A stretch of 57,857 nucleotides of DNA, from contig JAFUZE010000298.1 in the NCBI GenBank assembly GCA_017476765.1, forward strand, positions 1-57,857, given 5' to 3'. The position numbers and the translations under genes are program-made. Of the stretch, positions 1-57,857 are shown piece by piece (positions within the stretch are counted from its first letter, which is position 1; the number at the start of each line of letters is the position of its first letter). Origin of the DNA: Lachnospiraceae bacterium (GTDB lineage: Bacteria > Bacillota > Clostridia > Lachnospirales > Lachnospiraceae). A model generated the notes under the pieces. The model did no database searches and was not told the DNA's origin. It saw nothing but the letters and a program-made list of their open reading frames with translations.

Positions 1-1597
1 AATTTACATCCTCAAAGGTAAGAACCTCCGCCTCATTGGGCTCAACAATGCGGTGTGTCTCTATGCTTTCACTGTCCGCTTCTTCATATTCTTCATACTG
101 TTCCGAATATTCATCATACGACGCAAGCGCATATTCCAGGTCGACCAGCCCGCTGCCGTACTCGTCCGCTTCACCGAGTGCTCTGGCTGTCTCCTCGATC
201 AGACCTTTGATAAAGCGTGCAGATTTACTCTTATCCCTCTGCCATAAAACACTGGCAACTCCGGTGACATGCGGCACTGCCATACTCGTACCCGACACGA
301 CCGTACAAAGCCCGAACATGCTCTCTGCCGGAATCTGCTCTCCCGGTGCAACCAGATCGAGCTGCTCGCCGACTGCGCTTTCCTCTGTTCGGACAGCGCT
401 CGTATCAACAGCTCCCACCGCTATCACTCCGTCAAAAGCTGCCGGATATTCGATGCCTCCTTCTGCGCCGCCGTTTCCTGCTGCCGCAATGAGCAGAATT
501 CCTGCATCCTGCGCATCCTTCACCGCCTGCTCCAGTATGCCGGAACGGACATTGGTTCCGAAGCTCATATTAATCATATCAACCTTCTCATCAATGCACA
601 AGTAGATGGCGTCTACAACTCTGCTCAAGGTCGCCTTGTTCTGCTCATCCAGTATGCGTATCGAATAGATTTCCGCCTGCGGATTGATCTGGCAGATGAT
701 GTCCCCGACTGCCGTTCCGTGTCCTGTCATATCGTTCATATAATAGGGAAGATCCTGCTCTCCCTCTACCATATTGATGCTGTCCGTGACAGGTACCTCC
801 GATATGAGGTCAATGCCGGAATCCAGCACTGCGATACGCACCGTATCCTCCGCCTCCACGGTCACATCATCCGCATGAATCATTTGGATATTCCATTCAT
901 CTTCAAGCAGAAGCTCATCCGTTTTTTTCGTTTCTGTATTGCTCTTTTTATGACCTTTGCTGTTACTTCCGTTATCACTCTTTTGATTGCTTTTATGAGC
1001 AGATTCCTTACCTTGCGTTTTTTCCGATGACGGCTTTGACTTATTTTGCATCTTCGTCGATGATGACTTTTCTTTATCTTGTGTTTTCTCCGATGACGAT
1101 TTTGCCTTCTCCGGCGATGGCTTCTTTTTTTCGTTGCTTCCGGAGGCAGTCAGCTCAATGTTTTTCTCGATGAGGATGCCACCCTCCTCCGACCGGGAAA
1201 GCTCCGTCGCCTGCTCAGAGGTCAGATCTGCGACAAACAGTGCTGCCTGCCCACTGTCCTGCGCAATCTCCTGTGTACCGTCAAGCTCCTTTACCTCTTC
1301 CACAATTTCCGCATTGTCGTCGGGCTCCTGAATATAGATCACATACTCTCCGTCTGTATATGATTCCACGGGTTCCTCGGCAAGAAGATCGTCATTATCC
1401 GGACCACTCCCATCCGCATCATTAACTGTGCTGCCTGCATCGTATTCCTGCTCAAAGGTATTGTCTGAAACAGTATTTGCCGAAATGGTAGCCTGTGTGT
1501 ACACTGCATCCTTTGCATACACTGCATCTGTCGATGACAATACAATACTGCCTGCTAAAAACAGTGCAAGTCCCCTGCACTTTCTTTTGTGTCTCAT
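1..1597 (-). CDS. Secreted S8 (subtilisin-like) serine peptidase; C-terminus lies beyond the window start
   Basis: Minus-strand frame is open from ATG 1597 to position 1. It is absent from the ORF track because there is no stop in the window. AGGAGAG RBS precedes the start. Signal peptide MRHKRKCRGLALFLAGSIVLSSTDAVYA, then a K/S/E-rich linker (EKKKPSPEKAKSSSEKT). Catalytic triad motifs read directly: AVLDSGID (Asp), HGTAVGD (His), SGTSMAVPHVTG (Ser; Met codon 281-283 is in frame with 1597). Confidence 0.9.
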   Translation of the reverse strand, partial: MRHKRKCRGLALFLAGSIVLSSTDAVYAKDAVYTQATISANTVSDNTFEQEYDAGSTVNDADGSGPDNDDLLAEEPVESYTDGEYVIYIQEPDDNAEIVEEVKELDGTQEIAQDSGQAALFVADLTSEQATELSRSEEGGILIEKNIELTASGSNEKKKPSPEKAKSSSEKTQDKEKSSSTKMQNKSKPSSEKTQGKESAHKSNQKSDNGSNSKGHKKSNTETKKTDELLLEDEWNIQMIHADDVTVEAEDTVRIAVLDSGIDLISEVPVTDSINMVEGEQDLPYYMNDMTGHGTAVGDIICQINPQAEIYSIRILDEQNKATLSRVVDAIYLCIDEKVDMINMSFGTNVRSGILEQAVKDAQDAGILLIAAAGNGGAEGGIEYPAAFDGVIAVGAVDTSAVRTEESAVGEQLDLVAPGEQIPAESMFGLCTVVSGTSMAVPHVTGVASVLWQRDKSKSARFIKGLIEETARALGEADEYGSGLVDLEYALASYDEYSEQYEEYEEADSESIETHRIVEPNEAEVLTFEDVN

Positions 1598-1753
1598 ATT
1601 TTTCTCTCCTGTTTGCTGATTTTTGTTATTTCTTTTCAACTAAACTATCATATCTGTTATTATTTGTCAATTTTATCGTCATATATTTTTAGCGTCAAAT
1701 ATGTCTACCTTTCGCATCTTTTTATCTATTATATCGTTCATCCATATTTTTCA

Positions 1754-1794
1754 CAAAAAAAGCCCGCATCGAAAAGCTTTCTCTTCTGATGCGG
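1754..1794 (-). terminator. Rho-independent terminator
   Basis: Minus-strand reading gives CCGCATC-loop-GATGCGG followed by an 8-nt T run (A run 1754-1761 on the plus strand). It lies downstream of the LRR protein gene. Confidence 0.7.
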
Positions 1795-1840
1795 AGTTTA
1801 TCAAACCTGTGCTCGTTTTTTCTTGTGCTTATTTTTCGTG

Positions 1841-1878
1841 AAAATGCAGTCCCCGGACATCTGTCCAAAGACTGCATC
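1841..1878 (-). terminator. Candidate stem-loop terminator just after the LRR protein gene
   Basis: ATGCAGTC ... GACTGCAT 8-bp stem with inner GGACA/TGTCC pairing, followed by TTTTCAC on the minus strand. Confidence 0.5.
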
Positions 1879-1920
1879 TTCTGTTCTATATGGTGATCCC
1901 CCTGAATCCCCGGCAAAGCC

Positions 1921-4419
1921 TTATGCCTTCTTAATCTTTACCTTTGAAGAAAGTCCTGCCTTCTTCAGTTCTTTTTTGTACTTCGCAAATTTTGACTTCG
2001 GCACTTTGATCGTCGCCTTATCGCTGATTCCCTTAAATGCACCCTTGCCGAAGCTCTTGATCTTCGTGCTCTTGATCGTAATGGTCTTTAAGTTCTTACA
2101 GCCGTTAAACGCATTCTTGCCGACGGTTGTCACATTCTTGCCAACCGATACGCTCTTAAGCTTCTTAGCTCCCTGGAACGCACCGCTTCCGATCGTCTTG
2201 ACACTGTCACCCTTTACGGTAACGGTCGTTAAGCTCGTGCAGTTCTTAAAGGCATTGTTTCCGATTGTCGTCACATTCTTACCGATCGTGACCTTCTTAA
2301 GCTTTTTAGCTCCCTGGAAGGCGCTGCTTCCGATCGTCTCAACGTTTTTGCCGACAGTTACGGTCGTGACGTTTTTTGCATTCTTGAATGCACCGTTTGC
2401 GATGGAGGTCACCTTTGCCTCGGTTCCGTCTGCCAGCGTTACCGTCTCCGGAATCGTGACCGTCTTTGCGCTCTTCTTATTTGTAGAAACATACTGTACC
2501 TCGACATCGCCGTCCTCTGTGGATGTCACCTTGTAATCTGCCGCTCCGGTGCTGTCCGTTTCCTTTGTGCCCACATCCGGTACGTCAAGCTTTGCGATCG
2601 CTTCCGTCCTGGTTGCTCCGCAGACCGTACAGGTATAGGTTTTAACACCCTCTGCACTTGCCGTCGCCTCTTTCGTCACAACACCTGCGTTCCAGGTATG
2701 TGCCGCGCTCTGTGCCTTCTCACCGCATACCGTACATTCCTTCCAGTGATTTGCAGTATCATACTTCCAGGTATTCGGGTAAATGTGTGTGTGTGCTTTC
2801 TTAAACTCAATATAGCACCAGAACCTGACGCAACCGTCGTCGTTGCTCCACTGTTCATCATATTTGAATGAAATCGGGAAGGTCACCGTCTTGTCGGTAT
2901 ATGCGGTTGCCGCCTGCAGCGGATTCGTTTCCATTTCCACATAATTTTGAAGTATGGTCACCTTTGCGCTCTTGCCCTCATAGCCCGCCGGAATCTGAAT
3001 TGTGAGCGTTCCGTTTTGGGCGATATCCGGATTATGCGTATGCTCCGCAGAGTTCACCAACGCAATAATGTCGTATGACAGTAAAATATCGTATCCGTTT
3101 TCTATAAACACATAATCCTTGAACGGATCCTCGTAGCCCGGATCAGACTGTCCCTGCTCCTGTTCGCTACTGTTCATATATCCCTCAAGAACCGTAGCCG
3201 ACGCACTCCTTGTCGTCTCATCCACATAGAAATCAAATTTTTCCTCCGTGTTCAGGGTTAAGGATGTACCGACATTCACCTGTGTACTCTGCGACTCACT
3301 GCCGTAATAGCCCTGATAAAATTCCAGCGGCACCCTCACGCTGTTCGTATAAGTCATTGCCATCTTGCTGTCAACGGAAAAGTTCACTGCAAGGGCACTA
3401 TCGTTATCATACGGAAGGCTGACCTCAAACGTTACCGTATCTGCCGTTGCGGTTTTTGCAGGGATGCCTTCGTCCTCCCCCTCGAATGTCAGGACGCACT
3501 TGTTTCCGTCATATCCCGATGCCAGCGGGAGCGTCAATGTGCCTTTGCGCGGCTGTGTGTTCCCTTCCTCATCATAATAATCGAGCGGTATCTGCAGACT
3601 GTACTTGCTTCTGTTCTGAAATCCCGACGGAACATCGTATGCGTTGTTATTTGTCAGACGTACATAGGCGGAACTATACTCGCTGATATACTGATCATTT
3701 ACAAACAGCGCACTCTCCGGCTGAAAGACTGCCTTGTTGCCCGAGCTGTCCGGTATATAATCATGTGAATACGCATCATATACGCAGACCGGAAGTGTGA
3801 CCGGTCCTAACCGCTCGGGTGTCACGGCATGCCTTAGGCTGATCGAAAAGTCTGCCGTCAGCCAGCCGTTTTCACCTTTTAACGTAATCGGATAGCTTGC
3901 CGTACTGTCCGTATGGGCAGACGGTTCGATATCCGCCTCTCCACTGTTCAGCCATGTGATCTTGGAATTTTCCGTACTGTAACCGTCCGGAATCGGAACG
4001 GTGACCGTGCCTGCACACTGTGTCATTTCCTTATCGGTAACGGCAATTCTGACATTATACTGTAAGCTTCTGTAGATGACAGAAGTATCGTCCAGCCTCA
4101 GCCTTGCAACACCATTCTCACTTACTGTAAGCTCCTCTCCGTCATCCGGCACAAACAGACCGGTCGCTCCGTCAACGGGTGCATCTCTGACGAGCTTGAC
4201 CTCATACTCCTGCGTATCACCGTTTTCATCCGTGTAGCTCTCCGTTTTTGTGCCGTATACCTCCGGCTTATACACCGAAAGCTCAATGCCGTTCCCATCA
4301 CCTGCTGCCGCCTGCGCGCTTAATGCAGTCGCCGGCAAAAGGGTGATAACCATGCACAGACAGAGCATCCATGCATTCACCTTGCGTATGAAATTGTTTT
4401 GTTTAAACCTTTCCATCAT
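1921..4419 (-). CDS. Cell-surface protein with repeated beta-rich modules and C-terminal BspA-type leucine-rich repeats
   Basis: 832-aa ORF with GGAGGAGG RBS. Signal peptide ...LLPATALSAQA. Several ~130-aa modules share GT(L/V)T(I/V/L)P(I/L)xxGY (TVTVPIPDGYS, TLTLPLASGYD, TLTIQIPAGYE). A Cys-containing segment reads HWKECTVCGEK...TYTCTVCGATRTE. About eight LRR units follow, such as VTIGKNVTTIGNNAFKNCTSLTTVTV, then a K-rich tail. Confidence 0.85.
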   Translation of the reverse strand: MMERFKQNNFIRKVNAWMLCLCMVITLLPATALSAQAAAGDGNGIELSVYKPEVYGTKTESYTDENGDTQEYEVKLVRDAPVDGATGLFVPDDGEELTVSENGVARLRLDDTSVIYRSLQYNVRIAVTDKEMTQCAGTVTVPIPDGYSTENSKITWLNSGEADIEPSAHTDSTASYPITLKGENGWLTADFSISLRHAVTPERLGPVTLPVCVYDAYSHDYIPDSSGNKAVFQPESALFVNDQYISEYSSAYVRLTNNNAYDVPSGFQNRSKYSLQIPLDYYDEEGNTQPRKGTLTLPLASGYDGNKCVLTFEGEDEGIPAKTATADTVTFEVSLPYDNDSALAVNFSVDSKMAMTYTNSVRVPLEFYQGYYGSESQSTQVNVGTSLTLNTEEKFDFYVDETTRSASATVLEGYMNSSEQEQGQSDPGYEDPFKDYVFIENGYDILLSYDIIALVNSAEHTHNPDIAQNGTLTIQIPAGYEGKSAKVTILQNYVEMETNPLQAATAYTDKTVTFPISFKYDEQWSNDDGCVRFWCYIEFKKAHTHIYPNTWKYDTANHWKECTVCGEKAQSAAHTWNAGVVTKEATASAEGVKTYTCTVCGATRTEAIAKLDVPDVGTKETDSTGAADYKVTSTEDGDVEVQYVSTNKKSAKTVTIPETVTLADGTEAKVTSIANGAFKNAKNVTTVTVGKNVETIGSSAFQGAKKLKKVTIGKNVTTIGNNAFKNCTSLTTVTVKGDSVKTIGSGAFQGAKKLKSVSVGKNVTTVGKNAFNGCKNLKTITIKSTKIKSFGKGAFKGISDKATIKVPKSKFAKYKKELKKAGLSSKVKIKKA

Positions 4420-4720
4420 TGCGCATCCTCCTCCAAATGCTTTTGATACCTGTATAAAGATAGATACATTTATATTAACGGCATTTGGAATAAAACTTCA
4501 AGGTGTGCCAGCGTTTTGTCATTGCCATTGTGTTGGCACGCATGTTGAAATCGCTCCTATGAACTGCTATACTGATATAAATCAGGATTTTTTATTCGTG
4601 AGGCTGATCGGAATCACGCAGACAGGCAATACGGACAGATATTTTTAAACAGTTCCTAAGACAATTGGCTGCAGTCCGTCAGAATACAGAAAGCGATTGC
4701 AGCAGGAGGGAGAATGCGGC

Positions 4721-6529
4721 ATGGAGTTTGCTAAAAAGGTAGAATACTTACTCGATACACTTGGCGCTTCCGCCAATGACATTGCGCAGTATGCCGGATG
4801 TGACAGGTCAAATATCAGCCGGCTGAAAAGCGGTGCAAGGATTCCCAGACCGGCAAGCCCAACCGTCTCCAAGTTCCTTTCGGGCATTTATGCCTTTGCA
4901 AAGGATCAAAATAAGCTGGATTCGCTCTGTGTCGTCACAGACTGTGAGCCGGGGCTTTCGGCGGAAGCGCTCAGAGAGCATCTTTCCGCATGGCTGTATG
5001 ACGGAATTGTTTTTACCGAAACGAAAAAGAGTCCGGCGAAGAGGGAGACCCTGTTTCGTTCCTTTGGCGAAAAACTCGATGCGGTAATGAATCTGGCAGA
5101 GCTTTCCAACATCCGGCTTGCAAGGCTTGTCAATGTAGATGCGTCCCTGATCAGCCGTTTTCGTAACGGACTGCGTATTCCCAAATCAAATCCCGCACTC
5201 ATTCATCTGATTTCCGAGACGTGTTTTGTGCGCATCTGCGATCAGGGACATCTCGGCAAACTTGCAGCCTTAATGGGCGTTACGGACGATATGCTGGAAA
5301 ACAGCGAGGACGGACTTGAGTGGTTCAGCAGCTGGCTGTGCGATTTTAATCCGGAGGACGGCAGCATCGCCGTTGAGGAGCTGCTTGACCGAATCGACTC
5401 TTTTTCTCTGAGCACGAAAATTCCTCTTATGTCGCTTGAGCAGGCGGCGGATGCCGAAATACGAAAGGACCGGTCGGAGGTCTATTACGGGACGGATGGG
5501 CTGCGCCGTGCGGTAATCCGTTTTTTATCCGATGCGGCAGGCGGGCACGCAAAGGAGCTTTTGCTGTATTCCGATGAGGGGATGGATTGGATGGTCGGTG
5601 ACAGGGATTTTTTAGTTCGATGGCTGTCGCTCATGCATGCATGTATCCGTGCGGGCATCCGAATAAAAATCATTCACAACATCGACCGGGATTTAAAGGA
5701 AATGATCGCTGCCATTAACAGCTGGCTTCCGCTGTATATGTCCGGTTTGATCGAGCCATATTACTGTCAGCGCAAAAATACCGGCATGTTTTCCCATACG
5801 CTTTTCTTATCGCCGGACTTTGCTTGTATCGAAGCATATCAGGTCAGCGGTGCAAAGGCAGACGGAATCTACCACTACTGCACGCAGGAGCAGCAGCTGA
5901 AGAGCTATCGCTCCTTTTATGACAAAATGCTTGACGAATGCAAACCGCTTCTGCGCACAAGCGCCAACCCTCTATCCGGCAAAAAAGCGGCAGAGGTCGG
6001 CGCAGGGCACGGGATACATGTACTGCAGAGCACGTTATCGCTTGCAACGATGCCGGAGGACATTGCTAAGTCCGTTGCCCTGCGCATCCTACCGGATGAC
6101 CAAAGGGCAGCTTTTTTGTCCGAGTGGAAGCTGTCGAGGGAAATTTATGCGGAAAAGATGAAAAACGAGTTTGTTTATGAGTGTATCACAGCTGCAGACG
6201 AGGAGCTCCTGTCTCACAATCAGGCAATGGCGGATACTTCCGTTGCAGATGCCTGTTACACACCGGATGAGTATGCACGCCATATGGAGCATATGCTACG
6301 CCTGTCGGAGCAATACCCGAATTATCGGTTCTATGTATTGCCGGAGACTCTGTTTGCCAATATCAAAATCATCGTCGAGCCTGCGGAGGTCGTTATTGAG
6401 CACCTTGCCGAACCGAGAATTACCTTTACGCTGACGCATCCGCTGATGTGCAGGGCATTTTTATCGTATATGGAGGGCTTACAGACACGGTATCAGCCCG
6501 GTCAAAGTAAGCTCCGGCAAAAGCTGTGA
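4721..6529 (+). CDS. Large transcriptional regulator with two XRE-like HTH segments and an uncharacterised C-terminal domain
   Basis: ATG 4721 has a GGAGGGAG RBS; the track start 4697 is TTG. Two HTH-like segments: NDIAQYAGCDRSNISRLKSGARIP and ARLVNVDASLISRFRNGLRIP. The remaining ~450 aa have no motif I recognise. Confidence 0.7.
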   Translation: MEFAKKVEYLLDTLGASANDIAQYAGCDRSNISRLKSGARIPRPASPTVSKFLSGIYAFAKDQNKLDSLCVVTDCEPGLSAEALREHLSAWLYDGIVFTETKKSPAKRETLFRSFGEKLDAVMNLAELSNIRLARLVNVDASLISRFRNGLRIPKSNPALIHLISETCFVRICDQGHLGKLAALMGVTDDMLENSEDGLEWFSSWLCDFNPEDGSIAVEELLDRIDSFSLSTKIPLMSLEQAADAEIRKDRSEVYYGTDGLRRAVIRFLSDAAGGHAKELLLYSDEGMDWMVGDRDFLVRWLSLMHACIRAGIRIKIIHNIDRDLKEMIAAINSWLPLYMSGLIEPYYCQRKNTGMFSHTLFLSPDFACIEAYQVSGAKADGIYHYCTQEQQLKSYRSFYDKMLDECKPLLRTSANPLSGKKAAEVGAGHGIHVLQSTLSLATMPEDIAKSVALRILPDDQRAAFLSEWKLSREIYAEKMKNEFVYECITAADEELLSHNQAMADTSVADACYTPDEYARHMEHMLRLSEQYPNYRFYVLPETLFANIKIIVEPAEVVIEHLAEPRITFTLTHPLMCRAFLSYMEGLQTRYQPGQSKLRQKL

Positions 6530-6562
6530 AGTTTTTAAAAAAGAAAGCTTAAAGCCTCTTCA

Positions 6563-7807
6563 TTACAGCTTACAGATAAAGGAGATTTCCCCATCCTTCC
6601 ACTCAGCCCTGATTGTGCCGCCGCTCTGCTTACAGATGCTTTCTGCGATGGAGAGTCCGATACCGTAACCGCCTTTATCGATATTGTGGGACTGATCTTC
6701 CCTATAAAAGCGGTCAAAAAAGCGGTTGTAATCCACGTTGGCGCCCTCCGCATACGAATTGGAAACCGCAAGCTGAATGCTCTTTCCCCATTTCATCACA
6801 GAGAGGGACACTCTGATCGTGCCGCCCTCATCGCAGTATTTAATCGCATTGTCCACAAGGATTGTTGTCAGCTGCTGAACCTTACTTCCGTTCAGAATCC
6901 TGTGGATGTCCGGCTCGATCTGCAAAATCAATTTCCGGTCACCCTGCGTTGCAACAGAGCTGAAGGACTGTGCCGATTCCTCTACGAGCTTTGACACATC
7001 CACATCCGTCATGCCGGTCTTATCCTCCTTCTCCTCGGAGCGGGCGATCATAACGAGGTTCTGTATCAGTCCGTTCATATGGTCAACCTGCCGGAGCGTT
7101 GACTGCGACAGCTCGCTCTCACCGTTCATCATCTCCTCTAGCTCCACATTGGCGCGAATCACCGCAAGCGGTGTCTTGAGCTCATGGCTGGCATTTGTGA
7201 TAAACTGTTTCTGCCGCCTGCTGTTTTCGATTTCCGGCTGAATCATTTTTTTGGAAAGGAACCAGACAAGAACAAAGGTGATGACCAGTCCAAGACCACA
7301 GATCATAAGCGTCCAGTAAAACAGTCTCGTGATCGTACTGATTTCCATCGTCCCGTCAACAAACACGACCAGATCACTGCCGTCTGATGTCGTGCCGGTC
7401 TGGTAGTAGTATTGCTCATATGTGCCAAAGGTGCCGTTTTCCTGAAAGACCGTCTCCGCATATTGTATCAGGTCCGCACCGTCATTTTGCGCATCGAGGT
7501 GATTGATGACGGAGGAGACATTCCCCTGCGCATCACAGATACACGAAAAATATTGATAATGCCAGTATTGCGGCTGGAACGCTCCGGAAAAGCTGTTGAT
7601 TCTTCCTATTTCCCGGTCTTCATTCCGCGGTGAGACCTCACCGTCATTTTGCACGATATAATACAGCACCTGCCTGACGAGCTGTATGGATGAAACATAA
7701 TTGGCAAGATTGATCGCATCGCTGATAAAGATCATCGTGATAAACAGGGAGACCATTGAAATGGAAATGAACTTCATTCTCAATTTTCGAATCGCATCCG
7801 CATTCAT
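6563..7807 (-). CDS. Sensor histidine kinase (two TM segments, HisKA + HATPase_c)
   Basis: H-box FITNASHELKTPLAVIRANVE; N/G boxes (DNAIKY, DKGGYGIGLSI). N-terminal TM segment, periplasmic-type loop, second TM segment. Confidence 0.9.
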   Translation of the reverse strand: MNADAIRKLRMKFISISMVSLFITMIFISDAINLANYVSSIQLVRQVLYYIVQNDGEVSPRNEDREIGRINSFSGAFQPQYWHYQYFSCICDAQGNVSSVINHLDAQNDGADLIQYAETVFQENGTFGTYEQYYYQTGTTSDGSDLVVFVDGTMEISTITRLFYWTLMICGLGLVITFVLVWFLSKKMIQPEIENSRRQKQFITNASHELKTPLAVIRANVELEEMMNGESELSQSTLRQVDHMNGLIQNLVMIARSEEKEDKTGMTDVDVSKLVEESAQSFSSVATQGDRKLILQIEPDIHRILNGSKVQQLTTILVDNAIKYCDEGGTIRVSLSVMKWGKSIQLAVSNSYAEGANVDYNRFFDRFYREDQSHNIDKGGYGIGLSIAESICKQSGGTIRAEWKDGEISFICKL

Positions 7808-7823
7808 ATCCGCACCTCCGCAT

Positions 7824-8495
7824 TTATGCTGTAAGAATCAGACGGAACTCCCCGCCCTTATCACCCGTGATCTGCACCGAAGAGCCGATCGCACGAAGCT
7901 TTCCTTTTAAATAGGAAATATAGAGCCACACCGTATCCTCCTGCGCATCCGGCTCACCGCCCCACACATGTCCCAGGAGATATTCAGTGGCAAGGAGCTT
8001 GTCTGCATTTGCCATCAGCGTCTGCATCAGCTCAAACTCCTTGATCGAGAGCCGCACGGAATTGCTTGCCGTGAGTGCAAAATCCTCGGCATTTAATGTA
8101 ATATCGCCGAACTGCATCTGCTTTTCATTGTAATCCCCGCGTCTGCGGATCATCGAGCGTATGCGCGCAAGCAGCTCCTTGATCGCAAAGGGCTTTGCCA
8201 GATAATCGTCCGCACCGGCATCCAGACCGGCGACCCGGTCGTCCACCTCCGCCTTTGCCGTGAGCAGCAGAACCGGCGTAAGAATATGCCGTCTCCGGAT
8301 TTCCGTGAGCACCTCAATTCCATCCTTCTTCGGCATCATGATATCAAGTATGATGCCGTCGTAGCTGCTTTTTTCTATCAGATCGAGAGCTTCCTGTCCA
8401 TCGTATACCGAGTCGACCTCATAGTTCTCATGCTCAAGAACCATTGTGACCGTTCTGTTCAAATCCCTCGTATCTTCCGCTAATAAAAGTTTCAT
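7824..8495 (-). CDS. OmpR-family response regulator
   Basis: MKLLLAEDTRDL receiver domain (DGIILDIMMPKKDG, LLLTAK) plus winged-helix C-terminus (LTASNSVRLSIKEFELMQTL...). ATG 8495 is preferred over the TTG at 8519. Confidence 0.9.
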   Translation of the reverse strand: MKLLLAEDTRDLNRTVTMVLEHENYEVDSVYDGQEALDLIEKSSYDGIILDIMMPKKDGIEVLTEIRRRHILTPVLLLTAKAEVDDRVAGLDAGADDYLAKPFAIKELLARIRSMIRRRGDYNEKQMQFGDITLNAEDFALTASNSVRLSIKEFELMQTLMANADKLLATEYLLGHVWGGEPDAQEDTVWLYISYLKGKLRAIGSSVQITGDKGGEFRLILTA

Positions 8496-8505
8496 TTTGG
8501 TTACG

Positions 8506-9111
8506 TTACGCCTCCTCAAAAATCATGTCCCGGATCGTCTGCATAGAAACATCGGTTGATGCCAGCTCATCCGCACACCGCTTGAGCTCCCTGACAATCA
8601 GCTGCTCATTTCCGCTGACTGTTTTCTTATATTTTAGATGATGCTCCAGCGCCGCCCATGTGTCCATCGATATCGTCCGCAGCTGAATCTCGAGATAATA
8701 GCCGGTCTGCGTCTTTAAGATCATATGATAGCTGCGGTATCCGTTCGGCTTCGCATTCCGGATATAATCCTTCTCCTCCACGATCTCCAGATCCTCCGCC
8801 TCTGCCAGATAATCCCGAATCATATAAACGTCGCTGACAAACGCACATACGATTCGAAAACCGATCGCATCATGGATTTCAAACAGTGCACTTTCCGGTG
8901 TTTGGGCAAGCCCCTTTCGGACGCACTTCTCCCGCATGCTCTCCTCCGATTTGATTCTCGAGAGGCAGTGCTCTACGGGATCCATTCCCCTCTGCTGCTT
9001 CATGCTCTCCCGAAGCAGGTCGATGCGCTTCTCCATATCCTCTATAATCCGGACGAGCATCGGCAAATGCTCCCCGTATATGCTAAGTTCCTTTTCCGCC
9101 GTTTCTTCCAT
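8506..9111 (-). CDS. Small alarmone synthetase (RelA/SpoT-domain GTP pyrophosphokinase, RelP/RelQ-like)
   Basis: 201 aa, single synthetase domain: SRIKSEESMREKCVRKG, DAIGFRIVCAF, YRSYHMIL, LEIQLRTISMDTWAALEHHLKYK. No hydrolase domain. Confidence 0.85.
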   Translation of the reverse strand: MEETAEKELSIYGEHLPMLVRIIEDMEKRIDLLRESMKQQRGMDPVEHCLSRIKSEESMREKCVRKGLAQTPESALFEIHDAIGFRIVCAFVSDVYMIRDYLAEAEDLEIVEEKDYIRNAKPNGYRSYHMILKTQTGYYLEIQLRTISMDTWAALEHHLKYKKTVSGNEQLIVRELKRCADELASTDVSMQTIRDMIFEEA

Positions 9112-9145
9112 CGTCTATGAATCAGCCTCCTGCACTAAAGTTGCA

Positions 9146-9273
9146 AATCTAAGGAAACGCTGATTAAATCAGCTTTTCCTTAGATTGCTCCGCATGGATG
9201 CGCAGAAATTCGCTGTGGAAAGGCACTTTGTGCCTGCGAATTTCGCGCGGGAAACACTTAATCAGTGTTTCCC
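9146..9273. repeat. Three consecutive near-perfect stem-loops; the outer two are related palindromic elements
   Basis: Hairpin A 9146-9186 (AATCTAAGGAAA.GCTGATT / AATCAGC.TTTCCTTAGATT). Hairpin B 9201-9247 (GAAATTCGC...AGGCAC TTT GTGCCT...GCGAATTTC). Hairpin C 9249-9273 (GGGAAACACT taatc AGTGTTTCCC). A and C share a ~20-nt motif, ATCT(A/T)AGG(G)AAAC(G/A)CTGATTAA. Confidence 0.6.
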
Positions 9274-9333
9274 TAAGATATTTCTGTATTTTCCATGCAC
9301 TCGTTCGTATCGTACATGCTTTTTCCTTTTTCG

Positions 9334-10746
9334 TCAAGACTTTGCCCCCTGTTCAAGCAGCGATTTTATTGTCTCGAGCGCATACGGCAGCTTCTCTAAA
9401 TCGATATGGGAATAGCTAAGCAAAAATACATGCCGATCTGCAGCTTTGCCCTCCTGATCGTACTCGGAAAGCGCAGCGAAATGGATGCCCTTTTCTTCGA
9501 GATTCCGACATATCGTCTGATCTTCCAGCTCCGTATGGAGCCTTAACAGAAAATGAAGGCCGGAATCCTTCTCCTCAATCTCACAGAAAGGGGCAAGCGG
9601 ACAGGAGCGGATGCAGGAAAGTACGCGGCTTCGCGCCTTTGCATAGAAAAGCCGCATCCGGTTGATGTGCTTCTCAAAGTATCCCCTGCGCATAAACTCC
9701 GCAAGCGTATACTGTTCGAAGTTGGACACGGTGCATGCGTAGAACGACATTTTCTCGTAAAAGCGGTTTACAAGATGCGGCGGCAGCACCATGTAGCCGA
9801 TTCGCATTGTGGACGCCAGCGATTTGGAAAAGGTATTCATGTAAATAACCTTCTCGCTGACATCAATGCTCTGCAGGGCAGGAATAGGTCTTCCGTCCAG
9901 ACGGAATTCACTGTCGTAATCATCCTCAATGATATAGCGCCCCTCCCTCTCATTCGCCCAAGCTAAAAGCTCATAACGCCTGCCGATCGGCATCGTGATT
10001 CCGGTCGGGAAGTGGTGCGTCGGACTGATGTGCACGATGTCCGCATCGGTCTGTCTCAGCGACGCTACGGAAAGTCCCTGCTCATCCATGCCGGCGAATC
10101 TGCACTCCGCCTCATTGCATCGGTATATCTGCGTAATCTTCTGATAGCCGGGATTTTCCACACAATAAATCTTGTCCTTACCGAAGAGCTGAACGAGCAT
10201 CCCATACAGATATTCCGTTCCCGCTCCGATGAGAATCTGCGCCGGATCGACATTCATGCCCCGAAAAGCATGCAAATGCTCTGCGATTGCCTGTCTTAAC
10301 AGCAAAATCCCTCCGCCGGGTGCAGCCTGCATCAGCTCCTCACTTCTGTCGGAAATCGTCTCGCGCATCAGCCTTGCCCAGACGGTGAACGGAAAGTTCT
10401 CGGAGCTGATCTGATTGCCCGACAGATCAATCTCATACTGTTTTTTCGGTGCCGGCAGTCTGATTTCCGGTGCCGGTATTGCTTTGCTTCTATCACTTTT
10501 CCGGGGGATATCTGCGACAAAATATCCTTTTTTGGGGATTGTGCAGACGTATCCCTCGCTGATCAGCTGATTGTAGGCGTTCTCGACCGTGACCGTGCTG
10601 ATACCGAGATTTGCGGCAAGGCTTCGTTTGGAGGGAAGCTTCTCTCCTGCATGCAAAACACCGCTGCCGATATCGTTTTTGATGCACGAATATAAGTGTT
10701 CGTACATCGAAGCCTTCCCGATATGATCAAAACTGTATGTCAGCAT
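9334..10746 (-). CDS. MocR/GabR-type regulator (GntR HTH fused to a PLP aminotransferase-like domain)
   Basis: N-terminal GntR wHTH (LPSKRSLAANLGISTVTVENAYNQLISEGY). C-terminal fold-type I aminotransferase-like domain with the TFSKSLASTMRIGYMV lysine motif. Confidence 0.9.
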   Translation of the reverse strand: MLTYSFDHIGKASMYEHLYSCIKNDIGSGVLHAGEKLPSKRSLAANLGISTVTVENAYNQLISEGYVCTIPKKGYFVADIPRKSDRSKAIPAPEIRLPAPKKQYEIDLSGNQISSENFPFTVWARLMRETISDRSEELMQAAPGGGILLLRQAIAEHLHAFRGMNVDPAQILIGAGTEYLYGMLVQLFGKDKIYCVENPGYQKITQIYRCNEAECRFAGMDEQGLSVASLRQTDADIVHISPTHHFPTGITMPIGRRYELLAWANEREGRYIIEDDYDSEFRLDGRPIPALQSIDVSEKVIYMNTFSKSLASTMRIGYMVLPPHLVNRFYEKMSFYACTVSNFEQYTLAEFMRRGYFEKHINRMRLFYAKARSRVLSCIRSCPLAPFCEIEEKDSGLHFLLRLHTELEDQTICRNLEEKGIHFAALSEYDQEGKAADRHVFLLSYSHIDLEKLPYALETIKSLLEQGAKS

Positions 10747-11330
10747 GATTCCTTCTCCATTGCCGCTGCAACGGACTCCTCACAGCTGCGCATGGCAAGG
10801 ATTGTCTTTTGTATAAGGTCTGACAGCTCGATTCCCATCATCTCCGCCCCGCGTTCAATGACCTCTCTCGAGCAGCCTGCCGCAAAATTGGCACTCTTAT
10901 ATTTTTTCTTCACTGACTTTACTTCCATATCCATAACACTCTTCGACGGACGCATCAAAGCCGCCGCCCAGATGAGTCCGGTAAGCTCATCCACTGCGTA
11001 AAGTGTTTTTTCCATCTCGTGCTCCGGCTTAATATCAACCGTGAGCTCATATCCGTGACTGCACACCGCATGAATCACTTCCTCGCTGACCCCGGCTTCT
11101 CTTAAAAGCTCCGGAGCCTTGATGCAGTGCTGATCCGGATACAGCTCGAAATCGATGTCGTGCAGCAGCCCGACAATTCCCCAGAACTCCTCATCCTCAC
11201 CGTATCCCTGCTCGTTTGCAAACCAGCGCATGACCCCTTCCACGGTAAGACCATGCTGAATATGAAACGGCTCCTTGTTATATTTTTTTAATAGCTTAAG
11301 CGCGTCCTCTCTTGTAATATTTGCTTCCAT
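10740..11330 (-). CDS. HD-domain metal-dependent phosphohydrolase
   Basis: HIQHGLTVEG ... LLHDIDFELYPDQH motif. ATG 11330 has a GGAGGTG RBS. The stop overlaps the MocR start (ATGCTGA). Confidence 0.8.
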   Translation of the reverse strand: MEANITREDALKLLKKYNKEPFHIQHGLTVEGVMRWFANEQGYGEDEEFWGIVGLLHDIDFELYPDQHCIKAPELLREAGVSEEVIHAVCSHGYELTVDIKPEHEMEKTLYAVDELTGLIWAAALMRPSKSVMDMEVKSVKKKYKSANFAAGCSREVIERGAEMMGIELSDLIQKTILAMRSCEESVAAAMEKESC

Positions 11331-11385
11331 CCCTGCACCTCCGTTTTTGGTATTATGGTAACAGACCATATTTGAAATTGCAAAT

Positions 11386-11421
11386 CCCGCAATCATACAT
11401 CCTGTTACGGGTGATTGCGGG
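11386..11421 (-). terminator. Stem-loop terminator downstream of glgB
   Basis: 10-bp perfect stem CCCGCAATCA / TGATTGCGGG with a 16-nt loop, followed by ATTTGCAATTT on the minus strand (weak T tract). Confidence 0.5.
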
Positions 11422-11463
11422 ACCGAAAATCATTACCTGTTTCAAGCGGCCATACGCTGCCGA

Positions 11464-13374
11464 TTAAAATACAAACAGCGCTGCGCCATATGCCGGCAAA
11501 TCAAAGCCGATCGAATACTCCTTGCCGTTTGACAAAATCTCTTCTGCGGCGATCTCCTTCGGAATCACACCGCCGTTTCCGCCGAACTGTGTATCGTCGC
11601 TGTTTAAAAGAAGCTTATATTTTTTCTTCTTCGGCACACCGATCCGGTAATCCTTGCGCTCCATCGGCGTAAAGTTCAGAACGGTCAGAATGCTGTTTGT
11701 GCCTTTTGAGGAGCGGCGGACATATGCGTAGATGCTGCGATCCTTGTCATCTGCCTCCATCCACTCGAAGCCTTCCCATCCGTTGTCGATCTCATAAAGC
11801 GCCGGATATTTGTTGTAAATCTCAAGCAGCTGTTTTACATAGTTTTGCATACCGGCGTGCAGCGGATCGCTTAAGCAGTGCCACTCTAACTCTCTCGCCT
11901 CGCTCCACTCGCATTCCTGTCCGAATTCCTGACCCATAAACAGCAGCTTTTTGCCTGAGTGCGTAAACATGTAGCTGTATGCGGCACGCAGATTTGCGAA
12001 TTTATCCACACGGTAGCCCGGCATCTTGCCAAGCATCGAGCATTTCAGATGAACAACCTCATCGTGCGAAATCGGCAAAATGTAATTCTCCGACGTATGG
12101 TAGCTCATCGCAAAGGTCATATTGTAATGGCTGCCGCTCTTCATGATCGGATCCAATTTAAGATATTCGCAGAAATCGTGCATCCATCCCATATTCCACT
12201 TAAAGGTAAAGCCAAGTCCGCCGTCGTCCGGATGAGCCGTCACCTTCGGCCATGCCGTGGACTCCTCTGCAATCATCATCGTGCCCGGATATTTACCGGT
12301 GATCAAGCTGTTTAAGTGGCTCAAAAAGCCGATCGCATCGAGATTCTTGTTGTCGCCATACCGATTGGCAACCCACTGTCCGTCCTTTTTGCCGTAATCC
12401 AGATATAACATGGAAGCTACCGCATCGACACGCAGCGCATCAATGTGAAATTCCTGTACCCAGTACACGGCATTTGCAATCAGGAAGTTGCGCACCTCCG
12501 GCTTCTCATAGTTGAAGATCTTCGTTCCCCACTCCGGATGCTCTCCCTTTCTCTTATCCGGATGCTCGTACAGACATGTGCCGTCAAACTCTGCAAGTCC
12601 GAAAGCATCCCTCGGGAAATGCGCAGGTACCCAGTCCAAAATAACGCCGATCTTATTTTTGTGCAGCGTATTTACAAGATACTGGAAGTCCTCCGGCGTA
12701 CCGTAACGGGAGGTCGGTGCATAGTAGCCTGTCACCTGATAACCCCACGAGCCGTCGAACGGATATTCCGCAATGCCCATAAGCTCCACATGCGTGTATT
12801 TCATTTCTTTTAAATACTCAACAATCCGATCTGCAAACAGACGGTAATTGTAAAAGGAATCCTCTTCCCTCTCCGCCGGGTGCTTCATCCAGGAACCGAT
12901 GTGGCATTCATAAATTGCAATCGGCTCCTGTAAGTTATTTTTCTTTGCCTTATTGTTCTGCCATGCGGTGTCTGTCCATTTGAAATTGGAGATATCCTTC
13001 ACAATGGAAGCGTTTTCCGGACGCAGCTGGCAATGATAGCCGTACGGGTCTGATTTGTAAATTTTTCTTCCGTCGTGCGCCGTGATGACATATTTGTAAA
13101 TGACATCCTCACCGATTCCCGGAATGAACGTCTCGAAAATTCCGCTGATGGAAAGCCGGTTCATATTATGCCGGTAAATATCCCAGTCATTGAAAGAGCC
13201 TGCCACATTGACATACTGGGCGTTCGGTGCCCACACTGCGAAATGTACACCCTCCACACCATCCACGACGGCCTTGTGTGCGCCGAGCTTCTTGTAAATC
13301 TCATAGTGATTGCCCTGCGTGAATAAATACTCATCATACTCGGTTACAAATACATCTTCTCTTGATTGTCCCAT
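11464..13374 (-). CDS. glgB: 1,4-alpha-glucan branching enzyme
   Basis: 636 aa; GH13 motifs DWVPAHF, GFRVDAV-like (ALRVDAVASMLY), EESTAWP, FMGQEFGQ. The N-terminal CBM48-like region is typical of GlgB. Confidence 0.95.
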   Translation of the reverse strand: MGQSREDVFVTEYDEYLFTQGNHYEIYKKLGAHKAVVDGVEGVHFAVWAPNAQYVNVAGSFNDWDIYRHNMNRLSISGIFETFIPGIGEDVIYKYVITAHDGRKIYKSDPYGYHCQLRPENASIVKDISNFKWTDTAWQNNKAKKNNLQEPIAIYECHIGSWMKHPAEREEDSFYNYRLFADRIVEYLKEMKYTHVELMGIAEYPFDGSWGYQVTGYYAPTSRYGTPEDFQYLVNTLHKNKIGVILDWVPAHFPRDAFGLAEFDGTCLYEHPDKRKGEHPEWGTKIFNYEKPEVRNFLIANAVYWVQEFHIDALRVDAVASMLYLDYGKKDGQWVANRYGDNKNLDAIGFLSHLNSLITGKYPGTMMIAEESTAWPKVTAHPDDGGLGFTFKWNMGWMHDFCEYLKLDPIMKSGSHYNMTFAMSYHTSENYILPISHDEVVHLKCSMLGKMPGYRVDKFANLRAAYSYMFTHSGKKLLFMGQEFGQECEWSEARELEWHCLSDPLHAGMQNYVKQLLEIYNKYPALYEIDNGWEGFEWMEADDKDRSIYAYVRRSSKGTNSILTVLNFTPMERKDYRIGVPKKKKYKLLLNSDDTQFGGNGGVIPKEIAAEEILSNGKEYSIGFDLPAYGAALFVF

Positions 13375-13395
13375 ATCACATACCTACTCTCTTTT

Positions 13396-16300
13396 TTATT
13401 CTATTGAGAAATCCTTTTCCCTTAAAATGACCATGTCCTCATCATCAAAGCGCTTTCCGATCAGAACATCCACAAAATGCTTCACGTTCTTCTTTTCCGC
13501 ACGGTCTATGGCTTCGTTCACCATATTCTTGACCTCCTCAACGGTGACTGCATGTTCATTTGTCTGCAAATCTGAAATCCTTGTATATACTGCAAGAACT
13601 CCCATCTCGTCAATCGAATACTCCCGAGTGTTTGCATACGCCTTTGCAAACCCGACCAACCCATCATTATCCAGCACTTCGACCTCAATCCTCGATGTGA
13701 ACATCTGCTCCATCTGCGGATAAGTCAGCATAAGACGCTCAATCTCCTCTTTTGTATCCTCCAGAACCACCAAAATGCCCTTAAGCCCAAGCTTCTCTAG
13801 CTGATAAACCAGATTCCCCTGAATATCCGGCTCCATTCCTCCCGCTTTCTCGATGATCAGTGCACCGTTTTCAAGATTTTGTAAGGTCTCCGTCATATTC
13901 CGGGAAGCAAGCTCCTCACCGGTAAAACGCATGACCTTACCGGAAAACTGCGGATAGCTGCGCTGCATGTGCTTTACCATATTTTCGGCAACAATCACCC
14001 TGTCTATACCATTTTCACCGACAACGACCCCATTTCCGTCTTTCGGTGTCATGGACATCTGATCGAGTGCTCCTGTTACCTTCTCCTGCAATTCCTTCGT
14101 CGGTGCAATATTGCCGAAAAGCTCTTTCTCCTCTTTGGTAAAAAATCTTGCCTCCGGCTGTGGCTCCGGTTCCGTCTGACCGATATCCGGCTGCGGCGGT
14201 GCCGTCGCCTGCGAAGTGACAGACTGCGACGATTCGGCAGATTGTTCGTCAGCCGGCTGCGATACCGGTTCCGCATCTGCAGCTGCCGGTTCGGCGGATG
14301 GCTTTGAAGCTGATTTTGCCCATTCGACAGCTTCCCTTGCAGACTGTGGCGTGTAGCCTGACGATGCCGGTTCCGGCATTTCCGATGGTGCATCTGCAGA
14401 TGGCTGTGGTGATACTGGTTCCGGCGGTGCTTCTGCTTCCGTTACCGGTTCCGCATCTGCAGACAGCTCCGGTGCTATCGGTTCCTCTGCTGCCGCTTCT
14501 GCTGCTGATAATGACTCCGGCACTGCCTGTTCCGTTTTGACCTCTGCCACGACCGCCTCCGGAACAGAATCGATGGATTTTGCCGCAGGCTCTTTGACCG
14601 ATTCGTCCTCTGATGCAGTCTCCTGCTTTGAGCCTACCATCGCAGCTAACAACGAAGCTCCCTTTGTCTCCGCCTCCTCTGCAATGATCATCCGCTCCTC
14701 CCTCGGCGGAGCTTCCTCCTTCACAGGGACATCCTCCAAATGTTCAAAATCAATATCCGGAATGAAGGCAGGAATCTCTTCCTCTTTGCGCTGTTCTTCC
14801 TCCGTCTTTGCGAGAGTCTCAATCAGCTTTTCCTCCAGACCGTTGATTTCCTCTGTATTTAATACCTTTTTCGGCACGGAAGCATCCGGATCGGCAGCTG
14901 CCGGCGACTCTTTCTGTGAAGAATCCGGTCTTTCCGTTTCCTTCTCCAAATCGGAGAAGTCTTCGGTCTCAGATACCTCCTGCACCTTTCCCTGACCCGG
15001 ACCGGTGTCCTTGAACACATCCACTGCCGGATTGATCAAATCCAGATCCGCTGTCACACTGGCTCTTGCCACTTCATCAAAATTGCTGAACATCGGGCCG
15101 GTCTGCTTCATGACCTTTTCCCGCATCTCGGCAATATGCTTCTCTTCATTTGCCCGTTTTGTCTCCTCCCACTCATTCATGATATCGAGAAGACTCAGCT
15201 GTCCGGTAATCTGCTCATCTACAATCGGTTCGCCTTCTGCCATCTTGCCGCCCGTTGAAAGGTTTCCTACATCAATGCGGGGTGTTCCGATATTCAGACG
15301 GTCTGTATTTCCGGTCGTAACTGCATGGGCAATCTCTGCTGCCATGATTGCACCGGCTGTTACCGGGGCTGCTGCGCTTTGTGCTGCAGTTCTTGCCGCT
15401 TCCGCCTGTTCTGCTGCAACTCTCTCGGCTTCTGCCTGTTCTGCTGCAACTCTCTCGGCTTCCGCCTGCTCTGCTGCAATTCTTGCCGCTTCTGCCTGTT
15501 CCGCTGCAACTCTCTCGGCTTCCGCCTGCTCCGCTGCAATTCTTGCCGCTTCTGCCTGCTCTGCTGCGATTCTCTCGGCTTCCGCCTGTTCTGCTGCAAC
15601 TCTCTCGGCTTCCGCCTGCTCCGCTGCAATTCTTGCCGCCTCTGCCTGCTCCGCTGCAACTCTTGCCGCCTCCGCCTGTTCTGCTGCGATTCTCTCAGCT
15701 TCCGCCTGCTCTGCTGCAATTCTTGCCGCCTCTGCCTGCTCCGCTGCAATTCTCTCGGCTTCCGCCTGCTCTGCTGCAATTCTCGCCGCTTCCGCCTGCT
15801 CCGCTGCGATTCTCTCGGCTTCTGCCTGCTCTGCTTCCTCCTTCGCAATGCGCTCCTGCTCGATGGAAGCCAACAGATCCTCTTCCGTGATCGGGGTTAT
15901 CTCCCCCGTATCCTGCAACAGCGGTGCAAGTAAAGCATTCTTAATTGCGTCATCCGAAATCGACTCAATCACTTTCCCGTTTTGTGTTGTCGTACCGATA
16001 ATCGTCTCGATGGGAAGCGCCATTGTTGCGTCGGCAGCCTCCATATCCTCCTCTGCGAACATTCTGGAAAGATTCTGTGCCAGCTCCTGCTGCAGATTGA
16101 TCGTATTATATTCACCGACATCGACGGTTTTGACCTGTATATCTAAATCCGGATCCGGCTCTCTGAGCGGAATCTCGTCCTCCGGCTGTGCCTCCTCCGC
16201 CTCAGTCAATACCTCTTCGTCAGGCTGCACATCATCGACCGGCTGAGGCGGTGCAGAGCTCTCTTCCGTCTGCACTACAGACTTGATATCCGGCACTTCG

Positions 16301-17061
16301 ACCGTATCCGCCTCCTCAAGAGACCTGTTGATTGCAGTCGGAATAATCTCCGCCGTCTTTGCCTTGCTGACATCCACCGCTTTAATCTCAATCGGAAGTG
16401 CATTTTCCTCTTCCTGCGGCTTGACCTCTTCCTCCTGAGGCTCCTCTTTCATAAACCGTCTGTCATATTTCTCCTGCTGGCTCGGCGAGAGAGGCTGATG
16501 AAGCATTTTCAGTTCCATCGCCATGTTGACATACTTGCCTTCCCCAAACCAGAGAATCAGCTCATCACATTCCTCCACACATCTGGTCGCCAGTCCGATA
16601 CGGTGATACAGATATGCGAGCTCATATGCCCATTTTTCACGATAATCTCTCTTTTTATATTCCTCCAGTACCGCAATTCGTTCCTCTAAGCTGACATCCT
16701 GCGCCTCATAAAGACGGTACTGCAAAATAAAACGTCTTGTGTCAGTCGGCGCAACCTGTACAAATTCTTTATAATACTCTACTGCCTGCACCGTTTCTTC
16801 AAGCTTAATGCAAAGCTCACACAAGGAATACACGATTTTCCTTCCGCCCGGCTGACGGTCATAAGCTAAAAGAAGAATTTCCTTTGCGTCCTCAAAACGT
16901 CTGACATATTTATATAATTCACTGACCTTGCAAAGCATCATGACACTCTTTACGCGTGACCAGTCAATCGTGTCGGCGATCTTTACCGCTTCCATAAACT
17001 GCTTTTTCTCGATCAGTGCGTTGATTTCTTCCGCACGTATGCGGTATTCATATTTATCCAA
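13396..17061 (-). CDS. 1221-aa protein: N-terminal TPR-like repeats, long acidic repeat-rich region, C-terminal degenerate CbbX/SpoVK-type AAA+ module
   Basis: Long uninterrupted ORF. TPR-like N-terminus ([11 protein letters not shown]...[13 protein letters not shown]...). E/A/P/Q-rich middle with the AEQAEA(E/A)R(I/V)A x15 array. The C-terminus shows AAA+-like strand/helix patterning, but GENGIDR replaces Walker A and ALIIEKA replaces Walker B. Confidence 0.85.
15385..15834 (-). repeat. Fifteen in-frame 30-bp tandem repeats encoding AEQAEA(E/A)R(I/V/T)A
   Basis: Directly visible period-30 array (ctgctgcaactctctcggcttc(t/c)gcctg(t/c)t and the variant ...aattcttgccgc...). The two unit types mostly alternate. 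Confidence 0.95.
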
Positions 17062-17187
17062 GCTTTTCTCACCTCATGCTGTTATTATGTACGAATGCAG
17101 CATAACCAAAATGGCATGACCAAATAGTATCCGTTTGCCCGAATTTATGTTACGCTTTGCCGGAAATCCCCCTGTTTTTATTTTATA

Positions 17188-17216
17188 AGTGTACCATACG
17201 CACTTTGCAATGTCAA
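17188..17216 (-). promoter_or_regulatory. Candidate sigma-70-type promoter for the giant ORF/glgB transcript
   Basis: Minus-strand TTGACA-N17-TACACT about 125 nt upstream of ATG 17061. Confidence 0.4.
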
Positions 17217-17244
17217 AAAAATAACACTTAAATTTTCCCTGCGC

Positions 17245-17748
17245 CTAAAAATCAAATGCCTGCTTCATGCTGTCGTAATGCAGAAAGATTCCCTGACTGC
17301 CAAGCTCCGCAATCTGCTCCCTCGATGCAAGCATAAATCCACCGCATTCCTCGCCTTGCAGTTTGACATCTGCCTCATCAAAATCCATGACAAAACGGTA
17401 AATGTCCACAAAGTAATTATCCCCTTCGTCCGGATTTTCTCTCTTATATGAAAACAGATATCCGCCCTGCGCACCCGATACATCCAGTCCGGTTTCCTCC
17501 AGAATTTCTCTCCTTATCGCATCCTCGGATATCTCTCCTGCCTGCACGGCTCCGCCGGAGACCTCCCACCAGCCCGGTGCCCATGCCTTTGTCTTGGCTC
17601 GCTTTGTAATTAGGAACTTACCGTCCTTCCTTACAATGACACCTAAAACAGTCAGATGATATTCTCCCTCCTTCATGTTCCAGTCATTGCGTTTCATCGT
17701 CCTGCCTGTTTTCTGCTTGTTTTCATTATAAATATCCCAAATTTCCAT
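17245..17748 (-). CDS. NUDIX hydrolase
   Basis: Nudix box GGAVQAGEISEDAIRREILEETGL. ATG 17748 has a GGAGGAAAG RBS. Confidence 0.85.
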   Translation of the reverse strand: MEIWDIYNENKQKTGRTMKRNDWNMKEGEYHLTVLGVIVRKDGKFLITKRAKTKAWAPGWWEVSGGAVQAGEISEDAIRREILEETGLDVSGAQGGYLFSYKRENPDEGDNYFVDIYRFVMDFDEADVKLQGEECGGFMLASREQIAELGSQGIFLHYDSMKQAFDF

Positions 17749-18027
17749 TTTGCTTTCCTCCACGCTGTGTGTACGCCGCAAGCTTCTGTTTTGTTTTTCA
17801 TACCTTGTTATACACTATAACACAGTTGCTCAAGCACTGCGAGAGTTTTTATTTTTCGATTCTGTCTGCGCAAAGAGTATATGTAATTGGAAAGTGCTGC
17901 ACTAATTTTTATTGAAGATACACTTCACTTATGATATACTTGATGCAGTTTTACAAGCAGCGATAAACACAGAAAATCAGGTCTCTTGCGCATATCATAT
18001 GCAGAGCATCTGAGAACCGGAGGACAT

Positions 18028-20124
18028 ATGAAAAAAACAGAAAATTCAAAGAAATCCAAAATTCTGCACCAGCTTCTGGTGCCAAGTCTTTTGATTATCG
18101 GAGTTCTTGCCGTCCTGATTTTAGGAATTGTAGGTATCATCTTTTATAACACCTATCAAAATCAGGTCACCAAAGCTAATCTTTCCGAAAATGCGTTGAT
18201 GTCCAACAATGTGGCGGCTTTTATTTCAGAGGCATATGCATTGTCGGAGGAGCTGGCGAATGATCCGGATATTCTCACAATGAAAACCGATGTGCAGACA
18301 CCGATTTTGGAGGGATGTGTGGGCAGAAATCCGTATTTGGAGCTTTTGTACATTCAGGACAGCACGGGCATGCAGACCGGACGTTCCAGCGGAGAGCTTG
18401 CCGACCGAAGCACAAGATGGTGGTTTCAGCAGGTACTGGCGGATAAGCAGTCTTTTGTATCGAAATCCTACTACTCTGTCAATACCGGAATGCCGTGTGC
18501 ATCCATTTTTTTCCCGATGTACAGAGACGGTGAGTTTCTCGGTGTTTTTGCAACGGATATCAAGCTGGATTCGCTCGTTTCCCTCGTGACAGAATACTCC
18601 GATCCGGCAAAGGACAAGACGGTGTTCATTATCGATGGCGAGGGAAATGTCGTAGCACATCCGGACACCACCTATATCGAGGAGCTGTACAATTACACGA
18701 CGTACACAAAAACAGTTTCCGTAAAGGATGAGAACGGCAATGTCCTGACCGATGCGGACGGAAATATTCTGACGCAGGAGGAGGCCATCCATTATTCGGA
18801 TTCCTTTAAATCCATGATTTCCAAAGTATTGTCCGGAGAGAGCGGAAACAGCATCGTAAAAATAGACGGAAGCCGCTACTATGCATCCTTCTCACCGATC
18901 ATTATGAACGGAACGTCTGACCCGTGGTCTGTCATAACAATACAGAAAAAGACTACGCTCATGTCCTCCATATACTTCGCAGTAGGAATTGCCGTACTGA
19001 TTTCCATCGTGGTACTGGTTCTGGCAGCGTTCATTATAAACATCATTGCAAGGCGCATAACCAAACCAATTCTTGAGATGATCGATATTATCGGGGCTGC
19101 CTCAGAGGGTGACTTCTCCGTCAAGGCAGATGCGGACAACAGAACCGAGGTCGGACTGCTCGCCGTGAGCTTTAACAACATGACAGATAAGATCTCGCGA
19201 ATCTTGAATGAGACTGTGGGTCTGCTCGTGGATGTCAGAGGAAGCGCCCAGACGCTTTCCGGCATCTCAAGGGAGACCGATAATGTCGTAGCGGATATGG
19301 AAAACATTTCGCACGGGGCTGTCAATCAGTCTGCGGATACCCAAAAGGTTGTAGAGCTTACCGAGAAGCTGAACGAATGTCATGAAAGGCTCCATGAGAT
19401 GAGCGCCCTGCTCATCGAGGAGACAAGAGGAACGAAGCGCCTGAGTGACGAAGGCATCAAAAACGTAGCAGAGCTCAAGGAAAAGAGCGAGGACAGCCTT
19501 GCCGCCGTACAGTCATCTTATGAAAAGGTACTGAACTTAAGCGAATCCTCCAAACAGATCGGAACGATTATTGAGGAAATCAACGATATATCCAGTGAGA
19601 CAAGCCTTCTGGCATTAAATGCTTCCATTGAAGCTGCAAGGGCAGGAGAACACGGACGCGGCTTTGCAGTCGTGGCGGAGCAGGTTTCCACTCTCGCTTC
19701 CAATTCCGCCGATGCAACAAGCAATATCGAGAAGATCGTCGGACAGCTGCAGCAGGATATCGCCGAGATTGTAACAGAGATTGACGCAATCAAGGAAGTA
19801 TTCAGCAATCAGATCGAATCCGTGGGCACGGTCGAGAAATCGTTTGAGCATTTCCATGAATCCTCAGAGGAATCCTTCGCTACCGTAGAACAGGTCGGCG
19901 AATTGATTCACACGGCAGAGAATGTGAATCATGAGGTCGTTGAGTCCATCGGCAATATTTATGAGATCTCCCGAACGACCGAGTCGAATGCCAAAGATGT
20001 TTCCACCCGCATGATTCGTCAAAAGGATGATATCCACGAGATTGCCCAGAAAGTAGAAAATATGAATGCTGCATCCGAGATGCTGGAAAATGAAATGTCA
20101 AAATTTACACTGCAGCCAAAATAA
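18028..20124 (+). CDS. Methyl-accepting chemotaxis protein (Cache-like sensor, HAMP, MA domain)
   Basis: ATG 18028 with GGAGGA RBS. TM segment, ~280-aa extracytoplasmic domain, second TM segment, HAMP. Signalling hairpin [30 protein letters not shown]. Confidence 0.9.
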
Positions 20125-20134
20125 ACAAATATTT

Positions 20135-20162
20135 AAAAAGCAGCCTTACGGCTGCTTTTTTT
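20135..20162. terminator. Bidirectional rho-independent terminator
   Basis: AAAAAGCAGCC ttac GGCTGCTTTTTTT lies between the convergent MCP and DUF3021 genes. Confidence 0.85.
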
Positions 20163-20164
20163 GT

Positions 20165-20587
20165 CTACGCTTCATTTTTGTATTTTTCTTTCAGCTTCCG
20201 GTTAATCTCATCCGCCTGCTTGACATCGATAATATAGTGGCTGCCCAGCACCAGCACATAGACGACCAATACCGAAACGACCATCATCATAATTCCTCCG
20301 AAGTCCAGATTCAGCCATCCGAACCAATGCCCGCAGACAATCATGATCACGCACATCGATGCGTAATGAAGCAGGTATCGGATGATCGCCTCCGCCTTAC
20401 CTGCACTTTCTTTTGAGGCGAACACGGTCGTCACCAACGCTGTAAGGAATCCGGAAAGCAGAATATGCCACAGTGTATTTTTGGGAAGTGCTTCCATGTC
20501 ATATAGCATAAAGACAACCGCACATACGATCAGAATACCTGTTGTAATATACAGAAACCATTTGATAAAATTTTTCAGTACATTCAT
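20165..20587 (-). CDS. DUF3021-type small membrane protein
   Basis: 140 aa, four predicted TM helices. It sits directly downstream of a LytTR protein, the usual DUF3021 context. Confidence 0.75.
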   Translation of the reverse strand: MNVLKNFIKWFLYITTGILIVCAVVFMLYDMEALPKNTLWHILLSGFLTALVTTVFASKESAGKAEAIIRYLLHYASMCVIMIVCGHWFGWLNLDFGGIMMMVVSVLVVYVLVLGSHYIIDVKQADEINRKLKEKYKNEA

Positions 20588-20597
20588 TTCAACCCTC

Positions 20598-21035
20598 CTA
20601 AATTCCCAGCTTCTTTTTCAGCTCTGCTACATACTGCCTTGATATGACGATTTTTTCATCGTTTTTGAGCATTGCCTCGAAGCGTCCGTTAAAGACCGGT
20701 CTGATGTATGCAATTTTTGCCACATTCACGATTGCCGATTTGGATATTCTGAGAAAGTCCATATGAGGATACTGCTGCTCGATCTCGTACAGCTTTTTTC
20801 GAACCTCGTAAACGCCTTTTCCCGTATAGGCGAACACCTTGTTATCCACCGATTCAAAATAATAAATTTCCTTCGGAACGAGCTTGACGATCCGGTCATC
20901 CATATAACCTGTCAGCTCGCTCTGCTCTGCTTTGAGCGCTGCGAGCAGGCCGAGCACCTTATCATCCAGAGTCCTGCAGCGGACGATAATCTCATCCTCC
21001 TGCCCGGACTTTGGCGTTTCTATTATGATTTTCAT
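20598..21035 (-). CDS. LytTR-family DNA-binding protein (no receiver domain)
   Basis: 145 aa; C-terminal LytTR pattern FLRISKSAIVNVAKIAYIRPVFNGRFEAMLKNDEKIVISRQY. Confidence 0.85.
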   Translation of the reverse strand: MKIIIETPKSGQEDEIIVRCRTLDDKVLGLLAALKAEQSELTGYMDDRIVKLVPKEIYYFESVDNKVFAYTGKGVYEVRKKLYEIEQQYPHMDFLRISKSAIVNVAKIAYIRPVFNGRFEAMLKNDEKIVISRQYVAELKKKLGI

Positions 21036-21062
21036 ACTCTTCTCCTAACTGCCATCTCTATG

Positions 21063-21974
21063 TCATCGATCGGTCTTTTTGCCGTACTTAAGGAGCAAAA
21101 CGCCGAGCACCATAAATACAGCGCCGAATGCGATCAGCACGGTCCACTGCATCCCTTCGCTCACCGCCTTGTCAAACAGCTCCAGGTCAATTCCCATCAT
21201 TTTGCGGTAGCTTTCCACCACATCATCCGGCACCCCGTCAAAGGTTTTCTCAAGGATATCCTTCGACATCACGCTCCGGAACATGGCAGTACCGTAAATG
21301 GCGGGCGTACATTTCGTAATGCGGGCAATCGTCTGGGAGAGCGTACCGAGCGGAATGTAGATGCCGCCCAGAAATCCGATCAGTGTGCCGACAATCGTGC
21401 CGAGACCGCTCCACGCCCCCTCTGTCTTGGCAAGCGCCGCCATCACATACATGATCGCCGCATAGACAAACGAATTGACCATGATCATGCCAAACAGCTT
21501 TAAGTGCACCGGAAGAGACAACGCATCCAGCCCTTTGGTGACACCGTACAGCTCGGTGATAAACAGGGTGAGCGTACACATGATCAGAGATGCGACCCAC
21601 GCCGCAGCCACATATCCTAATGTAATGACGGTGCGGCTGACAGGCGCTGTGTAAATCGAGCTCAGCTTTCCCTGCACCCTGTCCTTGATCATGACCGTGT
21701 ACACCGCAAGCGTCACGGTTGCCGCATTGATCGAAATAATGCCCGCACATGTCCAGGAGAGAATCAAAAGCTCCGCATTCTTTTTATCCATGTCAGGATC
21801 CCTGCCCTCAAATGCCCCAAGCAGCTGCGTGATGCTGTCCACATGTGCATCCGCAATAAAAAATACCATAAGTCCTATGATGATCAGCATGGATAAAAAG
21901 GAAAAGAACACCGCCCCCTTATCCCTGAAATATATTCTTAAGTTACGTCTTGTAAAAACGAGAAACTGTCTCAT
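21063..21974 (-). CDS. ABC-2 type transporter permease
   Basis: 303 aa, six TM helices. ATGA overlap with the upstream ATPase gene. Confidence 0.85.
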   Translation of the reverse strand: MRQFLVFTRRNLRIYFRDKGAVFFSFLSMLIIIGLMVFFIADAHVDSITQLLGAFEGRDPDMDKKNAELLILSWTCAGIISINAATVTLAVYTVMIKDRVQGKLSSIYTAPVSRTVITLGYVAAAWVASLIMCTLTLFITELYGVTKGLDALSLPVHLKLFGMIMVNSFVYAAIMYVMAALAKTEGAWSGLGTIVGTLIGFLGGIYIPLGTLSQTIARITKCTPAIYGTAMFRSVMSKDILEKTFDGVPDDVVESYRKMMGIDLELFDKAVSEGMQWTVLIAFGAVFMVLGVLLLKYGKKTDR

Positions 21975-22927
21975 GCGCTTTCTTCCGCCTCCTCCCTCAG
22001 CTCCCTGCCCACTGCATTCAGAAACACATCGTCCATGTTGCCGAGAATGACCTCAAAGCCGTCGATCCAGTCCTGCACTCTCTGAATGATCGGCAGCGCC
22101 TCCATCGTGGAGGGAATCGGCACCTCGAGCACCCTGCCCTCGATCCGGCGTATTTCCTTGTGTGGCTTTCCCTGACGGTAAAAAGAAGGAAGCTGCTCCA
22201 AAAGACTTCGCTCCTGTCCCTCTTTGACATACAGCCGCAGTTTATCGGAGGCGAATTTCTCCTTGAGCTCAAACGGCGTTCCGGAGGTAATCAGCCTGCC
22301 GTGATCCAAAATGATAATCTGCCCGGCACCTGCAGCCTCCTCCATATAATGCGTCGTGAGAAACACGGTCATCTTGTCGCTTTTTTGCAGGGCTTCGATC
22401 GTGTTCCACACATCCATGCGGGTAGCCGGATCAAGTCCGGTCGTCGGCTCATCGAGAAAGAGAACCTGCGGCGTGTGCACAAGTGCGGCGGCAATCTCGC
22501 ACCGTCTCTTCTGCCCGCCGGAAAGCGTCCGGTATTTCTTGTTCATCAGATCGCCCAGCTTTAAAATCCCGCTCAGTCTTTCGCACTGCCCGGCGGCTTC
22601 TTTTGACGAGGCTCCGTGAAGGATACCTCTGCAGAGAAGATTTTCCCGGACAGTCAGCAGATCGTCGAGACAATTCTGCTGATATACGATTCCGATTTTC
22701 CTTCGAATCCGTGCATTTCCTTTTCCGAGCGTTTCTCCGCAGATGACAGCGCTTCCGCCGTCCGGGGTCAGTAATGTTGCCAGCATGTTGATGACGGTCG
22801 TCTTGCCCGCTCCGTTCACACCGAGAAAGCCAAGCATCGTACCCTTCTCGACCTGAAAGGATACCTGATCAACCGCTGTGAAATCTCCGTATTTTTTTGT
22901 AAGATGATCGACATTTATAATACTCAC
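21971..22927 (-). CDS. ABC transporter ATP-binding protein
   Basis: Walker A GVNGAGKTT, signature LSGGQKRR, Walker B VLFLDEPTTGLD. Confidence 0.92.
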   Translation of the reverse strand: MSIINVDHLTKKYGDFTAVDQVSFQVEKGTMLGFLGVNGAGKTTVINMLATLLTPDGGSAVICGETLGKGNARIRRKIGIVYQQNCLDDLLTVRENLLCRGILHGASSKEAAGQCERLSGILKLGDLMNKKYRTLSGGQKRRCEIAAALVHTPQVLFLDEPTTGLDPATRMDVWNTIEALQKSDKMTVFLTTHYMEEAAGAGQIIILDHGRLITSGTPFELKEKFASDKLRLYVKEGQERSLLEQLPSFYRQGKPHKEIRRIEGRVLEVPIPSTMEALPIIQRVQDWIDGFEVILGNMDDVFLNAVGRELREEAEESA

Positions 22928-22969
22928 TGTCTGCCGTCCTTTCCACTCTTAATTATCTTTGCGTTTTCT

Positions 22970-22998
22970 ATCATAGCAACTTCCGAAATCCGCTTCAA
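22970..22998 (-). promoter_or_regulatory. Candidate promoter of the ABC-LytTR-DUF3021 operon
   Basis: Minus-strand TTGAAG-N17-TATGAT, 43 nt upstream of the start at 22927. Confidence 0.45.
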
Positions 22999-23200
22999 GG
23001 CACTTTTCGGTAAGTTACATTTCTGAAGCGGTAAGTGGCTGCCAATCTCGTGCAAACCATAATAGTAGTGCCCGGAGAGTTACTATTCACGGCTCATTGC
23101 GCATTTACTGCGCAGTGAAACCCGCTACCTTAAGAAAAGCGAAGAACCCGTGTTCTCCGCTTCCCCTATTGTCCCCGGGCAGATTCTTTACCCTGCCGAT

Positions 23201-25291
23201 TTAATTTTTGTTCGTAAACTCCTCGATCGTAGAGATGAGCTTATCGATGTCAAACGGCTTTGCAATATGAGAGTTCATTCCGCTCTCCATCGACATCCGT
23301 TTGTCCTCGTCCCTTGCATTGGCACTCAATGCGATGATCGGGAGCCTGTCCGTATCCTCTCTTCCGAGCGCCCGGATGACTCTCGTCGCCTCATAGCCGT
23401 TCATGACCGGCATCTGGATATCCATCAGCACCAGATCGTAATAGCCCTCCGGATTGTTCTCAACCGCTTCCACCGCATCGCATCCGTCCGGCACGGATTC
23501 TACGAGGAAACCGGCTTCCTCCAGAATCGTTTCCGCAAGCATGCGGTTGATCTCGATATCCTCCACCAGAAGAATGCGTTTCTCGGCTTTTTCTTTTGCC
23601 TTCGCATCGTCTGCAGCCCCATTTACTTCCTTTGCCTGATCTACGCTTTTATTCGCATGCTCCGCAAGCTTCAGCGGCAGGCTGACGGTAAAAGTCGAGC
23701 CCTCACCCTTTTTGCTCTCTACCGCAATAGAACCGCCCATAATATCCAGAAGCCTCTTGGTAATCGAAAGTCCGAGTCCCGTTCCGATATAGCCTGTTTT
23801 GGTCGACGTTTCCTCCCTCTCAAAAACTTCAAAGATGCGTGTCAGGAATTCCTCCGTCATTCCGATGCCGCTGTCGGATACAACGAACACATCTCGCGCA
23901 TAGCCAGACTTGGAAACCTCCTTCGGGAACGCCGAAACCTTGATCTGTCCCTCCTCCGGTGTAAATTTAATGGCATTGGACAGCAAATTCGCAAGAATTC
24001 TGCGAAACCGGAGCGGATCGACATAGACCTCTTCATCCGGCAGCTGAATATCCGTCTCCAGAGAGAGCTGTTTTTCGAATGCCTGTGGTCGCATCATATC
24101 GATGACGGTATGAAGCTGCTTATCAAGCCTGCAAATCTCTGTTTTGATCTGCGTCCTGCCGCTGTCGATCTGGCTCATCTCCAAAAGATCATCGATGAGG
24201 GCGAGCATATGCCGGTTAGACACATCCACCTTTTCCAGATAATCCTCGAGAAGCTCCGGCTCCCTGATGTGCTTTTGCGCCAACGCCGTAAAGCCCATGA
24301 TCGAATTCATCGGCGTGCGGATATCATGGGAGATGTTAAACAAAAAGGTATTCTTCGCCTCGTTGATCCTCTTTTCCCGCTCCAGCTCCTCCTCCATGCG
24401 AAGTCTGTCTGCGGTCTCCTTTTGAATGCGCAGCACGCCTTCGGTCACATCACGGTATCCCATCACAGCATGATGATAGAGATTCTCCCCGTTGATGCGC
24501 ACGATCGACATCTGCATATAACAGATACCGCCGTCCTTTCTCCTGCATCTGTAATCCACGGTGTAGGACATCTCCGCCTCAAGCCGCTCTCGTATCCGCC
24601 CTGCCGAGATTTCGCCCAGATACATCTCCCGGTCCTCCGGCAATACATACCTTTTGGCATACACCGGAAAAGCATCCTTCCAGTCGATGACCTGATTGCC
24701 ACCGGTATTCCTATCACCGATAATATCGCGTGAAAATTCACTCTGTAAGCGATACGGACGCATCCTGCCGCTGTCGATATCGATTAAAAAGATCGAAGCA
24801 AAATCAACACTCAGCCCTTCAATGACCTCCATCTCCCGCTTGCTCTCATCCTGTGTCAGATGCTTCTTGGTCGCGTCATTGATGAACACATAGTACAAAT
24901 CTCCGCAGTCATCGGTGTGCACGAAATGTCCGTAATCATCGACCCACCTTATGCTGCCGTCCTTTCGGATAATCCGGTGCTCCACATAGTCCAGATTGTC
25001 TTCATTGTTGGCGATCTGCTGTGCGATAGAGCTTTCCACGGCATCGAGGTCGTCAGGATGAACCAGCCCTTTGAAGGAATTTCCTGTCAAGGCTTTGAAT
25101 TCCTCCTGTGTGCTGCAGCCGAAAATATCCAGCGTCACGTCGTTCACATATACAAATTCTTCCTTCTCATCCGCCTGATAGATAAAAAAACCTCCGGGCA
25201 TCTGTTCTGCGATCTGCTCTATGACCGGCATCTTATTTTCCGTTACCTGCATTTCCTGCCCGTTCGTATTTCCCGCCTTGTTTGTACTCAT
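23201..25291 (-). CDS. Hybrid sensor histidine kinase/response regulator with PAS domains
   Basis: Two PAS-like regions. H-box FLFNISHDIRTPMNSIMG. HATPase (GTGLGLSITKRL). C-terminal receiver (ILLVEDIEINRML...DLVLMDIQMPVMNG). Confidence 0.9.
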   Translation of the reverse strand: MSTNKAGNTNGQEMQVTENKMPVIEQIAEQMPGGFFIYQADEKEEFVYVNDVTLDIFGCSTQEEFKALTGNSFKGLVHPDDLDAVESSIAQQIANNEDNLDYVEHRIIRKDGSIRWVDDYGHFVHTDDCGDLYYVFINDATKKHLTQDESKREMEVIEGLSVDFASIFLIDIDSGRMRPYRLQSEFSRDIIGDRNTGGNQVIDWKDAFPVYAKRYVLPEDREMYLGEISAGRIRERLEAEMSYTVDYRCRRKDGGICYMQMSIVRINGENLYHHAVMGYRDVTEGVLRIQKETADRLRMEEELEREKRINEAKNTFLFNISHDIRTPMNSIMGFTALAQKHIREPELLEDYLEKVDVSNRHMLALIDDLLEMSQIDSGRTQIKTEICRLDKQLHTVIDMMRPQAFEKQLSLETDIQLPDEEVYVDPLRFRRILANLLSNAIKFTPEEGQIKVSAFPKEVSKSGYARDVFVVSDSGIGMTEEFLTRIFEVFEREETSTKTGYIGTGLGLSITKRLLDIMGGSIAVESKKGEGSTFTVSLPLKLAEHANKSVDQAKEVNGAADDAKAKEKAEKRILLVEDIEINRMLAETILEEAGFLVESVPDGCDAVEAVENNPEGYYDLVLMDIQMPVMNGYEATRVIRALGREDTDRLPIIALSANARDEDKRMSMESGMNSHIAKPFDIDKLISTIEEFTNKN

Positions 25292-25374
25292 CCGCCTAAA
25301 CCTCCTGCCAACAGGATTTCTGATCCTGTCGTATTGCTCTGTGCACTGTTTCTTCAGCCGTGTAACCCGGATGG

Positions 25375-26523
25375 TTAAAAGCTATGCTCGATCAACCACT
25401 TCTCCGCCCTGCTCACTTCCTCTGTGACATCTGTCCCGTCTGCCAAAAGTACCTTTTCGTCCGGCAGCTCTCCGAAGAAATCCAGATGTGCTTCCTCTGC
25501 CACCGTATTCTTCAGATAATTATTATCATCCGCAAATCCGGGATCAGGCTGCAGCTGGCACATATTATATGCTTCCAGAATACCCGTGACAGGAGCGCCG
25601 TGATAGGTCAGCCCTCTGTATTTCTCCAAATCTGCCCCTATCGGTCCCGCATCCTTATAGACCTTCACAACCTCATGCAGCTTTTCCTTTTCTTCTTCCG
25701 TCAGCGGTTCCAGATTTTTCACCGTGTTGATATTGTCCCTGACCTGCTCCGGTGTGGACATGCCGGACAGGTTACAGATCACGCCGTCAAAGCTGCCGGT
25801 AAACCGCATTGCCCACGATGCGACGGATGCCGCCGGATTCATTTTCTTGAGCATTGTTTCCACTGACGCAGGAACCATCGAAAGACCGCCGCCCTTAACA
25901 GGCTCCATGATGACAACACGTTTTCCGTGCTTTCGGATGACCTCATATGCCTTTCCTGCCTGTACAAGCTCACTCTCATAGTCAATGTAATTAAGCGGAA
26001 TCTGGACAAATTCCACTTCCGGATGTTCCGATAAGATTCGATCCAACAGCTTTGCGGAAGAGTGGAAGGAAAATCCCAGATGCTTCACTTTACCATCCCT
26101 GACCCACTGCTTCGCATGGTCGAACAGATGGCAGGTCTTGACCACACCACCGTTTCCGTCAATGCCATCATAATAAACGGTCTGTAAATTATGCAAAAGA
26201 TAATAGTCGATATAATCGACACCCAGATTTTTCAGCTGACTCTCAAAAATCGGTTCGATTTCCTCTTCCCTCTGCAAACTGAAGGTCGGGAACTTCGTCG
26301 CAACGGTAAAAGCATCTCTCGGATACCGTTCTACGACCGCTTTTCTTGTCGCCTCCTCGCTTTTGCCATTATGGTACACATAGCTCGTATCAAAATAGGT
26401 GTATCCGGCATCCATAAAAAGATCGACCATCTGAAACAACTGCTCATAATCAAAGTTGGTAGGATCATCGCCTATAACCGGCAGACGCATCATACCAAAA
26501 CCAAGCGGACTCTTTAACGCCAT
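25375..26523 (-). CDS. Aldo/keto reductase family oxidoreductase with C-terminal extension
   Basis: FGMMRLP...GYTYFDTSYVYHNGKSEE, IDYYLLHN and related AKR motifs; 382 aa. Confidence 0.85.
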   Translation of the reverse strand: MALKSPLGFGMMRLPVIGDDPTNFDYEQLFQMVDLFMDAGYTYFDTSYVYHNGKSEEATRKAVVERYPRDAFTVATKFPTFSLQREEEIEPIFESQLKNLGVDYIDYYLLHNLQTVYYDGIDGNGGVVKTCHLFDHAKQWVRDGKVKHLGFSFHSSAKLLDRILSEHPEVEFVQIPLNYIDYESELVQAGKAYEVIRKHGKRVVIMEPVKGGGLSMVPASVETMLKKMNPAASVASWAMRFTGSFDGVICNLSGMSTPEQVRDNINTVKNLEPLTEEEKEKLHEVVKVYKDAGPIGADLEKYRGLTYHGAPVTGILEAYNMCQLQPDPGFADDNNYLKNTVAEEAHLDFFGELPDEKVLLADGTDVTEEVSRAEKWLIEHSF

Positions 26524-26874
26524 AATTGTTTTCTCCTTTCACAAAAATGTCCTGTGATTTATTTTAACACAAATACCATAAAATGTCTCCGGAAATTCTG
26601 TTTTGTAATTATGCTTTGCGCAGTTATAACTCGGTATAACTCGGAGGGATGTACTCCGCAATACTTATCTCTTGACTATCCGCCATCAGAATTTCAAATA
26701 CTGCGCCGGTTGCCGCTACACCATTGTTAAACTTTAGCGATAACATCATGGTAAATATTCCTTTCAGTTAAAATATTTTCTTGTCATTTAACCGACATTC
26801 AATAGACTTTATATCCATCATCGGTTATTATATCCATAGAACCGGTTCAAATTATAAACTGGAGGATCATAAAC

Positions 26875-27909
26875 ATGACAATAGGAGAAGTAATCAGAAA
26901 ATACAGACATGAGCTGGGCTTTACACAGGAGGAAATGGCAGCCCGTCTTGGCGTGTCCACTCCCGCCGTCAACAAATGGGAAAACAACAATACTCAACCG
27001 GATATCGGATTGCTCGCACCGATAGCAAGGCTGCTTGGTATTTCAACAGACACCCTGCTTTCTTTTAAGGATGACCTTACTGATGAAGAAATAAACCTCT
27101 TCATCAAGCTATTGGACAAAAAATTAGAGATGGCTGCATATACGGATGTCTTCAAGGAAGCTTCAGATAAGATTCGGGAATACCCGAATTGCAAGAAGCT
27201 CATATGGAATGCTGCCACTCTGCTTGATGCTGCAAGACTTGCCCGAAATGTACCGGACAGCGATATATATGATGAACAGATATGTGAATGGTACAGCGAC
27301 GTCTTGGACTCTGACGATCAGATGATCCGAAAAAGCGCTGCATCATCTCTCTTTCATTATTACCTCAGGAAAGAAAACTATAGTAAAGCAGAAACATATC
27401 TGTGTTATTTCACGCCTGATGATCCGGATCGGCGGAGTCGCCAGGCTGAATTATTCAGCAAAACCGGTAGAAAAGCGGATGCCTATCAAGAATATGAAGA
27501 GCTGATGCTCGAACATGTAAACCGGCTCCGTGTCGTTCTTAATGCTCTTCAAATGCTCTATACGGAAGATGAAAATCTTAAAATGTCACATAAAATCGTG
27601 GATTTACAAGGGAAGCTGGCAAATGCATTTGATATGGGCGTTTATCAGGAGGTTTCCGCAGGACTTGATCTTGCCGCCTATGAAAAAGATGTCGCTGCTA
27701 CCGCGCACATCATGGAGATCTTAGTGAACAGCTGCGATACAATAACAGATTTCACAAAATCCGATCTGTTCTCTCATCTTAAGAAACGCTCTGTAAACAG
27801 CGACTTTTTTGAGAAATTAAAGGCAGACCTTATCAGCGGATTCTGTGATGATGAGACCTTTGGCTATCTACAAGGCAATGAATACTGGGAAAGCCTTAAA
27901 ACACTATAA
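26875..27909 (+). CDS. XRE-family HTH regulator with TPR-like C-terminal domain (RNPP/Rgg-like architecture)
   Basis: N-terminus MTIGEVIRKYRHELGFTQEEMAARLGVSTPAVNKWENNNTQP. About 270 aa of helical repeat follow. GGAGG RBS. Confidence 0.8.
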   Translation: MTIGEVIRKYRHELGFTQEEMAARLGVSTPAVNKWENNNTQPDIGLLAPIARLLGISTDTLLSFKDDLTDEEINLFIKLLDKKLEMAAYTDVFKEASDKIREYPNCKKLIWNAATLLDAARLARNVPDSDIYDEQICEWYSDVLDSDDQMIRKSAASSLFHYYLRKENYSKAETYLCYFTPDDPDRRSRQAELFSKTGRKADAYQEYEELMLEHVNRLRVVLNALQMLYTEDENLKMSHKIVDLQGKLANAFDMGVYQEVSAGLDLAAYEKDVAATAHIMEILVNSCDTITDFTKSDLFSHLKKRSVNSDFFEKLKADLISGFCDDETFGYLQGNEYWESLKTL

Positions 27910-27964
27910 AGACCAACTGTAGCTATCCATGCGTACCTGAATCAATAGAAACATGGAGAATTGA

Positions 27965-28762
27965 CTATTCGTACCATTCCGATCTCCGAAGGTCTGTGTA
28001 AGGCTTTTTCGCTCTCGCAGCGGATGCACCGGACATATCTACCTCCGCAAGCAGCAGCTCCTCTCCGCTTCCTGCAAGCGCAACGGTTGCTCCGCTGTAA
28101 TCAGCAACGATGGATTCTCCCGAGAAAACCATCTCATCCTCTGTTCCGATGCGGTTGCACATCGCAATGTTGACACTGCTTTGGAACGCCTGAACCTTCA
28201 CCTCCCACTGAAACAGCTCCGACGGCTCAGCGGTCGTGTTGGCTGTCGGTATGAGAATCAGCTCCGCCCCGCGAAGCGCCTCTGTCCGGATGCTCTCCGG
28301 GTAGTGCCGGTCAAAGCAGACGACGATCCCGATCTTGCCGAATCTCGTGTCAAAAACCCGAAAACCTTCCTCGGACGGCTTGTAGTAGCTCTGCTCGTAA
28401 AACCGTTCGCACTGTGCCACATGAACCATCTTCTGCGAGCCGATGATGCTTCCGGTATCGTCAATGAGAAGGCTCATATCATAGGTGCCGCCGTTTTCTT
28501 CCATATAAAAATTCGGCGAGGCGTAAATCCGCAATTCCCTGCAGACCTCACACATACCACGGACATACAGACTGTCCGTTTTCATCAGATACTGCGTCAC
28601 ATCCTTCTGCTCATACTGCGGAAAAAACGGGGTCAGCTGAATTTCCGGAAAACAGATCAGCTCTGCTCCCTGCTTTGCCGCATCGCGCATAAGCCGAATC
28701 GACTTTTTAAAATTGGATTCCATATCCGAACCCATCTCCATCTGTGCCAGTGCAAGCTTCAT
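27965..28762 (-). CDS. Carbon-nitrogen hydrolase (nitrilase superfamily)
   Basis: ATG 28762 with AAGGAG RBS. MKLALAQMEM..., ELICFPE (Glu), KMVHV (Lys), GIVVCFD (Cys) catalytic pattern. Confidence 0.85.
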   Translation of the reverse strand: MKLALAQMEMGSDMESNFKKSIRLMRDAAKQGAELICFPEIQLTPFFPQYEQKDVTQYLMKTDSLYVRGMCEVCRELRIYASPNFYMEENGGTYDMSLLIDDTGSIIGSQKMVHVAQCERFYEQSYYKPSEEGFRVFDTRFGKIGIVVCFDRHYPESIRTEALRGAELILIPTANTTAEPSELFQWEVKVQAFQSSVNIAMCNRIGTEDEMVFSGESIVADYSGATVALAGSGEELLLAEVDMSGASAARAKKPYTDLRRSEWYE

Positions 28763-28812
28763 TTTCGTACTCCTTTTGCCATGACTCTCCGCAGCACTCC
28801 CTTTAAGCAGCT

Positions 28813-28992
28813 TCATCCGTGGAAAAGCCCACTGAACATCCCTTTAGTGCTTATACTATCCGAAATGATCTGCCATGTCAACAATTCGACTACCGCCCCC
28901 ATAATTGCGGCATCAAGTACTGTGATTCCGAGAATCCCCGGTGCAAGCAATACCATTCCGATCATCTCAAAGTAGGCAGGCACAAAGCACAT
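28813..28992 (-). CDS. Possible small two-TM membrane protein
   Basis: 59 aa from ATG 28992 (61 aa from the track GTG at 28998), hydrophobic (FEMIGMVLLAPGILGITVLDAAIMGAVV). No convincing RBS; wedged between two genes on the same strand. Confidence 0.3.
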   Translation of the reverse strand: MCFVPAYFEMIGMVLLAPGILGITVLDAAIMGAVVELLTWQIISDSISTKGMFSGLFHG

Positions 28993-29039
28993 AAGCACAA
29001 AAATCTTGAAATTGTATGTACGGCGTCGTTTGTAAGTGC

Positions 29040-30185
29040 TTAATCGGCAGCATGAGCAAAATAGTTGTCAACTCTTGTCTTCACATTCTCCTGAAGGTTG
29101 TAATAATATAAATCATAATCGACCTGATGAAGGCTCGCCGGTCCGAACACCGTCACAAATTCTTCTCCCAGATCGATATACGGCACCTCTTTTGTCGTGC
29201 AGACCACAACTCCCCGCTCTGTATCCACCCGGGCATCCGCCACACCCGGTCTGTGAACGGCAATCTCGCCGGTCTGCCTGTCCATAATACGGCTTCCGAG
29301 GTTGTCCTCTGCCGATGCATAGGTATCATCCCTCTTCCAGTTGATCGGGTTAATGCTGATCGCTCCGTCCACGACGACAATGTTGTGCGCATTGTGATTA
29401 TCGGGACCCTCCGTATTCCAGGAAACAATGACTCCGGTATCGCCTTCGCCCTCCGCAAACTTGAGGTAAGGGTGCTCTCTCAGATCCTGCTCTGTAACGG
29501 AAAAGCCGATCACATAGGCAGCGATCATCCGCTCATAATATTCCGGATGTGCCCTCATATACTCCTTCAGGACAATTCGAACCATCGCCGAGCCCTGGGA
29601 ATGTCCCGCCAGAATAAAAGGTCTTCCCTCGTTGTAGTTCTCAAAATAGTAATCCAGTGCGGCATATACATCGGTCCGCTGCTCCTGCATCTGAAACTCC
29701 TCATATTCATTTCCGTCCATATCGACAGCCGCCGTCAGATTCGTTTGACGGTAGTACGGAGCAAATACATTTGTGGATTCCTCATAAGCCGTTGCCTGGC
29801 TTTGGAAGATACCCTTTGCCCCCTCCCGCATAATCTCATTGTCGATCGAACCGATGAGGGGTGCATCACTTGACAGATCGATATAGGTCGTCGGATAAAG
29901 ATAGAAGGTATCTGCCTCCTTTGTGATTTCCGGTAGATTCAGCCAATGATCCTTGTCCGAGTAATCCGACGCAGTTCCGACTAAATCTGTAATTTCATAG
30001 GTTTCCTCTTCCGCCGCCCCTGTATCATTTATGCCGGCAGTATCGCTGCTCTCTTCGATGACATTTTCTTCTTCCGTAAGAATCTCCGAGGCTTGTGCAC
30101 CGCCTCTCTGTCTGCCGCATCCGGTCAGCCCCACGGACACTGCCGCAATCAGTGCAAAAACCATCACCAGTTTTTTTTGTTTCAT
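29040..30185 (-). CDS. DUF3089-like alpha/beta hydrolase lipoprotein
   Basis: Lipobox LTGC after MKQKKLVMVFALIAAVSVG. Nucleophile elbow GHSQGS. Overall resemblance to DUF3089 proteins. Confidence 0.8.
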   Translation of the reverse strand: MKQKKLVMVFALIAAVSVGLTGCGRQRGGAQASEILTEEENVIEESSDTAGINDTGAAEEETYEITDLVGTASDYSDKDHWLNLPEITKEADTFYLYPTTYIDLSSDAPLIGSIDNEIMREGAKGIFQSQATAYEESTNVFAPYYRQTNLTAAVDMDGNEYEEFQMQEQRTDVYAALDYYFENYNEGRPFILAGHSQGSAMVRIVLKEYMRAHPEYYERMIAAYVIGFSVTEQDLREHPYLKFAEGEGDTGVIVSWNTEGPDNHNAHNIVVVDGAISINPINWKRDDTYASAEDNLGSRIMDRQTGEIAVHRPGVADARVDTERGVVVCTTKEVPYIDLGEEFVTVFGPASLHQVDYDLYYYNLQENVKTRVDNYFAHAAD

Positions 30186-30272
30186 CCCTTTCTCCTCCTT
30201 TTGAAAAAACGCTTTTATAATTAAATACTATCACATCTATTCTAAAAAGAGTCAAGAGAAATATGCTTTTTT

Positions 30273-31604
30273 CTAAACAAAACGCTTGCTTTGCCATCTT
30301 CTGCTTTGCCAACGCCACAGCATCAGTACCCCGCGCAGGCACTCATCCGCAGCGAGCGCTGCCCACAATCCGTAAATTCCCATGCCGAAGACGACGGCGA
30401 GGATATAGGCACCCAGCACACTAATCAGCCACATCGAAAAGATTGCGCAGCCTGTCGGGAAAAATACATCTCCCGCCCCCCGCAGGCAGGCAATGACGAC
30501 AAGATTCGTCGTCCGCCCCATTTCGAGGAGTACGTCGATGAGAAGAATATGCGCCCCCAGACGGATCACTTCCCGATCTGCCGTAAAAATTCCCATCAGG
30601 CCGTTTCTGAATAAAACTCCTGTCATACATGCAGCCAGCGTAATCATAATGGCATTTCTGTAGGAGCGCAAGCACTGCCTGTATGCTTCCTCCATTTCAT
30701 CCGCACCGACGAGGTGTCCGGTAATGATCTGGGATGCCTGACCGATTGCCACCGAAAATATGTAAAAAAACATCGTGATATTCTGCACATAGGTTTTGGT
30801 GACAAGCTCCGCCTCCGTGAGACAGTTTAACACCATCGACGTAATGACAAGCTGCGAGAGATTATACAAAAATGTCTCTGTCGCCGACGGCACGCCGATC
30901 TTTAAAATATCCCTGACATCCTTAAACGGAAACGGCCGCAGCATTTGAAAGATGGAAAGCTTCTCCACATTCTTAAAAAGTACGACGGCGAGAACGACCG
31001 TACCGGCAATTCTGCTAAGTGATGTTGCAATCGCAACACCCATCACCCCCATTTTCGGCAGTCCGAACAGACCGAGCACGAACACAATATCGAGCCCCGT
31101 GTTCACAATGTTCATGCCCACTGTGACATACATCGAGATTTGCGTCATTCCGTGGTTGCGGATAATGACCGACATGGAGCTTAGCACCGCCTGCAAAAAA
31201 ATAAACCCGCCTACGATGGACAAATACTGTCCTGCATATTCGAGGATTTTGCCCTTCGCTCCTATGAAGGACAGAATCGACCGTCCCCACAACACGAGCA
31301 CTGCGCTGATAATAAGTCCTGCCGCAAAGTGAAACGCGATCGAAAGTGCGGCAATCCGCGATGCATCCTGCCTCTTTTCGGCTCCCAGGTACTGCGAGAT
31401 CAGTACCGCACTCGCTCCCGAGACAACGGTAAAAACAATCGTCACGATAGACAGTGCCTGATTGGCGGTATTCACGGAGGATGCCGCCAGATCATCATAT
31501 TTACTTAAAACAAAAACATCCGCAAAGCCGAGCAGCATAAACAGCGCTGTCTCTACAAAAATCGGCCATGCCAGCTGAAATAATTTTAACTGCTTCATCC
31601 TCAC
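30273..31604 (-). CDS. MATE family efflux transporter
   Basis: 443 aa, 12 TM helices; N-terminus LAWPIFVETALFML is typical of MATE/NorM-like pumps. Confidence 0.9.
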   Translation of the reverse strand: MRMKQLKLFQLAWPIFVETALFMLLGFADVFVLSKYDDLAASSVNTANQALSIVTIVFTVVSGASAVLISQYLGAEKRQDASRIAALSIAFHFAAGLIISAVLVLWGRSILSFIGAKGKILEYAGQYLSIVGGFIFLQAVLSSMSVIIRNHGMTQISMYVTVGMNIVNTGLDIVFVLGLFGLPKMGVMGVAIATSLSRIAGTVVLAVVLFKNVEKLSIFQMLRPFPFKDVRDILKIGVPSATETFLYNLSQLVITSMVLNCLTEAELVTKTYVQNITMFFYIFSVAIGQASQIITGHLVGADEMEEAYRQCLRSYRNAIMITLAACMTGVLFRNGLMGIFTADREVIRLGAHILLIDVLLEMGRTTNLVVIACLRGAGDVFFPTGCAIFSMWLISVLGAYILAVVFGMGIYGLWAALAADECLRGVLMLWRWQSRRWQSKRFV

Positions 31605-31810
31605 TCTCCCTCAAAAATACCGACCTGTACTTCCTTCAAAATGCAAATCTGTACTTCCTTCAAAGCCCCGGAGCATTCGCACAAAGGCTTTCTGATTCGT
31701 TATACATCGTTTCCGCTCATTCGTCAACCGAAAGCACAAAAAAGGGCATTGCCCTGATGACCGCAATCAGTCATTCCCGCAATACCCTTTTTATGCTATG
31801 CTGTTTGTAC

Positions 31811-32194
31811 TCAGCCTGCCTTATCCCATGCACAGATGCTTATGTACACATCGTTATAATCCTCATCATCGTAGTCCTCACCGGCAAGCAGAAAGCTTAT
31901 TCCGACTTGTTTGCCTGTCGTGGCGGATGAAATATAACTTGTGTTGTGCCATGTCTCAAGCTTGTTTGCATTTACCGATTCAATATCGATCTTTACCTTC
32001 TCGGCTTTGATAAAAGCGCTGCCCTGTCCGAGCGGCGGATCGATATTTGTACTTTGTTTTGAGCCCTCAAGGTAGACATTTCCCGCTTCATCGTAAAGCT
32101 TTACCTTGATTTTATTCCCCGCCTGCGTTGTTATGAACCAGGACATATACTGACCTTTCTTAAAACCATCCAGAATCAACGTTTTTTTAGCCAC
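31811..32194 (-). CDS. LecB/PA-IIL-like calcium-dependent lectin homolog (127 aa from GTG 32194)
   Basis: The C-terminus FLLAGEDYDDEDYNDVYISICAWDKAG matches the LecB Ca-binding loop and terminal Gly (LecB: FALVGSEDGTDNDYNDAVVVINWPLG, recalled from memory). Mid-protein GSKQSTN resembles SGQSTNN. GTG 32194 follows an AAGGAAAAGGGGG RBS and overlaps the TenA-like stop. Confidence 0.7.
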   Translation of the reverse strand: MAKKTLILDGFKKGQYMSWFITTQAGNKIKVKLYDEAGNVYLEGSKQSTNIDPPLGQGSAFIKAEKVKIDIESVNANKLETWHNTSYISSATTGKQVGISFLLAGEDYDDEDYNDVYISICAWDKAG

Positions 32195-32948
32195 AGCTTT
32201 TTCCCCCTTTTCCTTCGATTGCTTCGTGATAAGCTTCTGTGAACGCAGCAAGCTCATAGTTCATAGACTTTGAGAAAATTTCACCTGCGAGTGACTCGTC
32301 AAATTCTTTTCCGTCCTTCTGCCATGCGTCAATAAAGTTTCCGATTTCATAGGCACTGTCATAAGAATCCTCACCGGAATAGTTTCCTTCAAACCAATCC
32401 TTGTAAACGCCCGGTTCATAATCACTGCTTTCTTCGATCTTCTGTGAGAACCATGGCCAGAGGTAATAACAAGGCAGCATGGCAACCAGTGTATAAATCG
32501 GCGGATATGCGCACATGACATGATGCTCATGTTCTGCATATGCCATCATCGTATCCGTCGGATTGACACTGTCGGCAGTGCGGATATGCCAGTCACGAAA
32601 GAATGTGCTGTTGTATTCTTCATACCCCTCATATTGAACTTCGACGAGACGTTTCAGATCCGGATATTCCTTGTCGTCGATCTCGGACAGTAAGGACAAC
32701 AATGTGTCTGCCGCACGGTAGCAGTAATAGGAATCGAGTACGGTAAGACAACCATAGTCCTGCGGATTCAAAACTCCATGCTTCATCGCCTGCAGATACT
32801 TCGTATCTATGACAGCATTTGCGACGTCCAGATTTTTTTCAAACACCCGAAAGAAAAAGCTGTCCTCCGGCGGCTTCGCAGTCCGTACCTGCGCACCCTT
32901 TTGCAGACGCGCCGTAAACCGGATATTTCTTGTATAAATTCTGTTCAT
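32187..32948 (-). CDS. TenA/thiaminase-II family protein
   Basis: GVLNPQDYGCLTVLDSYYCY, AMLPCYYLWPWF (conserved Cys), YKDWFEGNY and NYELAAFTEAY parallel B. subtilis TenA motifs (GTLPIDRFKYYVLQDSYYL, LLPCYWLY, YQKWIGTYGG, YYEYQFWGMAY). Confidence 0.7.
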   Translation of the reverse strand: MNRIYTRNIRFTARLQKGAQVRTAKPPEDSFFFRVFEKNLDVANAVIDTKYLQAMKHGVLNPQDYGCLTVLDSYYCYRAADTLLSLLSEIDDKEYPDLKRLVEVQYEGYEEYNSTFFRDWHIRTADSVNPTDTMMAYAEHEHHVMCAYPPIYTLVAMLPCYYLWPWFSQKIEESSDYEPGVYKDWFEGNYSGEDSYDSAYEIGNFIDAWQKDGKEFDESLAGEIFSKSMNYELAAFTEAYHEAIEGKGGKSCG

Positions 32949-33141
32949 TGCTATTCATCCCTCATATCATACGCTTATAGTGGCTCCACGGAAGCTATTG
33001 TTTAAATATACTGTTATATTGTGTCGACATTGATATTGTATATCAAATGCAATATAATGTCAATAATTGTCAGTCAATATAAGGCAATTAAATATGGGGT
33101 GTGTTTTACTCCTTATCTCATATCGAACCACCCTGTGAATC

Positions 33142-33215
33142 GCAGCAAATAATCTCCGGCGGGTGCAGCAAATAATCTTCGGCAGATTGTAACAAATAAT
33201 CGCAGGCAGATATAC
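33142..33215 (+). repeat. Three ~24-bp direct repeats (iteron-like) abutting a promoter
   Basis: GCAGCAAATAATCTCCGGCGGGT / GCAGCAAATAATCTTCGGCAGATTGT / AACAAATAATCGCAGGCAGATATAC. The core CAAATAATC starts at 33146, 33169 and 33193. Confidence 0.6.
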
Positions 33216-33244
33216 TTGTAGCAGCGCTGTTTTTTCGCTATAAT
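33216..33244 (+). promoter_or_regulatory. Candidate promoter for the ABC-class ATPase gene
   Basis: TTGTAG-N17-TATAAT; leaves a ~130-nt leader before ATG 33383. Confidence 0.55.
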
Positions 33245-33382
33245 AAATTTTATGGTTCCGGAATCGGTAACTCCGCATGCCGTCGGCTGAGCCGGGTTGC
33301 GGCATTCCATCGGAAATAAATCATGGGAAAAAAGGAATCATGAGAAAAATAAGAAATAAGAAAAAAGGAAGATATCAGAGCT

Positions 33383-35137
33383 ATGAGAAAATTAGAACAA
33401 TTACTCCGGGAGACCGACCACAAGGGGTATCCCGCATACAAGCAGCTGAAGGGGCGGTATCACTTTCCCGCCTTTGAGCTTTCGATCGACCATGTGCAGG
33501 GAGATCCCTTTGCGGCGCCCTCCTCTGTCAGCCTGCGGATTGCACCCGGTGACCACGGTATCCCAAAGGAATATTATGAAACGCCGCACAGACGCATCAT
33601 GCTTCAGGATTACCTGCTCCGGAGCTTCGGACGGGAGCTTGCCAAATATGATCACCGGGCAAAGGGCTCCGGCAAGAGCGGTACGCTGTCTGTCAGCCGC
33701 TGCCGCCAGGAGGTGCTCGAGCGTTCCGCACTGCAGATCGACCCTGCTTCCGGTCTTTTGACTCTGCGCCTTTATGCCGGCTTTCCTGCGGCGGGACGCA
33801 CGACGCTGTCAATGGAATTAAAGAAGATGCTGATGGAGTACATTCCCGACTGTGCTGCCCGCTGCCTGCGCTATGCTGCGATCTCAAAGCCTGCTCTGCT
33901 TAAATGGATCCGGCTTTCCGATGACCAGCAGAGCATCCGCAGCCAGCTTTCCGAGCAGGGACTTGTCGCCTTCGTGGCAAACGGCGCTAATCTGCCGAGA
34001 AAGAGCGGTGTGGACGATACCCCGATGAAGGGCTCCGTTCCCTTTACGAGCCCGAAGGAAAATGAAATTACGCTGACCCTTCCGGAAGGGCGCACCATTA
34101 CAGGTATGGGCATCCGCAAGGGAATCACGCTGATCGTGGGCGGCGGTTATCATGGAAAATCCACGCTCTTAAAAGCTCTGGAGAGAGGTGTCTATAATCA
34201 TATTCCGGAGGACGGGAGAGAATATGTGATCACGGAATCGACGGCGATGAAGATTCGTTCCGAGGACGGACGCAGCGTCAAGCAGCTGGACATCAGTCCG
34301 TTTATCCGCAATCTTCCGAACAACAAGGACACCACCTGCTTTTCCACAGAGGATGCCAGCGGCAGCACGTCCCAGGCGGCAAATACGGTCGAAGCCGTTT
34401 TATCCGGCAGCAAAACACTCCTGATCGATGAGGACACCTGTGCCACGAATTTCATGGTGCGCGATGAGCTGATGCAGAAGGTCGTTTTGCAAAGTCAGGA
34501 GCCGATTGTCCCATTCCTGCACCGGATGCGGCAGCTTTACGACACGAAAGGAATTTCCACGATACTCGTGGCAGGCAGCTGCGGGGCATATTTTGCAGTG
34601 TCGGATCACATTTTACAGATGAAGGAATATGAGCCTTCGGATATTACAAAAAAGGCAAAGGAAGCGGCTGAGGAATTCGCAGATGTACATGCAGGAAAGA
34701 CGGAAGCTTCCGATTATGATGCGCGAAATACGGAAAGAAACGGAGCAGCGGCTCCGCCTGATGAACTGAAGGATTGGCAGGATAAGCGAATCCCGCTTGC
34801 GAACAAAAACGTCACGGAAAGTAAAAAAGTCAAGGTCAAAGGAGCCGGCACCGATGCGGTCATCTTAAATCATGAGTCGGTGGAGCTTCGGTTCGTCGAG
34901 CAGGTGGTGGATTCCGAACAGACCAATCTGCTCGGAACAATGCTGCGCTTTTTGGAGGAGAACCGCTTTAACGGAAAGACCCCGCTGACCGATTGTGTAA
35001 ACAGTGTGTATCAGGCTTACTCCTCACAGAGCTTTGGTGCGGTCACTCCGGGACATGCCGTTCCGGGAAATCTCGCAGAGGTGCGCGTGCAGGAGCTATG
35101 GGCGATGGTAAACAGATATCGGGGATTAAAGCTGTAG
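33383..35137 (+). CDS. ABC-class ATPase domain protein (COG3044-like, uncharacterised)
   Basis: 584 aa. Walker A-like GGGYHGKSTLL, LLIDEDTCATNF (Walker B). N-terminal pattern DHKGYPAYKQLKGRY is typical of predicted ATPases of the ABC class. Confidence 0.8.
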   Translation: MRKLEQLLRETDHKGYPAYKQLKGRYHFPAFELSIDHVQGDPFAAPSSVSLRIAPGDHGIPKEYYETPHRRIMLQDYLLRSFGRELAKYDHRAKGSGKSGTLSVSRCRQEVLERSALQIDPASGLLTLRLYAGFPAAGRTTLSMELKKMLMEYIPDCAARCLRYAAISKPALLKWIRLSDDQQSIRSQLSEQGLVAFVANGANLPRKSGVDDTPMKGSVPFTSPKENEITLTLPEGRTITGMGIRKGITLIVGGGYHGKSTLLKALERGVYNHIPEDGREYVITESTAMKIRSEDGRSVKQLDISPFIRNLPNNKDTTCFSTEDASGSTSQAANTVEAVLSGSKTLLIDEDTCATNFMVRDELMQKVVLQSQEPIVPFLHRMRQLYDTKGISTILVAGSCGAYFAVSDHILQMKEYEPSDITKKAKEAAEEFADVHAGKTEASDYDARNTERNGAAAPPDELKDWQDKRIPLANKNVTESKKVKVKGAGTDAVILNHESVELRFVEQVVDSEQTNLLGTMLRFLEENRFNGKTPLTDCVNSVYQAYSSQSFGAVTPGHAVPGNLAEVRVQELWAMVNRYRGLKL

Positions 35138-35224
35138 CTTCTATCCCCGTTTCTGTATTCTGTTAGTACGCAGATCTTTTCTTTCCTTTGCAAAAAGCCC
35201 CCACGCGGTCGGTCTGAATGGAGC

Positions 35225-35740
35225 CTAAGCCTGTGCCTTCGCCCAGGATGCAACCTTATTTTCCGATTTGGATGCGTCCGCACCGTGCACTGCCAGACCT
35301 TCCCCAAATGCCGCACCTGCGCATACACGCTTCAGGTCGCGCTCACAGGAGCCGAGCCCGCTGCCCTCGTGCGTCATCAGAGCCATAACCTTTTTACCGT
35401 TCCAGTCGAGCTTTTCTAGCTGGGTAAACATCGCCATCGGGTAGGTTCCCCACCAGCACGGTCCGCATATAAACACATTGTCATACTCTGCGATACTGTC
35501 CAGATAGTTTTTCAGTTCCGGTCTTGCCTTCTGTTGAAGCTCCGCCTTTGCGTCATCAATGCAGGCATAATAATCCGCAGCATATTCCTTGACAGTCTCG
35601 ATTTCAAACAGGTCGCCGCCGACTGCCTTCTGAATAAACTCTGCACAAATCTCCGTGTTTCCCTTTGCCAGCGTCTTTATGCCGCCGTTCACATAGTTCT
35701 GTCCCTTGCGGGAATAATAGATAATCAGATTCTTCGCCAT
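35225..35740 (-). CDS. Flavodoxin-family protein
   Basis: MAKNLIIYYSRKGQNY N-terminus, ~170 aa, flavodoxin-like pattern. Confidence 0.8.
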   Translation of the reverse strand: MAKNLIIYYSRKGQNYVNGGIKTLAKGNTEICAEFIQKAVGGDLFEIETVKEYAADYYACIDDAKAELQQKARPELKNYLDSIAEYDNVFICGPCWWGTYPMAMFTQLEKLDWNGKKVMALMTHEGSGLGSCERDLKRVCAGAAFGEGLAVHGADASKSENKVASWAKAQA

Positions 35741-35914
35741 CTCTCATTCTCCTTTGCCTTCGCTTGCAGTTATAAGATATACAATATATGTTTTCACAAG
35801 ATTCGTCAATTCAAAATCAGGGGACTTCGGATAAGTACACTCTTTTGGCAAACAAAGCGGCGGAACAAATATATTTCAAAGGAGCTCCGTTCCCTCGCTT
35901 TATTTGCTGCAAAT

Positions 35915-36748
35915 TTACGCCTGAGGCTGGAGAGGACCATAATAATAGCTCGCCGTCGCTCCGCCATCCGCAAGAAAGGTAGAGCCAGTGATGAACGCCC
36001 CTGCGTCACTCATCAGAAGCTCTGCGATATTTGCCATCTCATCAGCGGTTCCCGGTCTGCCTGCCGGACACTTTGCGAACATATTTTTATAGAAATCCCC
36101 GCGCGGTCCGTTGAACTCGTCAATCGCAAGCGGAGTCACGATGATGCCCGGTGCAATGTCGTTCAGTCTTGCGCCTCTTTCTCCCCAGCGCACGCTTTCA
36201 TACATCACTCGCTTTTCATTGCAGCGCTTCGCCATCTGATAGGCATGCAGCGTGTCCTTGATGTTCTCCGGTCTGAGGATATCAAGAGCAAGCAGCTCCT
36301 CTGTCGGCGTTGTTGCAAGCTGTCTGTCCTGCTCCGCCGTAAGCTGCGGCATACGCCATCCCGACTGGCTGGAGATTGTCACCCCTGCGCCGCCCTCGGC
36401 AATGACCTTTCCAACCTCCTCCAAAAGCACTGCCGTGCCATAAAGATCGACCTTCAAAATTGCCTCGATGGGTGCCTGTGAAGGAGAAACTCCTGCTCCG
36501 TTGACAAGATATTTTATTTCCCCGTATTCCTGTGCCTTTTTGATAATGGCAAGGATGGACTCCCTGGACGAAAGGTCCATCTCGAACGGCTCCACGTCAA
36601 AGCCGGCATCTGTCATAATCTTGGCGATTGTCTCGCAGTTTTTCATGCTCTTATCGCCGAGAATGATCTTCTTCCCAAATCCCGTTCTTCTGGCGATTGC
36701 CATGCTGATCTGTCCCGCACCTGTTACAATCATTACATCTTTCTTCAT
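35915..36748 (-). CDS. SDR-family oxidoreductase
   Basis: TGAGQISMAIA glycine-rich NAD(P)-binding motif; YxxxK region (YQMAKRC). Confidence 0.88.
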   Translation of the reverse strand: MKKDVMIVTGAGQISMAIARRTGFGKKIILGDKSMKNCETIAKIMTDAGFDVEPFEMDLSSRESILAIIKKAQEYGEIKYLVNGAGVSPSQAPIEAILKVDLYGTAVLLEEVGKVIAEGGAGVTISSQSGWRMPQLTAEQDRQLATTPTEELLALDILRPENIKDTLHAYQMAKRCNEKRVMYESVRWGERGARLNDIAPGIIVTPLAIDEFNGPRGDFYKNMFAKCPAGRPGTADEMANIAELLMSDAGAFITGSTFLADGGATASYYYGPLQPQA

Positions 36749-36820
36749 TTTATTATCCTCCGATCTTTTTTCCTAATTCTCTTCAAAAAACTTCATGTTT
36801 TCTGCTTTTAACGTAAGTAT

Positions 36821-36865
36821 AAAAAAAGCAGGCGCAATCATCAATTCGATTTCGCCCGCTTTTTA
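36821..36865 (-). terminator. Terminator after the LysR gene
   Basis: Minus-strand AGCGGGCG-loop-CGCCTGCT stem followed by TTTTTTT. Confidence 0.6.
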
Positions 36866-36886
36866 ATAAGTAGCGCTTATGTGATA

Positions 36887-37771
36887 TCAAGACAGTCTCT
36901 TCCGAAGCATCTCGGCAAACTCCTCGATATAGTAACCTGTCCTTTCCTCCAGCCAGAACAAACAGTATTTTCTTGTAACCCTGCGATTTTTCCGATAGAG
37001 AGGAATTCTCCTGATTGCACCTGAAACCTCCGGCAGCTTTCCCACAGCCTCAACCGGAAGGAACCCTCTGTTTCCGATTACCATCAGCCTGGCCTCTTCC
37101 TGCGTCTCAGCGAAAAGAAAATCGCTCGTAAAGCCAAGAACATTCCGGTAATACTCCGCTTCCGTATCTCTCTGTTCCTTGGAGGATACGATAATGCAGG
37201 ACAGCTTTGCAAGGTCACTCACTTCGAGTCTCTCATAGCCGGATAAATCGCAGCGTTCGGACAACTCGATGATACATTCCGCATTTTTCAGTTCCATATT
37301 CACATAATCATCGGAAAAGACTCGTCTCTGATCATTCAACGCCAGGTCAAGGCTCCCCGAAACAAGTCCCTGATACAGCTCCTCATGGGTTCCGCTCTGC
37401 ACCGAAATATGGACCTCCGGGTATAGACCTGAAAACTCAGAAATTGCCTCCGACAATTCCGGTCCCGCATACAGGTTGATGTATCCGATATGCAAAGCCG
37501 TCTCTCCATCACTGCCCAACCGGATTGTCTCATTTCGGACTGTATCTAAATCAGAAAGCAAGGTTTTGCATTTCCGGTAAAAATACTCCCCGGCAGTCGT
37601 AATCTGAAAGCTCCTGTTCTTCCGCTCAATCAGCTTCACCCCCAGATCCGCCTCCAGCGCATTCAGCGACTGTGAAATTGCCGACTGTGAAACATAATTC
37701 TTTTCCGCCGCTTCTGTAAAGCTGTTTTCGTCTACAATCGAGACGAAGAATTGTATCTGCCTTAAAAGCAT
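36887..37771 (-). CDS. LysR-family transcriptional regulator
   Basis: MLLRQIQFFVSIVDENSFTEAAEKNYVSQSAISQSLNALE HTH plus a substrate-binding domain. Confidence 0.9.
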   Translation of the reverse strand: MLLRQIQFFVSIVDENSFTEAAEKNYVSQSAISQSLNALEADLGVKLIERKNRSFQITTAGEYFYRKCKTLLSDLDTVRNETIRLGSDGETALHIGYINLYAGPELSEAISEFSGLYPEVHISVQSGTHEELYQGLVSGSLDLALNDQRRVFSDDYVNMELKNAECIIELSERCDLSGYERLEVSDLAKLSCIIVSSKEQRDTEAEYYRNVLGFTSDFLFAETQEEARLMVIGNRGFLPVEAVGKLPEVSGAIRRIPLYRKNRRVTRKYCLFWLEERTGYYIEEFAEMLRKRLS

Positions 37772-38090
37772 GAATCATCTGCTCCTTTATCACTTTTTAT
37801 TACCATCGTGGCACCTTCGCCAGACCCTTTGCCTCCTGCGTTCTTCCTGCTGTTTGTTTCTTCATAATATTGATACCTTCCTTCTCCGATCCGGCAGACA
37901 ACACATCTGTAATTTATTGTGCACACTCCTGCAAAATGTTGCAAAGCTCCTCGACCTTGAACTTCTTTGCACAGCCTCCGGTAAGCACGGTGGACTCTGC
38001 AATCGCACGGAACTGCTAACGTTCCATAACATACGGCTCAATATATCTGCGAGGCATCACCCCGCAGTAATATTTATCAATCGTTCATTT

Positions 38091-38300
38091 TTACATATCC
38101 CCTGCCTTAAAACAAGGTGACGAACCCAATTTCGGATCTGCCAGATATTTCTCCTGCAATTCCGGAAACACCTTTGTTTCCAACACAGTTATCTTACATT
38201 CGTGCTGCATCACGCATCCTCCCTATTTTTCTTTGCTTCTTCCACTACCAATTCCATCTGTCCATACTGCCCAAGCCAATGATACTTCCGGATCATTCCC
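38091..38300 (-). pseudogene. Decayed partial copy of the HxlR-TIGR04076 junction (HxlR C-terminal end plus first 39 codons of a TIGR04076-like gene)
   Basis: Minus-strand ...YHWLGQYGQMELVVEEAKKNREDA* overlaps ATG 38210. The ORF reads MQHECKITVLETKVFPELQEKYLADPKLGSSPCFKAGDM* and stops at 38091. About 80% nucleotide identity by eye to 47117-47290. Confidence 0.6.
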
Positions 38301-38399
38301 TAAAACTCTCTTTATCATAAACTGCCATCCTTTCCGTTCTTTATCTTTTCTGATCGTACACTGGAATATCCATTTGGTCAAGCAGGTGCTTCGATTTTG

Positions 38400-39026
38400 T
38401 TAGAAACGGTATCTCCTCTTTTCTATTCCGACAGATGTTTGCTCCGAATGCCCGGAACAGAGTATTGTTTCATCCGGTAAGGTAAAGATTCGACGGATAA
38501 TGCTTTGCTGCAAATCCTCCAAATTTCCTCCGGGATATTGATAATTACCAATACTCCCCTTGAAAATGGTATCTCCAACAAAGGCAGTCTTATCTGCTTG
38601 AGAATAATACACTACCGAATCAGTAGTATGTCCAGGTGTATAAATAACCTTTAGTGATATATCAGGATTAGCGGACAGCTGTATCACATCGCCATTATCC
38701 ACATATACCACATCGCGTATAGTGATCGGCGGACCGCAGAGTGCAGACAAGTTTTTCCTGGCATCGAGGAGATACTCATCCGACCTCGAATGTGCACTGA
38801 CCGGAATGCCGAGTGCATTCCTGATTGCATCCACAGCACCCATATGATCAAAGTGCCCGTGCGTCAAAAGAATTTGTTCAATCGTCCAGCCTTTTTCCCG
38901 TATCAGGGAAAGAAGGCGATCTGCCTGCGCACCCGGATCAATGATAAATCCACGCTTTGTCTCATCGTCGATATAGAAAAAACAGTTTTCCTCAAAATAC
39001 CCTTTTACGGGAACTTCTACAACCAT
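38400..39026 (-). CDS. MBL-fold metallo-hydrolase (glyoxalase II-like)
   Basis: THGHFDH motif; start MVVEVPVKGYFEENCFFYID at ATG 39026, 4 nt after the DsbA-family stop. Confidence 0.85.
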   Translation of the reverse strand: MVVEVPVKGYFEENCFFYIDDETKRGFIIDPGAQADRLLSLIREKGWTIEQILLTHGHFDHMGAVDAIRNALGIPVSAHSRSDEYLLDARKNLSALCGPPITIRDVVYVDNGDVIQLSANPDISLKVIYTPGHTTDSVVYYSQADKTAFVGDTIFKGSIGNYQYPGGNLEDLQQSIIRRIFTLPDETILCSGHSEQTSVGIEKRRYRF

Positions 39027-39030
39027 ACCA

Positions 39031-39729
39031 TCACCCAATCCGGCAGCCATCCGGTCCGCAGCTCATACCTTGTTCCGCTTTTACCTCTGCTGATTCTTCC
39101 AGCACCTTTATGATTGTGGCTTTCATACCCTCCACGCTCTGGGCACCGGAAATACCATATTCCCCCACCACAAAGAACGGAACCGCATGGATACCATAGC
39201 GCACTGCCTCGCGCTCATCAAGGATTACTTCATCCATATATTGATCAGATGAAAGAACAGCCTTAACCTCGTCGGGTTCCAGCCCACATTCTTCGCCGAT
39301 CTTCTGAAGAAGTTCTTTGTCCGCAAGTTCCTTATTATCTGTAAAATATGCTTTGAACAGAGCCTCAATCACTTTCTCAGAAAGAATCGGATCATTTTTA
39401 CTCTGCGCCAGTTTTGTCAAACGATGGGCATCCATCGTATTCGTAAACAATGTCGTTGCATACTTAAAATCAAGTCCTTCAGCAATTCCCATCTGAGAAA
39501 TAGACTCAATCTGCCGACCTGCGTCCGCAAAAGAGATGCCATACTTGCGGGCGAATCGGGTCTGGGTATCACCTGCAGCGTGCTCCCCAGCCGTCGGATC
39601 AAGCTGGAATGCCTTCATTTCCAGTTCTATATCTTTAGCCTCCGGAATAGCTGAAATCGCTTTTTTGAGTCTTGCTTCACCGATATAGCAGTAAGGGCAT
39701 GCATAGTCTGACCAGTACGTAATCTTCAT
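39031..39729 (-). CDS. DsbA-family (FrnE-like) thiol oxidoreductase
   Basis: MKITYWSDYACPYCYIGEARL with an intact CPYC motif. Confidence 0.85.
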   Translation of the reverse strand: MKITYWSDYACPYCYIGEARLKKAISAIPEAKDIELEMKAFQLDPTAGEHAAGDTQTRFARKYGISFADAGRQIESISQMGIAEGLDFKYATTLFTNTMDAHRLTKLAQSKNDPILSEKVIEALFKAYFTDNKELADKELLQKIGEECGLEPDEVKAVLSSDQYMDEVILDEREAVRYGIHAVPFFVVGEYGISGAQSVEGMKATIIKVLEESAEVKAEQGMSCGPDGCRIG

Positions 39730-39849
39730 AATCTTTTGCTCCTTTCAGTAATAGAACTTGTTCTATTTATTCTGATTGACATTATATAGAATCTGTTCTA
39801 TAATGTCAAGAGGAAATTGAACATGTTCTATAAAATAAGGAGACTCGAT

Positions 39850-40470
39850 ATGCCAAATAGATCCGGGCGCCCTGCAAAGGGTGACCAAAACAACAGCAAA
39901 GAAAAAATAATTAATACTACTGTATCAATCATCCGCAAAAAAGGTGCTGATTCGGTGACGGTCAGAAATGTCTGCACAGAAGCAGGCCTTTCTATCGGCA
40001 CCTTCTACCACTATTTTCGTGATAAGGATGACCTGTTGATGTATTTTCTCCGAGAGACATCTTTTGATTCCTTCGACTTGGAAACCTCTGTATCAGATAT
40101 AGCAGGAAGGATATCCGAGCTCTACATGCATCTGATTCGCAGGTATATGGAACTTGGTCTTGTTTTTATGAAAAGCTTCTATTCTACAGGAAATCGCTCC
40201 CTGTCCGCTTACATGGGAGAAGTGGATGGAACCTTTGCCTCCGGCACTGTCATGGCCAGAAGTGAAACAGAAATTCAAAATGCCCAGGATCACGGTATCA
40301 TAAATGAAAATGCAGACGTCCACGAACTCTGCATGGACATCTGCACGATTGTAAAGGGCTGTGTGTTTGAGTGGTGTCTAACGGATGGCACTATGGATAT
40401 CGAGACTACACTCTATCGAATCATCCGCAGCCTCATAACCAATCACTTGGCTTCCATAGAACACAAGTAA
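39850..40470 (+). CDS. TetR/AcrR-family transcriptional regulator
   Basis: ATG 39850 with AAGGAG RBS. HTH KEKIINTTVSIIRKKGADSVTVRNVCTEAGLSIGTFYHYFRDKDDL. Divergent from the DsbA-MBL pair. Confidence 0.88.
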   Translation: MPNRSGRPAKGDQNNSKEKIINTTVSIIRKKGADSVTVRNVCTEAGLSIGTFYHYFRDKDDLLMYFLRETSFDSFDLETSVSDIAGRISELYMHLIRRYMELGLVFMKSFYSTGNRSLSAYMGEVDGTFASGTVMARSETEIQNAQDHGIINENADVHELCMDICTIVKGCVFEWCLTDGTMDIETTLYRIIRSLITNHLASIEHK

Positions 40471-40640
40471 AATCCATCTCTAAACGGATTCCGACCCTTG
40501 CGGTAGTCATCCACCACCAGCTTTGCGAGGTTCATTTTCTGACGGAGCGCATATAAAACCTTGCGGTCGACCGTGCCTCTGCATACAAGTACGCTTGAAG
40601 AAGCCAGAAAAATTGGCGGAAAGAATGTAAATCATCGCTG

Positions 40641-41000
40641 CTATCGCTTTTCCTTGTTTTTCTTATGAAGGAAGTCAATGTACTTGTTCCCCCATACCTC
40701 TATGCTGTCGAGCACAGGCTTAAATTCTTCACCAATCTCTGTCAGTTCATATTCCACGCGGGGAGGTACTTCCGGATAGACCGTCCGCGTGATCAGCCCT
40801 TCCTCCTCAAGATTCTTCAGATGGTTTGTAAGCGTCGCCTGAGTGATATCGATCCCCTTCTGTATCTGATTGAATCGCTTGGGACCGCAGGCTAATGACT
40901 GCATGATCAGTATTGCCCATTTTCCGGAAAGCAGCTGCTGCGCAGTAACATACGGACACATCCCGAATTTATTTTCTGTTTCACATCGTTCTTTCTTCAC
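40641..41000 (-). CDS. HxlR-family transcriptional regulator
   Basis: CPYVTAQQLLSGKWAILIMQSL...RFNQIQKGI..ITQATLTNHLKNLEEEGLITRTVYPEVPPRVEYELTEIG. The start is uncertain: GTG 41000 with a GGAGGTG RBS is preferred over the track TTG at 41060. Confidence 0.8.
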   Translation of the reverse strand: MKKERCETENKFGMCPYVTAQQLLSGKWAILIMQSLACGPKRFNQIQKGIDITQATLTNHLKNLEEEGLITRTVYPEVPPRVEYELTEIGEEFKPVLDSIEVWGNKYIDFLHKKNKEKR

Positions 41001-41108
41001 GAGTACCACCTCCGCTTCGGATACAGCCTCTCTAAGCTCGTCCCTCGCTAAGTTCAACAAACATCCATTACTTAAGCAAAAGATACCAGCTCAAGCGAAA
41101 AATCCTAC

Positions 41109-41137
41109 TTGACCTCATTCTATCATGCTCATATAAT
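41109..41137 (+). promoter_or_regulatory. Candidate promoter of the LigB-type dioxygenase gene
   Basis: TTGACC-N17-TATAAT, 55 nt upstream of ATG 41193. Confidence 0.55.
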
Positions 41138-41192
41138 GAGTGCAAGTCAATTTATTAAAGTTACATGCAATTATTTAGGGAGGCGATTTTTT

Positions 41193-41990
41193 ATGAGTAA
41201 TTCAACAATGCCCGTTATCTTCTCCGGTCACGGGAGTCCTATGCTGGCGCTGGAGGATACAGATGTAACCCACGGATTAAAAACACTCGGTACGAAAATC
41301 ATGGAGAAATTCGGCAAACCGAAAGCGATTCTTGCAGTCTCCGCCCACTGGTACACAAGGGGAACCTTTGTGCAGAGTATGGAAAATCCAAAGCAAGTCT
41401 ACGATATGTACGGATTCCCACAAGCGCTTTACGACTTCAAGTATCCGGTCAAGGGTGACACTGCTCTCGCCGACCGTGTCCTCTCTCTCCTCGGGGACAG
41501 AGTATCCGTAAACAATGACTGGGGAATTGATCACGGCACCTGGACAGTACTCTGTCATGTATTCCCCGAGGCGGATATTCCGGTTGTTCAGCTGTCCGTA
41601 GATGGAACGCTGACAAAAGATGAAATCTATGAAATCGGAAAGTCCCTCACGCCGCTGCGTGACGAGGGGTATCTGATCTTTGCCAGCGGAAATGTGGTTC
41701 ACAATCTCCGCCGTGTGGAATGGGAGAATCCGAACGGTTCTCCGAAATGTACCGCTTTTAACGATGCAATTACAGAATATGTTCTTGAACGCAACGACAA
41801 AGCTGTCATGGAATACGAGGCTGTACCAAATGCCGCCTATGCAGTTCCGACACCGGAGCATTACCTTCCGCTCATCTATATGCTCGGTGCAGCCGAAGGA
41901 GAAAAGGCAACGGTATTTAATAACCACTGCGAGCTCGGTGCGATTGCCATGACCGGATACGCATTTGGACTGTCAGGACTATCGGCTTAG
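41193..41990 (+). CDS. ygiD: 4,5-DOPA dioxygenase extradiol (LigB family, YgiD-like)
   Basis: ATG 41193 with GGGAGG RBS. MPVIFSGHGSPMLALED, SAHW, FPQALYDFKYP, DHGTWTVL, SGNVVHNL and PTPEHYLPLIYMLGA all parallel E. coli YgiD. Confidence 0.88.
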   Translation: MSNSTMPVIFSGHGSPMLALEDTDVTHGLKTLGTKIMEKFGKPKAILAVSAHWYTRGTFVQSMENPKQVYDMYGFPQALYDFKYPVKGDTALADRVLSLLGDRVSVNNDWGIDHGTWTVLCHVFPEADIPVVQLSVDGTLTKDEIYEIGKSLTPLRDEGYLIFASGNVVHNLRRVEWENPNGSPKCTAFNDAITEYVLERNDKAVMEYEAVPNAAYAVPTPEHYLPLIYMLGAAEGEKATVFNNHCELGAIAMTGYAFGLSGLSA

Positions 41991-42325
41991 CCGGTAGCCT
42001 TCCAGCCCCTATAAGGGACTATTACCTGCATTTCATCAATCGTTTTAGCACGGGACAACTACAGCAGCATAGATTTATCCCTTCCTGACGCAGAAGTACC
42101 AGATTCCTCCCAAATGATTTCTCCCGTTCCTCTCGATGAGCACTGAGCAGCTCGGCAATATACAGGTCATGGATCACCACCTCTTTGCTGTCTGCGGAAA
42201 AGACTATCCATCGGCTTCCGTATTCCTCCGTCACGCCGGAGAAATGTGCATATAGGAATGCTCACGGCAACGGATCATAATTGTTGCTGGGAGCACTTTA
42301 TTTCCTGCATTTAAAAGGACATGTG

Positions 42326-42640
42326 TCAAATAAATACAACCTGAATCAATAACATATATACAATCGTTCCACCAAGAATACTGATAATAGCATTTCGTTT
42401 CCATGCCTGAAGACCAATCACGCACGCTGTTCCAAGCAGTTCGGGAAGACCGAAAGGAGCTTCTGTGATGTTCATATCCTTTAAGCAGTAAATTACCAGC
42501 ATACCTATAATGGCTGAAGGAAGTACTTTTCCAAGATAGGCAATGTACCGTGGTGTTCGTTCGCGAAAGACTAAAAACGGCAAAAAGCGAAGTAAGATGG
42601 TCACAGCTGTCATAACTGCCACAAGAATAACCGCCCTCAT
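42326..42640 (-). CDS. azlD: AzlD-family branched-chain amino acid transport protein
   Basis: 104 aa from ATG 42640 (MRAVILVAVMTAVTILLRFLPFLVF). ATGA overlap with azlC. Confidence 0.8.
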   Translation of the reverse strand: MRAVILVAVMTAVTILLRFLPFLVFRERTPRYIAYLGKVLPSAIIGMLVIYCLKDMNITEAPFGLPELLGTACVIGLQAWKRNAIISILGGTIVYMLLIQVVFI

Positions 42641-43323
42641 GATGCACTCTCCTCTCGTCTGCGGAAAATGGTAAGCGCCAATGTGATCAACAGCATCGTC
42701 GGAATCAGAAATCGCTCTGGGCCAAAAATCAAAAGGCAAATCAGGGAGCTTATAATCCCCACAAGCGCCGGAATGTGATCTTTGTCAGTAAGCCACTGCT
42801 CCGTAAACGAAGCAACAAACAGCGCTGTCATGGAAAACTCAATCCCCTTCGTGGAAAACGGAATCACCGTCCCCAGAAGGCTTCCAATCACACTACCGGT
42901 CACCCAATAACAATGATTAAAAAGCGACACAAGAAACCTATAGCGCCCGGCATCCGCCTCCCCGGGAACTTTTCCATCACAGAGAAGAGAATATGTCTCA
43001 TCCGTCAATGCGAAAATCAGATATGGCTTATAATTTCCCGCACTCTTGTAGCGGTCAATCATGGAAATACTGTAAAACAGATGCCTTGCATTCACCATCA
43101 ATGTGGTAAGCATTGTGGTAATGATGGATGCACCTCCAGCAATCAAACCAATACCGACATATTGCATCGATCCTGCATAGATGAAAACGCTCATAGAAAA
43201 TGCCCACAGTACGCCATAACCTGCAGTACGTAGGAGAATCCCAAAACCTATACCCAAAACAATATACCCTGCCATGACTGGCAGGGATTTTATAAATGCT
43301 TGTTTTACCGTTCCGTGATTCAT
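42637..43323 (-). CDS. azlC: AzlC-family branched-chain amino acid permease component
   Basis: ATG 43323 (GAGGAG RBS): MNHGTVKQAFIKSLPVMAGYIVLGIGFG..., multi-TM. The track start 43374 is TTG. Confidence 0.85.
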   Translation of the reverse strand: MNHGTVKQAFIKSLPVMAGYIVLGIGFGILLRTAGYGVLWAFSMSVFIYAGSMQYVGIGLIAGGASIITTMLTTLMVNARHLFYSISMIDRYKSAGNYKPYLIFALTDETYSLLCDGKVPGEADAGRYRFLVSLFNHCYWVTGSVIGSLLGTVIPFSTKGIEFSMTALFVASFTEQWLTDKDHIPALVGIISSLICLLIFGPERFLIPTMLLITLALTIFRRREESAS

Positions 43324-43553
43324 CTTCTTATCAATCTCCTCGTTGCTTAAAGAATACTCTATACGTATACTCAAAAATGGTTACTGAAAGCAGTCCTCCG
43401 GCGTATGCAATACTCCCTGCTTTTCGCATAATAGCACATCTATACGACGCTATTATATAAAAAAATATGAGCAGCCGCAACACCTTTTCGTTTACCACGC
43501 TTATACCCATTTTTTCATTTCACCACATCCTGACATCCCATGACGCAGCCTCC

Positions 43554-44549
43554 TTATCTCAGATTCTCTTCAAAGAACCTCTGCATCTTATCAAACGGGA
43601 TGATATCCGTCCTGTCATACAGATCGGTGTGAACGGCATCCGGAATGATCATCAGTTCCTTGTTGTCCGCATACTTGCTGTCTTTCGTCATTACTGCATA
43701 AGCATCCTTGCTGAAGTAGCACGAGTGCGCCTTCTCCCCGTGGATGATCAGAACCGCACTGCGGATCTCGTTGCTGTATTTTAAGACAGGCTGGTTCATA
43801 AAGGACTCACATCCGACCACATTCCAGCCGCCATTGGAGTTTAATGACCTTGCATGGTAACCGCGATCTGTCTTGTAATAGTCGTGATAATCCTTTACAA
43901 AGAACGGTGCATCCTCCGGCAGCGGATCGACTACACCGCCGCCCAGTTTATACACACCGGCTTTGTAATCTTCCAGTCTCTGTGCGCACATTGCGGCTTT
44001 CTTCCCGTAACGGGCTTCCTCGCTGTCCTCCGAATCAAAATACCCATTGGCATTCACTCTGGTCATATCATACATCGTCGTGGCAACCGTAGCCTTGATC
44101 CTTGTGTCAAGCGCCGCCGTATTCACAGCCATGCCGCCCCATCCGCAGATGCCGATGATTCCGATGCGATCCGGATCAACCTTCTCATTGAGGGAAAGAA
44201 AATCCACCGCAGCCATGAAGTCCTCCGTATTGATGTCCGGGGACGCCATATATCTTGGCTGACCGCCGCTCTCCCCGGTAAAGGACGGGTCAAATGCGAT
44301 AGTCAGAAACCCTCTCTCTGCCATCGTCTGCGCATACAGTCCGGAACACTGTTCCTTCACCGCACCGAACGGACCGGATACTGCGATTGCCGGGAGCTTT
44401 CCTTCTGCATTTTGGGGAACATACATATCCGCCGCAAGGGTAATTCCATAGCGGTTTACAAACGTTACCTTGCTGTGTTCCACCTTGTCACTCTTCGGGA
44501 AAGTCTTATCCCACTCTGTTACCAGTTTCAGTTCCTCTGTCTTCATCAT
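43554..44549 (-). CDS. Alpha/beta hydrolase
   Basis: ATG 44549 with GGAGG RBS. Nucleophile-elbow-like GICGWGG. 331 aa, cytoplasmic. Confidence 0.8.
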   Translation of the reverse strand: MMKTEELKLVTEWDKTFPKSDKVEHSKVTFVNRYGITLAADMYVPQNAEGKLPAIAVSGPFGAVKEQCSGLYAQTMAERGFLTIAFDPSFTGESGGQPRYMASPDINTEDFMAAVDFLSLNEKVDPDRIGIIGICGWGGMAVNTAALDTRIKATVATTMYDMTRVNANGYFDSEDSEEARYGKKAAMCAQRLEDYKAGVYKLGGGVVDPLPEDAPFFVKDYHDYYKTDRGYHARSLNSNGGWNVVGCESFMNQPVLKYSNEIRSAVLIIHGEKAHSCYFSKDAYAVMTKDSKYADNKELMIIPDAVHTDLYDRTDIIPFDKMQRFFEENLR

Positions 44550-44566
44550 GATTAGATACCTCCATT

Positions 44567-44794
44567 TTAGTGATTTGCCTGCATTTCTTTTTCCGTTTGA
44601 CGGATCAGAAAGTCCATACAATCAACTTTCCTCCCGCTCTCGTGCAGTTCGTCCATAAGCCTGCACCGGTCTTTCTTCATCTTCTGCAAAGCTTCTGTGA
44701 TTCTGCCGCTTTCGCTTAAGCTTATGATCTCTTTTATGACCGCATCACAGCATCCTGCATCAGACAGGTTTTGCTTCATTTGCTCAAAGTCCAT
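44567..44794 (-). CDS. Small helical hypothetical protein (75 aa)
   Basis: GAGGAA RBS; helical and Cys-containing (AGCCDAVIKEI...DRCRLMDELHESGRKVDCMDFLI). It sits 17 nt upstream of the hydrolase gene on the same strand. Confidence 0.5.
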   Translation of the reverse strand: MDFEQMKQNLSDAGCCDAVIKEIISLSESGRITEALQKMKKDRCRLMDELHESGRKVDCMDFLIRQTEKEMQANH

Positions 44795-44973
44795 AGCGTT
44801 CCTCTACGTATTTTCCATAGTTCTCTCTGACAATTCACAGTTCATGACTATGAAATGAGTCCTTGCATTTCATAATATAACACCTTGTATTCTTCTTCGC
44901 TAATTGCTATAATGAATATCATGATATTCCTTATCGGCATATCATATCAATGGCAGAATGGAGATGGATACTC

Positions 44974-45849
44974 ATGGAAATTCGAACACTCAGATATTTC
45001 CTTGCTGTTGCAAGGGAAGAGAACATGACAAGAGCCGCCGAAATGCTCCATGTAACTCAGCCAACTCTTTCAAAACAGCTTAAGTCTCTGGAAGATGAGC
45101 TCGGAAAGAAACTGTTTACCCGTCATTCTTTCAGCATCAAACTGACTGATGAAGGCATCCTGCTTCGGAACCGTGCGGAAGATCTGGTCAGCATGGCAGA
45201 TAAGATTGAAAAGGAATTCGTGGCTCTGGATGACATCACCGGCGGCGATCTGTATTTCGGTCTGGCTGAATCTTACCAGATTAGTTTCCTTGCCCGTGAG
45301 ATAAATACATTCAAACAGAACTATCCCGACCTTAAATATCATATCACAAGCGGCGATACGGAACAGGTTGCCGAAAAGCTGGACAAAGGCCTTCTCGATT
45401 TTGCTGTGCTCGCAGAAATCCCGGACGCATCAAAATATGAATCTCTGGTATTTCCCGAAGCGGACATATGGGGAGTGGTCATGTCAGCAGACTCTCCTCT
45501 TGCGAGGAAAAAGACCATCCGCGTTGATGACCTTATCGGCTTACCGTTATTCTGCTCCGGTCAGGGATGGGAAAAGGATATCCCCGGATGGGCAAAAGAC
45601 AAGATGGATAAGCTGCATCTGGACGGCTCCTTCCGGCTTTCCTATAACGCATCACTCTTTGCCAAAGAACATCTTGGATACCTGCTGACCTTTGACAAAC
45701 TTGTAGACACTTCCGCAGAGAGTGGGTTAGTGTTCCGACCGCTCACGCCGAAGCTTGAAACCCATCTATACCTGATTTGGAAACGATATCAGGCTTTTTC
45801 GCCAATAGCAGAAAGATTCCTGAAACAGATCCGACAATCTTTTACATAA
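44974..45849 (+). CDS. LysR-family transcriptional regulator
   Basis: MEIRTLRYFLAVAREENMTRAAEMLHVTQPTLSKQLKSLE. Divergent from the small ORF/hydrolase pair. Confidence 0.9.
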   Translation: MEIRTLRYFLAVAREENMTRAAEMLHVTQPTLSKQLKSLEDELGKKLFTRHSFSIKLTDEGILLRNRAEDLVSMADKIEKEFVALDDITGGDLYFGLAESYQISFLAREINTFKQNYPDLKYHITSGDTEQVAEKLDKGLLDFAVLAEIPDASKYESLVFPEADIWGVVMSADSPLARKKTIRVDDLIGLPLFCSGQGWEKDIPGWAKDKMDKLHLDGSFRLSYNASLFAKEHLGYLLTFDKLVDTSAESGLVFRPLTPKLETHLYLIWKRYQAFSPIAERFLKQIRQSFT

Positions 45850-45998
45850 CTATAGTTCAATTCAAAGTGAACTCATCCCTCGAAAATGAACCCCCACATA
45901 AAAAATGAACCCTACCGGGATATCTGTTGGCGCCAGAATGCTGTCGCCTTTGCTTAATGCTTTCTTTTCTCCATCTGCTGATGGGAGGATGTGGTCTG

Positions 45999-46200
45999 AT
46001 GAAAGAGAAACTTGGAGAAGTATTCTCCATTGCTGACGATAACGCTCCTGTTCCCGGATGCACGATCTCAAAAGGAGATATATAGCGGACAAAACTATAT
46101 CGCTTATTACTCACTTGCGAGGAATACGGATATCAGCGCGGAAATATATCCTTATCATAAGATGATCATTATGGGGGAAGGAGAGGCTTTCGTTTACGCT
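45999..46200 (+). pseudogene. Frameshifted, truncated cupin-domain gene
   Basis: ATG 45999 (GGGAGGA RBS): MKEKLGEVFSIADDNAPVPGCTISKGDI* then continues in another frame as ...IYSGQNYIAYYSLARNTDISAEIYPYHKMIIMGEGEAFVY. Confidence 0.5.
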
Positions 46201-46514
46201 CTGGAAAAGACCATTCTATTCAATAATATGTCGGAAGATGAGATCCGCAGCTGCCTGAAGGAACTCAGGTCTCAGGAAAAAATTATAAGAAAGGCACCGT
46301 CATTCTTCATGCCGGAGATCAGACAGACAGGATGGGACTTGTATTAGATGGGAGCGTCACAATAGAAAGCAATGATATCCCCTTTGACAGACAGCAACTC
46401 GCAGATTACCTCAATCTGGAACGAACGAATATGTCCAAGGAGCTGGGCAGAATGCAGCGTGAAGGGATCATTGCGTGCAGGAAAAGCCATTTCAAACTGA
46501 TTAACCGCAAATAA
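46201..46514 (+). pseudogene. Crp/Fnr-family regulator remnant (start lost, frameshift, internal deletion)
   Basis: LEKTILFNNMSEDEIRSCLKELRSQEK..., then a frameshift to (ILHAGDQTDR)MGLVLDGSVTIESNDI, joined directly to the C-terminal HTH PFDRQQLADYLNLERTNMSKELGRMQREGII. About 100 aa are missing. Confidence 0.6.
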
Positions 46515-46522
46515 AAAAGGCG

Positions 46523-46747
46523 ACCAGCAGCAACTATGGCTCCGTCACCGATTGTAACCCCCGGACAAACAGTCACATTTGCCCCCAGCCACACCTTGTT
46601 TCCGATGTGAATGGGCGCCGGTATCAGATTCTCCCTCTTTTCCGGTATCTGATCATGATTGAGTGTAGCCAGAACAGCATTATGTCCGATCAGAGCATTA
46701 TCGCCGATATAGATTCCTCCCTGATCTTGAAAACGATATCCGGAGAT
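46523..46747 (-). pseudogene. Fragment of a hexapeptide-repeat sugar O-acetyltransferase
   Basis: GIYIGDNALIGHNAVLATLNHDQIPEKRENLIPAPIHIGNKVWLGANVTVCPGVTIGDGAIVAAG. No N-terminus, and the C-terminus is cut off where it abuts the Crp remnant. Confidence 0.55.
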
Positions 46748-46793
46748 CATTTTGACCGATGTTGAAGCATTTTTATTCTGTTTATTATTTCCC

Positions 46794-47204
46794 TCAGCCC
46801 GTGTACGCATCCTCAATGCCATTACGGAAGTTCTGCTTCGCAAGCCATTCCTCCTCTTCCGGCGTTTCAGGAATGTCGATTCTCTCAATCTTGAAAATGA
46901 CCGGGCGTGTCCCATCATTGCAGCAAGTAATCATCATTCGCTCATCATTCGTCCACTTATGCATGATAGAGCCACCCTGCAGTGCCGTGTATACATATCG
47001 GCTGATTGCATCCCACGCTTCACCGCAGAACTTCCCGTTCATCAAATGATAGAAATCATCCTGCTCCGGCGTCCTCTTCAGGACAAATGTATCGCCCGCT
47101 TTGAAGCATGGACATGGACCTGACTTCGGGTCAGCCAGATATTTTTCCTGTAAGTCCGGAAACACCTTTGTCTCCAGCACGGTTATTTTGCATTCATGCT
47201 GCAT
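46794..47204 (-). CDS. TIGR04076-like small Cys-rich protein
   Basis: ATG 47204 (GGAGGA RBS) comes immediately after the HxlR stop. MQHECKITVLE...GPCPCFKAGDTF...FCGEAWDAI...ITCCNDGTRPVIFKIERI. Confidence 0.7.
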   Translation of the reverse strand: MQHECKITVLETKVFPDLQEKYLADPKSGPCPCFKAGDTFVLKRTPEQDDFYHLMNGKFCGEAWDAISRYVYTALQGGSIMHKWTNDERMMITCCNDGTRPVIFKIERIDIPETPEEEEWLAKQNFRNGIEDAYTG

Positions 47205-47206
47205 GT

Positions 47207-47602
47207 CTAATCCTCCTGATTTCTTTTCGCTTCCTCCACAACCAGTTCCATCTGATCTGCTCCCCATTCATGTATCTGCTTCAGAAGCGGAATTAACGTC
47301 TTCCCTCTTTCAGACAGAGAATACTCTACTCTCGGAGGAATGGAGTCATAATTCCTGCGCTCAATCAGATAACTCTTTTCCAAATCCCTGAGCGACTGCG
47401 TAAGCATGATATTTGTAATGAGCGGAATGCCTCGCTTCAGTTCGTTATATCGGAGTGTCCCCTCATCAGCCAGATGCCATAGAAATAGAATAGGGAACTT
47501 CCATCTCTGACCCAGAATCGACATCGTATATAGAACCGGACATATCTCATCTGGTGTCTTTTCACCTGTTTCCAGTAAAGTTGTCAAATCTTCTGCTTTC
47601 AT
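47207..47602 (-). CDS. HxlR-family transcriptional regulator
   Basis: ATG 47602 (GGAGG RBS). CPVLYTMSILGQRWKFPILF...RYNELKRGIPLITNIMLTQSLRDLEKSYLIERRNYDSIPPRVEYSLSERG. Confidence 0.85.
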   Translation of the reverse strand: MKAEDLTTLLETGEKTPDEICPVLYTMSILGQRWKFPILFLWHLADEGTLRYNELKRGIPLITNIMLTQSLRDLEKSYLIERRNYDSIPPRVEYSLSERGKTLIPLLKQIHEWGADQMELVVEEAKRNQED

Positions 47603-47726
47603 ATATGCCTCCAAAGTAAGGCAGAAAAAACTGCGTACTATTATTTTTCTATCCTGATTGCTATAATACATCTAACAGCACGAAATTTCAAGCCTAACCG
47701 TTGGCGGCAAGGAGGACAAATATACT

Positions 47727-48452
47727 ATGAAAGCACTATTTTTGAACGGAAGTCCGCGAAAGAATTTCAATACAGCCCAGATGCTGCAGAAAGCAATGGA
47801 CGGCACAAAAGAGGTTGGCGCAGAAACGGAGTTCATCAATCTTTTCGATTATGAGTTCACAGGCTGCCGCAGCTGCTTCGCCTGCAAGATTAAAAACAGC
47901 AAAACAAACGGCGTATGCGCTATCCGCGACAACATCCGTCCGGTCATCGAAAAAGCCCAGGATGCGGATGTGATCGTTATCGGCAGCCCTGTATATTTCG
48001 GATATCCCACCGGACAGGTTAGGAGCCTGGTGGAACGTCTTCTCTTCCCCCTCGACACGTACCTCTTTGATGAGCAAGGTAATAGATTGAAGGTTCCTCA
48101 TAAGCCTGTCCAGACAGGTCTCATCTATACCATGAACTGCCCTGAAGAGCTTTCTCACAAAGTAGGATATGACACCCTGCTTGGCTTTACGGGTGAGGAA
48201 ATGGGCCGATTATACGGATACAATGAAATCCTCTGCAGCTATGAGACCCTGCAGTTCAAAGACTACTCCCGCTATGATATGAACCTGTTCTCGGAAGAAC
48301 AGCGCAAAGAACGCCATGATACTCAGTTCCCGATTGACCTGCAGAATGCATACGATCTTGGAAAAAGGCTTGCAGAAAGAGCAAAGGGCGCAAATCGTCC
48401 GGCGAACGATTGTTCTGCGCCGACCGGAGTGGAACGGAGAGCTGCCATATGA
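47727..48452 (+). CDS. Flavodoxin-like FMN reductase/iron-sulfur flavoprotein family
   Basis: MKALFLNGSPRKNFNT, GCRSCFACK, IVIGSPVYFGYPTG. Confidence 0.85.
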   Translation: MKALFLNGSPRKNFNTAQMLQKAMDGTKEVGAETEFINLFDYEFTGCRSCFACKIKNSKTNGVCAIRDNIRPVIEKAQDADVIVIGSPVYFGYPTGQVRSLVERLLFPLDTYLFDEQGNRLKVPHKPVQTGLIYTMNCPEELSHKVGYDTLLGFTGEEMGRLYGYNEILCSYETLQFKDYSRYDMNLFSEEQRKERHDTQFPIDLQNAYDLGKRLAERAKGANRPANDCSAPTGVERRAAI

Positions 48453-49075
48453 AAATATATGCCCTAAACGCCAGCCCTCGTAAAGGCTGGAACAGTGATG
48501 AAATGCTTGATGCTTTCATCAGTGGAATCAATGAATCGAACGCTGATATTGAAGTTGAAAAAGTAAACATCTACGATTTGGACTTCAAAGGCTGCCGCAG
48601 TTGTTTCGCCTGTCAGATGAAGTCTACAGAGGATGGCCAGTGTCTGTTCCGTGATGGTGCTTATGATCTGCTCCGCGGAATCAAATCCTCAGATGGACTT
48701 GTTTTCGCTGCTCCCGTTTACTATTTTGATGTACCATCACAAATGAGGGCGATACTGGAAAGGCTTTTTTATCCCGGAGAGTGCGACCATGAAATACCCG
48801 TAGCTGCTATCTATACAATGAACCAAAAGCAGGAGAATATGGACAAATTCTTCAAACACCACTTGGATGATATCGCCTTTTTCCTCCGAAATCAGTTCAA
48901 GACCGAACCTGAGCAACTATATGTCTGCAATACGCTCCATTGGAAAAACCCTGAAAAATATAAATTCCCGATGGAATGGTATAGTGACAAATCACAGTAT
49001 CATGATGAACAGTATTCCGTTGACCTTCAAGCCTGCCATGACGCAGGTATCAGACTTGCAAATAAAATCAGTTAA
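48449..49075 (+). CDS. Second flavodoxin-like FMN reductase paralog
   Basis: ATG 48449 overlaps the previous stop (ATGA). MKIYALNASPRKGWNS, GCRSCFACQ, LVFAAPVYYFDVPS. Confidence 0.85.
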   Translation: MKIYALNASPRKGWNSDEMLDAFISGINESNADIEVEKVNIYDLDFKGCRSCFACQMKSTEDGQCLFRDGAYDLLRGIKSSDGLVFAAPVYYFDVPSQMRAILERLFYPGECDHEIPVAAIYTMNQKQENMDKFFKHHLDDIAFFLRNQFKTEPEQLYVCNTLHWKNPEKYKFPMEWYSDKSQYHDEQYSVDLQACHDAGIRLANKIS

Positions 49076-49084
49076 AGAATAAAA

Positions 49085-49115
49085 GCTTCGGGAAATCTTC
49101 TTCAAATCCCGAAGC
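49085..49115. terminator. Stem-loop terminator between convergent genes
   Basis: GCTTCGGGA-loop-TCCCGAAGC, a 9-bp perfect stem. Confidence 0.55.
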
Positions 49116-49154
49116 CTAACTTTATACACCATTATTCAATACTCTATAATCTAT

Positions 49155-49345
49155 TTACTTCCCTTCATCCTGCATCTGCTCATCCGCCCACTTATATACA
49201 GACTCCAACGCCGGGATCAGCGTCTTTCCTCTCTCCGCAAGAGAATACTCTACCGTCGGAGGAATCGTTGGATACTGCGTCCTGGTAATAAACTTATCCT
49301 GCTCCAACTCCCTCAGACACTTTGTCAGCATATAGTGGCAAAGAA
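49155..49345 (-). pseudogene. N-terminally truncated HxlR-family gene
   Basis: Only the C-terminal half is recognisable (LTKCLRELEQDKFITRTQYPTIPPTVEYSLAERGKTLIPALESVYKW). The upstream part of the track ORF runs through an AT-rich promoter-like sequence. Confidence 0.6.
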
Positions 49346-49357
49346 TATTCTGCCTTC

Positions 49358-49385
49358 TTGTTTTTTCTTTGTGTCTAATTATAAT
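49358..49385 (+). promoter_or_regulatory. Candidate promoter of the OYE operon
   Basis: TTGTTT-N16-TATAAT, about 100 nt upstream of ATG 49487. Confidence 0.5.
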
Positions 49386-49486
49386 AAAGACATGCACAAA
49401 AATCAAGCATGAAGGATACTAGGATCTTAGCGAGGAACGAGCTTAGAGAGACTGTATCCGGAGTAAAACGTAGGAGTGATTTCATC

Positions 49487-50512
49487 ATGAAGAAAATATT
49501 TGAATCTGTCACCATGAATAATATAGCCTTAAAGAACCGACTGGTGCGCTCCGCCACCTGGGAGGGCATTGCAAATCCAGATGGCAGCGTTACTGCTGAG
49601 GCATATGAGATTTATGAAGAACTCGCAAAAGGCGGCATAGGAGCCATCATCACCGGCTTCACCAGTGTCGCCCTGCATGATTACTACTTTGAAGGCATGA
49701 TGCGGCTCTGCGACGATGCGCTCATTCCTCAGTATAAGAAATTAGTGGACATTATCCACGCCGAAGGAACCCCTGTTATCACCCAGCTTGCCCTGGGTGC
49801 CTACTACCGGGAAATGGACGGACGATTCCAGCAGGTTGAACCGGATGACATGACCGAAGAAGAAATCCGATATGTTATACGACAGTTCATCGATGCCGCT
49901 GTCCGTGCAGAGAAAGCGGGCTTTGACGGCGTACAGATACACGCAGCACATTTCTTCTTCCTCAGCCGCTTTATCTCACCTGCCGTAAACCACAGAACAG
50001 ATTCCTATGGCGGCACCGCAGAAAACCGCAGCCGTATCCTTACGGAGATTATGGAGGGTATCCGGAAAGAAGCACCGTCTCTCCACATTACCATCAAGAT
50101 CAACAGTAACGATTTCACCTATGGAGGCCTTGATGAATCTGAAAGCCTTGCTATCTGCAAGCTGCTTGACCAGGCAGAAATTGACTCCATTGAAGTCAGT
50201 GGGAACGGAACCTCCGTCGGCGGCATCAAAGCCCATGTGAATGAAGGGTATTTTGCCCCCTTTGCTGCATCCGTGGCTGAAGCAGTATCCTGCCCTGTCA
50301 TAGTAGTCGGCGGTTTCCGCAGCCTGGATACTATGGAAGATATCTTAAACAAGACAAGAATAGAACTTATCTCACTCTCCCGCCCTCTTCTGAGAGAACC
50401 GGATATTCCGAATAAGATGAAGGCTGACACGACAGTGATATCAAAATGTGTATCCTGCAACGCCTGCTATTCATCACCTTCACATAAATGTATTTTCAGA
50501 GGGAGGGACTGA
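49487..50512 (+). CDS. NADH:flavin oxidoreductase (Old Yellow Enzyme family)
   Basis: LKNRLVRSATWEG, GFDGVQIHAAHFFFLSRFISP, NxRTDSYGG. C-terminal CVSCNACY. Confidence 0.9.
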   Translation: MKKIFESVTMNNIALKNRLVRSATWEGIANPDGSVTAEAYEIYEELAKGGIGAIITGFTSVALHDYYFEGMMRLCDDALIPQYKKLVDIIHAEGTPVITQLALGAYYREMDGRFQQVEPDDMTEEEIRYVIRQFIDAAVRAEKAGFDGVQIHAAHFFFLSRFISPAVNHRTDSYGGTAENRSRILTEIMEGIRKEAPSLHITIKINSNDFTYGGLDESESLAICKLLDQAEIDSIEVSGNGTSVGGIKAHVNEGYFAPFAASVAEAVSCPVIVVGGFRSLDTMEDILNKTRIELISLSRPLLREPDIPNKMKADTTVISKCVSCNACYSSPSHKCIFRGRD

Positions 50513-50514
50513 CT

Positions 50515-51420
50515 ATGATGTTCCGATTAAATGTTCCGACCAAAAGAGGTTCCGTCCTAAACGGTGTTCTCTTTCGTAAGGAAGAAAAGAAAAATACAGA
50601 TACCGTGATGATCGCTATCACCGGGATTCACGGAAATTTCTATTCCAATCCGTTTTATTACAATATCGGTGATACGCTGAACAGTGGGAATATCGACTTC
50701 ATCTATGCACAGACCAACGATGCTTTCGGGCAGATAGAAACCGTCAATGTTAATACCGGAAAGAAGGAAACTATCGGCTCCTGGAATGAGCGTTTCTTCT
50801 ACACGGATGAAGATATCGATGCTTATCTGACCTGGGCAAGCGAAGAAGGATATGAACATATCATCCTTGCAGGACACTCCCTCGGAGCGAACAAGGTGAT
50901 CTACTATCTGTCCCATAACCATGACAAACGTGTGGAGCATTTCTTCCTGCTCTCTCCCGCCAACCTGACTTACATGATGTCCGGCGTGACCGTCAGGGAA
51001 AAGCAGGCTATCAAAGATCAGGTGGCTCGCGGTGACGGTGGCAAGATGCTCCCCTTTCCTTTCATGGGCTAGGTGGAATGCATTGCCAATACCGCCTATG
51101 ACTGGCAATTCTCCGGTTTGCTCAACAATGTTCATACCGCCCATGATGGAGATTTCTCCCAGGCAGAGAAGATCACGCACACCGGAGCCCTATTGGTAGG
51201 TACCTATGACAATTTCACAGACGGAGATCCTTCCGACTTCCTGCGTAATCTGAATGCCCACATGCCGACAGCGGATCAGAACAGACTGATTTTCATTGAA
51301 AAGACCGGGCACACCTACCAGATGAAAAATCAGGAAGTTGCGGATGATATTCTCATGCAGCTTCAGGAATGGAGGTCTCATGATGTCCGGTGGACATCGG
51401 TTTTGAGACAACCGGAATGA
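50515..51420 (+). pseudogene. Alpha/beta hydrolase interrupted by one in-frame TAG (51070-51072)
   Basis: ATG 50515 (GGGAGGG RBS). GHSLGANKV nucleophile elbow. Track ORFs 50488..51072 and 51073..51420 are in the same frame and read ...LPFPFMG*VECIANTAYDW. Confidence 0.65.
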
Positions 51421-51436
51421 AATGGAGACCTGCGTA

Positions 51437-51799
51437 ATGCCATTTATAAAATCAAAGATCAGTATTCCTCTTTCAAAGGAACAGGAAACAGAATTGAAAA
51501 CAAGGATGGGACAGGCGATCGAATTAATTCCTGGTAAAAGTGAAGAATACCTTCTTCTGGAATTTGAAGACAACTGCCATCTCTGGCTTCGCGGAAGAAA
51601 TGATGAGCCTATCGTCTATATCGAAGCCGCCATTTTCGGGAATGAACCTCATTATGGATACGATTCCTTTACGGCAGAAATCACTCATATCTTCTCAGAG
51701 CTTCTCCATACAAAGCCGGAAAACATCTATGTGAAGTATGAAGATATCACCGCATGGGGAGTTCGGGGAATGTATATTGACAGAAATCATTACAGGTGA
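51437..51799 (+). CDS. MIF/tautomerase-superfamily protein
   Basis: Starts MPFIKSKISIP (Pro-1 after Met removal). 120 aa. The spacing of GK..EY, G...EP and P.NIYVKYED resembles MIF/phenylpyruvate tautomerase. Confidence 0.7.
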   Translation: MPFIKSKISIPLSKEQETELKTRMGQAIELIPGKSEEYLLLEFEDNCHLWLRGRNDEPIVYIEAAIFGNEPHYGYDSFTAEITHIFSELLHTKPENIYVKYEDITAWGVRGMYIDRNHYR

Positions 51800-51804
51800 A
51801 AATT

Positions 51805-52470
51805 ATGGAGCAAAAAATCATTTTAACAGCATTCACTGATCCCATGATGGGTTTAAGCTATGAAAGTGAGCCTATCATGGGTCGATTAAAACAAAAATAT
51901 GGCGCACGGATTGAATTCCGCTATGTAATGAGCCTTCTGGTACGGGATGTCTCCGACTTTATGACACCGGAAGAACGCTTGATGGATGCTGAATCCGGCA
52001 TCCTCCGCTATTGCAATCGCCTTGCCGGTATATACAAAAGTGAAGAAGCCATCGGAGGGCTTCCCATCAACATGGACGGCTTCCGTCTGTTCGATACCGA
52101 GCATCGCAGCTCCAAGCCTCTCAATCTCGCCTACAAGGCTGCCCAGCTTACCGATCCGGAGAAGGCTGATGTATTCCTCACAAAGCTCCGCCACGCCACT
52201 GTTATCGACTGCCTTCCGACCACGCACTTTGATGAAATATTGAAGGTTGTTCGGAAAGTCGAAATAGACGAAATATCCTTCAAAAGACATTATCAGGATG
52301 GGAGTGCTGAAAAAGCACTGGAGAAAGACCTGGAATATACCCATCGACTTGGAATCCATTCTCTTCCTGCTTACCTGATTCAACACGGTGAAAAAGCACT
52401 TATCATGCAAAGCTTTGAATATCAGGATTTTACCGAGGCAATCAAAAAAGTATGCAATAACTTATCATAA
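51805..52470 (+). CDS. DsbA-fold protein lacking the CxxC motif (kappa-GST/HCCA-isomerase-like)
   Basis: ATG 51805 with AGGTGA RBS. FTDPMMGLSYESEP occupies the place of F.DP.CPWCY...P. C-terminal GIHSLPAYLI is typical of the DsbA fold. Confidence 0.7.
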   Translation: MEQKIILTAFTDPMMGLSYESEPIMGRLKQKYGARIEFRYVMSLLVRDVSDFMTPEERLMDAESGILRYCNRLAGIYKSEEAIGGLPINMDGFRLFDTEHRSSKPLNLAYKAAQLTDPEKADVFLTKLRHATVIDCLPTTHFDEILKVVRKVEIDEISFKRHYQDGSAEKALEKDLEYTHRLGIHSLPAYLIQHGEKALIMQSFEYQDFTEAIKKVCNNLS

Positions 52471-52474
52471 AAGA

Positions 52475-52507
52475 AGGCTTCAGGGACTATCTAAATCCTT
52501 GAAGCCT
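52475..52507 (+). terminator. Stem-loop after the OYE-DsbA-like operon
   Basis: AGGCTTCAGGGA-loop-TCCTTGAAGCCT; weak T tract. Confidence 0.45.
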
Positions 52508-52555
52508 ATAAACATTCTCATTCGTCCACATCGATCTCAAGCCCCGATTTGAATT

Positions 52556-53131
52556 CTATCGCCAGTTTCTCATCGTAGACGTCCTCTGTATAGACTGCTC
52601 CCATCTGACCACACAGGGATGGAGCGTGTACTTCACGAACTCAAGGGACTGCTGCTCAATATTGGAAAAGCTCGACTTCTCAAGGTCGCCCACCATGTGC
52701 GGCGGCACCCGGAAAATCCGGGCAATCTCATTGATCTGGAACTTCCGAGTCTCCAAAAACTGTGCCTGCTCCGGTGAGATGGAGATAGGCGTGTATGTTT
52801 CCCCACAATAAAAGATGAGTCATCAGCGTTTCCCTGAACACGAATGAACTCATCTCCGGATTCGGCTCGTCATGGAGCAACAGGTATAGCGGATGGTCGA
52901 GCGCCTTTTCCTTGCCGCCGTCCTCCTTGTAGCGGTACATATGGAGCGGCAATCCTGCGATAGCCTCTGCAGGATACGCACACAGGCGTACACCGCCGTC
53001 ATCTGCATCGCGCTCCGCTCCGTCACCACCTTGCCGGACGAGCTTCCGCCCATGTAAAAGGCATACCTCGAACCGACCGTGCTGTCAGTGGGCTTATCCC
53101 TTGACCAAAATAAACCAGTGAATATTCCCAT
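52556..53131 (-). pseudogene. Phage portal protein (HK97-type) remnant, frameshifted and C-terminally truncated
   Basis: Three overlapping track ORFs, spliced by eye, give MGIFTGLFWSRDKPTDSTVGSRYAFYMGGSSSGKVVTERSAMQMTAVYACVRIL... / ...LPLHMYRYKEDGGKEKALDHPLYLLLHDEPNPEMSSFVFRETLMTHLLLWGN / ...ETRKFQINEIARIFRVPPHMVGDLEKSSFSNIEQQSLEFVKYTL. Confidence 0.8.
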
Positions 53132-53274
53132 ATCTCATCACGCTCCTTTCGTTTTCGTGCATGAAAAAAGCACCTGCCCATGTTATCAGGCAGATGCTTT
53201 CTTGTATATCAATTTGCTTTCCCTTAGAATCATAATCGTTTTAAGGGAAAACGAGCATTTTTAAGGAAACGCAA

Positions 53275-54320
53275 CTATTTTGTTCTGTAATAGCAGGTAT
53301 TTTTCCCACTGCCCTCGCGTTTCAGTTCGCCGGAAGCCACCATCTTGCGCAAGGCCCCCTCCACAGAACTGACACTGAGCGACGGGCAAAGTTCCCTGAT
53401 ATCCTGCTTGGTAAAACGACCAATCTTGTTTTGCGTGGCAAGCCTCACTGTCTCAAGGGCAGATTTCTTTGTTTCCACCAAAGTAAATCTATCCTCAAAG
53501 TCTTTATAAGCAGCAAGTATCGTTCCAAGCAGATATTTAATGAACGGAACCGGATCGTCCGTTCCCTCATGCCAGCCATCCTGCGAGGCAGAAAGCGCAT
53601 CATAATATAGATCCTTGTTCTTTGCTATCTTTGCCTCAAGTGAGATATATTTTCCCACATAAAACCCGCACCTATAAAGCAAAAGCGTAGTGAGCAGTCT
53701 GCTCATGCGGCCATTCCCGTCATTGAAGGGATGGATACAGAGGAAGTCGTGAATGAAAACCGGAATTGCAATCAGCGGTTCAAGTTCCAGATTTCCAATG
53801 CCCTGTTGTATTCCTCGCACAGCCTGTCAAGCGCCTCCGGTGTTTCGTAGGGAGCAAGCGGCGTAAAGAGCGTTTCTGTATGCCCGTCGGGATATGTTGT
53901 GCTCATATAGTTCTGCACTGTTTTCGTCCGTCCTGCCACAGGATTGTTCATGTGGCTATAGAGGATCTTATGCAGCTGAAGGATATAGTTCTGCGTGATC
54001 GGGATCGTGTCAAAGCTCTCGTGAATGATTCCCAGCACATCCCTGTAACCTGCAATCTCCTGTTCATCCCGATTCTTAGGCGTCGTTTTTTCTTCCACAA
54101 GCTGTCGGATACGTGTGTTGGTGGTAACAATGCCTTCTATGGCGTTCGATGCCTCCGTACTTTGAATCTTGGCGATCTCGACCAGCTTCTCCAATTCCTT
54201 CGGTCTCTGCTTCAAATACATTTCCTGCTTTCCCGCCTCTTTATATATGGCGGCAACAAGTCCCAGAAGCTCCGAATCCCACTTCTTATCTTTGATCAAT
54301 GCGTAATTGAACTCGCGCAT
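53275..54320 (-). pseudogene. Fic-family protein gene split by a frameshift near 53775-53815
   Basis: The N-terminal part (53772..54320) ends ...LCEEYNRALEIWNLNR*. The C-terminal part, in another frame, reads GNLELEPLIAIPVFIHDFLCIHPFNDGNGRMSRLL (canonical HPFxDGNGRxxR), then a wHTH tail. AAGGAGG RBS before ATG 54320. Confidence 0.8.
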
Positions 54321-54344
54321 TTCCTTGCCTCCTTAAACTTTCCC

Positions 54345-54700
54345 TTATATTATATTTACTTTTAAGGGAATGATCAAGTGCCATAATGGTTGCAATCGCA
54401 CCATCGATCTTCTCCGTTGATTTCTCCTTGTCCGCCTTGATATTTCCCGGCGGTCGAAGGCAATCTCACGGATGTTGAACCGTTCGCCCAGCCGCTCGAT
54501 GAACTTCTCGATGTATCCGTAGTGAACTACGTTGCCCTCCGTGGTCATAAGAAGCCACTGACGCTCCCACAGGTCGTAGGGAACGTGGTCTCTCTTCACA
54601 CGAAGGTCAACGGTCTCTTCCGTATCCAGAAGAATGAGAGAATGGTGTATTTATCCTCCTCATCCTGCGGTGGGAAAACCAGCACGAACGCCGTGATGTC
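54345..54700 (-). pseudogene. Phage terminase large-subunit remnant (N-terminus missing, frameshift, internal deletion, C-terminus replaced)
   Basis: DITAFVLVFPPQDEEDKYTILSFFWI, then a frameshift, then (EE)TVDLRVKRDHVPYDLWERQWLLMTTEGNVVHYGYIEKFIERLGERFNIREIAFDR. This is joined out of frame to GNIKADKEKSTEKIDGAIATIMALD. Confidence 0.7.
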
Positions 54701-55149
54701 TATCAATATATCTGATAGCTCTCTATTCACTTTCATATTCAGGATTTTTTGTGTTCCCGCAACCGAGGTCTAATGCCACAACTACGGTCACTTTTCTCAC
54801 AGGCTCCTTTTCCTTGTGATTTTCACCAGCCTTGCTGAAACTGAAAAACTCTACAAAGTGCGTAAATTCAAGGATTTCTACATATCCTTTCTTTGTAGCA
54901 ACACCACCGTCTCCACATGGCTCGATACGTCCATTTTGATGTCAACCGCTTCGTTCGTTCACGGAAATAAATCCATATAGTTCCGTAAAAACATATCCAC
55001 CGGATTTCGCCTTTGTCTCAATCCCCATTCGTTATCGGGAACAAATCAACCGCTACTCTTCTTCCTTATAATAGCCAGCAGTGAGGAGGTACCATTGCCT
55101 CAATCCTACCTCAGTGCCGAGTGCGTGGAATTCCATCGTCTCAACCCTA

Positions 55150-56244
55150 CTACTGCCGGAAGCGATACTTTCCTTTTCCGAGTCCTGTGACCGGTTCGAT
55201 GAATTCTTTCTCCGCCATCTCTTTAAGCAATGCTGTACTTCTGGTCGGTTTCAAACCGAGGATTTCTTGAACATCTGATCTGCCAAAGATCATCTGAAAG
55301 CCGAATTCCTCCAGCAATTTGCAAATATGAGAAGCCGTTTTCGCTGTAAACGAATTTTCAATGTTCGCTTTTTCTCTGTCAATGTTTGCTTTTTGATCTC
55401 CAATGTTCACTTTTTCCGGTGCCTTAAAGGTGCCGCTGATATGCAATGTCCGATTATGAAGCGGATGATTTTCATTCAGTAAGAGGTTTCTTAAAAACAA
55501 CTCCAGAAACTCAGTGGTTTCATGGATACCGTTTTTCAGGTCATTATAGTTTGCCCGAACAAGCGAATTGCGGAAATACCACGCATTTTCGGCGAAAATG
55601 TCATTTGTCACGTCAAAACCCAGCGTGCGCAGGTACTTGATAAAGAAGACCGCCGTTGTTCTGGTATTACCCTCGCCGAACACATGGATCTGCCACAATC
55701 TGGAGATGAATACCGCAAGATGGTGAATGATCTCGTCCATAGAAAGATTTCGGTAGGAGAACTTTTTCTCTTCGGAGAAATCGTAATCCAGCGTTGCTCT
55801 CAACTCCGTGGCACTGCCGTAGAACACCGTAGCGCCGTCAAGCACCCATTCCTTTTTTGTGATGTTATAGTCGCGAATACGTCCGGCATGAGAATAGATG
55901 CCCGTAAATAATTTACGGTGAATGGATAGGTATTCATTTGGCGTAAAGCTGAATGCTCTTTCCGACAAAAGCGCAGCAATTCTGACCGAGACCTTGTCGG
56001 CCTCCTCCGTGCGATCCTCCGTGTCACGGGCAGGATTCTCCTCATAGTAGCTCTGCAAAAGCGCATTTGCTTCCTCAAAAGAAATCTCACCTTCGATGTT
56101 GCGGACAGCTGTATGCACCAGATATTCAGATGTTTTTAGTCCGTCAACCGCCTGCAGGCCAATGGCCGTATGCCATGCATATCCCTTATCCCGTTTATCC
56201 GGTTCAGACTCTCTGATATATTCTTTAAACGGATCTTTGTTCAT
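55150..56244 (-). CDS. Fic-fold protein with non-canonical active-site motif and C-terminal wHTH
   Basis: 364 aa. HVFGEGNTRTTA in place of HxFx(D/E)GNGRxxR. N-terminal DKGYAWHTAIGLQAVDGLKTSEYL segment. KVNIGDQ/KANIDRE/KANIENS heptad repeats. C-terminal wHTH-like ...EILGLKPTRSTALLKEMAEKEFIEP. Confidence 0.85.
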   Translation of the reverse strand: MNKDPFKEYIRESEPDKRDKGYAWHTAIGLQAVDGLKTSEYLVHTAVRNIEGEISFEEANALLQSYYEENPARDTEDRTEEADKVSVRIAALLSERAFSFTPNEYLSIHRKLFTGIYSHAGRIRDYNITKKEWVLDGATVFYGSATELRATLDYDFSEEKKFSYRNLSMDEIIHHLAVFISRLWQIHVFGEGNTRTTAVFFIKYLRTLGFDVTNDIFAENAWYFRNSLVRANYNDLKNGIHETTEFLELFLRNLLLNENHPLHNRTLHISGTFKAPEKVNIGDQKANIDREKANIENSFTAKTASHICKLLEEFGFQMIFGRSDVQEILGLKPTRSTALLKEMAEKEFIEPVTGLGKGKYRFRQ

Positions 56245-56484
56245 CCAATATCACCTGCCTTTTTATTATCTGTCAGAAAAGTACCGCTGCCCATACAAGG
56301 AGCTGTTGCCGTGTCTAATTTGATACAACATAACGGAGCGGAATTTCTACCCCCTTAACGATGCACCCGCACAGGTGCATTTTTGCACACCCCTGCAAAC
56401 GCGCCGTATGCACCGTTACGGAGTAAGGTATTCGGTTTTATCGCTGCCTGTGCGTACATTTCATTCTCCTCGTGAAACTGGAAT

Positions 56485-57087
56485 CTATACCGTTCTTCTC
56501 AATTTCTTTTTCACATTCGCTATCACGAATTTGTAGCCGAGACCATAAATCGCCAAAACCGTTCTTTGCATGGCGGCAAAGCATAGAATCATAAGCGGAA
56601 TCCCCCATACATATCCGATTCCGCTTAAAAGCTGTTCTCTTGAATAAGTAACCAGCACGATCACGGATGTGATACCCAACAATATACCTGTGACCATACC
56701 GGGAGTATACGGTTTATCCATCTTATGAATCTTGATCCCCGCAAGGTGGATAAATGTTTCAAATAGCCCAAGATAAATCGGCACCAGTGACAGAATCGGG
56801 TTCTGTGTAAAGAAGGGAACAAAAGTAATTACAAGCAACAATACTGCCACAGGAATATGAGCTTTTGCTATCTGATCTGCGTCAGCTTTCACTCCAAAGA
56901 ATTTCACCATGAGATCTGCAAACCCGCCCGGAAAACGTGTTTCTTCCCATTCATGAAGCGTAAAGAGAAACATATATTCCAGCATGATCCGCTGGATCAA
57001 TCTGAGTTGGCTGCCGAAAACTGCACAACTCGTAATCATACCGAAAAAGAGAACGGTCATGATTTCAAGGTTATATTTCTTGAGCAT
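56485..57087 (-). CDS. HXXEE-domain membrane protein
   Basis: Six TM segments; HEWEE motif (FTLHEWEETRFPGG). Confidence 0.8.
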   Translation of the reverse strand: MLKKYNLEIMTVLFFGMITSCAVFGSQLRLIQRIMLEYMFLFTLHEWEETRFPGGFADLMVKFFGVKADADQIAKAHIPVAVLLLVITFVPFFTQNPILSLVPIYLGLFETFIHLAGIKIHKMDKPYTPGMVTGILLGITSVIVLVTYSREQLLSGIGYVWGIPLMILCFAAMQRTVLAIYGLGYKFVIANVKKKLRRTV

Positions 57088-57114
57088 GTGCTTCTTCCCC
57101 CGTTAAATCCCGAT

Positions 57115-57657
57115 TTATAACAGTGTTTGCCACTCTTCCTTCGTCATGGCATTTACATGACCTGTCCGTTTCTCGTGCATCAGCGGAACATCAACACCCT
57201 CGGTAGTCCACTGATACTTAAAGCCAACCTTTTCCTGGACACGCTTCGATTTGGTGTTGCCTTCATAATATCCACACCACACCTTGCTCATGCCGATATC
57301 CTCAAAGGCATGGCGGAGCATTTCCCTTGCAGCTTCCGGCATGATGCCCTGACCCCAGAACGGTTTTCCAAGCCAGTAGCCAAGTTCACATTCATCATCT
57401 TTTTCGGTCATATCAGTACGACCATTTAGTTTCAGTTCTATAGCACCGATAGCCTTTCCATCTTCTTTGAGACAAATCGCATAAGCTTCCTTGCCATTAA
57501 AGACATTTTTAATCACATCCCGGCTTTCATCTAAACTCTGATGAGCAGGCCACCCGGCAATCGGTCCCACATCGGGATTGCTGGCGTACTTGTATAAATC
57601 CTCTGCATCGCTTTCTGCCCAGCGGCGCAGAATAAGCCTTTCTGTTTCCAATATCAT
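57115..57657 (-). CDS. GNAT-family N-acetyltransferase (RimJ/RimL-like)
   Basis: MILETERLILRRWAESDAEDLYKYASNPDV..., WGQGIMPEAAREMLRHAF acetyl-CoA motif. Confidence 0.9.
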   Translation of the reverse strand: MILETERLILRRWAESDAEDLYKYASNPDVGPIAGWPAHQSLDESRDVIKNVFNGKEAYAICLKEDGKAIGAIELKLNGRTDMTEKDDECELGYWLGKPFWGQGIMPEAAREMLRHAFEDIGMSKVWCGYYEGNTKSKRVQEKVGFKYQWTTEGVDVPLMHEKRTGHVNAMTKEEWQTLL

Positions 57658-57668
57658 TATTTTTGCTC

Positions 57669-57857
57669 CTATAATTTCTTCGGAAGCTTAATATTCACAT
57701 TGCCACCGAGTACACCTACTCCTATCACTAACCCTGCTACAAGGACAGAACTTGCGACTTTTACAATGCCCCAATTAAACTGCCGCTTCTCCGAATCCTT
57801 CTTGTCAACCATACGAACCGTTTCTGTTTCCTGCGAACGAATCTCAGTATCCTTTTC
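57669..57857 (-). CDS. 3' end of an ORF entering from the right edge; C-terminal TM anchor
   Basis: Open minus-strand frame ...EKDTEIRSQETETVRMVDKKDSEKRQFNWGIVKVASSVLVAGLVIGVGVLGGNVNIKLPKKL* with TAG at 57669-57671. Confidence 0.4.
   Translation of the reverse strand, partial: EKDTEIRSQETETVRMVDKKDSEKRQFNWGIVKVASSVLVAGLVIGVGVLGGNVNIKLPKKL

Follow-up and report, generated by a model that had tools for sequence, protein, structure and literature searches.

A LecB-fold lectin-like protein of the BT_3145 family encoded in overlap with a TenA-like gene in a Firmicute

The window, by which we mean the whole stretch of 57,857 nt of Lachnospiraceae DNA analyzed here, carries two genes on one strand that overlap by 8 nt (GTGGCTAA), the upstream gene encoding a TenA-like protein and the downstream gene a lectin-like protein (Table 1). 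The lectin gene begins at a GTG (32194-32192) that comes 5 nt before the TAA of the TenA-like gene. Promoter-like and terminator-like sites, both of them pattern matches, bracket the two genes as a unit. Neither protein has a signal peptide, no thiamine gene is found among the neighbours of the pair, and the entire window contains no TPP riboswitch or other Rfam family. A Firmicute host, which a first-pass annotation of the letters had proposed, agrees with the Shine-Dalgarno-led genes and with one neighbour gene that has 90%-identity relatives in rumen Lachnospiraceae, Acidaminococcaceae and Succiniclasticum; most proteins of the window are singletons at that identity.

Table 1. Positions of the two genes, their signals and selected codons in the window
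Feature	Position (nt)	Strand	Basis and remarks
Promoter-like site (TTGACA, 17 nt, TACAAT; 11/12 matches)	33035..33063	minus	Consensus scan; pattern match only, TenA-like start codon ~87 nt downstream
TenA-like gene, 253 aa	32187..32948	minus	ORF list; ATG start, TAA stop at 32189-32187
Asp72 codon (Asp44 equivalent)	32733-32735	minus	Relatives and 1TYH alignment
Cys160 codon (equivalent of catalytic Cys135 of B. subtilis TenA)	32469..32471	minus	Relatives and 1TYH alignment
Glu232 codon (Glu205 equivalent)	32253-32255	minus	Relatives and 1TYH alignment
Shine-Dalgarno-like GGGGG within the TenA-like gene end	32203..32207	minus	Read from sequence; 8 nt before the lectin GTG
LecB-fold lectin-like gene, 127 aa, BT_3145 family member	31811..32194	minus	ORF and junction read; GTG start
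Gln24 codon	32123..32125	minus	Invariant in family; opposite Gln25 of thrombocorticin (7F9F profile alignment)
Two-calcium loop codons, E106-D-Y-D-D110-E-D112-Y-N114-D115	31850..31879	minus	hhalign; reads GAG GAC TAC GAT GAT GAG GAT TAT AAC GAT
C-terminal Gly127 codon	31814..31816	minus	12 residues past the last loop Asp; its free carboxylate is proposed to bind calcium of the neighbouring subunit
Terminator-like hairpin, AGGGCAATGCCCT then TTTTTGTGCT	31733..31755	minus	Consensus scan; pattern match only, 56 nt past the lectin stop codon

Our data place the start of the lectin-like protein at the GTG, as all 20 of the 20 homologues compared begin with M-A/S-x-K at this position and the frame upstream of it is closed by stop codons in homologues. 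An ATG-extended ORF of 148 residues (from 32257) was rejected, its extension not being conserved and its frame being closed by those same stops. An internal ATG (MSWF) is argued against by the AF2 model, in which residues 2-7 form a confident beta-strand, and on both counts the initial preference for the GTG over the internal ATG was sound. The lectin-like ORF is not a chance reading frame, because family members are found in at least five phyla and 14 positions are invariant across 21 close relatives. The protein ends in FLLAGEDYDDEDYNDVYISICAWDKAG, as had been quoted.

The upstream protein had been called TenA-like, and it does match Pfam TENA_THI-4 (22.6 bits; cut-off 22). It also matches PDB 2A2M, the structure of BT_3146 (BT3146, or BtTenA) of Bacteroides thetaiotaomicron (phmmer E 5.3e-38), and canonical TenA structures reach only ~1e-6 with the TenA-like family profile. 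The AF2 model (pLDDT 90) likewise has 2A2O/2A2M as its best Foldseek matches, with a target-normalised TM of 0.85-0.87 and 32% identity. Together with the 8-nt overlap and the GGGGG placed 8 nt before the GTG, these matches bear out the tight coupling of the small gene to a TenA-family gene. NCBIfam salvage_TenA, whose cut-off is 130 bits, gives the protein 27, so that it does not count as an equivalog of canonical TenA. A profile alignment with B. subtilis TenA (1TYH) pairs LPCyyLW with LLPCYWL, vlDayY with LQDSYY and nyElkvF with YYEYQFW, and Asp72, Cys160 and Glu232 are invariant across 34 relatives of the TenA-like protein; Cys and Glu are likewise conserved across the BtTenA subclass (PMC10277260). 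An E-H-E-H-H stretch in the protein could also be read as a di-iron site of a heme-oxygenase-like oxidase, a reading that we dropped because its histidines vary (HEHN, FEHS and HERR in the relatives P0042, P0046 and P0048) while the TenA Asp, Cys and Glu are invariant. From sequence and model, the TenA-like protein thus belongs to the BtTenA subclass of TenA_C thiaminases, and its enzyme activity is a prediction. The same subclass may include the tenA-like thiaminase I of animals (zebrafish, PMC9839694), as a joint reading of that paper and PMC10277260 suggests.

The small protein had been proposed to be a homologue of the LecB (PA-IIL) calcium lectin, and its predicted fold agrees. The AF2 model (pLDDT 95.9) has as its top 26 PDB matches in Foldseek (E<1e-3) only lectins of the PA-IIL superfamily, namely thrombocorticin, LecB, CV-IIL, RS-IIL, BC2L-A or the C-terminal domain of BC2L-C, with E values from 5e-8 to 6e-5 and TM from 0.57 to 0.77, and the next PDB match beyond these falls to a TM of 0.33. 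The first-pass annotation had also looked to Pfam PF07472 (PA-IIL), taking the lack of a match as grounds to abandon the lectin reading. Such a match is indeed lacking: the lectin-like protein has none to PF07472 at E<=1 (only two of 21 relatives match, the best at E 0.011). Fold and motif carry the assignment instead. Precomputed annotations give PF07472 for the lectin-like family, weakly in the rows bearing a mark. The best Pfam match is DUF4114 (PF13448), at 23.4 bits (E 1.2e-4) under a cut-off of 27, covering model positions 2-83 of 85; 19 of the 21 relatives match it at E<=10, the best at E 9e-6. In a phmmer search of PDB the 127-residue protein found only a designed repeat protein (E 0.05), which we regard as noise, and the family profile found among PDB sequences thrombocorticin and LecB only, at the calcium loop and with E ~1. 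As the sequence-level matches are weak and the Pfam match lies below its cut-off, the assignment to LecB rests on structure plus motif.

The motif is provided by the two-calcium loop. In hhalign 16 residues align with LecB 94-109, and E106, D107, D110, D112, N114 and D115 stand opposite LecB E95, D96, D99, D101, N103 and D104. All six are invariant in the 21 relatives, in agreement with the earlier claim that every acidic or Asn ligand of the loop is matched; the LecB sequence on which that claim drew is correct, and the copy used here is 100% identical to PDB 1OUR_A. In LecB, E95, D99, D101, N103 and D104 are calcium ligands and D96 contacts the sugar. A GSKQSTN stretch noted earlier is indeed present mid-protein, but its supposed likeness to LecB SGQSTNN was recovered by no alignment. 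Gln24, which the AF2 model places in a beta-hairpin, would be functionally equivalent to thrombocorticin Gln25, judging by the profile alignment, and the thrombocorticin Q25K mutant loses sugar binding (PMC9700728).

The tail that follows the loop is similarly constrained. It is exactly 12 residues long in 117 of 133 family representatives (88%), it ends in Gly in 86 of 122, and most of the listed multidomain proteins carry the domain at their extreme C-terminus. A fixed tail length and a C-terminal placement are what a free-carboxylate ligand requires, and in LecB-type lectins the terminal carboxylate is a calcium ligand (PMC9700728). The tail measures 12 residues in the lectin-like family, 10 in LecB and 11 in thrombocorticin; given the 11 of thrombocorticin, an equivalent geometry is plausible. 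In fold and calcium loop, we conclude, the small protein is homologous to calcium lectins of the LecB/PA-IIL type, with calcium and sugar binding as predicted properties.

A route to the literature opens through Aeromonas rivuli, whose protein WP_042041974.1 (locus L019) is 47% identical to the lectin-like protein (E 4e-23) and is given as a homologue of BT_3145 in Table 1 of Stentz et al. 2023 (PMC10277260). By sequence the lectin-like protein is therefore a member of the BT_3145 family, the link to BT_3145 itself being transitive via WP_042041974.1. The lack of a described rationale for the pairing, remarked on earlier, holds for that report, which offers no function for BT_3145 and finds in it "no identifiable domain", but the pairing itself is recorded there as the synteny of BT_3146 and BT_3145 (PMC10277260). 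The pair is thus already known from 2023, and what is new is the LecB-fold reading of the BT_3145-type protein, a reading made from model and motif. The notion that this lectin family is nearly confined to Proteobacteria did not survive, as the lectin-like family is present in many Clostridia, Bacteroidota, Chloroflexota, Spirochaetota and Deferribacterota.

A survey of other Clostridia for the pair had been proposed; the synteny is found there, and it extends further. Of 44 lectin loci, 14 have a TenA-like gene next to the lectin gene. In 13 of them it is directly upstream, whereas in L007 it is downstream, and the gaps range from -34 to +45 nt; these 14 loci come from Clostridia, Bacteroidota, Chloroflexota and Aeromonas. 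The lectin gene follows a TenA-like gene in further Firmicute-type loci (L045 and L048-L052), and in L045 the two genes overlap as they do in the window. Single-chain TenA-lectin fusions occur as well (P0042 and P0046; the DNA of L047 confirms P0046). They fall in two clusters at 90% identity, which may stem from a single ancestral event. Two other apparent fusions arose from frame extension off the end of a tblastn match and were rejected: in L010 the frame contains a stop that ends at 5982, and in L031 the TenA frame runs 34 nt into the lectin gene, which was not counted. About two thirds of the lectin homologues have no TenA neighbour, and at least one TenA-like gene is without a lectin (L046), so that with homologues lacking the partner on either side the partnership is facultative. 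That each family also occurs without the other is what one would expect if the adjacency were fortuitous and the two genes had unrelated roles, but the order and short spacing conserved across several phyla, the gene overlaps in the window and L045, and the fusions (even if their two clusters go back to one event) already disfavour this explanation, which we consider very improbable.

The surroundings of the pair suggest other explanations. In L048-L050 the pair stands between a TetR-family gene, directly upstream, and a gene for a giant surface protein, directly downstream, an arrangement that could mean that the TenA-like protein is mainly a non-enzymatic anti-repressor, acting by protein-protein contact in a module that controls neighbouring surface-protein genes rather than by degrading thiamine. 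There is precedent in LysR2, an activator of the TenA family whose action is to sequester a repressor (PMC12817078). We nevertheless judge such a role improbable, as none of the catalytic Asp, Cys and Glu varies among the 34 relatives, the closest characterised relative has thiaminase activity (PMC10277260), and in the window neither a TetR gene nor a giant surface-protein gene is next to the pair.

In Firmicute-type loci the pair also adjoins recombinases. This position, the patchy distribution, which looks like that of horizontally transferred genes, and the placement of a small gene immediately downstream of the enzyme gene and overlapping it would suit an inhibitor, immunity or chaperone partner that silences a potentially harmful thiaminase in its producer, comparable to toxin-immunity pairs with overlapping genes. 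Such a partner would not be expected to have the lectin calcium ligands, rather than a variable interface, as its most conserved residues. Nor would it be expected alone, in tandem copies or on unrelated enzymes and dockerins, as the lectin-like protein is; a covalent fusion of TenA and lectin is unusual for immunity proteins, and the PADLOC scan for anti-phage defence returned nothing for either the TenA-like or the lectin-like protein. There is, in our estimate, little chance that the small protein serves in this way.

The same domain is found at the C-terminus of two adenosine-deaminase proteins (P0187 and P0198) and of one cytidine/MafB19-type deaminase protein (P0156), and none of these deaminase fusions, like none of the TenA fusions, has a signal peptide. 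It is also attached to dockerin proteins and GLUG-repeat proteins, and exists in a version with a signal peptide (P0203); the dockerin and signal-peptide forms show that in some hosts the family acts extracellularly. The deaminase fusions raise the possibility that the LecB-like domain is a small-molecule binding or sensing module, for instance for ribose or another cis-diol ligand, that recruits substrate to or regulates intracellular hydrolases of amino-substituted heterocycles. All three enzyme types, TenA included, hydrolyze substituents of aminopyrimidine or aminopurine rings, their fusions lack signal peptides, and a LecB-type calcium site binds sets of adjacent hydroxyls rather than a protein-specific epitope (PMC9700728). 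Against this, thiamine and its pyrimidine bear no sugar, the characterised relatives all bind glycans, and dockerins, GLUG repeats and signal peptides are extracellular contexts typical of true lectins, leaving the sensing module, to our mind, an unlikely explanation.

The explanation that we favor, with moderate confidence, is that a calcium-dependent lectin serves as the subunit by which a thiaminase is targeted or anchored, the two being made from one operon. The locus would be a self-contained two-gene operon whose first gene encodes a cysteine-dependent thiaminase or aminopyrimidine hydrolase of the TenA_C type and BtTenA subclass, and whose second gene, presumably translated by coupling from the GTG that overlaps the stop of the first, encodes the predicted beta-sandwich of the LecB/PA-IIL-DUF4114 superfamily. 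The E-D-x-x-D-x-D-x-N-D loop would bind two calcium ions, the free C-terminal carboxylate would complete the site of a neighbouring subunit, and the bound calcium would hold a sugar with fucose/mannose-like hydroxyls. Associated with the thiaminase as a carbohydrate-targeting or anchoring subunit, the lectin might then concentrate the cleavage of vitamin B1 or of a pyrimidine precursor at a glycan surface, be it that of the cell's own wall or vesicles, of a competitor or of host mucus. The enzymatic part of this scheme draws by analogy on BtTenA, which degrades thiamin in vitro (PMC10277260) and in vivo shows enrichment in the vesicles of B. thetaiotaomicron (PMC10277260; PMC12071298), its published activity being low and assayed in crude cell-free extract (PMC10277260). 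Its lectin part draws on the calcium and sugar binding of LecB and thrombocorticin. For the pair itself the analysis shows a LecB-type fold, loop ligands and catalytic residues that are conserved, and, as links between lectin and enzyme, the coupled and framed genes, the recurring synteny and the single-chain fusions; we infer the sugar binding of the lectin-like protein, the association of the two proteins and an action outside the cell. Several observations weigh against targeting. Free calcium is low in the cytoplasm, and in a Gram-positive cell a pair lacking signal peptides leaves export unexplained; the scarcity of thiamine context (no riboswitch or thiamine gene nearby), the facultative pairing and the low BtTenA activity point the same way, as do the missing PA-IIL match, the sub-threshold DUF4114 match and a tail two residues longer than that of LecB.

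A bolder generalization is one to which we give rather little credence: the BT_3145-type domain could be a portable C-terminal "address label" on enzymes that destroy small nitrogen-heterocycle metabolites, supplied either as a co-translated subunit or as a fusion (thiaminase, adenosine and cytidine deaminase). Such proteins would form an unrecognised class of lectin-guided antimetabolic effectors, released for instance from Bacteroides vesicles to strip vitamins or nucleosides where a competitor or host bears its glycan coat, and carried in Firmicutes on recombinase-associated islands beside giant adhesins.

The LecB-fold reading has consequences of its own. BT_3145 and ~240 representative relatives, annotated as hypothetical and described as lacking domains, gain a predicted role as LecB-type calcium lectins, and a candidate mechanism is offered for the targeting of BtTenA-type thiaminases, among which BtTenA is exported in the gut vesicles of Bacteroides thetaiotaomicron and has proteins from animal genomes among its relatives. 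Thiamine availability shapes gut and aquatic ecosystems, and a lectin-addressed thiaminase, if true, would alter the view of competition for vitamin B1. The reading also extends the LecB fold, at which drugs are aimed in Pseudomonas and Burkholderia, to anaerobic Firmicutes and Bacteroidota, and the fold is seen in use as an enzyme-appended module.

Compared with the lectins of known structure, LecB/PA-IIL (1GZT, 1OUR), RS-IIL, CV-IIL, BC2L-A and BC2L-C's C-terminal domain, the lectin-like protein shares the nine-strand beta-sandwich of ~115-130 residues (TM 0.62-0.77) but only 12-18% identity in structural alignments. With LecB it has in common an identical E-D-x-x-D-x-D-x-N-D calcium ligand pattern, a C-terminal Gly, a Trp near the end and the lack of a signal peptide. 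It differs in that T-Q-A-G/A takes the place of N21, the second-loop ligand of LecB, and of S22-S23-G24 in its specificity loop, and in that its gene is genetically coupled to an enzyme. The lectin domain of BC2L-C is C-terminal within a larger protein, and domains of the lectin-like family that are part of larger proteins are, in most of those listed, likewise C-terminal. The best structural match is thrombocorticin (7F9F), a sponge-derived calcium-dependent fucose/mannose lectin (E 5e-8, TM 0.70-0.71), with which the profile aligns over the full length, including Gln24 opposite Gln25 and the D-x-D-F/Y-N-D loop; the identity is only 16-17%, and the first loop ligand of thrombocorticin is Asn-Asp with a longer insert. 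We know of no enzyme partner of thrombocorticin. Thrombocorticin forms a homodimer whose Ca-1 site is completed by the partner's C-terminal carboxylate (PMC9700728). DUF4114, the best if sub-threshold Pfam match, is a calcium-dependent sugar-binding module related to PA-IIL that is N-terminal in the larger surface proteins PilY1.1 of Myxococcus and AcMBP-1, the mannose-binding protein of Acanthamoeba (PMC9109919; PMC11934332), whereas the lectin-like domain stands alone or at the C-terminus.

On the enzyme side, the TenA-like protein shares with BtTenA (BT_3146; 2A2M/2A2O) the catalytic Cys and Glu and an N-terminal extension that canonical TenA lacks, but members of the Firmicute clade share only 30-39% identity with the enzymes of Bacteroidota and Aeromonas. 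As in the window, BT_3145 lies directly downstream of the BtTenA-like gene in Bacteroides thetaiotaomicron. Stentz et al. 2023 found just one Firmicute TenA homologue (PMC10277260); compared with that report, a LecB fold is now assigned to the BT_3145-type protein on the strength of models, and many members in Clostridia, together with fusions, are documented.

Both open reading frames, TenA-like and then lectin, run in the same direction along the minus strand of the window, and their junction, read on that strand, is GAA GGA AAA GGG GGA AAA AGC TGT GGC TAA. Taking the GTG of GTGGCTAA as the lectin start gives an 8-nt overlap with the TenA-like gene, and a GGGGG run ends 8 nt upstream of this GTG, so the coupling to a TenA-family gene proposed in the first-pass annotation holds. 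An alternative ATG-started form of the lectin frame (148 aa, from 32257) is unlikely to be used, judging from homologous sequences: 20 of 20 homologues begin with M-A/S-x-K exactly at the GTG position, and their frame is closed by stop codons just upstream. The pair is bracketed by consensus patterns for a promoter and a terminator hairpin, and its G+C is slightly lower than that of the flanks (0.43-0.46 compared to 0.49-0.58). The two genes are predicted to be co-transcribed and translationally coupled.

Coordinates of the gene pair, its flanking signals and related genes (locus codes with L denote contigs outside the window)
Feature	Location	Strand	Remarks
TenA-like gene, 253 aa	32948-32187	-	ORF; ATG start, TAA stop at 32189-32187
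Lectin gene, 127 aa	32194-31811	-	ORF; GTG start
Promoter-like site	33063-33035	-	11/12 consensus matches; pattern match only
Terminator-like hairpin, then T run	31755-31743	-	Pattern match only
Three tandem direct repeats	33141-33211		Spacing 23-24 nt
ABC_ATPase-family gene	33383-35137
Two tandem imperfect repeats	31606-31653		MATE efflux gene starts at 31604
BspA-type LRR_5 protein, 832 aa	1921-4419	-	About 27 kb from the pair
Giant surface-protein genes	L045:6098-10762, L047:6174-10280, L048:4634-10236, L051:4887-10151		After the TenA-lectin pair
Flg_new/SLH/LysM protein, 2480 aa	L002:1-7191		Directly upstream of the pair
Dockerin type I or GLUG-repeat lectins	L013:5581-6369, L020:5557-6366		Lectin C-terminal
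Lectin genes in two-copy genomes	L023:6384-6734, L027:2565-2912, L034:4347-4721, L039:7701-8081
Open frame of 816 codons	L014:3901-6348		No intervening stop

The three 24-nt repeats (consensus TGCAGCAAATAATCT..GGCAGAT) occupy the intergenic region from which the TenA-like and ABC_ATPase-family genes diverge and may be a regulator binding array. The two other 24-nt repeats, CTCCCTCAAAAATACCGACCTGTA and CTTCCTTCAAAATGCAAATCTGTA, lie between the lectin terminator and the MATE gene, immediately before the start of the latter. The window is a contig of metagenome type from NCBI. At 90% identity clustering its proteins are mostly singletons; one gene neighbouring the pair clusters with proteins from rumen Lachnospiraceae, Acidaminococcaceae and Succiniclasticum.

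The TenA-family identity of the upstream protein was upheld: it scores 22.6 bits with TENA_THI-4, barely above the cut-off of 22, and 27 against a cut-off of 130 with the canonical NCBIfam TenA model, and its match in the PDB is 2A2M/2A2O (titled 'hypothetical protein BT3146'), with E 5.3e-38, or 1e-53 when the family profile is used. Its model (pLDDT 90) superposes on BT_3146 with a target-normalised TM of 0.85-0.87 at 32% identity, canonical TenA structures ranking next (0.77-0.83). Asp72, Cys160 and Glu232, which align with the equivalents of B. subtilis TenA Asp44, Cys135 and Glu205, are invariant in 34 relatives. The protein thus appears to be a BtTenA-type thiaminase with an intact TenA_C catalytic set and predicted activity. 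BtTenA (BT_3146 of Bacteroides thetaiotaomicron) founds a new TenA_C subclass, degrades thiamin in cell-free extract and is enriched in vivo in extracellular vesicles of that species (Stentz et al. 2023, PMC10277260). We also considered that the TenA-like protein might be regulatory and non-enzymatic, by analogy with LysR2 (PMC12817078).

Membership of the small protein in Pfam PA-IIL was not borne out, as hmmscan with PF07472 gave no match at E<=1 and the sole relevant Pfam match, DUF4114 (PF13448), reached 22.6-23.4 bits, under the cut-off of 27. DUF4114 was touched by 19 of 21 relatives and PA-IIL by 2 of 21 (best E 0.011). In precomputed protein-database annotations PF07472 is assigned to the window protein and to several relatives, and is marked weak wherever a row bears a mark. 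The family profile found nine matches among all PDB sequences, at E about 1, every one of them LecB or the sponge-derived lectin thrombocorticin, aligned at the calcium loop. An AlphaFold2 model built with a 21-sequence alignment is nine-stranded and all-beta (pLDDT 95.9), and its 26 Foldseek matches in the PDB at E<1e-3 are all PA-IIL-superfamily lectins: thrombocorticin, LecB (three strains and mutants), CV-IIL, RS-IIL, BC2L-A and the BC2L-C C-terminal domain. Their TM values span 0.57-0.77, and the next match falls to 0.33. The predicted structure is decisive where sequence models are weak, and it confirms the proposed LecB-type fold, yet outside Pfam PA-IIL.

The LecB reference sequence used is 100% identical to 1OUR_A. 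The hhalign alignment of the family with LecB spans only 16 residues and bears out the two-calcium-loop match: E106, D107, D110, D112, N114 and D115, invariant in 21 relatives, pair with LecB E95, D96, D99, D101, N103 and D104. The supposed resemblance between GSKQSTN and LecB SGQSTNN was recovered by no alignment. In thrombocorticin the partner protomer's C-terminal carboxylate completes Ca-1, a single Gly added at the C-terminus weakens fucose binding and eliminates agonist activity, and Q25K abolishes binding (PMC9700728); a family-invariant Gln24 stands opposite Gln25 in the profile alignment. The tail from the last loop Asp to the C-terminus is exactly 12 residues in 117 of 133 representatives with a canonical loop, Gly is the last residue in 86 of 122, and in most of the listed multidomain proteins the lectin domain is the extreme C-terminus. 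This pattern fits a free carboxylate acting as a putative calcium ligand.

The gene pairing was published as synteny in 2023: a 125-142-aa BT_3145 gene follows BtTenA in Bacteroides, Prevotella copri, Aeromonas and Chloroherpeton, its product termed 'uncharacterized ... no identifiable domain', and that study found only one Firmicute TenA homologue (PMC10277260). By sequence, the small protein of the window is a member of the BT_3145 family, sharing 47% identity (E 4e-23) with WP_042041974.1 of Aeromonas rivuli, encoded downstream of a TenA-like gene and given in Table 1 of PMC10277260. Among the papers that could be searched, none connects thiaminase with PA-IIL. We considered that the adjacency might be chance; of 44 lectin loci, 14 have a TenA-like gene as a neighbour of the lectin gene (immediately upstream in 13, downstream in L007), with stop-to-start spacings of -34 to +45 nt. 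Clostridia-type metagenome contigs are among them, alongside Syntrophomonas, Flavobacteriaceae, Saprospiraceae, Chitinophagaceae, Prevotellaceae, Ardenticatenia and Aeromonas. Where the contig of a Firmicute-type TenA-like gene was looked up, the lectin was present in all except L046; the partnership is facultative.

With 242 proteins at E<=1e-3 among 1.84 billion representatives in a full HMMER scan, the LecB-fold family is rare. Its named genomes include Oscillospiraceae, Lachnospiraceae, Syntrophomonadaceae, Lacrimispora and Defluviitaleaceae; Bacteroidales, Segatella copri, Prevotella, Chitinophagaceae, Saprospiraceae and Flavobacteriaceae; and Spirochaetaceae, Deferribacteraceae, Ardenticatenia and Aeromonas. 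The idea of an essentially proteobacterial fold therefore fails for this branch.

In two proteins, P0042 (379 aa) and P0046 (386 aa), a TenA-like part and a lectin that follows it form one chain; P0046 is confirmed in the DNA of L047. In P0080 (236 aa), from outside the window, the N-terminal half of a TenA-like protein runs straight into the last two thirds of the lectin; this is probably a deletion or assembly artefact rather than a functional fusion. Among representative proteins from outside the window, adenosine-deaminase proteins P0187 and P0198 (619 and 611 aa) and the cytidine/MafB19-type deaminase P0156 (553 aa) carry the domain at the extreme C-terminus; these three have no signal peptide. 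Counting the TenA fusions, three kinds of amino-heterocycle hydrolase carry it. The deaminase fusions suggest a rival, small-molecule-binding role for the domain. The L014 frame, running from a metallo-beta-lactamase/alkyl-sulfatase protein into lectin, may be a further enzyme-lectin fusion or two in-frame genes; P0162 has a metallo-beta-lactamase domain with the lectin N-terminal. Lectin copies are adjacent in L023 and L027, where the second is the N-terminus of a ~600-aa protein without Pfam match, and ~1.3 kb apart in L034 and L039.

In our preferred reading the small protein would bind calcium and a sugar and would associate with the thiaminase, and the complex would act at a glycan-bearing surface; an inhibitor or immunity partner was also considered. 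A real extracellular lectin is supported by dockerin-lectin proteins, by a family version with a signal peptide (P0203) and by giant surface-protein neighbours in one Firmicute clade. The absence of a signal peptide from both window proteins counts against this mechanism, as does the facultative partnership. Dockerin type I or GLUG-repeat proteins with C-terminal lectin include P0068, P0113, P0145 and P0149, the dockerin form coming from Lachnospiraceae and Bacteroidales MAGs. The clade's gene order is resolvase/serine recombinase, (TetR, in L048-L050), TenA-like, lectin and a giant gene starting 10-16 nt later (called genes overlap in L045). The giant products range in length from 1368 to more than 2444 aa, and their repeats are of LRR_5/MBG_2/YDG, Big_2/Ig_Eae or Flg_new type. 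No such neighbour accompanies the pair in the window; the distant LRR_5 protein there has the repeat type common to the giant proteins of L048 and L050.

The observation is upheld and the overall interpretation supported, subject to three corrections: the small protein falls outside Pfam PA-IIL, its family extends beyond Proteobacteria, and the pairing has been on record since 2023 (PMC10277260). The partner of the TenA-like enzyme shows the LecB fold, its ligands and a matching C-terminal sequence pattern, and across the family synteny is conserved and fusions occur. The new element is the recognition of the 'domain-less' BT_3145 family as a LecB-fold calcium-lectin module, predicted to bind calcium and sugar, and as a putative subunit or C-terminal domain of thiaminase and other enzymes. 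This module differs from its known counterparts in the tail after the loop, which has 12 residues compared to 10 in LecB and 11 in thrombocorticin.
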